Origin: Flaccisagitta enflata
Lineage: Eukaryota
Direction: 5' to 3'
DNA length: 64,000 nt
NCBI GenBank assembly: GCA_965153355.1
Contig: OZ231126.1
Location: 24,056,001-24,120,000, forward strand
Positions 1 through 64,000 of the stretch are shown here, one piece after another. The notes beneath the pieces were generated by a model that made no database searches, was not told the origin of the DNA, and was given only the letters and a program-made list of their open reading frames with translations. The position numbers and the translations under genes were made by a program. The stretch's first letter is position 1; the number at the start of each line of letters is the position of its first letter.

Positions 1-183
1 GGCTGATCGAATTAAGTCCGTGGAGGAAAGGGAAGATGAGTGAACGCTAATGGATTTAGGGGTGGCCTAGAGCTAGAGCTATGAAGCAAGAGGAAGGAAA
101 ACGAAAAATGGAAAAGACTAGGATATGAGATATAAAAGGATGTAAGGGGAGGAAGAAGAAAAGAAGGGAAAACAAAAGAAGAC

Positions 184-269
<86 letters not shown>

Positions 270-826
270 TCATTGATGATCATGGAGGACTGAATCAGCA
301 AGAAAAAAAAAGAAAGAGCGAGGAAGAGAACTTACAAGAAGAAAAAAGATGTGGAGGTCAGAAAGTGAGAGAGATGAAGAGAAAAGCGGCGAGGGTGTTA
401 TTGGCAAGTAGACCCAAGGGAGGAGTGAAATTGGAGGGTGCCAAGTCAGAAAATGTTGGCCAAAGGGGGGTGTGACGCCATGGTAGAGTGAAGTCGTGCT
501 ACACTTGAGAGATGAAAAAGAAGAACATGAGGGTGGTGCAAGACACAATCAGAGCGTTGGACGCAAGCATTGCTATATTTCAATTTAGGTCATGTTCTTC
601 TGCAATGGTCATTGGTCAAGCGGTTGTCAATCGTCAAGAGGCTTCTGTAGGCGGCAGAGGAGAAGATGTGGGAGGGTTACGGGGCAGGGCAGGAGAGTAG
701 GGGGAGGGGATGCTCCTCAAATTTAGTGAGAAGGTGTGGGGGATACGGGGATCGATAGGGGATTAGAAAATACGGAAATTAATGAATGAAATAAACGGAT
801 TGTAAATAGAAGTTAGAAGGTGACAA

Positions 827-1030
827 AACAATGCCGGATACACGGCTACCATAGTCGCGTGCGGGTGGGCAGGGGCAGTATTTGAGTTACTAAAGCACTT
901 GGGCAAGTGCAGTGAGGCCAAAGACCGCAAAAACATAAAAAATGTAAAATGGGGACCAACCGACCAACCGACCGACCGACCGACGGACGGACAAAGCAGG
1001 GTGTAGTGTCGCGTAGCACGCGACTAAAAA
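827..1030 (-). mobile_element. DINE-1/HINE-like non-autonomous Helentron-associated element, family 1
   Basis: On the minus strand: T-run, AGTCGCGTGCTACGCGAC hairpin/subTIR, (GTCY)n microsatellite, second subTIR CACGCGACT, short 3' stem-loop, ending near (C)ATTGTT; no TSD. Same layout as about 10 other copies in the window. Confidence 0.7.
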
Positions 1031-1089
1031 AAACAATTATCGATTTTTGTTAGCCATAGGCGGGGCATTGGAGTCAATGAAACCAGAAT

Positions 1090-1655
1090 ATGATAGTCGC
1101 AAAAGTGTTAGATGGTCAGCGGTACCCGTTGCCCCTATGTGAGCATATGTTGATGTGTGATGGTGAGAGGGGCAATGGCCCCGAAGGGGCCGATGACCTA
1201 TGCTTAGTAGGTTTTGAGGCCCTACGCATGAATTTGAGCATCAATTATAGATTTAAAGATCGAGGCTGTGATTTGAGCCTCCAGGCTGTGATTTGAGCCT
1301 CAAGGTTGTCATTTGAGCCAAGATGCTAGGATTTGAGCCTTGAGGCTGGGATTTGAGCATCAAGGCTGGGATTTGAGCCTTGAGGCTGGGATTTAAACCT
1401 CGAGGCTGGGATTTGAGCCTCAAGGCTGGAATTTGAGCCTCAAGGCTGGGATTTGAGCCTCGAGGCTGGGATTTGAGCCTCAAGGCTGGGATTTGAGCCT
1501 CGAGGCTGGGATTTGAGCCTCGAGGCTGGGATTTGAGCCTCGAGGCAGGGGTTTGAGCCTCAAGGGGGGGGCGGACGGAGGAGGGGAAGAAGGAGAAATT
1601 TCCCCTATGTGTGAAAGCATAGGTCATCGGCCCCTTCGGAGCCGCTGCCCAAAAA
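1090..1655 (-). mobile_element. HINE-like element, family 2 variant, with internal 21-bp tandem array
   Basis: Inverted repeats GGGCA..GGCCCCGAAGGGGCCGATGACCTATGCTT (~1170-1206) and AAGCATAGGTCATCGGCCCCTTCGGAGCCGCTGCCC (~1615-1650) flank a GGCTGGGATTTGAGCCTCAA/G array; tail motif GGGCAACGGGTACCGCTGACC shared with the 4036-5430 element. Left boundary approximate. Confidence 0.6.
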
Positions 1656-1967
1656 GTAAGGGTGCAGAATGAAATAAGGAGATATTCATGGCTTATCATA
1701 GAAAAAAAGTAATTATACTTAAATCGTACAATACTAGAAGAGCAGAGGTAAATTACAAAATCTATTGGAATTCTGGCTTTAGGGCCGTTTGGTAAACAAA
1801 GATTGAGACCCAAACGGAGAAGTAGAATTGGGTGTAGAGACTAGAATTAATCTCAAGAGAAACATGAAAGAAGTGAAGGAAAATCGAAGCCAATAAATTT
1901 CCTTTGACGGAAACCCAAGCAAAGGGAAAAGTCAGAGGCGCAAGAAAGATGGGACAGAAAGTGAAAG

Positions 1968-2037
<70 letters not shown>

Positions 2038-2846
2038 CGGATAATAAAAATGTCATTTGCATAATGTGATCATGACGAACTTCTTAAAAACAAGAAAACT
2101 GCAATATTTTCATCATTAATCAGAACTTTAAGCGTGACCATTCATTTTGTGATTTAAAATTGAATGAAGAAAAATCCCTTGTATCTTAAAAAGATAGCCT
2201 GAAAGTGTACAGTTTAGTCTGCCAACTACAAAGTCACTCAGGTACTCACTTTAGATTTAGTTTGTTTTACACGTTTGGTAGTTGACATGGTAGAAGATTC
2301 CATTTGCTTCCCCGTTCTTCTAATTGATATATTTAATGCGCTCCCTAGGTGTCGGTTGACCCGGTCGCAGTCATGGGAAGCGCCGCAGTGAGTCTAGTAG
2401 AGATTACGTCACGATGAGACCGAGGGTAATGGCAAGGATTTGTCTTTTATCATAATTAAGCATTAGCAAGATGAGATAACTCGTCATTCGTTCATATTCC
2501 AATTCTCCCTTGTTAGCGCAAAAAGAATTCAGTGACATTTGATTTCAATTCCGTCTTCATTCTCAGTAGATTTAGTCAAACGGTTTCTGGGATTTCCGTT
2601 GATTACCTTTTACAATTAGACCCCCTTAAAACAAGGAACCCAACGGCGATAGTGGGGATGATGGCGATGAAAATTATGATGACGATGAGGAGGGTGACGC
2701 TGAAATCTACTGATCAGTAAGATTTCATAACAAAAACCATGTAAGGTCGATATTTTATTTAGACATCCCCCCACGTACACTAGTACGGCTCATTAACAAT
2801 TGTTTTATTGGTAAGTGTGATAAACGCGGCATTTTAAGAAAAAAGG

Positions 2847-3390
<544 letters not shown>

Positions 3391-3720
3391 TCTTTCACTT
3401 CTCTTCTGCATATCCCCTTTTTCTGCCGCCTGAATGGATTTTCTCCCTCCTATCGCAATTCGATCTTTTCCAACCAAAATAATAGAAGATAAAAAGGCTA
3501 AGGAAAGAAATACATCGGAACATAAGAGAAAAATGGAAAAAAAGAAAAGAAAAGTGATAGTGAAACAGAGAAATAGAGAAAATGAAGAAAAAAACCTTTT
3601 TCCCTCCACGGTAACACCGTTCCTTTATTCCAAGCAATCCTTTCCGTTTTCCATGTTATGCCATAAATCATTCAAGCTCTCCAAAGGGAAGGCCTCACTC
3701 TCTAGGCTCAAGCTCCACTG

Positions 3721-3808
<88 letters not shown>

Positions 3809-3881
3809 TCACTCTACCTCCACTCTCCTCCAAACATGCTGCTCTCTCCCTCTATTTCCATCTATATCCCGGGCTCTTACT

Positions 3882-5430
<1,549 letters not shown>

Positions 5431-6707
5431 CTCTCTCTATCTCTCTTTCTCTCATACTCTCACTCTCTCACTCTCTAGCGCGCGAGGTCACCCCTTAATG
5501 CTTGCCAGGGACGGTCCCATTCAAGGCAGGCGCCATAACCGATTGTCGGGTTAATGGTTATCACCTCATTTTTGGGTACTTGGAGGGAGGGAAGAGGATG
5601 GATATGACCAAAGGCAGGAAACGGATGAGAGGAGCGGCAGGAGGAGGAAAGGGAGGAAGAGGAGTGGAAATGAGGAGGAAGGGGAGGTAGTAGAGCGGAA
5701 ATGCGGAGGACAAGTAGGAGGAGCCTGAAAGTGAGAGAGAGATTGGAGGAGTTATGGAGTTGTGGGTGGATCTAGCCAGAAAATGCAAGCGTCGGTTAGA
5801 AATGGTGGAGTGCTGGGATGCGGGAAGGGAAGAGGGGAACTAGAAAGGGGGTAATGGAACAAAATCATGCGATGCAAAGTTTGATTTACGCTATGGACTG
5901 TCATGTGGGTGATGAAATGAGCGAGATACTGTTAACGTTTGTATCTCTCACTGACTTATGTTGTACAAGTCGAAAATTATTATGGGAAAATTTACAAGAA
6001 ATCAGTTCAAGCTCATAAATATTGTGCTATTCTTTATGATTTATGGGTTATTGAATTATCTGTTATGAACTTTTTGATTTCGTTTGAAAATACGCATGTA
6101 GTATTTTTTTTTTCAGTTCATCATAGAATCGAGTTTGGCTTTGGGACGAAACAGGTTACGGCAAACTTTGGGCATTGAAGCAAAGAATTGCGTGGTAACC
6201 AAATGGAGTCGAAAGAGTTGATTTCAATTCCTGTTACATGGTTTTTCTTCAGAGCGCAGGAATTTTTTTTGATCGTTTTGAATTTTTTGATTTTTTTTCT
6301 TTGGAGGGTGAAATATATTCTATTTTCTCCCGGCTTCCCGCGTTGATCCATCTTGCCTCTGGCTCACGTTTTTTTTCTTTCTTTTTTTTTCTATTCATAG
6401 AAACGCTCAAAATTCCTCCAACAATTTTGCCCCCTGCCTCTACAGTTTCCACGGTGTGCCGTCTGATGGTCACTTGTTTCTTTTGCATATTTTAGGTGGA
6501 TCAGCACAAGCTTTTAAGAGGTTGTATGTTGTCCTTGTGTCTGGCAGTATGTTGGTAGGGCTTTTACTTGGAGATCCGAAAGGCCCGCAGATTTGACTAC
6601 TTGTTCTTGTTTAAGCAAATACTAATAAACTTTTACTTTCAGTCAGCCATGATCTTGTCAATCATCATCAACTTTGGTTGACATTGCATATCAAAAGTTC
6701 TCTTTAC

Positions 6708-7028
6708 GGGTGGGTACCCTTAGAGCGACTTTCTCACTGGAGGGAATTTTTTCTCATTAAAATTCCCTCCAGTGAGATTATTTTTTTGTCTCACTAAAGG
6801 GAATTTTAGTGAGAAAAAATTCCCTCCAATGAGACTACTATTTTTCCCTCTAGTGAGACTAATTTTTCCCTTTAGTGAGAAAGGAAAAAAGGAAAGAAAA
6901 AAGAAAGAAAAAAAGTAAGAAAGAAGAGAAAAAGAGAGACAAACAGAGGGACAGACAGAAAGAAGACAGCAAGAGACAAAGAGAGAGAGGTTTGAGACAT
7001 AAACAAAAAGAGAGAGAGAGAGTGAGAG

Positions 7029-7059
<31 letters not shown>

Positions 7060-8671
7060 AGGAAAGAAAGCAAGAGAGAGATATAATTGCCTTGAATTCT
7101 TGGCTTAGAGATGCACCAACACAATATCTCCAATTTGGCCTCTAAGCAGGACCCGATTATAGTTTATGTTAATAGCTGGCAGGTTGTTCCCTACTCGCTT
7201 GTATGGTAGTTTCTCTTTTCTTTTACCCAAGTAGATAAAATTCCAAACGGTAAAAAATATTTGGTCCACAACTAACTCTTGTGGAGTGGAAGCTCAATTC
7301 TACTACTTCACTTATGCCATCAAATGTTGTGAAAATGGAAGGGATGTAAGAATTGCACCATTTACGTGGTAAAAAAAACCGAGATACACGGCATCCCAAT
7401 TGGAGACAGTTGTGAAGGGGCGGTAATACAGGAGCCACTCATAGTTCAACAGTGTCTCAGATTAGATATATCATAAAATGCTCTTGATTTCTTTAATCTA
7501 TTTGGACAACCATGATAAACCTGTGTAGGTTAAGGATTTGATGTTCAAAAAGTAGTCAATCTTCTTTGAAATTTCATGAGAACGTATTGTAGGTCAAAGA
7601 TTTTGGTGGAAGCCAATCTACTACTCACTTGTTGACAACTTAAACTGTCTTCAAGTCCAACAACATAGGCACTTTTGCCTTTTTTATTTGAAAAAAAAAA
7701 AACAGAAACATCACCCAATGACTTTTTTTTTTAAATTTTGACAAGCCTGTGTAGTTCAAAGATTTAATCTGCCCAAAAAATTAGGTATGAGTACCAAGCA
7801 ATCTCCTTTGAAAATCCATGAGTACTTGGTCTGATCCAATGATAGGAGGTAGAAGCCAGTCTACTACTCTGACTCAAAGCCTCAAAAGAGAGCCAATATG
7901 ATGCATGAAGGCAGATTCGAAGCCTGAGAGGGTAATCTGAAGGCGAGATTGAAGCCAGAAAAGTCAGATTAGAGGCATGAGAGGGCAAATTTTAAACAAA
8001 AGATGGCTTACTACAAGCATGACAGAGGTGATTTTGGATGGAGGGACAGACTTCTGGAAATTCACCTTTGTTTACTACAGTATATCGGCCTTTTAAAGTC
8101 GCCGCTGAAAAAGGGAGGAGGGTAGGATTGAAAGGAAAAAGGAAGGAAGGAAGGCAGAAAGGGAGAAATGGCAAGAAAGAATCAACAAATGCGTCCTGGG
8201 AATCAAATGTGAAAGCTTAGGTCATCAGTCCAGAAGGAAGGAAGGAATGAAAAAAGGGAGGAAAGGGAGGAACAAAAGAAAGAAAAGAAGGAAGGAAGGA
8301 AGGTTGTAACCAAGTAGGGAATGAAAGTAAGGGAGGTCAAAATGGTAGGAAGGGTGGATGGGAGGAATGGGTGAGGGAAGATGTGTAGTTGCAAAAATGA
8401 GCACGCGACTGTCGCCATCTTGTTGTAAGTATAAAGAGGGAGACTCCTGTTATGAGTATCTGCTATTTTCTTTGCGTCGCCTCACTGGGGGGAATTTCCT
8501 CCACTTTCCTTCTTTTTTGTCTCACTAAAGGGAATTTTAGTGAGAAAAAATTCCCTCCAGTGAGACTACATTTTTTTCCCTTTAGTGAGACACTTTTTTT
8601 GGTCTCACTGGAGGGAATTTTTTTGTTTCTCACTTAAGGGAAAAAAATCGTCTCACTAAGGGGATTCCCCC
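6708..8671. mobile_element. Non-autonomous DNA transposon with GG termini and 8-bp TSD (Merlin- or Mutator-like)
   Basis: TSD CTCTTTAC at 6700-6707 and 8672-8679, with a single CTCTTTAC at the empty paralogous site (~33672-33679); imperfect TIRs GGGTGGGTACCCTTAGAGCGAC / revcomp GGGGGAATCCCCTTAGTGAGAC; subterminal TCTCACT(AAA/GGA)GGGAA repeats. The superfamily is inferred only. Confidence 0.8.
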
Positions 8672-8753
8672 CTCTTTACATCCCATCTCATCCCCTTCCC
8701 CGATTTACTATTTCACTCCCATCTTTCTGGTACTTCCTGCCCTCATTTCCTCT

Positions 8754-8857
<104 letters not shown>

Positions 8858-9619
8858 CTCTGTGTTTTTCTATTTCTCATGTTTCTATTCCTGAATTTTT
8901 TTTCTTGCAGGTTTTTTCTTCCTCCTTTTTTTTCTTCCCTGAGGCGACTACATGAGGCGGAAATCTTTTCAGCCTTCACTCGCTCCAAATTTGGCTTCTC
9001 ACAGTGGGAGATGAAATAGACAAGGGCCACATGGCGATGGGGGAGGGGCTTCGGGGAGATGTAGGGGGAGATGAAAACAGGCAGAAATTCGCATGGTGAC
9101 GGGGGCGGGCTTCGGGGAGATGTAGGGGGAGATGAAAACAGGCATGAGGCCACGTGGTGAAGGGGGAGGGCTTGGTAGTGATGTAGTGAGAGATTGTGTT
9201 AGCGGGGGAGGATGCCGAGGGCAAGACTCCATAAGAGGGCGTAAGAGATACGAGTTACAGTCTGAAGAAAACTAAAGAAGAAACATGGTACTTGGGGTCA
9301 AATCCACACAAACCTGAGTATTGGCAAAAATGAGGAACTAAAACATATTGCACAGCTAGTCAAGCTACATAAAAAATGTCTATCTTTATCAATACTACAT
9401 CCATCGTATGCCACTGAATAACTCATAAGCCGAAAATTGAGAATTTTGTTTTTGTCGTCCATGACTCATCCATCCTTGCCCACGAAAAAAGAGTCCAAAG
9501 CGCAGGTGAAAAAGAAGATTAGAATAATTGGTCAAAAACTTTTTAAGAGCCAAACTCGCCTTGACTTCACCCTCTTTCTTGACTCACTTCCCTTGACAGC
9601 AAATGTCGGACGTATGCAG

Positions 9620-9676
<57 letters not shown>

Positions 9677-9678
<2 letters not shown>

Positions 9679-10600
9679 TTAGAAATGTATGTCTGTCAGT
9701 CTCTTAGGTGTGTGTGCCTTCTGTCTCTTTTGCGTGCTTTTGGCTTTTTTCTCTTTCTCTACTATTCGATGCCCGTGTCTTTTGTTTCTTGCCGTTTTTT
9801 ATATTGGACGCTAGATGGGTAACCATATGGTTGCGCCTTGATTTTGTGCCATTTGTTTTTACTACGTGGGCGGATGTGCGTAACTCGTCTTTCGTATCAT
9901 CCAATTTTTGGATTGATTGATTTTGTTTAATTACGGCGTCGCTTCTTAAAGTGATTGATTGATTTTTATGATCGTTTGAATGCGCCCTTGGAATTCACTA
10001 ATTTCAATAATCTCTCATCTTTTTATTGCAGATAAACTAATGAACGGACAATTAACGTTAATTTGACATCGACAGACTGTGGGTTGAAACCAACGAAAGT
10101 GGGCCTAAAAGTAAGTTTTATAGACGTGTTTCTGCTTTTATTAACGTTGTTTTTATCTTGTCTTCCGGTCTGTTCTTTTTGTCTTTTGCCCTTTTGCATT
10201 TTTATCGCCGGATTTTAGTATGGTTTTTATCGCTTGTCCGATCAGCTTGCTATAGGGATGATATGGATGAATTTAATGGGATGGGCCGGGGCAGGGGCAG
10301 GTATTATCAGGTGGCATGGGCTCTGAAGAAGATGAACATGTTGTCATGTGCTGTTTCTGTCCTTTATTGTGTCCTATCTCGATTTCATGTTATCTTTTGC
10401 GTTTGCTGATCACAATTAACGCCCACTTTCCCTTTCATTTTTCCCCCTCTCTTCAGTTGTTGAAATTTTTATGGAATAAACGAGACGATCGCCTTCCTAT
10501 TTTCCAATCGGCCAACTTTCTTTCACCACAAGTCGTCAGTCAGATAGACGCTCATAGACAGTGCCAGTTGAAACTCGTGGGCTTAATTTATATTTCAAAA
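9677..10600 (+). repeat. 5' LTR (~924 bp)
   Basis: TGTTAGAAAT...ATTTCAAAA (ATTTCAACA in copy 2), i.e. short terminal inverted repeats; AATAAA at 10475-10480; matches 21949-22863. Confidence 0.9.
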
Positions 10601-10655
10601 ATTTAAAAACGACTCGATTCTTTTCATCTTCGACCTCCGAAAGCGAAATTGGACA

Positions 10656-13600
10656 ATGGCAGCCGCGCGTAACGACGACACCGTCTCGACTGCTTCAACG
10701 TCATCTCGTGTATCTCACTTCGGTTTGAATCAGTGTCCGAGGTCGAATCGTTTGCGCGCAATGAGGAGCGACATCACTGCGGAAATGGAAGGATGCCGGC
10801 GCCTTTTGGACGCCGTTTCTACTTGCACCGAAGGAGCGAACTCGACGACGCCGCCTGTGAATCGGATGGCGCTCGACACGGCCTTCGGGACATGGTCTAC
10901 GACTTTATATCGTATGCAAGACAAATGGCGCTCGACTCGATGCCCGGCGACCCTCTTCGATTCGAGCGTCTTCTTTGCGTCGAATCCGGCGCGAGTGGGA
11001 CTCCATGCGTTTCTTTGATCGTGAAAACTATCCAGAGGTTTTTCCTTCCAACGCCGACATCGTGAACGCAGTGCATAATGACATTGGGAATCGCAAAAGG
11101 CCCGTCAATGAATTCTCATGGAATAGTCTCCCAACTGACACACACGCCGCCCGTGACAATGTTACCGCGCTCCGACTCCAAGATGCGGCGTCGTCGCCAA
11201 AAGACGGATCCAGTATCTACCACTTCGGTCCCGCGACATGGTGCGCAATCTCCAACTGGCGGCCAATTTTTAAATCTGCCGCCCGATCCAGAGAGAGATG
11301 CCGTCCAATCAATGGGTATCAGATTTGGTCTCGGAAATCGAACCTGCGCGTGCATCTCCGATGGAGCAAGCTGACGACATGCTTGCGGATCTCGACGACG
11401 CCGACGCTCTTGCAAGAGGCCGTGGGATCATCAACGGATTGACGCCGCAGGAGAGGGCGAGGCGGCGCAAGTCAACAGGAGTGCTGAGAGAGACAGATGG
11501 GGCAGGCAGTTGGAGGAGGAAATGCGACAAGGCCGTCGGCTGATTGACGATATGCAGCAGCAACAACGGGAGGAGGAGCAGCGACAGCAGCAGGAGCAAC
11601 AGCAGCAGCATCAATTGCAGATGCAGCAGCAGCAACTCCAACAGCAACGTCAACTCCACCGACCACAGGAGCAGCAGCAAACGACGGCTCAGCGGCAGCA
11701 GCAAGAGCTGTTGCAGCAGCAGCAGTTGCAGCAACTCCAACAATTTTGTCAACAAGATCCTGCAGCCGGCGCTCATCATCAACAACAACACGATCAACAG
11801 CAGCAACAACAGCAACAGCAACAACAACAAGAGCTGCGACAAACGGCAATGCAGCCGCACGAACAACAACAACAGCGGCAAAACGATGCAGGAGAAAATA
11901 CGCAACAGCAACAGCAGCAGCAACAGCAACCTTCCGCCGCAATCCCAGCGGTGGTAGTGGATCCTCCAGCGTCAAACAACCATCTTGTCGAAAGCATGAA
12001 CGTCAGTGAGGAGACAGAAGAAGAGAGACAGCAGCGCCTTGCAGATCAACGGCTGCGCATGATGGCTGAAGGTGAAGGTGGTGGTGCAGCAACAGCTCCA
12101 AAGGCGCCGATCGCGGTGCCATTGGGATTCCAACAGCAAGCTCATCACAAGAAGACAAAGAGTTATACGACAGAATGTGTAACTTTCGCCAGCAGCAGCA
12201 ACGAGATGAAGATAGAAGAGCGGGAATATTCAACAATGCGGCAGAAATGCAACGAAAGCACTGGAATAGCCTGAACGACGGCGGCATTGGTGAGGCTAGA
12301 GCAGCGTGATGTGAAGCTTAGGCAACTGTCTGAGCTGGAACAGCAGCAACCCCAGCATCCGCCAAAAGGCCGTCGATCTATCTTCAGAAACTTCAATTCG
12401 GGATTGTTCAGATTAGGAACACACAGCAGCGTCATGTGCAGTCAGTGGAAGCGTCCGTCGGCAGCGATGCAGCAGCAGCAGTGGGGGCAGCAGCAGCAGC
12501 AGCAAGGACAACGTCAGCGTCAACTGCAGCAGCAGAGGCGGAGCAGCAACAGCGTCTGACCAGCAACAACGCAGCTTCAACATCAACAGTGGCAGCAGCA
12601 GCGGCTTCAACAACAGCAACAGCATAAAGATCAGCATCATCAAGCCCCAGCAGCAACGATTCTCCCTACCGCACCGGAAGTGATCTTCGAGAAGCAGATT
12701 GGCTCTGCTAGAAGGGAGACTGGTTTTCCCCATCAAGAGGAAAAGGTCTTCAACACAGCCGGAAGCGGAGGTGATGCAACGGAAGCGATGCGCAGGAGGC
12801 AGAAGCAGGAGGCCGCTGACGCGAAGTTGGCACAACAGCTGCAAGATAAAGAGAGAAGAAAAGTCGCTCCCAAGAAGACAACGAATGGATTGCAGCCGAA
12901 GGTGCCGAAAGTAGCGCAAGCCTCTGTAGTAACGCCTCGCGGAAGTCATCAGCAGAATCACGTTTGCAGCAAGAAGTGGATAGTTTGAAGATGCAGATTC
13001 CTTCAGAGAGACTTTGACCTTGCCGCAGCGAGAGCAGAAAACAACGAAGAGGAACAACAGCGACAGTCGTCCGCCCAGATTTTGATGCTCCCCGATTCCA
13101 TCAAGATGATCGTCAACAACAAGTAAATCAGCAAGAGGAATAGGGTGGAGCGTTAAAACCACCAAAAAAGAGATCTCCGGTGTCGGGGTCAATACGCCTT
13201 CGTCCAACAACCCCAGCGTATCATCAAGTGGAGCATCATCAAGTAGCCCGTCAACCGGAAGTCCACGTTCAGATGCCCAACAATCCGGCGCTGGACAGGT
13301 TTTTGGAAAGAGCTTTTTTTTTTTGGAAAAAGAAGCGTACAATGATCTCATGCGAGCAAGGAGAGTGGCCTCAAAGCGTTGGAGAGAGCAAGACCTGAGA
13401 AGCCTCTGCAGGAGCTTTCATCCGCCTTTATGATGTGGAAGAGAAGTTTAAAAGATGCTGAGAAGCATGAAGGCTTGGCTAAAATGGACATCTTATTGGA
13501 ATTGCCTAAGTGGTTTGCTGGTCCGGCAAAAGAGATCATAGAAGCTGCGGCGATTGATGCAACTGAAGCGACAGCAAGAGGGAAGATTGGCAGCGCCTTC

Positions 13601-14330
13601 GCAAAAATGGGCGTAAATCTTTATAGCGAAGCGCTGCAACATTGCGGGCGCTGTTCCAGCAGCGAATCGTCGCGGAGGCAAAGATCAGTCGGCCGACCAT
13701 GCAAGGCATTTCAATTTGTCTGCAAGGTTGCAAAAGGCAAAGAAGATTGCGAGGACCTGTGGAGAAGTGCAACAATGCTATCGTGACGAGCTGCTGCAGG
13801 AGTTCTCAACAAGAGGGTCCCTCATCTTGCAGATAAATTCTGGGAAAAGCAACATGAAGCAGCCCTAAATGGACAATTGTTTTCATTCGACAACTTGGTC
13901 AATATGATCGAGACATGGGCGGTGATTCAGCGCAACCAAGGCGCAAGCTGCAAAACAGCATCAGTGGCAGCAGTCGCAACTACAGAGAAAGAAGCGCCAT
14001 CATCATATGAAGATGCTTTGACCAATGGCAAGCAAAAGGCGCAGTCGACGGACCGCTGCAACGTCTGCAGTGGAATGCATCAAACGGAAAACTGTCATCA
14101 ACTGTGGGAGTTGGAAGTGGACGCGAGAGTTCAAAAGATCATGTCTCGTCGTCTTTCCAGCCACTGTCTCACGCCAGGACACAACGCCAAAGGATGCGTG
14201 AACAGACCGACTTGCAAACCTGCAAGCGGCAGCGATTCTCCACGGGCGCACCTACAAGAAAGAAGAAAAGGGAGAGAAGAAAGAAGAAGCTAAGCAAGGA
14301 AATAAAGTACCGCTGGCTCCCTTCAAAAAG
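10656..14330 (+). pseudogene. gag: gag region, frameshifted: long N-terminal extension with poly-Q, capsid-like segment, triple zinc knuckle
   Basis: ATG 55 nt after the LTR; overlapping ORF fragments; CNVCSGMHQTENC ... SSHCLTPGHNAKGC ... TCK, completed in copy 2 as CFHCLAPGH and CQTCKKRH; the triple knuckle is a BEL/Pao hallmark. Confidence 0.8.
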
Positions 14331-14479
14331 TCAGAGGATGCGGCTGCAGCAGCACCAACAGCTCCGTCGACGGCGGAGGCAGCCAATCCAACGGAAATCA
14401 TCTCCTAACGCCACGGCGCGACTGGCGAGCGAAACGCGTCGCGGTCCGTCTCTTCGTCGGCGGCGTTGTCCGTCCGATG

Positions 14480-17301
14480 CGTTCCAGTGACTATATTAAA
14501 CAATTCTTCGGGTGCGCAGAGGAAGCGATATATGCTATGATAAACTCAGCGCTGGTCGCGACGTGATCAGTACCAGCGTCATTCGCAGTCTTCTGATTCC
14601 AACAAAAACAGTACAAATGACGGTGATTACTGTGGGAAGTCATGTTGTTGAGGATCGTTTCATCGCATCATTCACCATGCAATCGTTCGACGAGGAATAC
14701 GTCGTCGACGTCAACGACGCATTGGTGGGTGATTTGTTAACGAGTGAACGCGATATTCCTCCTTTTCTCCACGACCTATCTGACCAACCTCACATCGAAG
14801 GCATAAAATTTCCAGAAGCTGAAGGCGGTGTGATGATGATCATCGGAGCGATGCGGATACATGAAGTCGCTCAAGAAATCCCGTCGAGGGGGCCAGGATC
14901 TTTGACTTGCTTCAGATGTCTATTCGGTTGGACTGTATGTGGAAAAACGGGCAAGAGAGGACGAGATATTGCGTCGATCAACGCTATCGCGACCGACGGA
15001 TGATTCGCGTCCTCCGCGATAACATCGATATCCTCGACAATCGCGTCCTCAACAGCAACATCGACCGCATCTTCTACCATGACTTTGCATCGTCAATCGT
15101 CTCGCAAGAGGAGATGGGTGATTCCCTTGAAAATGTCAGAGCGTGCAAAACGTTAGAGGAAAAGATATATTTTTGCCCAATTGTGAAAAAATACTTTGCT
15201 CCCGTCACATGGAAATTTCATCATGAAAAAATCATGGAGATTCTGAGAAGAGTGAAATCACGACCGACTGCGATGAAGCGACTCGGTAACCAACGTTTTC
15301 GCTTCAAGCGTGATCCAGCCTTCAAAAGAAAGAGTCTTCCGTGAAATCGAAGTTTCACGAGGCGGGGTGGCGATTGAGATTGACGCGTCGGCGATAGCAG
15401 CGGCATTGAAGCCGCGCTGGTACTTGCCGCTTCATATTGTCGAATTGCGCGGAAAACGCGCGTATGTCACGATGCGCGTGCGGCGACCGGCAGGATCTCA
15501 CTCAATGATTTGCTCGTCGGAGGCCCAAATTTGATGAATAGCCTGATGGACATCCTCATGCGTTTTCGTCAGTGGAAAATCGCCTTTGTGTGACATAAAG
15601 GCGTTTTAAATCGCGTCCATCTGGCCACGCTGATTTATTCAGATTCTTTTGGTTCAAGGACCGCACTCTTCGAGAAGCAATTTTGAATCTGTTTTTATCA
15701 CACGTCTTCGGCAGCCAATCCAGCTCATTCGTCACATCTTTCACCGTCAGAAAGCATGCTGAAGTAATCCGGCCCAAATACCCCTACAACGTCTACGATC
15801 TTATTCGCTATGGTTTTTACGTCAGCGACGAAGTGGAGTGGGGATTGGTCGGCAAGCACTGCAACTAAAGGTGGATTCAGTGGCGGCGATGGCGGAAGGT
15901 GGGATGGATCTTGTGAAGTGGAAGAGCAATGCGCGGCAATTGATGGATGGAGATCCAAATGTGCCAATCCCCATTTCAGATAAGCAAGATGATGCGCCGA
16001 CGAAGGTGTTGGGCGTCTCATGGCTTCCGGCGGAAGACGTCTTTATTTTCATCTGCGACGAAGAATTCAAAACTCTTAGAGCAAAAACACCTCGTCAATT
16101 GGTCTCTATGCAAGCGAAACTTTACGATCCATTGGGTTTTTGGTCCAGCGCATACATCGGCAGACGTCATCTTCAACTCTGTCGTCCACAGGAAGTGGGA
16201 TGGGATTCGCCCTTGGAAGAAGCGTTGAGGAATCTTTCTTCAGCTATACTTCATCTTGGCCTCTTCTACAACAATATCGAGTGGACGCTGGTGGAATGGC
16301 GGCGTCGACAATAGCGACATTGCGGAAGTAACAATCGAGTTATTTTGCGATGCAGCTCCAAAAGGCGGATATGGAGCAGTTGCATATCGACGTCAAGTCC
16401 ATCAGAGATGGAGATGTTCACATTTCATTCATCGCCTCCAAATCTCACGTCATTCCTCTTAATCCAAACGTGCTTCTCATCACAACAGCGTTCCACGCGT
16501 CGAGATTGTATCCGCAGAAAAAGCAGTGCAGCTCAAACGCTTCGTCGGAAGGACCATCAACTTGGACAATCTTGTCGTCAGATTTTGGTCTGATTCTGAA
16601 TCTGCACTGAAGATGATTTACAATCCGGCAAAACCGAGGCCTGTATTCTTAGCCAATCTTCTCTCCAAGATCCATAGTGGGTCTGATCCTCAACAGTGGC
16701 GCTGGGTTGACTCGTCAAACAACCCGGCGGATCACTGTAGCAGAGGCATCCAGGCCCATGAAGCTGAAAAATGGCGTCAATTCCATCAAGGCCCTGCATT
16801 TTTGCGTCTTCCCGAAGATCAATGGCCCCAGACGAACATCGCGACGTGCCCTATTTCTGAGTCGCCGCTCTGTCGGCTGAGTGAAAAGAAACAAGTGGCT
16901 ATTGTGTCTTCTGCAGCCGCTTCTCGAGGAAAATGGATGCAGAAATTACGGATTATCGGCATGGTTCTCATCGCAGGCAAAAGGTGAAGCGTATCAAGGC
17001 GAAAACACGAGCAACAAAGATCTCCTTCCAAAGCCGGAAGTAGCGCAGGCGTGGAGGAAGGCGCGCAAACGGCTCGTCAAGTCAATGCAGCGGCAGCATT
17101 ATTCTGACGTCTTCGAACAATTGGAATTGGGAAAAGTTTTCAAGCCAGAAAGCCGTCGTGACTTTATCATAAAGAACAAGGAGATGCGGAAGTTGAACCC
17201 TTTCGTCGACGACGGCATCCTTCGCGTCGGCAGTCGATTGGAATGCCGACATCTCTCACGGCGCTAAATTTCCCTTCATCCTGCCGCCAAAAGACGAGAA
17301 T
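14480..17301 (+). pseudogene. pol: pol: aspartic protease, reverse transcriptase, RNase H and linker, frameshifted
   Basis: VPVTI..IYAMINS/AGRDVIS (degenerate protease site); WYLPLHIV, SLNDLLVGGPNL, FRFFW, HVFGSQSSSF, FYVSD (RT, YVDD-like); KVLGVSW, LYDPLGF, LFCDAA..GYGAVAY, FWSDS, NPADHCSRG (Pao RNase H region). Confidence 0.9.
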
Positions 17302-18423
17302 GTGAAATCATTAATTCGCCATTATCATCATAATGATTTTCACGCGGGTGCAAAGCATACATTGTGCCAATTACGCCAATTTGTGTGGATTACAAAAGGT
17401 CTTCAGGCCGTCAAGAGCGTCGTCAACACGTGCTTTAGATGCCAGAAGAACTTTAAAAAGAACGCAAATCAGCAAATGGCCAATCTTCCATCAAATCGCG
17501 TCAATCAGGCGCCTGTCTTTGCAGAGACTGGATTGGACGTCATGGGGCATTTCATGGTAAAAATGAACGGGCGTGCTGATCACAAGGTGTGGATCGCAGT
17601 GTTCACCTGTTTCGTGTCACGCGCCGTCCATGTGGAATTGCTCTTCAACATGTCAGCCGATGCGATGGTAAATGCAATCATCCGCTTTGCAGCAAGGCGC
17701 CCAGGAATCCGCCGTTTCACCTCAGATTGTGGAACGAATCTAGTCGGCGCCAACAATATCCTCAAGAAGGAAATGGAAGCTTGGAACCGCTCGTCAACTC
17801 CTGAATTGCAGCGGCGCGGCCTTCGGTGGGATTTTATCACGCCGAGAACACCCCACTATGGAGGGGTGTGGGAGAGAATCGTCGCTCTCTTTAAGCGCCA
17901 TCTTGCTTCCATCTCAACTGGCGCCATCCTCCACGTCGACGCCTTCAACACTGCCGTCGTCGAAGTTGAAGGAATTCTCAATCGCCGTCCTCTAACAGCG
18001 CTCAGCGATGATCCAAATGACTCTGAGGCCCTTACACCGAATCATATCCTCAATCCATCAACATCCGGCCATGCCCCTCTGGATCTGGTGCAACAAGGCG
18101 TCAATTCTGACGCCGACTCCGCGAAGATTCAATGGAGGCGTGCGCAATCGCGTGTGGATGCATTTTGGAAATCGTGGAGGGTCGAATATTTATCGCTTCT
18201 TCATGCGCGAAGCAAATGGTCGAGATCTGAGAAAGACTTTGCGGTGGATGACATGGTCATCGTCATGGACGAAACGCTGCCTCGTCACAATTGGAGCTTA
18301 GGACGTGTCATGGGCGTCGAGGGTTCGTCAGCCCATGTCCGGAGGGCTCACATCCGGCGCCAAGATGGAAAGATCGTGACGAAAGACCGCACGAAGCTCG
18401 TGCGGCTGGAATTGGACTCATAA
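17302..18423 (+). CDS. Integrase, open C-terminal part of the polyprotein (HHCC zinc finger, DDE core, DUF5641-like tail)
   Basis: H..H ... CFRC; GLDVMG, TSDCGTNL, GGVWERIV; LNRRPL; FWKSWRVEYL..W..LPRHNWSLGRV; 373 aa uninterrupted. The listed start is not a true initiation codon. Confidence 0.92.
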   Translation: MKSLIRHYHHNDFHAGAKHTLCQLRQFVWITKGLQAVKSVVNTCFRCQKNFKKNANQQMANLPSNRVNQAPVFAETGLDVMGHFMVKMNGRADHKVWIAVFTCFVSRAVHVELLFNMSADAMVNAIIRFAARRPGIRRFTSDCGTNLVGANNILKKEMEAWNRSSTPELQRRGLRWDFITPRTPHYGGVWERIVALFKRHLASISTGAILHVDAFNTAVVEVEGILNRRPLTALSDDPNDSEALTPNHILNPSTSGHAPLDLVQQGVNSDADSAKIQWRRAQSRVDAFWKSWRVEYLSLLHARSKWSRSEKDFAVDDMVIVMDETLPRHNWSLGRVMGVEGSSAHVRRAHIRRQDGKIVTKDRTKLVRLELDS

Positions 18424-18774
18424 AAAACGCTAAGTTTTGAGAGAGAGAGAAAAAGGCGCATGGGCCTGTCCATTAGTAACTATAGATATGAGTGATTGAT
18501 ACTCTGACTTGTTATATTTACAAAGAGTTGTTATTATTCATATTTGGTTCTGATTATCCATGCTTTCATCTTTCCTCTTGTCAATTATGTTGTCCATTTC
18601 CATTTACACATCAAAACACTGATTCATTCGCTCTGTCTATATGTACATATTATTGTGCCAAATCCGTTCTTACCTTTATCAGTTCTTCAACACGAACATT
18701 TCAAAGCTTCCGCTGACGACGTCATTCCATCTACGAAGTCAGTTTGCATCTTGAAGTCGCTCGTCGGAGTCAAG

Positions 18775-20894
18775 ATGTCCCGTCAGCAGCGTCTCGAGGC
18801 TGAAGCCGACGTGTCGACGTCGTACGGATCCTTGGATCTTCATCGACTCTTCAACGACGGCTCGACTCGAGAGGGATCTGCATCCACGACGTCGTTCGGG
18901 GCGGAGGAGGAGGCTGTCGCGCTGGCAGCCTTCAATGGCGACCTTCGTTCCGTCGTCGACGCAAAAATGGCGAATAAAAAGCGTCAACAAGATGATGCGT
19001 TGGTAAATCGTCAACAGCCATCCAACGCCGTTGATCCCGCGTCGCTTCCTCCATTGGTGGTCATCAAAGATGAGGTTCGAGCGGATTGCGATCAATCGGC
19101 CGCCGACGGACTTATCCACCACTTCCGCGGCGGCGTCATCATCATCGGATTTGCCCCCATCGCCTCAATTCTGCCTTGATTTCGGTCGCCCAGCGTCTCG
19201 TGATCAAGCGTCTGCAGCTGCACGTCAACGCAGCGGGGGCGAAGAGAGAGAGAGATTGGTCAATGATGGAGCAAGAGTGGAGGAGGAGGGGATGGAAATA
19301 GAGGAGGAGGTGTTGGTGAATGGGGAGGTGGTGGAGAAAGGCATTGACCCGGAAGTGGACACTGCGACGCCGGAAGAGAAACACCAACGGATGCAGGCGC
19401 GTTGGTGGTATCGTATCATCAGTCCGGACGTCGAAGTATCTCTCCTCTTCAAAGAGTTTGAAAAACTTTCAGTATGCTGCAACAAACAAACTCTCATGCG
19501 CTCATCGGCTAATCAAACAGAGCTGGGCTCGGAGACTCTGGAGCGCAAAATCCAAAGCAACAAAAAGAAGGAGGGAGCATGATAAGGAGGTTCGTCGCAT
19601 GGTCCAAGCGACGAAGAGGAAGAATGCGGCTCCGAAGCCTCCTGGTGCAACTGCTGTCGACGCTTCCGCAACTCCACCAGCGGTATTCGTGCTCGACGCA
19701 GCCGCAGCTACATCAGCGGCAATTCACTCTACAGCATCAGGAAGTCGTCAATCGCGCCCTGGATTGGTTCATCCCCCAAATCAGCAGCAACAGGGTCCTC
19801 GTGACGTCACTCCCTCACAACAATCGAAGAGATCACGTCGGGGAAAGACTCCACAAACGCGCAATGTGCAGAGTCAACAAAAAGGGCCAAATTCCAAAAG
19901 CAAAGGCCCCCTTCAAGCGCCTCCAGGCGCGCCCCCTGCAGCAGTAACGCCCAAAGGCCAAGGAGAAGCTTCAAGTGGTTCGTCGACGGCAACGTTGGCA
20001 GCAACCCAGAAGCTGGATCAGGCGCCTGGGGCAGCGGCAGCAAAGGGGAAGAAGACCAAGAGAGCTGGGAAAAAGCACAAAGCAGCAACCAAGGGAGGTT
20101 CTACTTGCGGTGCTTCGGCGTCCGCTGTTAAACCTCAAGTCTCTGGTCAGCAGACGGGAGCGTCTTCCTTTCACTCGCAGCCATCAAAAGCCGCGGTAGG
20201 AAGCGAACTAGTTGGCGGTGCTTCAGCATCTGTTAAAGCTGGTGTAGCGCCTCGTCAGCAAACCGAGTCTGCCCAAGGTCTGCAGCAAGTGCAGAACCCG
20301 CCTCCCCCGTCGGATCCAGCCTTTGATCCTGCGCATGGACACCACATCGCCGAGTCATTGCTACGAGAAGCCTCTTTACTGACCTCAAATGCTCCATTGG
20401 GGGTGGTGAAGAATTTAGCATCAAGGCTTCCAAAAGACTTCTTCGCGTCGCTTCCGCCGCGTCAACGAGTTGAAGCGGCTCGTCAAGTCTTGGACGAGAG
20501 GATTCGTCGCAACATCCAAAAGGAGAGAGACGATGCTCGTCGAGCAGCAATGGCTGCGGACAATGAGGTGGTCAAAGGCAATAAGCGAGTCGTGGAACTG
20601 GAGAAGCAGCTTGAAAAGGAGAAGCAGGCCTGTGCGATGAAGGCTAAGAAGAAAGAGGAGGCGGTGGAACGCGCAAAGGCGGCTATGGCCGTCGACTTTA
20701 AAACTGCGTCCGCTGTACGTCCAAAATTTCGACTGGCGCCGAATTGCGATGCAGCATCTCCACCTCCTGCGTCTTCTCCAGCAGAAAAAGTCGGTCAGCA
20801 GATCCCGTCGCAAAAAGACGCTCCCAAGCCTGGGAATAAGAAAAGAAAAATCGAACCAGGCCTTGGAAAAATCAGACCGCCAGCTAAACGCTGA
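18775..20894 (+). CDS. Extra ORF downstream of integrase (three overlapping frames; basic, A/P/Q/K-rich, coiled-coil-like, not env-like)
   Basis: ATG in CAAGATG context at 18775; overlapping ORFs 18544-19179, 19031-19582 and 19320-20894 (524 aa); GC-rich coding-like composition between AT-rich spacers; no signal peptide or TM segment seen after this ATG; KKRK motif near the end. Confidence 0.6.
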
Positions 20895-21933
20895 TTGGTG
20901 CCACGCCCAGTTGCCTTTCAATTTAACTACCAATTTGCAACATGGCGTGGAGAGCGCCGCCATTCGCTGAGGATCGTATTCCACCGTGCATCCTCATCCC
21001 ATCGATGGACAGGCCGCCCAAGTCGGGCGCTACCCGGGGCGTGGGAATGACGTCCGCCCCGGGGCCTGGCAAAAAACGCCCGCGTAAGTATCATGGTTTG
21101 GGAAGGGTTGAGGTTGAGTTTTTGTTGTAAATTTGAATCTGTGTACGATAAGAACTTTACTAATCAATCTGCCCCTGTTCTTTCTCTTTCTTTTCCTTCC
21201 CTTCGGGGAGGATTTACTCTCAGGCAGCTGCACCACCTGCGCCTTTCGATGCGGTCGCCGTCGACGACATCATTCATCGCCTTTCGCCCACGAGTTGACG
21301 AGATGTTGGAGCCGGAATGACCCGCTCGTCTCTGTAATGGAGAAGGCGCAGGTGATGTGGTCGTTCCATGATGCTTACTAATTTTTCTTTCATTTAACAG
21401 ATTCGTTTTTATTATATAGTTAGTAATTTATTTAATTTTGTCTTGTTTTGTTTGGTTCTTTGGAACATGTACATTTTTGTTGTGTTTGTTTTAGACATGG
21501 TCTTTTTAGTCATTATTACGAATACTTTAGTATGACATGTTTTAGTAGTATGCCCCCACTTATCTTTTCCCACTCTCAAGTCAAATCCCAGGCTTGGAGT
21601 GCTCCTAGGCCCGTTCCCCTTTCCCCCCCCCCTTCCCTTTAACTTTTTTCAGAACGGGCGCCTCAACCTCCTCGTCGCCGCCTCGTCTCCATCCGCGTCG
21701 TCATTGATCGTTGCAAATTTGCTGGTGGTGGATCCTTTCCGGACGGGAATCATCATTCGTGCAGTCGTCGATCTGTTGATAGTTAGGGTGGGGATGTAAG
21801 AGGCGGTGGACGGGGGGGAGGGGCGGGGGTTGTGTCTATGTAAATTTTTTTTTAAGGAAGGTAGTATCGGTTTTTTAGTAGGGTTTCCCCGACTGGAAAC
21901 TAGGTGTCGGATTTTTGAAATTCGTGAAATTCC

Positions 21934-21948
21934 AAAAATGGGGCAGAA
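21934..21948 (+). other. Polypurine tract
   Basis: AAAAATGGGGCAGAA immediately before the 3' LTR; equivalent at 27384-27398 in copy 2. Confidence 0.7.
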
Positions 21949-22983
<1,035 letters not shown>

Positions 22984-23499
22984 GAAATACAGATAGGCAG
23001 GCTCAGTGTCAAACAGACCGACAGGCACCAATGGACAGACAGACACGCAGGCAGACGGAATGTCACGGGTCGAAGATCGGAGGTCAAAGCCGCCATGGCG
23101 AAGGCGTCTCAGAAGTCTCGATGCACGTCTTCTGCCTCTTGAGAGGGCGAAGCAGAAACGAATTCAAGATGGAGGGAGGGAAAGGAGGTGAGGGGGGAAA
23201 GAGGGATAAGGGGCGGGGGGGATAATGCCACGGTTACGGTAGGGGGTAAGGCAGAGACATAAATCAGAGGAAGGGCGCCCTACAAAATAGGTGAAACGGG
23301 AAGAGAATTTTTGGATTAATTGCGATGGTAGGTCGATGTGTCTAAAACAGTGAATCAAGGCGACTGAGAATGAAATCTCCGTCTTTGCAAAATTTTTCTT
23401 TTTACATTTTTTGAATTAGCGGCAAGACATTAGGAGGGCATCAGCTGATAGTTGTTTCAAGTCACTGCAGCGACAATCAGAAAGCGCTTGAGAAGTACA

Positions 23500-23735
23500 G
23501 ACGATGTTGGTAGAGAAAAGGTGTCGGTGAAGCACAGAAGGTGCTGTTGGAGCAAAAAAGATGTTGATGAACCAAAGAAGATGTCGGTGAAGCACCGAAG
23601 GTGTTTGTGAAGCAAAAAGGTGTTGGTGAGGCAAGGAGGTGTTGTCGAAGCAAAGAAAGTGTTGGTGAGCTAAGGAGGTGTTGGTGAAGCAAAGAAGATG
23701 TTGGTAAGCACAGACGGTGTTGGTGAAGCAGGGAA
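23500..23735. repeat. ~19-20-bp tandem repeat (GTGTTGGTGAAGCAAAGAAG-like); paralog at ~35445-35640
   Basis: Directly visible degenerate array. Confidence 0.8.
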
Positions 23736-23937
23736 GGCATTGGAGATCCTCAAGAGAGGGCAAGAGTGAGAAATGGGAGTCTTGACCTTGAATCGACCTT
23801 TGAATAAGCCAAAGTTCATCGCCCTTTTCTCGAAGAAGCGCGACCTCGTTCTACTTCCTTTCCTTCTTTCTGAATTGTATTATCAGTATTCGTTTCTTTT
23901 CTTCTGTTCTTGACTTCAATTTTCTTTTCTTGATATA

Positions 23938-24712
23938 CAGGGTGTCCCAAGTCAGTTGTAACATAAAGAATCAACATATCTCTGCTTCTAAGTTTTCAAA
24001 TCAATTTCTGAAAAAATATCTATGATGATCTAGGTCTGCAGTTTTTGTCACACCAAATTTCAACTTTGAATATTGGATAGTTGCAGGTCAGAAAAATATA
24101 AAATGAGTGGTAATGTTAAGTGGAAAATTATCTTTTTCATAGCTCTATTTTGAAGTAGCTGACTTTAACTGTCTGCTATTTTTGGACAAATTAATCTAAA
24201 AACCTGGGATTGGTCTCAAATGAAAGATAATTGTACAGATTGTACATCTGCTTTGAAATCTTGGAAAATTTTGATGATTAATACCTTTATTGATGATTTT
24301 TATCAAAAATTGTTAAAATCAAAAGTGGAAATCTAGAAAAAATCAATGAAAATCTTACATTATTTTAGAAAATTGGTAATTTTTTTTTGTTGATCTAAAA
24401 TCTATGACAAATTATCTGCCATTTGAGACCAATCGCAGGGTTTTAGCTCAATTGGTTGAAAAATGCCAAGTAGTTAAAGACAGCTACTTCCAAGTACAGC
24501 AAAAAATAAAAAAACAAAAAAAACATGGTGAGAAATCACTAGTGTATTTTAAAGAAACACGGGCCCTAAACAAAAAGTCTGATTGTCATGAAATTTTGCA
24601 TGCAAAAAGTGCAGACGAAGATTTTTTTAGATTTTTTTTCAGAAATTGGATTGTAGACCTACAAGCAGAGATATGTCGATTCTTTATGTTACAACTGACT
24701 TGGGACACCCTG
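23938..24712. mobile_element. Tc1/mariner-type MITE (775 bp)
   Basis: TIR CAGGGTGTCCCAAGTCAGTTGTAACATAAAGAATC... (>50 bp, near perfect); TA on both sides; absent from paralog B (~35841). Confidence 0.92.
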
Positions 24713-25055
24713 TACACTGTTTTGCAAATCTCTGTTTCCTCTTGCCTAACAGGTTTGGATGTGACAAAGCTTCTTAATACAACTTTACTCCTCGTTGCAT
24801 GCTCTTTGACGTATCATTGCCCTACTTTTTCCCCCTAAAAGGATTTGTTCGCCTCTCATTTGACAAAACTACATATCTACATATCTACATATCCTTAACC
24901 CTCTCCTATCTAATCCTCCTTTTAGTCCCAAACCGACTTAAAATTCTTTTCTCAGTCCCACAATCCTCAACCCATGATTCTTCTCCCCCTTCTTAAACTA
25001 TGTAAGCAACGAATCCAAGCTTCCATCCCACAATCGTTACCCAACCGGCAACCAC

Positions 25056-25490
25056 CCTTCTCCCCCTCATGCCCCCCTTCTCTCGCTCATGTCCCTCTTC
25101 TTTCCCTCATGTCCCTCTTCTTTCCCTCATGTCCCTCTTCTTTCCCTCATGTCCCCCTTCTCTCCCTCATGACCCCTTCTCTCCCTCATGTCCCCCTTGT
25201 TTCCCTCATGTCCCCCATCTCTTCCTCATGTCACCCTTCTCTTCCTCATGTCCCCCTTCTCTCCCACATGTCCCCCTTCTCTCCTTCATGTCCCCCTTCT
25301 CTCCCTCATGTCCCACGCCATGTCTGAGAATCTCGTTGAACCTGCAACTCCCCTTCTCTCCCTCATGTCCCCCTTCTCTCCCACATGTCCCCCTTCTCTC
25401 CCTCGTGTCCCCCTTCTCTCCCACATGTCCCCCTTCTCTCCCACATGTCCCCCTTCTCTCCTTCATGTCCCCCTTCTCTCCCTCATGTCC
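25056..25490. repeat. 20-bp minisatellite (CTCCCTCATGTCCCCCTTCT); paralog at ~36180-36420
   Basis: Directly visible; copy A also carries an internal duplication of the downstream GCCATGTCTGAGAATCTCG block. Confidence 0.9.
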
Positions 25491-26056
25491 CACGCCATGT
25501 CTGAGAATCTCGTTGAACCTGCAACTCATTTCTGGATCAGATTCTCCTCCAAAAATTTGGGACATTTCTCGATGAGGCTGTGACCTCTTTGAGGACCTTT
25601 TGCCATGGCCACTCCTGCGTCGCTTCGTTCCAGCTCAGTCTCCCTTCTTAGATTCCTTTTCGTTTCTTTTTACTTCTTTTTCTTTTTATCTTTTTGATTC
25701 TTTTCTTATCTATCTTGTGTTTCTCGACTTATTAACTGCCTTCATCATTATCTTCTTATTCTTCTTTTTTCTCTTTTTCTTTATCTTCTTCTCCTTCTTC
25801 TTCTTCTCCTTCTTCTTCTTCTTCTTCTTCTTCTTCTTCTTCTTCTTCTTCTTCTTTTTCTTTTTCTTTTTCTTTTTCTTCTTCTTCTTCTTCTTCTTCT
25901 TCTTCTTGTTCTTGTTCTTGTTCTTGTTCTTGTTCTTCTTCTTCTTCTTCTTCTTCTTCTTCTTCTTCTTCTTCTTCTTCTTCTTCTTCTTCTTCTTCTT
26001 CTTCTTCTTCTTCTTCTTCTTCTTCTTCTTTTCCTGCTCCTTCTTCACCTCCTTCT

Positions 26057-26207
26057 TTTTAGTTGCGGACACGCAACTCTACAAGAGGCTTTGTCCGTCC
26101 GTCCGTTGGTTGGTCGGTCCGTAACCATCGAGTCGAACAGTGAGAAAACGCGCATTTCCGCCCCTGCCCACCCGTCCGCAACTGATGGCCGTGTATCCGG
26201 CCTTGTT
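26057..26207 (+). mobile_element. DINE-1/HINE-like element, family 1 short variant
   Basis: TTTTAGTTGCGGACACGCAACT ... GTCC repeats ... CCGCAACT ... GGCCGTGTATCCGGCCTTGTT; absent from paralog B; no TSD. Confidence 0.75.
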
Positions 26208-26333
26208 CTCCTTTATCTGTGTTTGTTCCAATCTCCTTGCATTACTTATCTTATTTTCATATTTCCAAGTTCAATCTTTCCTTACCTACGGATTTGTTTT
26301 TGAAACATGTGTTCTTGTTGGTCCTATAATTCG

Positions 26334-26390
<57 letters not shown>

Positions 26391-26460
26391 TCTTCGGCTG
26401 CCATTGTCCAATTTCGCTTTCGGAGGTCGAAGATGAAAAGAATCGAGTCGTTTTTTAAAT

Positions 26461-27383
26461 TGTTGAAATATAAATTACGCCCACGAGTTTCAACTGGCAC
26501 TGTCTATGAGCGTCTATCTGACTGACGACTTGTGGTGAAAGAAAGTTGGCCGATTGGAAAATAGGAAGGCGATCGTCTCGTTTATTCCATAAAAATTTCA
26601 ACAACTGAAGAGAGGGGGGAAAAATGAAAGGGAAAGTGGGCGTTAATTTTGATCAGCAAACGCAAAAGATAACATGAAATCGAGACAGAACACAATAAAG
26701 GACAGAAACAGCACATGACTTAACATGTTCATCTTCTTAGAACCCATGCCCTGATAATACCTGCCTATACCAGGCCTATCCCATTGAATTCATCCATATC
26801 ATCACAATAGAAAGCTGATCGGGCAGCGATAAAAACCATACTAAAATCAGTCGATAAAAATGCAAAAGGGCAAAAGACAAAAATAACAGACTAGGAAAGA
26901 CAAGATAAAAACAACGTTAATAAAAGCAAAACAGCGTCTATAAAACTTACTTTTAGGCCCACTTTCGTTGGTTTCAACCCACAGTCTGTCGATGTCAAAT
27001 TAACGTTAATTGTCCGTTCATAAGTTCATCTACTACCCACGTAAAAAAGATGAATTGATGAAGTAGCAAATTCAGGGCACATTTAATCAATCACGAAAAA
27101 TCAATCAATCACTTTAGGAAGCAATGCCGCAAATAAATAAATCAATCAATCAAAAATTGGATGATAAGACAGTTACGTATGTATGCCTACGTAATAAAGC
27201 AAATGAGCACAAAATACAGGCATAACCATGGTTGCTGTTACCCATCTAGCGCGTTCAATATAAAAAATGGCGAAACAAAAAGACGCTGGCATTGAATGAT
27301 AGAGAAAGAAGAAAAACCAAAAGCACTCAGAAGAAACAAAAAGCACACATACTTAATAAACGGACGGACGTACATTTCTAACA
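26461..27383 (-). repeat. Single LTR of copy 2
   Basis: TGTTAGAAAT...ATTTCAACA on the minus strand; 923 bp; preceded by the PPT. Confidence 0.9.
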
Positions 27384-28432
27384 TTCTGCCCAATTTTTGG
27401 GAACTCACGAATTTCAAAATCGACATCTAGTTTCAGTCATGGAAACCTACTAAAAACCGATACTACCTTCCTTAAAAAAATTTACAGATACAGCCCCCGC
27501 CCCTCCCCCCCCCGTCCACAACCTCTTCCGTCCCCACCCTAACTATCAACAGATCGACGACTGCACGAAAGATGATTCCCGTCCGGAAAGGATCCATCAT
27601 CAGCAAATTTTCGGCGATCCCGATGACGCGGATAGAGACGAGGCGGCGGCGAGAAGGTTGAGGCACCCGTTCTGAAAAAGTTGAGGAAGGGGGGGAAAGA
27701 ATGAGCCTGAGCACTCAAGCCTGGGATTTGACTTGAGAGTGGAAAATATGAGTAGGGCATACTGCTAAAACATGTCATGCAATGTTCGTAATAATGACTA
27801 AAGATACAATGTCTAAAACAAACACAACAAATGTACATGTTCCAAAGAAACAAACACAACAAGAAAAAATTAAATAAATTACTAACTATATATAAAAACG
27901 AATCTGTCAAGTAAAAGAAAAAATTAATAAGCATCATGGAGCAATCACATCACCTGCTCCTACTCCATTACAGAGACGAGCGGGTCATTCCGGGTTCCAA
28001 CATCTCGTCGACTCGTGGGCGAAAGGCGATGAATGATGTCGTCGACAGCGACCGCATCGAAAGGCGCAGGTGGTGCAGATGTCTGACAGTGAATCCTCCC
28101 CGGAGGGCTGAAGAAGTCGGGCAGAAGCCATGCAGATGGGTTTCGCGTCGTCAGCGGAAGCTTTGAAATATTCGTTAACGAGCAATGTGAAAATGAAACG
28201 GATTTGGCACAATCGTATGTACATGTAGACGAAGCGGAATGAATCGTGTTTTTGATGTATTATTAAATGAATGATAACATAATTGACAAGAGGACAATTA
28301 AGCATGGATAATCAGAACCAAATATGAATAATAACAACTCTTTGTAAATATAACAAGTCAGAGTTTCAATCACTCATATCTATAGTTAAATGGACAATAT
28401 GCGCCTTTCTCTCTCTCTCAAAACCATGATTT

Positions 28433-30290
28433 TTATGAATCCAATCCCAGCCGCAGAAGCTTTATGCGGTCTTTTGTCGCGATCTCTTCATCTTGGCGTC
28501 GAGAAACAGCCCTCCGGACATGGGCTGATGATCCCTCGACACCCATGACGCGTCCTAAACTCCAATTGTGACGAGGCAGCGTTGCGTCCATGACGACGAC
28601 CATGTTGTCGCACAGAGTCTCTCTCGGATCACCGACCATTGCTTGACGTGAAGAAGCGGCAAATAATGCGACCCTCCACGATTTCCAAAACGCATCCACA
28701 CGCGATTGCGCGCGCCTCCATTGAATCTTCGCTGAGTCGGCGTCAGAGTTGTTGACTTGTTGCGCCAGGTCCAGAGAGGCGTTGCCGGATATTGATGGAT
28801 TGAGGACGTGATTCGGTGTGAGGGCCTCATAATCATTGAATCATCACTGAGCTGTCAGAGGACGACAGTTGAGAATTCCTTCAACATCGACGACAGCAGT
28901 GTTGAAGGCATCGACGTGAAGGATGGCGCCAATAGAGATAGAAGCAAAATGGCGCTTGAAGAGACCGATGACTAGATCAGTTCTAGTCTAAAGTAGATCG
29001 GTTGAATTCTGCGATCCGCGCCTTATGATCTGCAAGCCCGATCGTCTTTACTATGACATGCCCCATGGCATCCAATCCGGTCTCTGCTAAGTCAGGTGCA
29101 GGATTGACGCGATTTGATGGAAGATTAACCGTTAGCTGATTTACGTTCTTTTTAAAGTTCTTCTGGCATCTAAAGCGCGTGTTGACGGCGCTCTTGACAG
29201 CCTGAAGACCTTCTATAATCCACACAGATTGGCGTAGTTGGCACAATGCATGCTTTGCATCCGCGTGAAAATCGTTATGATGATAATGGCGAGTTAATGA
29301 TTTCACATTCGCGTCTCTTGGCGAAGGATGAAGAAATTTAGCGTCATGTCGCGATGTCGACATTCTCCAATCGGCTGCCGACCGAGATGCGTCGTCGCCG
29401 GCGGGTTCAACGCGCCTCCTTATTCTTGATGATAAGTCCACGGCGGCTTCACCGCAAAGTTTTCCCAACTCAATTGTTCAGCAATCAGATAATGTTGCCA
29501 GCTGCATTGACTTAATGAGCTGTTTGCGCGCCTCCTCCAAGACGTCTTGCGTCTTCCGGTTTAGTAAGAGGATTCTTTGCTGCAATTGGGCAAAGGTATG
29601 TCTTTTCCTCTAACATTTTGCACGCTCTGATGTTTTCAAGAGAATAGCCCATCTCCTCTTGCGAGGCGATTGGTGATGCAAAGTCATGGTAGAAGATGCG
29701 GTCAATGTTTATCATTGAAGGTGCGGTGTCGAGGATGCGGTCGATGCTGTCTTCGTTAAGGATCACGATCATCGTTGCGTGGCGATGATAAGACGCAAAA
29801 TCTCGCCCCCTCTTCCCCGTTTTCCACACACAGTCCAACCGAACAAGCATCTGAAGCAAGTCAAGGATCCTGAAGGCCCCCGGCGGATTTCTTGAGCGAC
29901 GGCGGCGTCCGCATGCGCCGCGACAATCATCATCACCGCCTTCTCTGCTTCTAGGCACTATTTCTCTGATGTGAGGCTGGTCGGATAGTGCATGAGAAAA
30001 GGAGGAATATCCATTCACTCGTTAACAAATCACCCACCAGCGCGTCGTTGATATGGCGACATATTCCTCGTCGACCGATTGCATGGTGAATGATGCGATG
30101 AAACGATCCTCAACAGCATGACTTCCCACAGTAATCACCGTCATTTGCACTGTTTTTGCGGAATCAGAAGACTGCGAATAACACTTTAATTTGCTGATTA
30201 CGTCATGATCAGCTGTATAAAGGTCGATCTGCATATATCGTCTCTGTGCACCGAAGAATTGTTTATAATAGTCACTGGAACAATAGGACG
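28433..30290 (-). pseudogene. pol: Protease region fused to integrase remnants (RT/RNase H and part of the DDE core missing)
   Basis: ..EEKTYLCPI|AAKNPLTKPE.. junction at ~29583; HYHHNDFH..RFRCQK; GLDAMG; FWKSWRV; LPRHNWSLGRV..RLGLDS*. Confidence 0.85.
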
Positions 30291-30355
30291 GACGCGTAAA
30301 TCCGAATGAAAAAGGCGGTTGCGGCGTTGCCCGTCGCCAGCCAGTCGCCGTGGCG

Positions 30356-33300
30356 TTAGGAGAAGTGCTTCCGTTGGATAGGCTGCCTCCCGGCGGCGTC
30401 GTCGCAGGGCGTTAGTGCTGCTGCAGCCGCATCCTCTGACTTTTGAAGGTAAGCGGTACTATTTCCCTGCTTATTTTCTCCTTTCTTCTCTTCCTTTTCT
30501 TCTTTCTTGCAGGTGCGCCCGTAGAGAATAGTCGCGTGCCGCTTCTTGCAGGTCTGGCAAGTTGGTCTGTTCGCGCCCCCTTGGGCGTTGTGTCCTGGCG
30601 CGAGGCAGTGGAAACAAGGACGTCGAGACATGATCTTCTGAACTCTCGCGTCCACTTCCAACTCCAACAACTGATGACACTCTTCCGTTTGATGCATTCC
30701 ACTGCAGACGTTGCAGCGGTCCGTCGACTGCACTTTTTTTGCTTTGCCATTGGTCGAAGCATCCTCATATGATGATGGCGCCTCTTTTTCTGTTGTTGCG
30801 ACTGCTGCCATGATAACATTTTGCGGCTTGCGCCTTTGTTGCGCTGAATCACCGCCCATGTCTCAATCATATCAGAACCAAATTATCGAATGAAAATAAT
30901 TGTCCATTTTGGGCAGCTTCATGTTGCTTTTCCCAGAATTTATCTGCAAGATGAGGGACCCTCTTAATGAGATCTCCTGCAGCAGCTCGTCACGATAACA
31001 GTGCCCTCTCCTGCAAGTCCTATATCTTCTTTGCTGCAACCTTGCACCGAACAAGTTGAAATGCCTTGCATAGTCGGCCGACTGGATCTTAGCCTCGGCA
31101 GCGATTTCGTTGAACAGCGCCGCAATGTTGCGGCGCCTTGCCATCAAAGGCAACGTCCATTTTCGCGGCGTCGTCAATCTCTCCTCTTGCTGTAAAACTG
31201 GTGCATCAAGCGTCGCAGTTTCAATGATCTCCTTTGCCGGACCAACTGACCACTTAAGCAATTCCAATAAGATGTCCATTTGCGTCAGAAGCCTTCATGC
31301 TTTTCAGCATCTTTGAACTTCTCTTCCATCATGAAATGGGTGGATAGAAAGCTCCTGCAGAGGCTTATCACGTCTTGCTCTCTCCAACACTTTGAGGCCA
31401 ACCTCCCTTGCTCGCATATAATCGTTGTACGCCGCCCTCTCCAAGAACATGTCCAGAGCCGGATTGTTGGGCATCTGTACATGAACTTCAGGTTGACGAG
31501 CTACTTGATGAAGCTCCACCTGATGATACGCTGGGTCTTGTTGGGTAAGGGCGTAGTGTTTTCCGACTTTGACCGGAGATCTCTTTTTGGTAGTTTTCAC
31601 ACTCCACCCAACCTCTTCTTGCTGATTCATTTGTTGTTGTCGATCATCTCGATGGAATCGGGGAGCATCAAAATCTTGGCGGGCGTACTGTGCTAGCTGT
31701 TGTTGTTCTTCTTTTCGTTGTTTTTCTTCTTCTCTCGCTGCGGCAAGTCAAGTCTCTCTGCTGAATCTGCATCCTCAATATCCACTTCTTATAGCGTTGA
31801 TTCTGCTAGATGACTTCCGCTTGTTGTTGCTAGAGCGCTGCGCTTCTTGCAGCGCCTTTGGCTGCAATCCACTCATTGTCTTCTTTGGAGACTTTTCTTC
31901 TCTCTCCTTATCCTGCAGCTGCTGTGCCAACTTCGCGTCAGCGCCCACCTGCCTCTGCCTCCTGCGCATCCAACCTCATTGCATCACCCCTCCGCTTCGG
32001 CTGTGTTGAACCTTTTCTCTTGTGAGAAGTCAGTCCCTTCTAGCAGAACCAATCTGCTTCTCAGAGATCACCTCCAGTGCGGTAGGGAGAATGGTTGCCG
32101 CTGGGGTTTGATGATGCTGATACTGATGCTGTTGCAGTTGTTGAAACCGTTGCTGCTGCCACTGTTGATGTTGAAGCTGCTGCTGCTGGTCAGGATGCTG
32201 TTGCTGCTCATTCTGCTGCTGCCGGTGTTGCTGTCGCTGTCCTTGCTGCTGCTGCTGCTCCACCTGTTGCTGCTGCTGCATCGGCTGCTTAACGGACGTT
32301 TCCACTGGCTGCACATGACGTTGCTGTAAGTTCAAATTGAAAATAGATCGACGGTCCTTTGATGGATGCTGCGGCTGCTGCTTGTCCAGCTCAAGACAGT
32401 TATCCTAAACACATCTCGCTGCTCTAAGCTCAATGCACGCCACGTCGTTCAGAGCTATTCAATGCCTTGGTTGCATCTCTGCATGCTGAATACTCTGTCT
32501 CCTATCTTCATCTACAGCTGTGCTGCTGGCGAAAATTACACATTCGTAAGTATAACTCTGTCTTCTTGCTTGATGAAGGAAGCCAGCTCTGTTGAATCCC
32601 AATAGCACCATGATCGGCGCCTTTGGGGCTGTTGCTGCACCACCACCTTCACCTTCAGCCATCATGCGCAGTCGTTGTTCTGCAAGGCGTTGCTGTCTCG
32701 CTTCTTCTGTCTCCTCACTAACATTCATGCTTTCGACAGGATGATCATTTGACGCTGGAGGGTCCACTACCACCGCTGGGATGGCGGCGGGAAGGTTGCT
32801 ATTGTTGCTACGGTGCTGTGCATACGTTCTCCTGCATCATTTTGCCGCTGTTATTGTTGTTCTTGCGGCTGCGTTGCTGGTTGGCGTTTTTGCAGCTCTT
32901 GTTGTTGTTGCTGTTGTTGCTGAAACAGCAAATCTTGTTGGTACTGTTTTTGCTGCTGCTGTTGTTGCTGCTGTTGATCGTTTTGTTGCTGTTGTTGATC
33001 CACATGTTGTGGCATACGCTGCAGATCTGATATTTGATCTTGCTGCGAAATTGTTGGAAGTTATTGCAACTGCTGCTGCAACATCTGCTGCTGCCCGTTG
33101 AGCCACATCGTTGCTGCTGCTCTGTGAGTCGGGTCAGAGTTGACATTGCTATTTAGGTTATTTGCTGCTGCATCTTACGGTGATGCTGCTGCTGTTGCTC
33201 CTGTTGCTGTCGCTGCTCCTCCCCTCCCGTTATTGCTACTGCATATCGTTAATCAACTGACGGCCTTGTCGCATTTCCTCCTCCAGCTGTCTATCCCATC

Positions 33301-33639
33301 TGTCTCTCTCCTGCCTCTCCTGTTGAGAAACCAAGCGTCGCCTCGCCCTCTCCTGCGGCGTTAATCCGTTGATGACCCCACGACCTCTTGCGAGAGCATC
33401 GGCGTCGTCGAGATCCGCAAGCATGTCGTCAGCTTGCTCCATCGGAGACGCGCGCGCGCAGGTTCGATTTCCGAGACCAGATCTGGGCCCACTGATTGGC
33501 AGCATCTCACTCTTTGGATGGCGACGGAGTGCAGAATTGACCGCCAATTTGAGTGCGCACCATGTCGAGGGCCGGAAGTGGCAAATATTAGGATCCGTCG
33601 GGGTTTGGCGACGACGTTCGCATCCTTGGGGTTGGAGCG
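30356..33639 (-). pseudogene. gag: 5'-truncated, frameshifted gag of copy 2
   Basis: Zinc knuckles in ORF 30356-30859; MDILLELLKW; poly-Q; ASPMEQADDMLADLDDADALARGRG as in copy 1. Confidence 0.85.
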
Positions 33640-37087
<3,448 letters not shown>

Positions 37088-38480
37088 TTTCCTCCCTCTC
37101 CAACCACTTCTTAGTGTCCTCAATCTCCCCCTCTTTTCCTGCCATTCTCTTTCTCCAAATGTTGGAACCAATGCAAGATCTTTTTTTTCTGCTTTTGGCC
37201 TTTTGCTTGGTCCCATTTTCGGGTTCGGGGTGCACGTGTTTGGTGCCCTCTGTGTTTCTGAACATGTGCACGTGCTTCATGCTTTTCCTTCTTCTGTGCT
37301 CTCGCTCTGTGATTTTTGTGTGTTATGAAACGTGCATGTTTGGGTTATCATGGTTCAGCTTTTAGTTTTCCTCTTTCCTCTTTTTTCTTCTCCGCTTTTT
37401 CTTCTTCTTCAATCCTCCTCCTCTGCTTCTACAATCTGCTTTCACATTATTCTTTTTTTCTTTTTCTTTTTCTTTTTCTTTTTCTTTTTCTTTTTCTCTT
37501 TCTTTTTCTTTTTCTTTTTCTCCTTTTTCTTCTTCTTCTTCTACATCCACTCTCTTTTCCAAGTCTGATGCTAATGTGCCATTCGTATTTTGTCTTTTTT
37601 CAGCAAATGGACGTTTTTCTGATTTCTTTGGGCTCCATTTTCATTCGAAATCCATTACGATGTGATTTGATTTAGAAAGGAAAGAGAAAAGGACAACGAT
37701 AAATGCGAAAAGGGTCGGAAAAAGGAAAAAAGAAAGAGAGAAAGAATAAAAAAAAGTTTGAATTTAGAAATCGCAGAGAATGCAATGGGACAAAGTGAAA
37801 AGAGGAGGGGAAAAAAGAAATTCTGTTGAAAGGGGAGAAAGGGAGAATGGAATTGAAAAGGAAAAAAAAAAGAAGACAGATGAAGATTTTTTTAATCAGG
37901 GCAAGTTTCTTTTTTTTTAATACGTTCAGTCCTTTTCTCCTCTACGCCGAGTGATTATCCATTATGACTAAACCGTTGTTTTTGGCGCCGGGAAATAGGC
38001 GCAGGTTTGCATGTCATGACTGGTGTCCGCTGCGCTGATGTTTCCGAGTCTCCGCCGTAATCGTCATGATATCAGCGTTCACTGATGAAACCCGGTCTAC
38101 CAGTGCTTTCACGCTCAGGGAGAAAACATGATAATGGTGTTTTTTTTTTGCGAATAAACCACTATTAACATGATTTCTTCCTCGATCAGCGTTTGTTGTT
38201 TATTGTCTTCAATGTCGATTGTACGTGTGGTAAACCAATTTTTCTTCACTGCAACTGGTTATCATAATGCAAAGCGCTACTTTCTGTCTTCTTCAGTTAT
38301 TGTATATCCTCTTTTTTTCTTTGCCAAATTATTTTCTGTTCTTCATCTGAAAATCTAGACTTGCTCGTTAACCTGCTTTCTCACATTTGTATTCAAAATT
38401 ATCAGTAATATACATAGATGTACAGTAAAGGTTCGTTACACTGGTTTCTGAGTATCTCCTCCCACAAACGCTCCCCTTTG

Positions 38481-38785
38481 CTCCCTCGCCTCAGCTCAAA
38501 CTACCCTCTTCTCTACCTCATCTTGCCTCCTCCAAATTGTTAGTCCTTTCCTCCCTCGCCCCACCTCAATCCGCCCTCTTATCTACCTCATCTCACTCCC
38601 TCCAAATTGTTCGTTCTTTTCTTCACTCCCCTGCCTCAATTCATTCTACTCTTTTCTCGACCTCATCTTACCCCCTCCAAATGGTTAGTCCTTTTTTTCA
38701 CTCCCTCGCCTCACCTCAAACTACCCTCTTCTTTACCTCACCTTACCCCCTCATAACTGTTCGTCCTTTTCTTTACTCCGCCCCA
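38481..38785. repeat. ~70-75-bp tandem repeat, about 4 copies
   Basis: CTCCCTCGCCTCACCTCAAACTACCCTCTT... recurring at ~38481, 38551, 38625 and 38701. Confidence 0.8.
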
Positions 38786-40056
38786 AAGTCATTTTCTTTT
38801 TCCAATTTCAGCTTTCGTCTTCAATCAAGCTTCTTTAGTTCTTCGCAACTCGAAAGGAAAATCCTGATTAAAACTTCTTCTTTTTCTCTATCTCCTTCTT
38901 TCCTTCTTCTTCTTTCCTTCTTCTTCTTTCCTTCTTCTTCTTCTTCTTCTTCTTCTTCTTCTTCTTCTTCTTCTTCTTCTTCTTCTTCTTCTTCTTCTTC
39001 TTCTTCTTCTTCTTCTTCTTCTTCTTCTTCTTCTTCCTTTCTCTGCCTTTTTCTCGCTTACAAGCCGATGACACCAGTTTTTAAGCCTTTGTATACGCTC
39101 ACCCTTGTGAATAGCGGAAAGAAAAAGCGATAAGGAATCGAGACAGGGCAAGGGTTTGGGTGAAAAGGAAGAAGAGTTAAAATCGTTACCTTAAAATTGG
39201 CACCATGAAACTCAATTTTGTTTATTATTCCTCACTTGATTTAGGACATAGATTCATGATATTCATGATGTCCACAACGTTCACATTACTAAAACAAGGT
39301 CTAACTAGCCACAATGTGTGGCTGGTGATTCGGCATGCGAATGTGTTATAAGCAGACTGACAAAGACATGGATTGACGGATATGACCTTAGATGTGATTT
39401 AGTCAAAAAAGAAAAAAAAACTATGACGAAAGAAAAAAGTCAGTAAACAAATAGGAAACGGGCGAAAACAGCAAACTGCATCTCAAGAAAGGTTAAAAAC
39501 AGCTATCACAGATTGTATTGATTTGTTGTGTAAATGGTACAAGAATGAACATACATCTTCTTCAAAACGAACGCTTTATGGAGAGTGAGAAGCCTTTTGA
39601 TCACATCAATAGCGCTGGTCGCGCATTGATCTCGAAGACAGTGTTGGTATGTGAGCCTCGCTACAGCTTTTTGTCATAACGTTGGCATCGTCGTTGTTGT
39701 GGGTACGTTGATCTGGTTGCCGATGTTAGCCCGTTTCTCCAGTTGGTGTTGTTCATGTGCTGGCGTGTTTGCCTTACTAGAACTGTTGTTGGTGCGTTGG
39801 CAGTGAGGTTGGAAATGGTTCGGCGCCTTTTCTCCTTTTTCTTGTCTCAACGGCGTTGGTTTTCTGTCTGTGACGGAGGCGTCGATGGCGACTCAAAGTC
39901 TGAGAGCAAAAAAAGAAAAAGGAAAAAGAAAAAGAGAGAAACTCTAAAAGGAAAAAAAGAAAGAGAAAAAAGAAAAAAAAAAGTCGAGAAACTCGAGAAA
40001 CTCAACATAAGTTGATGACTTTCTTCTGGAGCAAAACATTGGGAAAGACACAGAGA

Positions 40057-40102
<46 letters not shown>

Positions 40103-40628
40103 TTCGAGTTTCTAGATTTGCTAAAAGATAGCACAAATCTAAGTTTTGTAGTATGGATAGTTTTCAAACAAAATGGAGTATTGTTCATCACAGCTGCATT
40201 ACAAAAACAGGATAGACAGAACCAACCAGAGTAAATGAACTTTTCAAAACCAATGAGACTTGCAATGAAAGCATAAATGTTAAAGAAAGGAAGAGTGACA
40301 AAGAGATGAAGAGACCGAAGATACGGAGAGACAGACAGATAGACAGATAGACAGATAGACAGATAGACAGATAGACAGATCGACAGATAGACAGATACAT
40401 ATCGTTGGAAAGATGAGGGAAATGTTTGAAAAGGAGGAAAAGTCTTAAAAGAGGAGGAGTAAAGCGTGAAAATAAAAAGTGTTTATGGTGAAAAGAAACT
40501 CAAAAGAGTCACAAAAATCGTAAAACATTTTTTCTCTTTTCTGTTCTCGTCTGACAATTGTCAAAAGAAGTCGACAACCGCCTACTTATCTCTAACTCTC
40601 TCTTTGTATCTTTGTCTCTTTGTCTCTT

Positions 40629-40721
<93 letters not shown>

Positions 40722-40965
40722 TTGTCTCTTTGTCATTTTGTCTCTTTGTCTCTCTGTCTCTCTGTCTCTTTTTCATTTTGTTACTTTGTATCTTTTTCTC
40801 TTTGTCTCATTGTCTTTTTGTCTCTTTGCCTCTTTGTCTCTTTGTGTCTTTTTCTCTTTGTCTCTTTGTGTCTTTGTCTCTTTGTCTCTGTCTCTCCGGG
40901 AACTCTACTGTATCTTTGCGATTGTCTCTCAGCGCGCGTGAGTCTGTCTTTCTCTGTCTATCTGT

Positions 40966-41167
<202 letters not shown>

Positions 41168-42267
41168 TCTTTCTCTTGCTCTTGTCTTTGTAAATTTATT
41201 TCCGTTCAACTTCCTCACCAAAATGGTGGAAATCTTTTTCAGAGCTCAATGTTTTTTCAATCTGTTCTTGACTGGTGTCACGCTTAGCCGACCTTGGACG
41301 GGATGAAATTCACAAATTTTACATGTTTGAAAATTGAACAAAACCATGCATCATCACGTAGCTTACCAATTTTTACATATGAATCCATTCTTGGATTTTC
41401 TTAAGTAAGCTCATTTTTCATGCAAATTAGGCTTAAATAGATATTGTTGGATATTTTATTACTAGAAAATTTAGCAAAATACAATAAAGAAATCAATATG
41501 ACAGTTAAATTCTTATTGATAACGTTCAAGCAAACATGTGTGATCATGTTTCTGAAATTTTTTTGAATTCTTTTAGTTTTATAAAAAAATCTCTATAAGT
41601 ACCATTTCTGGCTGGGTGGACTGTTGTTAGGAAAAAAATTTTTACCAAGCTCTGTTTCATGCCAGTGACGAGGAATCTTAAAAGGAAGTTTCATGCAGAA
41701 ATTCAACCAGATTGGACAATTATTTTAGAAGTTATGCAATTTTTTCATTTTTTCATCTGGTAGGCTGGTTGGTCTGGTTGGACTGCTCGACATTCTTTAG
41801 GTCGCATCAGATTTTAGGCGAAGGAGCCTCTTGATCCAGATACCAACCATGCAAAATTTCATTGGGCTAGCTCAAATAGTTCCTGAGATAAGCAAATTTG
41901 AATTTTGAGAAATTTTACCAAACTAAAACTTAAAAGCATCGCGCATTTGTGTGAGAAGTGCTGTGTGGAAACAAAGAATTAACTACGAGGCTTGGTCGGC
42001 GAGCATTACAATTCAATTCTTATTTTTGTAGTGATCAACTTTGGAATTTCACTGTGACCAAACGTGAAATGAAATACATGTGTTTCTCTGGGTATCTAGT
42101 CTACGCGAGTACAATTGTTATCAATTATCTTTCGAGATGGATTGCAAGTAAGCCAAAAATCCTACATAGAGTAGTAAAAACAGAATGGATAAAGGCAAGA
42201 TTACAAGGTACTGTTTTCAAATTTGGTGATGTCTTTTGTTTTACTGACTTTCTAAGCGGGTTTTTAT

Positions 42268-42351
42268 TTAGGGTTAGGGGTAGGGTTAAGGTTAAGGTTG
42301 GGGTTGGGGGTGGTTTTAGGGTTAGGGTTAGGGTCAGAGCTAGCGTTAAGG
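42268..42351 (+). repeat. Degenerate (TTAGGG)n tract
   Basis: Several exact TTAGGG units plus variants. Confidence 0.75.
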
Positions 42352-43449
42352 CAAGGTGAGAGCTGTGTTAAATACATTTCAACCCGAATCTACTCAAATT
42401 AAAGCTTCGTCCAAACGGGAAAACCTGATAGAAACAAAAGATCAGTATCGTCTTCAAAATTTTTTTCCAGATTACAATAACAGTGTGATAATAAAGTGCA
42501 AGGGAAATCCACTTTTGTTGTTGGAAGCTTGAAAGCTGCAAACCAGATAAGAAACGGATCGGTTTAGATTGTGGACTAAAACAATGAAAGATGATATCAG
42601 AGTTTCTTGAAAAAGATCCTCCTCCCGTCATCCAGCTCCGAACAGCCAACTTGTCGAGAGTTGAAGGCGCACGGAAGGCATGGCAACACGGACACCATCA
42701 TGAGCGGCACCGAGAAGTTAAGAGTTGAAATTATAAGTGCAAGTACAGAATTTGACCTTCTTTCCCATCATGAAGATGATTTTTTCATCACTTATGTTAC
42801 TTTGCCGTGGCATAGTATGAATCATAGTGTGACACAAGTGTGACAGCTACAACAAGGAGCACCTCTGAATTGTAACGCATAAGGAAAATGTTCATTTCTC
42901 TAGATTGAAATGGAAAAAATCCTTGAAAATCGGAGGATAGGTCCTTCAACTAGTCCTTAATGCAATGAAAAAAGAAAAAGTGCTTAATGTTTGATTAAAG
43001 ATAGGCCTACAAAAAAAACGTCTACCTAACTCATTTCTTGTAAAAAATGACAGAAAAATTAAGGGGAAGAGTATTATAATTCAAATTCATTTTTTGTCAT
43101 CTTGCAGGTGAAATATTGAATTCAAACTTTCTAGACATATCAATGGATTGATAGTGATTGCTTACAAGCTATTGGATGACCCCGTTGACATTTTTTGATT
43201 GGTTAAACTTGCATTTTGCTTGCAGGGACAAAATCGGGACAGGCCAAAATAGACCCTTCTACCCCTGTTTTGGACCCCATAGGGGCAGCCGGTGTGGCAA
43301 AAAATGGTTTGGTATGGCACACCAGATAGTTAGGTATGTCACCCAACCTTTATGACCTTATGCAATTAAGCAAAAGAAGCGATGACACCTCTTCAATGGT
43401 GGAGAGTCAGGGTTTTTCGCGCGCATGACGAAACTCGGAATTAACCTCG

Positions 43450-43641
43450 TTTTAGTCACGGACACGTGACTCTACATGCTGCTGTGTCCGTTGGTCTGTC
43501 AGTCCATCGATCCGTCGATCCGTTGGTTGTTGAAATGCGAACGTTTTTTTTAGTTTTGTATCAATGTCCCTGCCCAACCATCTGCGATTGTGTTTACATT
43601 ACTGCCTCTGCCCAACCAACCTCCGTGTATCTCGCCTTCTT
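43450..43641 (+). mobile_element. Degenerate HINE-like element, family 1
   Basis: TTTTAGTCACGGACACGTGACT hairpin, GTCY repeats, CCGTGTATCTCGCCTT end. Confidence 0.55.
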
Positions 43642-43898
43642 TTTTTTTTTTTTTTTTGTTTTTTTTTACTCAAACTCCACATGCTTTACTGTTATGTTTA
43701 GTAGTTTACTCTATTTCACTTTCCACTTCTTTCTTCTTATTTCGTCGTGTTCCCCTCACCAATTTATTGTATTTTCGCAACTCTTTTTTTTTGTTACGTC
43801 AATCCATTTTTCAAAATGAGTTTGTGTAACGAATAATCTAGTTTGAATTTTTTTCTTAAATTCTTTCTTTCTTTTTTATTATTCTTTCTTTTTTTTTT

Positions 43899-43946
<48 letters not shown>

Positions 43947-44525
43947 TGTTTGTTTGTTTGTTTGTTTGTTTGTTTGTTTCTTTCTTTCTTTCTTTCTTTC
44001 TTTCTTTCCTTCTTTCTTTCTTTCTTTCTTTCTCCCTTTCTCTATTCATTTCTTTCTTTCCCTTCTTGTTTTCTTCCTCCATACGTTGATATTCCCATTT
44101 AACTCCCTTGATCTTTTTAACTCATTATTCTTTATCTTCATTTGCTTAGTCCCACGATATTTTCCACACTATCTTCATTTACATACATACACTCATCTTC
44201 TCTCCCCTGAGCCCAGCGCCATCTCCCCATATCCCACCCTCGTATATACATGAATCTAGATCCTGTAAAGTTTTTGCGAGTTAAACAGAGAAATGAGGAA
44301 AAAATGAGTTTTGTGTCCTTGGTTCTGATATGCTGGGAAATTTCCGTTTATATCTTCGACCTTGATGAAGAAGGGAAAATGAAACTCGGACGTTCTTCCG
44401 GAGAATCTCCATCGTCCAGTTGAGAGCGTCAGGCTGATTACTGCTTTTACTTTGGGCGTGGTTCCAGTGATGATGACAACCGCGTTCATAACCATTGATC
44501 GCGTTTACAACGTGAACACATATTT

Positions 44526-44713
44526 AACAAGGGCCAACACCTTTAAGTCGCGTGCTGCCGTCAAGACTAAAAGACAAAATATGAAATGACTTAAAATGAC
44601 TCAAAACGACGTAAAATGGCGAAAAAAAGCTAAGTGTTACAGACCGACGGACTGACAGACCGCCTGACAGACGGACAGAGTGGGTCATAGAGTCGCATGC
44701 ATGCGACTAAAAA
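44526..44713 (-). mobile_element. HINE-like element, family 1 variant
   Basis: AACAAGG..AGTCGCGTG ... GACG/GACC repeats ... AGTCGCATGCATGCGACTAAAAA. Confidence 0.6.
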
Positions 44714-46696
44714 TTGTTATGGTCCCACGAGAAAGTGAGCAAAGTGAGTAAGCAAGCGTGTGAAGGAAGTGAGCAAGCAAGCGAACTAAGCATACCAAAG
44801 CGTGAAATTGTAAAGCGAGTGAGCAAAATGTGCAGAGTGAAGGATGCGAGCGAACGAAAGTAGCGAGCGACTGAATGCCCAATTTGAAATGTGATTGTCT
44901 TTGACTAGAAACGCGCCCTTCCTCTTTGCCAACTTCATCGTCCAGTTGGAGTATAGAAATAAATTACCGACTCGTTCCATGCGTATTCCATATCTCCATT
45001 ACCCTGCGAGGAAAATTAAGACACAAATTCCATTTTGTCCTTAATGAATCGGCGTGTGTTTGTGACTGATATATAAGTCACCGGACAGTAGCGATGTGTT
45101 TTTTTTTCTAGACTGCTTCTTTCTAGCTATTTCCTTGACAAATTAAACCCAAAGCTTTCACTTCCTTTAATCCTGCAACAAGAATGATTTTTCTCTCACA
45201 AAACGTATCACATGTGCCTTGCAACCCTTGCTGCATTCGCTTGTAACTTGTACCTCATACTACCCTGATCTTTTTCATCGTTCCTACTTACCCTAATCTA
45301 ACCAACCATACTTCCCATCATTTTCACCATCCCACATCTTAACTCCCTACTTTCCCTACCTTCCACCACTCGACCTTTGAGCGGCTCAACTTTCTTTCTT
45401 GCCCAAAGGCAGATTTTTCCATTTACCTTTCGCATTCTCCATCTCTGGCAGCAGCGACAGAAAGCAGCGGACAGCTGCAGCAAACAAGACGAGAATCAAC
45501 ATCAGCTGCCGCGACAGCAGCGAACTCCATCAGCAGCAGCCAACAACAACGACGGCGACAACAACAACAACTCTCGGGCCGGTGAAGGAGTGGCAGCGGC
45601 GGCAGAGGCGACAGCTGCGGCAGTAACAGCAGCAGCGGCCGCAGCGGCGGCAGGCTGAGAAAAAGCGGCAAAGACCGCCGGAGTCGCGGAGGAAGAATCA
45701 CAATGAACGAATGTTCGCCCATAAATTCATTAGAAAAGGAAATGGTGAGAATCAGCGGGTGTCCAGGTGGTCGACAATGGAACCAAGGGAAAGTGGTGGT
45801 GTCAGGGAGGTTGGTTGGTGAGGATGGTTGATGGGGATGGTTGGTGTCCCGTTGGTCGACAATGTAGCCAAGTGAGGATGGTTGATGTCGATGATCTGTT
45901 GGAATGGTTGGTGTTCAAGTGGTGGACAGTGCTGCTTCCCAGTTTAACTTATTCGGATTTAGTTGGCATAATGGTTTTAGATGTATCCTGTCCAAGTGGA
46001 ATGCGTTGTAAATTGTTGGATTATGGCAGTTCTAAGAACGGTTTATAAGGATACAAATGGAAATCAAAAATGTCCTGATGGCTTAGCACAGTTGAAATAA
46101 GAATGAAATAAGATGTTGCTAAGGTAGTGCTGTTGGAATCGTATGAGGGGAGGGACATCTTCGTGGGGGTAGACATCATGAGATGACCAAAAAAATCCGT
46201 AGTTAACTGGGAGGGAGTGGCATCAATTACTCGGAGTTGTAAGGTGACCGTGGATTGGAATGGTAGTAGGTTTGTTTGCTTGTTCCTTGAGTTAAGTGGC
46301 ATGCAAATGCAACTTCAATCTCACGCTGTTCTGTCACCTTGTGTTGTATCAGGAAGTGATGCACACAAGCACACTTGGTAACATCCTAACTAAAGTAAAA
46401 AAGAGAGATAACGATCACGAAAACATATACAAACACTCAGCAACTCGCACAAATCATGATCAATTCTTTTCTCTCAGCAGCCAAATGGTTTTGTCACAAA
46501 AACATAACAAGGCTCCGCGAAGAAATCCTGATAGAGAGTGAGATATTTCCGGCATAAATCATGTAAACAACTTTTTCCTCAAGAATTGCATCACGTGACG
46601 TCACGTGACCTCAGAAGGAAAATGTGACGTCATCAATTTTTCATCAAAAGAGGTTATGCTATGTATGAAAGTGAGGGCAAGATTCCGAGAGGATGT

Positions 46697-46838
<142 letters not shown>

Positions 46839-46972
46839 GGAAGAAACTGAAAGACAAAGAATGAACGGCAGACCGACAAACAATAAGTCATGCGAAGGAC
46901 AGAAAAAGATGAAACGAGAAAGATGAAAATATGGAGTCAGGTTTTCAAAGTGGTACAGCAAATTTACGAAAA

Positions 46973-47453
46973 AACAAGTGACGCGGGGTCACAATACCGT
47001 TGCGGACGGGTGGGCAGGGGCATCAACCCTCATCCACACCCCAACGCACCTCCAACACTCAAACGTGCACAAAAAGTATCGAAAACGCCCGTTTTCAACT
47101 CGATCACCATGACAGACGAACGGATGGACGGACGGACGGACGGACGGACGGACGGACGGACGGACGGGCGGACGGACGGACGGGCGGACGGACGGACGGA
47201 CGGGCGGACGGACGAATAAAGCCTCTTATAGAGTTGCGTGTTCGCAATTAAAAAATATGGCCGAATACACGGCTACCCCTGTCGCGCGCAGATGGGCAGG
47301 GGCAATACTTAAGTTACTGGAGCCATGGAGCGTTTGGTCGAGAGAAGAGGCCAGAGAGCTCTAAAACATGAAAAAAACAGGACCAACTGACCGACGGACG
47401 GACGGATGGACGGACATAGCGGGGTGTATAGTCGCATAGTACGCAACTAAAAA
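46973..47453 (-). mobile_element. Two adjacent HINE-like family 1 elements (46973-47255 and ~47255-47453)
   Basis: Each has the GGGCAGGGGC block, (GACG)n and a terminal hairpin plus A-run. Confidence 0.7.
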
Positions 47454-48133
47454 TTAGGATAAAAAAAAAAACTAGATAAAGAAATCAAGAAGGCATCCCA
47501 AAACGTTGATGCTTAGATGATAGTCAACCGCATCACAAAAAAAGAAAAAAAAACGAAACAAAACAAAACAAACAGGACAGTAAGGAGAAAAAAAAGATAG
47601 AAAATGAAGGCAGTTGAATGTTTCTTTTGTTTCACCCCGACGAGAATAAATGCGTTATTCGACTTTTTTTCTCCTTTGCGCGCCGCGGGTCGTCGCCACC
47701 CGCGCGCTCGAAGAGAGAGAAGCGGTCTTTTCTATTTTTCATTTTCCCCAAGAACAAAAGTCATCGTTTTCCATGAATAATTTCACCTTCCAGCCGCCAG
47801 GTTTCCTCCTGATTGCTTTTCCAACCGAATTTCCACCCACTAAATCTTCATGAAAAATTCAACAAAATTTCGCCAACCAATTTCTTTTTTCTTCGCTTCT
47901 TTCTTTTAGGTTTTTTTTCTTTTTTAAACTGCGTTCTCCATATTCTGCTTATCTTCTCCCCCCCCCCTTTCCTTCCCTCACTCTCGCTGCGTCCAATCAC
48001 TTTTGTCCATCAATCATTCAATCTTTGCCCCATCTGTATATTGATACTTCTTTTCATGTCTTCTTTTCTTGAATTACTTCTTTTTCTTGACATCTTGAGT
48101 CTGTTTTTTCTCTCCAAACTTGTTTGTTGTCCT

Positions 48134-48401
<268 letters not shown>

Positions 48402-48639
48402 TTCTTTTGCCCTGAAAAATTTGTGGAACGGAAAAATGGAGCAAATGAAATGGTGCAAGAAACAGAAGTCGAAAAATTTTTGAGGGTGAGAAGAGTAAAG
48501 ATGAAAAAGAAAGGATACGATGGGTGCTAAAGAGCTGGCTGGAGTTGATTTCTCTTTACTAACGGTTGCGATATAGGAGGAGATCTGATTATTCTATTTC
48601 CCCCTTTTCTTATTCAATATTTTTTCTGTTCTTTAAAAT

Positions 48640-48822
48640 AACAAGGCCGGATACACGGCCACCAGTTGCGGATGGGTGGGCAGGGGCGGATATTTGCGTT
48701 TTCCCACTTTTCAACTCGCGCTGACGGACGGACGGACGGACGGACGGACGGACGGACGGACGGACGGACGGAAGGACGGACGGACAAAGCCTCTTATAGA
48801 GTTGCGTGTCCGCAACTGAAAA
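48640..48822 (-). mobile_element. HINE-like element, family 1 short variant
   Basis: Reverse-complement match to 26057-26207 with a longer (GACG)n. Confidence 0.75.
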
Positions 48823-49627
48823 GAGCAAAAAAGAGATCACAGCCCAACTCACAGCCAAGATTTGAAATTGAAATTCTTCTCCCAGGTCAAATGAGTAATT
48901 CAAAGATTATAAAAGGAAGCACTTGGCTCTTTGATCGAAAGCCTGGAAGAGGTGACGGGACAGCAATGTGGGTATCACTTCGATTTGCATATTGTATAGA
49001 TTGCAAAATATTAAAAATGAAAGGAGACGTTAAAGCTGAATAAGGTAACTGTTTGAATGACAAGCTTGCTGTGCGTGTGCGTTTTTGTACATCAACATTG
49101 AGTCATTCAAAAAGTTTTGTGAAAACGATAACTCTTCAGCAAAAGACATTTTTCAATTCCGTCTTTTTCTGAACGTTGAAACAAATTTGATAAAAAAGAA
49201 CTTAACTTTACAACTCGGTCCCGTTGTCGGTTGCCCACATTGCTGGATATCCGATACTATTTAAAGCGTTCCCGTGCCGTCGGACTAGTCTGGCGTCAGT
49301 TGTGGGTAACGTATCTCCCAATTCCACTGCCTGACGATGAAGTACTTGTGTAACTATCGGGGTACAGCCTCATACGGTGCAAGTGGAGATCTTGGATCAG
49401 AACAATCAGAAAGTAAAGCAAATTGAAATGACGCTTACAACAGAAGCCTTTACTTTTCCACTTGACGCTTGGCAGAGCCAGAGGCATCGGGACGTGCGCC
49501 AATAGTCATTTGTCGGTCTGCAATTGTCATTTTGCCATTTATCAACGCGTGACGCAATTTGGTGCGTTTGTTGTCGGATGCGCAAACGCCAACCGGCCGA
49601 GTTTGTCATTTCGCAAAGAGAGAGAGA

Positions 49628-49669
<42 letters not shown>

Positions 49670-50561
49670 GCTTGTGCGATTGCGTAGAAGCAAAGAAACG
49701 GGGCGACAATCGAAGCAGCTTTTTCCATTCTCTCGATTACCTTGATCTAGATTTTTCCGATTCCATGACTTTTCCCACTCCTGCTCTGTTTTTTCTTTCT
49801 TTCTTTTCTTCTTTCTTTTATTCATCTATTTGCAATTTTTTCTGTCTCTTTCTGTGTTCCTTTTTTTGTTCCATCCACCGTATCAATCCATACAAGATTT
49901 GTTATACCGTTAACCCTTCCTGATGTTCTTTTTTTTTTCTTTTTGTTCAAGCGGTCCCCACTGACTGGCCCACAGATGGCGACAAAATGCCTCGATTATA
50001 ACTGTGTCAATGTAGGCAATGAGGAAAAGGAAAAGACAAAAAAGACAATAAAATCAAAGACAAAACAATGTTGTACCTCAGCCGAGGCTTTGGACTCGCA
50101 GGAGAAAGGGTAAAACAAAATATTACCCTTAATTCTGGCCGGTTTAGGCCCCATCACCGTTTCCCAAAGTACAACAAATAAATTGAGACAAAAATACAAA
50201 AACATAAAAATATGAAAGAAGATAGGTGAAGGAGACAGCAGCTTAGCAAGAGCAGAAATGAAAACTAAAGAGTGAAGGACTGAAGAGGAAGAGGAAAGGT
50301 TTGGTCAAAGAGAAAGAGTGGTCAAGAAAAGCCTGGTCAGAATGACAGAGGTCCTAAATTAGGAGAGGCAGAGGTTATGAAATGAAATGGAAAAAAACAT
50401 AAGGTAGTGAAATATGACAGAGGTCTTAGAGTGGTTATGAAATGAAATAAAAACCTAAGGTGGTAAAACATGAGGATTGGAATGCGCAAATCTATAAATA
50501 GTTCAAAGAGATTGTACAGATTACATAGATTACAAAAATAGTTCACATATTTTATTAAAAC

Positions 50562-50833
50562 AAAGATTGAGCCTGCTATATGAATAGACCAGGCCCAAAT
50601 TTCACCAAAAATACAATTTCTTATACATTTTTTACATATATATATAAATATATAAAGATTGAGCCTGCTATATGAATAGACCAGGCCCAAATTTCATCAA
50701 TTACAATTTTTTATACATTTTTTACATATATATATAAATATATACAAAGATTGAGCCTGCTATATGAATAGACCAGGCCCAAATTTCCCCAAAATTACAA
50801 TTTTTTTTTTTTTTTACATTTTTTACATATATA
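50562..50833. repeat. ~92-bp tandem repeat, 3 copies
   Basis: AAGATTGAGCCTGCTATATGAATAGACCAGGCCCAAATTTC occurs three times. Confidence 0.9.
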
Positions 50834-50881
50834 GACACAATCGTAGCAATTACCCGTCCATCTGTCTGTTTGGCTTGGATC

Positions 50882-51070
50882 TTTTAGTCGCGTGCACGCG
50901 ACTCTACAACCCGCTTTGTCCGTCTGTCGGTCGGTCGGTTGGTCACACTTTACTTTTTTTATGATTTCATTTCTTTGACCTCACTGCTCCTGCCCAAAAG
51001 GTCTGGTGACCTAAATTATGGCCCTTGCTCACCCGCACGCGACTTCGGTAGCCGTGTATCCGGCCTTGTT
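50882..51070 (+). mobile_element. HINE-like element, family 1
   Basis: TTTTAGTCGCGTGCACGCGACT ... GTCG ... CACGCGACT..GCCGTGTATCCGGCCTTGTT. Confidence 0.78.
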
Positions 51071-52242
51071 TTCGTCAGATCAGAGCACCTTGTTTTTCAC
51101 TATCATGAGATCACAGCACCTTGCCGTAACGTAATGGCATCGATTGGACTTTTTCAACATGATTTGAAGTTTTTTTGTTTATTTGCTTATCAAATACACA
51201 ATAGCCCAGAAAAATATGCGTGTTTGTATTGATTCCCGCACAAAACTTGAATGTCTGAAAGAGTGCATCAATTGTCTTGCTTGTATCTGATGGCTTTTCA
51301 CATTTTCTCTTCCTGCCTTTTTTGTTTCGGTTCCGCGGCTTCAGGCCTGCCATTCTTTTTATTCTTATCCGCTCTTAATTGAGTTTTCCCCCTCTAATGA
51401 TTCAATTTCGTTTCCTCTATCTGTTTGACGCTTCCAATGAATATTAATGGTCTTTTCAAAATTTATTCAATTATACTTTCTGTTTTTTTCTCGCGTCGAA
51501 GGAAAAAAAGAAGAATGGAAGGGCTTCAAAGGCCCGTTCTCCGCAGCTCCTGACAACGGCGATAATTTCTCGGCTTTTTTTTTTTTTATTTGTTTTTATT
51601 TGTTTTTTTTTTTTTTGTTTTTTTTTTTTGATACTTTTCCCCCTCGCATTATATCATTACAGACCAGCAAGATTGTTTATCTGTGCTTTGTTAACAATCT
51701 CCTACTTTGGAGTTCGACTGTAGTTGTTTGTTCCATCTCTCCACTCATCTTTACCAACGTACCAAATTCTTTAGGAGATGGAGGTGGTTAAAAACGTAAA
51801 GCCGAGTAGGCAGGGACTTTCTCTGAAGCTGAGGGCTTCCTAGACTATAATGAAGGTAAATTGGGGTTTTTAGGTCGGATTTTACCGCTTTGGGGCTACA
51901 CCTTTAGCATGGGGTCTCTCAGATCATGGTGCTTTCCTGTTGAAACAAAGGCATGGAGTAACACTAGGAGGGTTAAAAAACGCATCAATATTTCTTTTTG
52001 TTTGGTTTCTTTTCTTCTAAATCTCTTTTTTCTTTCTTTTTTATTTTCCCTCTATTTTTCACAGACGTAGGCAAAGTCGAAATTTCAATCAGAGCAAAAG
52101 CATTTCTCTGCGCCTCTCTTTTTTATTAACTCGTTCGCATTTCTCTTGTCTTTCTTAATGGATATCATTTGCACTTTTTTTTCTATTCTTGCACTTGTGT
52201 CATTATTCACCTTTTGTTTTCACATGGGTTCGCATCAGCGTC

Positions 52243-52339
<97 letters not shown>

Positions 52340-53825
52340 ACATATATTCTCCCACGCCATCTGGCTTGCGTGTTACTTGGCGAGTGCGCGCGCTTTTTTG
52401 CGTGTAAATGCACATGGATCCTTCAACTTTCAGCTTGTAAAACAAAAGAGAAATATGAAGGTTGGAATGAATGTACTGCAAAAGAAAAGGGAAAAAATGA
52501 AAATTTTCAAAAGAAAACTCAATCTTTCTAATGATTTTTCTGGGGGAAGGAACTGTGTATGTGTGCGTGTGAGAGAGAGTAAGAATCTTCCTCCGTCTTT
52601 CTTTGCTTTCATCCTTTCTTTTTTTTTCCTATCTTTTCACTTTTGGTCTTCTTTGGCCTCAGAATGGATAAAATAGAGGAGAAATACGTTTTCGCTCTCT
52701 TTTGAATATTCATGAAGGGAGGAAGGAGACCAAAAAAAAAAAAAGAAAAAAAAAAAGAGAGAGAGAGAAGAAGAAGGGGACAAGAGAAGAGAAAAGTTTT
52801 GCCTTTTGATGAAGGAGAATTTCCCTCATAACTCATTCGGATCCTCTCTGTCTCTGTCTATCTATCTCTGTCTCTTTCATTCTTCTCCTCTCCCTGTCTT
52901 TCTCTTCACATATTCGCGCCTGGTGGTGGTTTAGTCATAAACCATCAGCCGCGACATATACGTCATCTTCCCCCTTCCACTCCGCTTGATTCACTGGCGG
53001 CAGAACCTGTTGCCGACACAACTTCTTATTCTAATTTTCCCATGTTTTTTTTCTTTCTTCGTCATTGTTTACCTTAATTGAAAGTGAGCGTTGGAATTCT
53101 TAGCTGTCGCAGCCAGTAAAACCTACGGATGAAGAATTCACGATAAAACCCATCATTCATGATTCTGTGCGTATTTCTTTTCCATTTTTCTTTCCTCTTT
53201 CTTTTGCAGAATTGCGGAAGAAGGATGGAGCTCTGGATTTAGATGGCTTTTTCATTTCGCTGGTGTATTTACCTTTTTTCTTCTTGTTTTCCCCATTTTC
53301 TTTACTCTTCCCGCTTTCCTCTCGTCTCCAACTCCTTTTTTCACTCGAGTAAATGCGACTCTATATTCTATAACCTGCAATGTCTGTCAGACTGTTAGAA
53401 TGTCTGTCGGCAAAATAGTCCAGTTCCAGGCCTTTACGGGTGAATTTTGTATCACCGCCCCTGCCCAAATTCTGATCGTCCTATTACCTATATCAACTGC
53501 CCCTGCCTAACTGCAGGTAAGTACCCGTGTACCCGGCCCTGTTTTTTTTTCAACCCTCTCTCTTCGCCAATCCAACCTCTCTTCTTTTTCTTCTCTGCCT
53601 CTCCCAGCTCAAGCCTCTTTTGCTCCGTTTTGCTTATCACCTCCTTTTTCAGCTTTGTTCTCTTCTCTTGCCTTTATCTCGACTTTCCTCTTTGCCTTTC
53701 CAAGACAAATCTATTTTGGGTTCTTACTTCAGGGTTCTTCTATTTGCTTGGAGCAAAAGAGAAATAGAGAAAAATTCATCACACACACACACACTCGCAC
53801 ACATACACTCGCTTGAAAAACGGTA

Positions 53826-54587
53826 CACCGTCTTTAAATCGAAATGGCAAATAGTAAACCTTTGTAGCTCCAAAACTACTAGCCCAAAAGCCTTCAAATT
53901 TTCAGTGAATGTTGGTAACAACTGACCATTTTGTTATGTCCAAACTCAAATTTTGATACTGAATGGTTTGGGGTACGTAAAACAAACAAAATATGCCCAA
54001 TTTTCAGGGCTGAATCTTTTTTTCTTGCTTTATTTGAGAAGACTTGTCTTTATAGATGTACAGATGTCAAAAAAAATGAGCTAGAACTCCAGGGTTGGTC
54101 TTAAATGATAAGAAATTTTTCAGAGATTATACACTTTCCTCAAAAATTGAAAAAAGTTAGATATAAATTGAGGTTATCATTGGTTTTTGACAATCATTGC
54201 TAAAAGCCAGACTGTCAATCATTTGAAAATCGTTCAAATCTTCATAAATACAATAGAATAATAAAATTTTCCAGCAGAACTTATATTTATGATTTGTAAC
54301 TCTTCATTTAAGACCAACCCACGGTTCAGGCTTGCTTAATCAGGAAAAGTGCAATAATAGAAAAAAGATTCTTCCAAGTATAGCTGGGATAAATTGATTT
54401 TTTTCCATAAAATTAAAAGCTTTTTAATGCTTTAATGACCCCCAACCAATTCAGTTATAAAGTCTGAGTTTTGGCATAACAAAATGGTCAGTTATTACCA
54501 ACATTCACTGAAAATTTGAAGGCTTTTGGGCTTGTAGTTTTGGAGCTACAAAGGTTTACTATTTGCCATTTCGATTTAAAGACGGTG
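53826..54587. mobile_element. TA-flanked MITE with long TIRs (762 bp; Tc1/mariner-like)
   Basis: CACCGTCTTTAAATCGAAATGGC... inverted repeat, near perfect over >110 bp and recognisable to ~150 bp; TA at 53824-53825 and 54588-54589. Confidence 0.9.
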
Positions 54588-55653
54588 TAAAAGAAAAAAA
54601 AAACAGACTGGAGAATGAAAGAAGAAGGTGAAAGACAAAAAAAAAAAACGTTTTTGCACAAAAAGGTAATAAAATACGGAGGAGCGAGAGAAAACGGGGG
54701 AGCAAATGGTGAATCAGATTTTGAGGGTAGATGAGTTTTATCGCTGAGGGTATGGGCAGTTACAATTCTGCGTATGATAGATCAAATTTGTTGATGAATT
54801 TTAGCAGTATTTTTCATGAATCATCGTTAGTGCATAAATCTTTTTATGCATCGTGATAAGTTAAAGTGAAGGCTGCGAGCAGTGCCTGTGTGTTTTGCTA
54901 TTCTGTATCTTTAAGATTGTTTAGATTTCTTTAATTCAAACATTTCTTCCCATTTTCTTACCGTCAGTGTCTAGACTCAGGAGAGACTGAACTCTTTCCG
55001 CGTTGCTGAACCAGACTGTACATCTTCCCCATCCCCTTCCTTAACGTGTCTAAGTTCCCCTTAGCCCCTCCACCCACTCCTCCCCCCTCCTACCCGTTTT
55101 TTTCCTTTCCTCGGGCTTCTTTTTCTCATTTTCCCGTCTCCGCCTCCTACTCGCACGCACGTGGACATGTGATGAAGAACACGTGAACATGTTGATGGCG
55201 CGCACGTGACTCCGAGATGAGTGGAGCGCCAACATGTTGATGACGCGCTCTTGATCGGATCTCCACGTATTTGCACGTATTTGCACGCAAACTTACACGC
55301 ACGAATTCGTGACGGACGGAAATGAAAATGTGCGGGGGCGCAAACATTCTATCTAAGATGAGGACCTGTCTCATCTCGTTCTTCGTCCTTTTCCCGTCGA
55401 CCCAAAGCTTGTCATGGCGCAGCGCCAGAAACTCTCGCCTCCCCTTCCTTCCTTTTTGCCTGCCCTTCCTTACCTCTTACCTCCCTTTCTCATCATATAT
55501 TTTTTTCGTTTCTCTGCCTCCTTGACTGAAATCATGCATATCCATCATCTCAGCTTTCTCGTTTCTTCTGTTTCAATATCTGAACAAAGTCTCAATTGTT
55601 TCTCCCGGTCGACCGCTGTGCATCCACCTTGCCATTCCCATATCCACTCACAC

Positions 55654-55897
55654 TTTTTAGTCGCGTGCTACACGACTCTACACCCCGCTTTGTCGGTCCG
55701 TCGGTCCGTCGGTCCGTCCGTCGGTCCGTCGGTCCGTCGGTCCGTCCGTCCGTCCGTCGGTCCGTCCGTCACACTTTACTTTTTTGGTTTTTTTGCGGTT
55801 TTTGGCCTCACTGCCCCTGCCCAAATGATGGAGTGACCTTAATTATGGCCCCTGCCCACCCGCACGCGACTGGGGTAGCCGTGTATCCGGCCTTGTT
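55654..55897 (+). mobile_element. HINE-like element, family 1
   Basis: Full layout: T-run, 5' hairpin, (GTCY)n, subTIR, stem-loop, CTTGTT. Confidence 0.8.
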
Positions 55898-57304
55898 CCC
55901 TCTACTATTCGCTTTCTACCATAACCCCTCCTTCTTCTTTTCATCCATTTTCTCTTTTTTCCTCTCCCTTTTTTCCTTTTTTCCTTTTACCCTTAACTTC
56001 TCTTTTTCTCCTTTTCTCTTTTTCTCTTTTTCTCTTTTTCTCTTTTTCTCTTTTTCTCTTTTTCTTTTTTTCTTTTTTTCTTTTTTTCTCTTTCCTTTCT
56101 TCTTTTCCTTCTTCTCCTTCTTCTCCTTCTTCTCCTTCTTTTCCTTCTTTTCCCTCTTTTCCTTCTTTTCCTTCTTTTCCTTCTTTTCCTTCTTTTCCTT
56201 CTTTCTCTCTTATCTCATTCACTGTTGGCCCGCCTTCCCGCCATCGTTGCTTTTCTTCAAGTGGATTCTTTTCCGAGCACAAAAATGAAATGGTTCTCCG
56301 GAATTCCTTCCGGCCGCGTGAGACGACCAACCAACTAACACAGCAACCATCTAACCAATCAACTCGGCAAGCAAGCAAGGAAGCAAGCGAGCGAGCGAGA
56401 GAGCAAGCAAGCAAAGAAAGAAAAAAAGAGAAGAAAACACACAGATTGACCAAGGAATCAACAATCTAAATAAACAAAGAACTAAAGAACCAAGAAACGA
56501 ACCAGGTAGCCAATGAAGTATGGATCCATTAAATCATTGAATGATGTTTCTCAGAAAAACAGTAATGCTATCGATTGTGTTGCAAGGCGCTGTCAGATAT
56601 GAATTACAATCACAATCGTCAAACATGATTGTTATTCGCAACTTGATGACAAAGATAGAAAGATGGTGCCGTGGTAATGGTGATTTGCTTTGCCGTTTCC
56701 ATATTTTCTTTATCTTCCTATCACTTCATTCAACTGGTCTTTCCTCAAAATTTTCATCATGGCTGCGGAAACGCACGCCCATTGCATACCATCGTATGGG
56801 TTCCTTTCCTTTTCTCCATCTTTCCACGCCCAGTTCTCTTTTTTTTCTCCATCTTCTTCTTTTACTCTCCTTCTATCCCTTTTCTATTTCTTTTTCGCCT
56901 TTTTTTTCAAATGCCTCTTGTTCGTCTGTCTGTTTATCTGCCTTTTTGTCCTGCCTTAATCTATTTCTTATCTCCTTCTTTTCTTTCTTTCTTACTTGTT
57001 CTTTCTTTCTTTCTTTTTTCTCCTCTTTCGACCTCCTTCCTTCCTTCCTTCCTTCCTTCCTTCCTTCCTTCCTTCCTTCCTTCCTTCCTTCCTTTCTTCT
57101 TTCCTTCCTTCCATGCTTCTTTCCTTCCTTCCTTTGTTCTTTTCTTTCTCCCTTTCTTGCCTTCTTTCTTCCTTCCTTCCCTTTTTAGCTCTCTCTACAC
57201 CCGTCCTTTTCCTTCTCTCAGTTTTGTACTCTACTTTCGTGCTGCAATTGCGTTTGTGCACGTGCTGAGGCCAGATGTCGCTTTATCCACGCAGATGATA
57301 ATGC

Positions 57305-57398
<94 letters not shown>

Positions 57399-57972
57399 GG
57401 GGGAATTCCGAGGGTCAGTGGGCGTGGTCTTCATGAGATCGTCCTTGACGAGAAACTCGGCTCTTAAACCTTCTTCGAGGGAAACATGGGAGATTGCAAG
57501 CAACAGACGGATCGCTGACGAAAGACAAGATGCCGACAAAACACCGACAAAAAATGACGGAAAGAGCCGACAAATGCCGACAAAACACTGACAAAAAAAT
57601 GACGGAAAGAGCGGACAAGTGCCGGTAAAACATGTAAGGATGTAGGGGGTCTTCGGCGTGTTTTTAAGCTGTTGCCCTTTTTTTATTTACATCTTGAACA
57701 TTAGAATAGTCGCATTATCTCAAGTCATGCCTGATATGTGATGTCATCTGATAAGAAGAAATGGAGTAAGAACCTGCAATGGAAATCATTATCAAAGTGG
57801 ATGTCATTAAGGGCTTCAAAGCTACTTGTTGTACAACCACCTCCTTCACCCTAGCACCCCTCATAGAGCAGGTAGAGATTCCTTGATCAACCATCAAACT
57901 CGTCAATCTTTAAGTTGGAGTTGCAGAACTACCAGAAACGAAAATGTGGAGTGTTCTTTATTATACACTATG

Positions 57973-58171
57973 AACAAGGCCGGATACACGGCTACCCAAG
58001 TCGCGTGCGGGTGGACAGGGGCGGTGATAAAATAGATCAACCTAGCAGTTGGGCATCAGCCATAACCCCCAAACCGGCTGTAAACGTCAAAAAAACAAAG
58101 TGTGACGGATGGACGGACCGACGATCTGACTGACGGACAGAGCGGGTTGTAGAGTCGCGTGCACGCGAATA
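57973..58171 (-). mobile_element. HINE-like element, family 1
   Basis: AACAAGGCCGGATACACGGCTACCCAAGTCGCGTG ... AGTCGCGTGCACGCGA. Confidence 0.75.
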
Positions 58172-58179
58172 GAAAGTAA

Positions 58180-58238
<59 letters not shown>

Positions 58239-61200
58239 CTTTTTCTCTTTATCTGTTTTGCCTCTGTTTGCCCCTTTGCTTTTGCTTATCTTTTCTTCTC
58301 TGTCGGCTCCAAGTTCCAACTTATCTCTGTGCCCTTTTTTTTCTTTTTCCAAATCCCAAGCTGCTTTATATCGCGCACGATCATTTCTCTTTCTTTTTTT
58401 CTGTATTTTCAAAGATTCTGTATAGCTCGGTACAGTTGGAACCAAACGCTGAGCACAAAATATGAATAATAAGCACTTTCAAAACGACGACGTACAAGTT
58501 TCAAAAGAATGCCATATCAATCTAACAAGATACAAAATTTTCGGGTTGTTATCCTGAACAAAGCATGCATTGATTCTGAATTGCTTTGTTTTCACTACAT
58601 TCGCTGTAGAACTGAATGGCATCTTTACTGTTTAAAACTGCGATGACTCTACTAGCCATGAACATTACAATAGGAAAAAGAATCCCTTTCTCAACCCATT
58701 TTTATAGTCTGATTTGATATCAGTTGTCAGTCAGTTTAGACACTCCGTCTGTCTCTCTTGCTATTTGTATATCAGTCTCTCTGTTTGAATGTCTGTCCAA
58801 GTGTGTGTCGGTTTTCGATTTCTCTCTCTGTCTCTCTGTCGGTGCTTCCATCTCTCCGTTCCTCACACTCTCCTCTTTCCCTACACCCATACAACCCCCC
58901 GCCCCACCCACCCCCCCCTATTCCCTCTTTACCGCCTCTTCTTTCTGTTCACCCTCTCTCGCACCCAGTCTCGTACTCAGTCTCTTTTTTTCCCAAGCAG
59001 AATTCATTTTCTATGCTTGTCGCGTTTGTTCCTTTACAAAATGTTGGTGCCTCGGCTTTGGGCGCTCCAACGCAGATTTTTCTTTGTCAAAATTCCATTC
59101 GACTTTTGTTCGCATTTTCTCTTCGGCGCCGCCGACGTCGCCTCTTTTTTCTTTCTCCGCCTTCTCCTCCTTCTCTTACTCACCCTTCAACATTTTCTCC
59201 TTCTTCCCCTTCTCTTACTCACCCCTCAACATTTTCTCCTTCTCCTTCTCTTTCTCTCCCTCTTTCTTCTTACCCTTCTTTCCCCGTTCTTCACCACGTC
59301 TCCGTTTTCTTCATCTTGCTTCCCTTTACCCTCAATCCCCTTTTGTATTTCTTCTGACTTTTTTTATTCTCCCAGGCTTTGACTGACCCCTCTCTCCTTA
59401 ACACTAAATTTTTGCCATCTTATCCACTGTCTAAATGATAGATATTTGCATTGCATATTTGTAAAAGAAAAGGGTAGAGACAGAGAAACAGAGAGAAGAA
59501 ATAAAGAGAGAAGATAGAAGATGAAAACAAGCAGACTATAGAAGACAAAAAAAGGATCTTCGCCGATGTAACTGTGAAATGCACTCGAAGTGCTCGCGAG
59601 AAAAAAGATGAAGATCAGGGGTGGAGTCACGGTAACCCACATGTGCGACCAGGCCTCAAAATCAGATTTTATGTGATTGCGCATGAGGGATGACGTTTTC
59701 TGTGACTGTGAGAATAGAGTATAGGTGAGCATAACAGAATGTCCCTGAAACAAATCCATAGCTGATCAAGTATCTCGAGATAAATGTGAATAGGCGTAGA
59801 CGACTGAACAACGGATAAGATTACTTGCTATCAACGGAAGGCTAAACGTGACGTCATAACGTTGTACTGTAAATTGTTGGCTGCCCTTTGCCGATTATCC
59901 ATTCAGCGTTACTGAATCTCACTACACAGCTTACCAGGGGGTTGTTATGAATATAAATCAATTCAAATGGATGTGAACCACCAACATCCAACATCCAACA
60001 TCCCCCTTCTCTCCCAAGAATGGAAAAGAAATACCAAGGTGTAGCGTGAGTTGGCTTAGTTTTCTGTCGCCCTCTCACGGCTTACGTGCCGTCATGGAAA
60101 GTTGGATACATGAGAACACACACATGAGAGAGGCCAATCCTGCCGTGCGGCCAATCCTACCGCGCGGCCGCGAGGAATCGAGGGCCCTCTCCGGCGGCCG
60201 ATGGTAGGTCGGCCGGTATAGCGCACTCTACATCGGCTGGCGAAGCGCCCTCTACATCGGCCGGTAAAAGCGCCCTTAACAGCGGCCGGCAAAGCGGCCT
60301 CTATCGTCCTTCTGTTTCACTAATTGCTTATTTTCCACGATAATTCGAATCGGCGACAAATCTGCCGACGTGGACGGAATTTCCGCTCAACAAAACCAAA
60401 CTCAAACCAACCAAGAATAAAAAGACAGAAAAGAAAGAGAAGCTGCCGACCTAAGCTTAAGCCTAAGCTTAAGCGCCGGATGATCTTTTTTCCTTATTAT
60501 TTGAATATAGGAAACATTCGGACAAAAGAAAGAAAAAACAGACTGCCAGCAGAGTGCATTCGACCACCGGGGTTTACTGGCTCTGACAATGTCAATAAGT
60601 AATCATATTTAGTTAGGACGGTAATGGTTGAACAGGTCGGAACAGGATTGTAAGACTCACATAAGCAAAAACCGTTTGCTATCAAGTGCTTCCACCCTCG
60701 ATGGTTTTTTTTTTCTTTTTTTGCTACAGTACAGTTTAGTCGACAATGTCCAAACTTGTGAAGGGAAAAACATTCACTTCCAATTTGAGATTTCTTCCAT
60801 CCATGTCCTTGATTTAAACATGGCACGCATGAGGATTCGACGGACGGTCATATTTTGCTACCACTCTCCTCTCCTATCCAAGCATTGCAATCGAGAACTT
60901 CTCGTGCGAGGTTAGCAAGATGCCCTTTGCCCCTTGCAAGATCTTGCTCCTATCGTTGCGTGAGAGGTCAACGAGGGCAAATCTAAGAAAGCATTTATCG
61001 CAAAATTTCATTGTTGCGTCATCCAACCGCCTTTGGGAAAAACTTAGATGTGGAATTTGGTCTCCCAAAATCATATTTTTTTCTTCTTATATTGTAAGTA
61101 CAACATGTACTAGATGAGCAAATGGACTTGGCAATGGACAGATAGATTAAAACAGAAAGAAAGACAGACACGCAAGAAAAGAAACAGACAAATGAAGTCA

Positions 61201-61278
61201 AATAGGCAGAAAAAGTTGGAATGTTGCGGTGTGGGCCCCCCACCGTACAAAGCAGGAGGTTTTTTCAGCTCTTTTTCT

Positions 61279-61379
<101 letters not shown>

Positions 61380-62947
61380 CTTTCCTCGTACGCAAAAAGT
61401 CCCCCACACCTTATTTGGTATTCCGATGATTCTTTTGCGATCATGTATCAAATGCCAGAAAATGTCTGCCGCTTTTATCAAAGCCTTCAGATTTCAACGT
61501 TGATATATTCGTTACTCTTTCACGGGCACCTAAAGGGGGGGGGGGTTCAAACGGAGAAAGAGTTGTGGTATGGTTGGTAAAATAAACCATCAAAGGGCCT
61601 CACATGGAAAAGTGTGTGGTTGGAGAAAGAAGGCATGGGGAAAGGAGAAGCGTGAGAGGTGTAGTGAGGGTGAAAGTGATTGACACTCATCTGCAATTCA
61701 TGATCATTTTTATAGAATGCTAAAATCTCAAACAAAACAAAGCTGTATCAAATGATATTGGCTCATTTGGTTGAATTTCAAAAATGCTTTAGATTGTTTC
61801 CATAGATATGATAAAGGCTAATCAGCACAGTTCAAAATGAGAATACTACAGCTTTCTGCTTTCATTTAAATTAAAGTTTTCCTTTTTAGTTGAAAATATT
61901 TCATCACCTAGTTTAAAGGCATTAAAGTCTTATTCAAATGATCTGAAGCTATCTGCAATGGTAGCTTTTCTTTTTTGGGCTTTGAAATATTGGAGAATGG
62001 ACACTGAAAGGCCAAAAAAGCCAAAAAATCTGTGGAGAATACAGCACCAAAACCTACTAGTCAGACCAATGGACCAACTAAAAGACAAATCAACAGCGCG
62101 ATCAATGGGCAAGGCTTTGTGTGGTGCCACTGGCGTGAGAGTAAAGAGAAAGAGAAATGGCAGCCATAGATTTTCTTGTGTTTTGGACAGTTCTTTTATT
62201 CCGTGAAAACAGAACCCAAACACAAAGAAGACAAATTTCACGATTTTCTCCTTTCTTTTATTCTCACCGTTTTCCCCCTTTTCCGTACGTTTGCATCCAT
62301 TTTTTCTTTCTTTTTTTCCTTTCTTTCTTTCGTTTCGATCCAGTATGTCTTTTCTACTTTTCTACCAATTCAATTATTACTCAATTTAGGAGATATAAAG
62401 CTCTACTACCTTGGAAATAAATATACGGACAGCTGGAGAAAAGTTAGCCTTTTCACTCACTGAATGAAATATATGCCCAAATCATAAAATTTTTAGTCAT
62501 TATATGGTATTTTGATCTATCAAGAGCTTCTGTTCTGACTTTTCATGGGATTCGTCTATGATTTATCATCTTGAATCCGTGTATCTTTTGCCTCTCAAAA
62601 AGCAAAAAAAAAAAAAAATCCTCAATTTTTTTAACAATCAAAAAATTTGTCAAAAATGTGATCTATTGAGATCAAGCACAATGATTTTGCTCAATCCGTT
62701 TAGATTTGAGAGCTATTTCAATGGAGGTTGTCCTTTGAAGATATGAACTGAAAACCTCTAAATTAGATTTTGGTAAAATGACAGTTTTCTTCAAAACCCT
62801 CTCATTTGGAAACGGATTGAGCTACCAAGCTCTGCTTGGTCTTGAATGGAAGATTTTTTGTCATAGTCTATGGATCTGCTTTCATTGTTTTATTGGATTT
62901 GAAAGTTTAGCTGCTATAATGATGGTTTGGTGTCCGTATATTTATTT

Positions 62948-63023
62948 CCTAACTCTAACTCATACCTTACCCTAACCCTAACCCATACCGTACCCCTAAC
63001 ACCACCCCTAAACCCAACCCTAA
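62948..63023 (-). repeat. Degenerate (CCCTAA)n tract
   Basis: CCCTAA units plus variants. Confidence 0.65.
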
Positions 63024-63102
63024 TCTTGATTTGGTTATTTCAATTGTCATGATTGTCTTTTGAACTTGCGGCATGTTTTTTTTTCTTCCTATCATTTCGT
63101 TG

Positions 63103-63305
63103 AACAAGGCCGGATACACGGCTACCCCAGTCGCGTGTGGCTTAGCAGGAGCAGTGCTGGAGGTCATTAGGGCATTTGGGCAGGAGCAGTAAGCTCGAAA
63201 AGCTCAAAAACGCCGAAAAAGTGAAAAGGGGACCAACCGACCAGCCTACCGACCGACCGACCGACATAGTGGGGTGTAGAGTCGCTTAGCACGCGACTAA
63301 AAAAA
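63103..63305 (-). mobile_element. HINE-like element, family 1
   Basis: AACAAGGCCGGATACACGGC ... (CCGA)n ... AGTCGCTTAGCACGCGACTAAAA. Confidence 0.78.
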
Positions 63306-64000
63306 GATTCTTCCTTCATATCAAATTCCCATCCAAATAACCGTCAATCGTTTTTTCCAAGTTCATTTTTTATTCAATTTTGAGCCCAAAGTGAAAAATT
63401 ATAAGTTCCAAAGACGACTTTTTGTTCGTGACAGTCTTTTGACAGTGGGTATAAATCTCGAGGACTCTTCTTGCTAGTTTTAACGAAAATAAATGGCTTC
63501 TTCTTGAGAATTTGATATCTCGAGATTCGAGAGGTCGATCTCAGTTTTTCTGATCTTGATGCTATCGCTCTGTTTTTTTTTTACTGAATCGTTCAAACAA
63601 GACTGGCTGCTGGGATCTTTCTTTCTTTCATCTCTTGTTTCTCATGTCTTAATCGTCCTTGCTAAATGTTTACCTCAAATATGACCCGGATGTAAGTGAA
63701 AGAATTTGTAAAAGATTTAATGCTTAACTCATCCGGCAAACAAACTACCTCTTATTTATCTACTTCCAAGTATCGATTTGAAATGTTAGCCGTTTGTACG
63801 CTTGTCTGATCTAACTTCCAGTCTCTCTGTCTGTCTGTCTTTCTGTTTTTCTGTCTGTCTGTCTGTATCTCAGTCCGTCGGTCTTTCAATTTGTGGGTCA
63901 AACGCTTGTCTGTCTCTCTTTCTCTCTGTCCCTCTTCCTCTCTATCTGTGTGTCAGACGCTTGTCCGTCTGTAAAACTGTATGTTCTTCTGTCCGTCAAT

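Follow-up and report, generated by a model that had tools for sequence, protein, structure and literature searches.

A third, non-envelope gene under purifying selection in a BEL/Pao lineage, and its possible role in RNA export

The element and its third gene

Our analysis of a 64,000-nucleotide stretch of Flaccisagitta enflata contig OZ231126.1 (the window; features lie on its plus strand unless noted) revealed a 13.2-kb LTR element at 9677–22863, with LTRs of 916 nt that are 99.5% identical to each other. The 5' LTR (9677–10592, TG...TA) is followed by a Gln-rich gag region with CCHC knuckles (10656–14421), heavily broken in this copy and ending in a TGA stop in others, and by a pol region (14422–18423) for protease, RT, Peptidase_A17 and an integrase with DUF5641, broken here save for the integrase tail. 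A third gene, ORF3 (18775–20894), of ~703 codons in open copies and split over three frames in the window copy, precedes a polypurine tract (21934–21948), which by alignment is common to three families, and the 3' LTR (21949–22863). A Pfam search of pol returned Peptidase_A17, DUF5641 and integrase domains in the order PR-RT-RH-IN typical of BEL/Pao, and because of these domains the element, as judged by its pol, belongs to BEL/Pao (Belpaoviridae). LTR size (916 nt, against 0.2–1.2 kb for the group), target-site duplication and polypurine tract all conform to this assignment; among ten copies with both flanks read, seven have a 5-bp duplication, and one each has a 6-bp duplication, a microsatellite or none.

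According to the published profile of Belpaoviridae, a tRNA primer site of 18 nt is present, gag and pol are continuous or overlap, length is 4.2–10 kb and third genes are env-like (PMC8742986). These are typical traits of the group, whose definition rests on pol. The element resembles this profile in its LTRs, CCHC gag, PR-RT-RH-IN pol, Peptidase_A17, DUF5641, polypurine tract and the presence of a third gene after pol, but differs in being 13.2 kb long, in having a third gene that is not env-like, in the absence of a tRNA primer site, in a stop codon that splits gag and pol, and in LTRs that mostly end in TA (PMC8742986). The 3' LTR ends sampled (L070–L089) read ATA in 17 of 20 cases and ACA in three, compared with the usual CA.

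An earlier note on this DNA had drawn attention to the region behind pol, and the motifs it listed lie where it placed them. The integrase stop (18421–18423) gives way to an AT-rich spacer that contains the acceptor-like TTCTTACCTTTATCAG with its AG at 18681–18682 and has a GC fraction of 0.34, compared with 0.55 in ORF3; the ATG at 18775, the GTAAGT at 21084, the TACTAAT at 21158 and the AGs at 21209 and 21222 follow. The three overlapping frames described for the gene are present in the window, but they result from copy-specific breaks near 19070, 19560 and 20840 that are absent from open copies. Since 16 of the 30 copies fetched have a single frame from the same ATG (15 of 701–710 codons, one of 783), these breaks are not programmed frameshifts, a mechanism that we rule out. 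Single-copy indels within ORF3 are non-triplet in 45 of 51 cases across the 30 copies, and some of the frame breaks may be assembly errors. Of the KKRK motifs that had been noted, the C-terminal one is itself a product of the break near 20840; open copies end otherwise, in a basic, Trp-containing sequence.

The ORF3 protein is net basic and has 2–6 Cys. Kyte-Doolittle averages over 19-residue windows peak at 0.76–1.32 in all five proteins profiled, indicating no hydrophobic segment, and the proposed absence of a signal peptide and transmembrane helix is thus upheld as far as hydropathy tells. The AlphaFold model is mostly disordered (459 of 703 residues with pLDDT < 50; whole-model pLDDT 50), with helices at residues ~201–286 and 528–644. 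Three conserved segments stand out. The N-block (19346–19625) combines the motif QARW(W/Y/F)Y, an NES-like hydrophobic motif (19445–19474), a CC pair and an Arg-rich helix (19547–19625); a linker motif, VHPP...TP..KR (19755–19841), is NLS-like and includes a proline-directed Thr; and the C-block (20322–20702) is predicted to form a pair of short helices together with a long one of 80 residues, at a pLDDT of ~90. Six proteins from five lineages all contain the aromatic motif, a class-1a NES pattern, two Cys and the Arg-rich helix in this order, and in the linker of all six a Thr-Pro is followed by a basic cluster. The NES pattern, scored against the class-1a consensus, adjoins the Arg-rich helix at the same place in 6/6 proteins, but it is a loose one, occurring somewhere in 20–38% of shuffled N-blocks. 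An acidic patch adjoining the basic helix, NLS-like motifs and the long helix recur in all lineages compared. The conserved basic motifs suggest a nuclear location, and we consider ORF3 to be probably a nuclear regulator.

What might such a protein be related to? Sequence searches of Pfam and PDB with ORF3 found nothing at E values of 0.001 or below, nor did Foldseek structure searches, BFVD included, give a fold match at that limit with a model of pLDDT 50. A match to a known env or to another transposon ORF, a prospect raised by the earlier note, therefore failed to appear in Pfam, PDB, Foldseek and BFVD. The best PHROGs hit (E 0.005, to a holin) is not credible, an Atlas search returned generic coiled coils only (best score 0.86), and VIA-align of the long helix found generic helices and coiled coils only, with Z under 6 (best 5.7). 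Of 598 pattern matches in JGI metagenome contigs, 0 were confirmed, and a comparison of ORF3 with the element's own Gag revealed no similarity (best E 1.3).

Inheritance and constraint of ORF3

ORF3 is a gene of many copies. In a DNA search of the genome, the best 40 of 844 candidates were scored and 40/40 matched at 94–100%; in a protein search, the best 150 of 2180 candidates were scored and all matched; and the family numbers at least 149 copies. The possibility of a one-off insertion, which the earlier note had left standing, is excluded by these copies, 30 of which were fetched. Independent metagenome assemblies encode full-length ORF3 proteins that are 85–97% identical, in clusters of 87, 81, 11 and 4 members.

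Variants common to at least two of the 30 copies comprise 51 synonymous and 37 non-synonymous changes, corresponding to a pN/pS of 0.24 in the ORF3 frame, compared with 2.06 and 0.88 in the two alternative frames and 0.02 in the integrase tail. An overlapping +1 frame of 208 codons, present in most copies, was rejected as a gene, being without selection (pN/pS 2.06). Pairwise dN/dS within family A, computed for frames open over at least 450 codons and with one reference copy common to all pairs, is 0.10–0.42 in 36 of 38 pairs, with 0.59 and 0.81 in the remaining two and ~0.2 overall; the overall value is well below the 1 that the earlier note had named as counter-evidence. Four family-A pairs split by region give 0.06–0.15 for the N-block, and constraint is highest at residues 1–60, ~190–285 and ~520–645. 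ORF3 is almost certainly a real, selected gene.

A second family (B) also carries the gene. In family B, the integrase is 81–82% identical to that of family A, and an ORF3 of 40–45% identity occupies the same place. The integrase lies upstream of family-B ORF3 in seven of eight stretches and is lost in the eighth; in a further set it accompanies ORF3 in 8/12 stretches, the other four being truncated or cut short. The synonymous distance dS between A and B is 1.46–1.66 for ORF3 and 1.48–1.60 for integrase, an agreement that is as expected for joint inheritance, with both values near saturation. Whether ORF3 travels with its BEL family, a check that the earlier note had suggested, can thus be answered from the integrase found upstream in both families and from the matching dS: on this reading of the alignments, ORF3 is old and travels with pol.

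More distant relatives extend the series. Type C, with an ORF3 of 38% identity, is represented by a 5'-truncated genomic copy with a related LTR downstream, and two additional ORF3 types were found as metagenome proteins only. Every relative encountered was either a metagenome protein without a name or a copy of the element. For the ORF3 lineage P0009/P0055, the nearest genomic match is 53% identical (among the best 105 of 2653 candidates scored), and given this lack of a close match the lineage probably represents ORF3 in other hosts or populations. At the level of sequence, these comparisons establish ORF3 as a third, protein-coding, non-env gene that is inherited with pol and is under purifying selection in a BEL/Pao lineage.

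Candidate splice, priming and readthrough signals

The most direct trace of splicing is a copy that has lost an intron. Locus L007 lacks exactly the 283 nt corresponding to 18400–18682, a segment that begins with GT, ends at the predicted AG and shows no microhomology at its borders; among 89 genomic matches to the exon start, 88 have the AG and L007 is the sole non-G. The simplest reading is that L007 was reverse-transcribed from spliced RNA, and the precise GT..AG loss implies that the acceptor AG at 18681–18682 is probably used. The donor in L007 sits within the end of integrase and need not be the main donor. This acceptor is kept in 29 of 30 copies and the ATG context in 30/30, family B has a corresponding acceptor in the same position, and no copy has an ATG between the acceptor region and the ORF3 start. 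On the DNA evidence there is a strong indication, and we regard it as likely, that ORF3 is translated from a spliced RNA that uses the acceptor at 18682; such splicing would take out the five upstream ATGs inside the intron. Four other deletions (35–53 nt) were examined as intron losses and rejected, as they are not GT..AG.

A second set of signals begins behind ORF3. The predicted 3' intron (21084–21223) comprises the GTAAGT donor, the TACTAAT at 21158 and the AG at 21222–21223; conservation further points to a 49-nt mini-intron (21352–21400), to an acceptor made of a pyrimidine tract and the AG at 21651–21652 (21632–21652), and to an exon within the 3' LTR (22303–22381, AG 22301, GTAAGT 22382), with another AG at 22726. 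The candidate 3' sites were listed from the window before the distant families were fetched, with the exception of donor 21352, which was noticed afterwards. All 30 copies retain donor 21084, the branch motif and AG 21222, which exceeds chance, and two distant families retain them as well; AG 21209, the other downstream acceptor proposed in the earlier note, is not kept in those families. Across families A, B and C, which have 48% three-way DNA identity, conservation extends without exception to the GTs at 21084 and 22382 and to the AGs at 21222, 21399, 21651 and 22301, compared with 34/142 of all GTs and 22/73 of all AGs; AG 22726 is conserved too, shifted by one base. Donor 21084 lies after the stop codon and therefore opens a series of 3' non-coding introns without extending the protein; a coding role of the 3' exons was discarded, as their reading frames differ between families in the A/B/C alignment.

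Contigs of RNA libraries X1, X5 and X6, three marine plankton or metagenome libraries, have flat coverage over the element, cross the predicted introns unspliced and contain no splice joints; these contigs may be DNA, and such contigs cannot reveal rare splice forms. Genome searches for two of the 3' junctions found no copies with 3' intron loss. The proposal of a spliced gene is accordingly supported at the DNA level only, by precise intron loss in one copy and by conserved sites; RNA contigs showed no joint.

Between the stop codon of ORF3 and the 3' donor lies a highly conserved, non-coding element (20895–21083) with a predicted hairpin at 20901–20950. These 190 nt have 65% three-way identity, placing them among the most conserved non-coding stretches, and pairs in the hairpin change on both sides between families (T-A/C-G, A-T/G-C), a covariation that reflects two or three lineages only. 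The folding energy of the post-stop element is not better than that of its shuffles (z -1.82 and -0.09), and an Rfam search gave two sub-threshold matches only.

Priming looks unusual as well. No TGG, as expected of a tRNA primer site, occurs within the first 50 nt past the 5' LTR at any of 14 junctions, which were taken from the window and from L032–L040, L105–L111 and L117, leaving out the 4 of 18 stretches that do not have the required TTTC after the LTR. Instead, the first 11–12 nt past the LTR pair with an LTR-internal motif 123–147 nt upstream at 12 of the 14 junctions, in three families, whereas only 0–11 of 300 shuffles attain an LTR complement of that length; at one position, family A has a G-U pair where family B has A-U. 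In the window, the candidate self-primer (10455–10465) lies behind a pyrimidine tract and CAG that could be an initiator or splice acceptor, and the primer-site position (10593–10603) differs by one base from the LTR complement that other copies have there. Self-priming of the Tf1 type is likely on this pattern. Gag and pol share one frame, split in both families by one TGA with CT(G/T) behind it (window ~14420); the TGA is present in all eight copies chosen for that layout (L033, L036, L037, L042, L104, L110, L112 and L113), and readthrough is probable. Unusual primers have reportedly been seen in some Cer elements, and a gag-pol stop is said to exist in Kamikaze. Tf1 and Tj1 are fission-yeast elements of another superfamily. 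Like them, the present element has a primer site complementary to an LTR-internal stretch, and like Tj1 a gag stop codon (PMC4600332).

Possible roles of ORF3

What could a probably nuclear protein contribute to such an element? Given that predicted introns in the 3' region and LTR are conserved and that the element is copied from unspliced RNA, it must export unspliced RNA. We tentatively propose, giving the idea nearly even chances, that ORF3 is a convergent regulator of the Rev/CERV kind, acting in RNA export or splicing control. In this model, basic signals would carry ORF3 into the nucleus, where the Arg-rich helix would bind element RNA, with the structured element past the ORF3 stop as candidate site; the long helix would multimerise the protein, the NES-like motif would couple unspliced RNA to export, and the conserved Thr-Pro site could possibly act as a switch. 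Pfam, PDB and fold searches revealed no similarity to any export protein represented there.

Precedents for such a role differ from ORF3 in instructive ways. Cer1 is a gypsy-type element. CERV is described as a nuclear protein that is made from a spliced Cer1 mRNA and required for export of the genomic RNA (PMC10309623). ORF3 resembles CERV, which was once taken for env, in being an additional protein encoded by an LTR element of an invertebrate, probably made from spliced RNA, with a candidate NLS and NES, structured blocks on flexible linkers and a Ser/Thr-Pro site (PMC10309623). CERV, in contrast, has exons in common with gag and globular M and G domains, and export has been shown for it, whereas for ORF3 we infer it (PMC10309623). 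ORF3 also occupies a separate frame, is all-helical and disordered, and is unrelated to its own Gag. HTLV Rex and HERV-K Rec have the same features as HIV Rev, and all three are of 100–200 aa; ORF3, at ~700 aa, is far larger, has its NES-like motif ahead of the basic helix and shows no sequence or fold match to them. The features in question, which find counterparts in ORF3 and its element, are an Arg-rich helix, an NES-like motif, a multimerisation helix and, as a candidate in the present case, structured RNA towards the 3' end (PMC10309623).

Third genes in the same position are known from roo, Tas, Cer7 and mosquito BEL elements, but these env-like ORFs, as described in PMC13524379 and PMC554778, differ from ORF3, which lacks a cysteine-rich ectodomain and, judged by hydropathy, both a signal peptide and a transmembrane helix. 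Another parallel is offered by the ORF3s of bdelloid LTR elements, non-env third genes that include coiled-coil types and typically have spliced messages; they belong to other lineages, however, and include several enzymes that can be recognised as such (GDSL, DEDDy), whereas the ORF3 described here has no recognisable domain (PMC5408684). Relatives may exist among the many BEL/Pao sequences in the supplements of PMC3118150. A search of mainly openly accessible literature found no report of a non-env BEL/Pao ORF3 or of a self-priming BEL/Pao element, and CERV was the one case of an invertebrate LTR element exporting unspliced RNA.

ORF3 could instead act on DNA. A transcriptional activator or anti-silencing factor, modelled on Tat/Tas or VANC, would place the basic helix on LTR DNA or chromatin, activate through the acidic patch and dimerise through the long helix. 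The acidic patch beside the basic helix, the NLS-like motifs and the long helix found in all lineages compared agree with such a role, as does the growth of the family to at least 149 copies, but no DNA-binding fold was found, the long helix matches generic coiled coils alone (Z 5.7; Atlas 0.86), and the conserved introns and RNA element would be left unexplained; we consider this role unlikely, while giving it real weight. It is also conceivable, though rather unlikely, that ORF3 is a cofactor of the particle or RNP. As a disordered and basic scaffold it would form condensates together with Gag and RNA, act as a chaperone of primer annealing, or escort the integration complex to the nucleus. 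The 459 disordered residues (pLDDT < 50) of 703, the net basic charge, the low complexity of gag (15% Gln) and the unusual-looking priming would suit a cofactor. ORF3 is nevertheless unlike its own Gag (best E 1.3), and the tightest constraint falls on a short hydrophobic-plus-basic module and not on the linker.

A captured multi-exon host gene, an option already named in the earlier note, would make ORF3 a coding exon with downstream introns carried along for a host-like function. The exon-intron-like units in series after ORF3 invite this thought, and LTR elements have been documented to capture ORFs (PMC5408684). On the other hand, the relatives encountered are either metagenome proteins without a name or copies of the element, the most distant genomic ORF3 copy also has an LTR downstream, and no host source or paralogue emerged among the candidates scored in own-genome searches (the best 150 of 2180 in one and the best 105 of 2653 in the other), where a weak paralogue may have escaped; a host origin is improbable. 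Still harder to credit is the idea of ORF3 as a divergent env, or as a protein for transfer between cells. Its position between pol and the 3' LTR, reached via a splice acceptor, is that of env, but ORF3 is basic and disordered, has no hydrophobic stretch and 2–6 Cys, and yielded no Pfam, PDB-sequence or BFVD match, making this role extremely improbable.

Returning to a Rev/CERV-like regulator, we speculate, with considerable doubt, that the element may represent a complex BEL/Pao lineage with an independently evolved, retrovirus-like kit: a Rev-like export protein with an RNA response element, multiple splicing of a 3' region that extends into the LTR, gag-pol readthrough, and self-priming of the Tf1 type in place of a tRNA primer. 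Of the LTR groups, BEL/Pao has been studied least, and its profile calls replication poorly understood and names only env-like genes as third genes and only tRNAs as primers (PMC8742986). An orphan third gene together with conserved introns and an RNA element offers a concrete test of unspliced-RNA export in an invertebrate LTR element. An export role, if true, would be a further independent origin of Rev-like control, and the self-priming signature, if true, would extend that mechanism to another superfamily.

Several observations concern individual copies and their surroundings. The gag-pol of the window copy (10656–18423) is full of small indels despite the 99.5% LTR identity, attributable to either assembly error or mobilisation in trans. 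This copy is inserted in a (GA)n tract within another repeat (9401–9676 and 22864–23200), an empty form of which lies inverted in the same window (34580–35157). A second, older copy on the minus strand (26395–33639), 80–88% identical, is without ORF3 (18721–21199) and much of pol, and has leader sequence after its LTR, as in a tandem array; its deletion matched itself alone among the best 40 scored of 414 candidates, and an amplified ORF3-less subfamily was discarded. A short copy (L003, L041, L080) consists of LTR, integrase tail, open ORF3 and LTR, with gag and most of pol absent, and is bordered by a 5-bp duplication.
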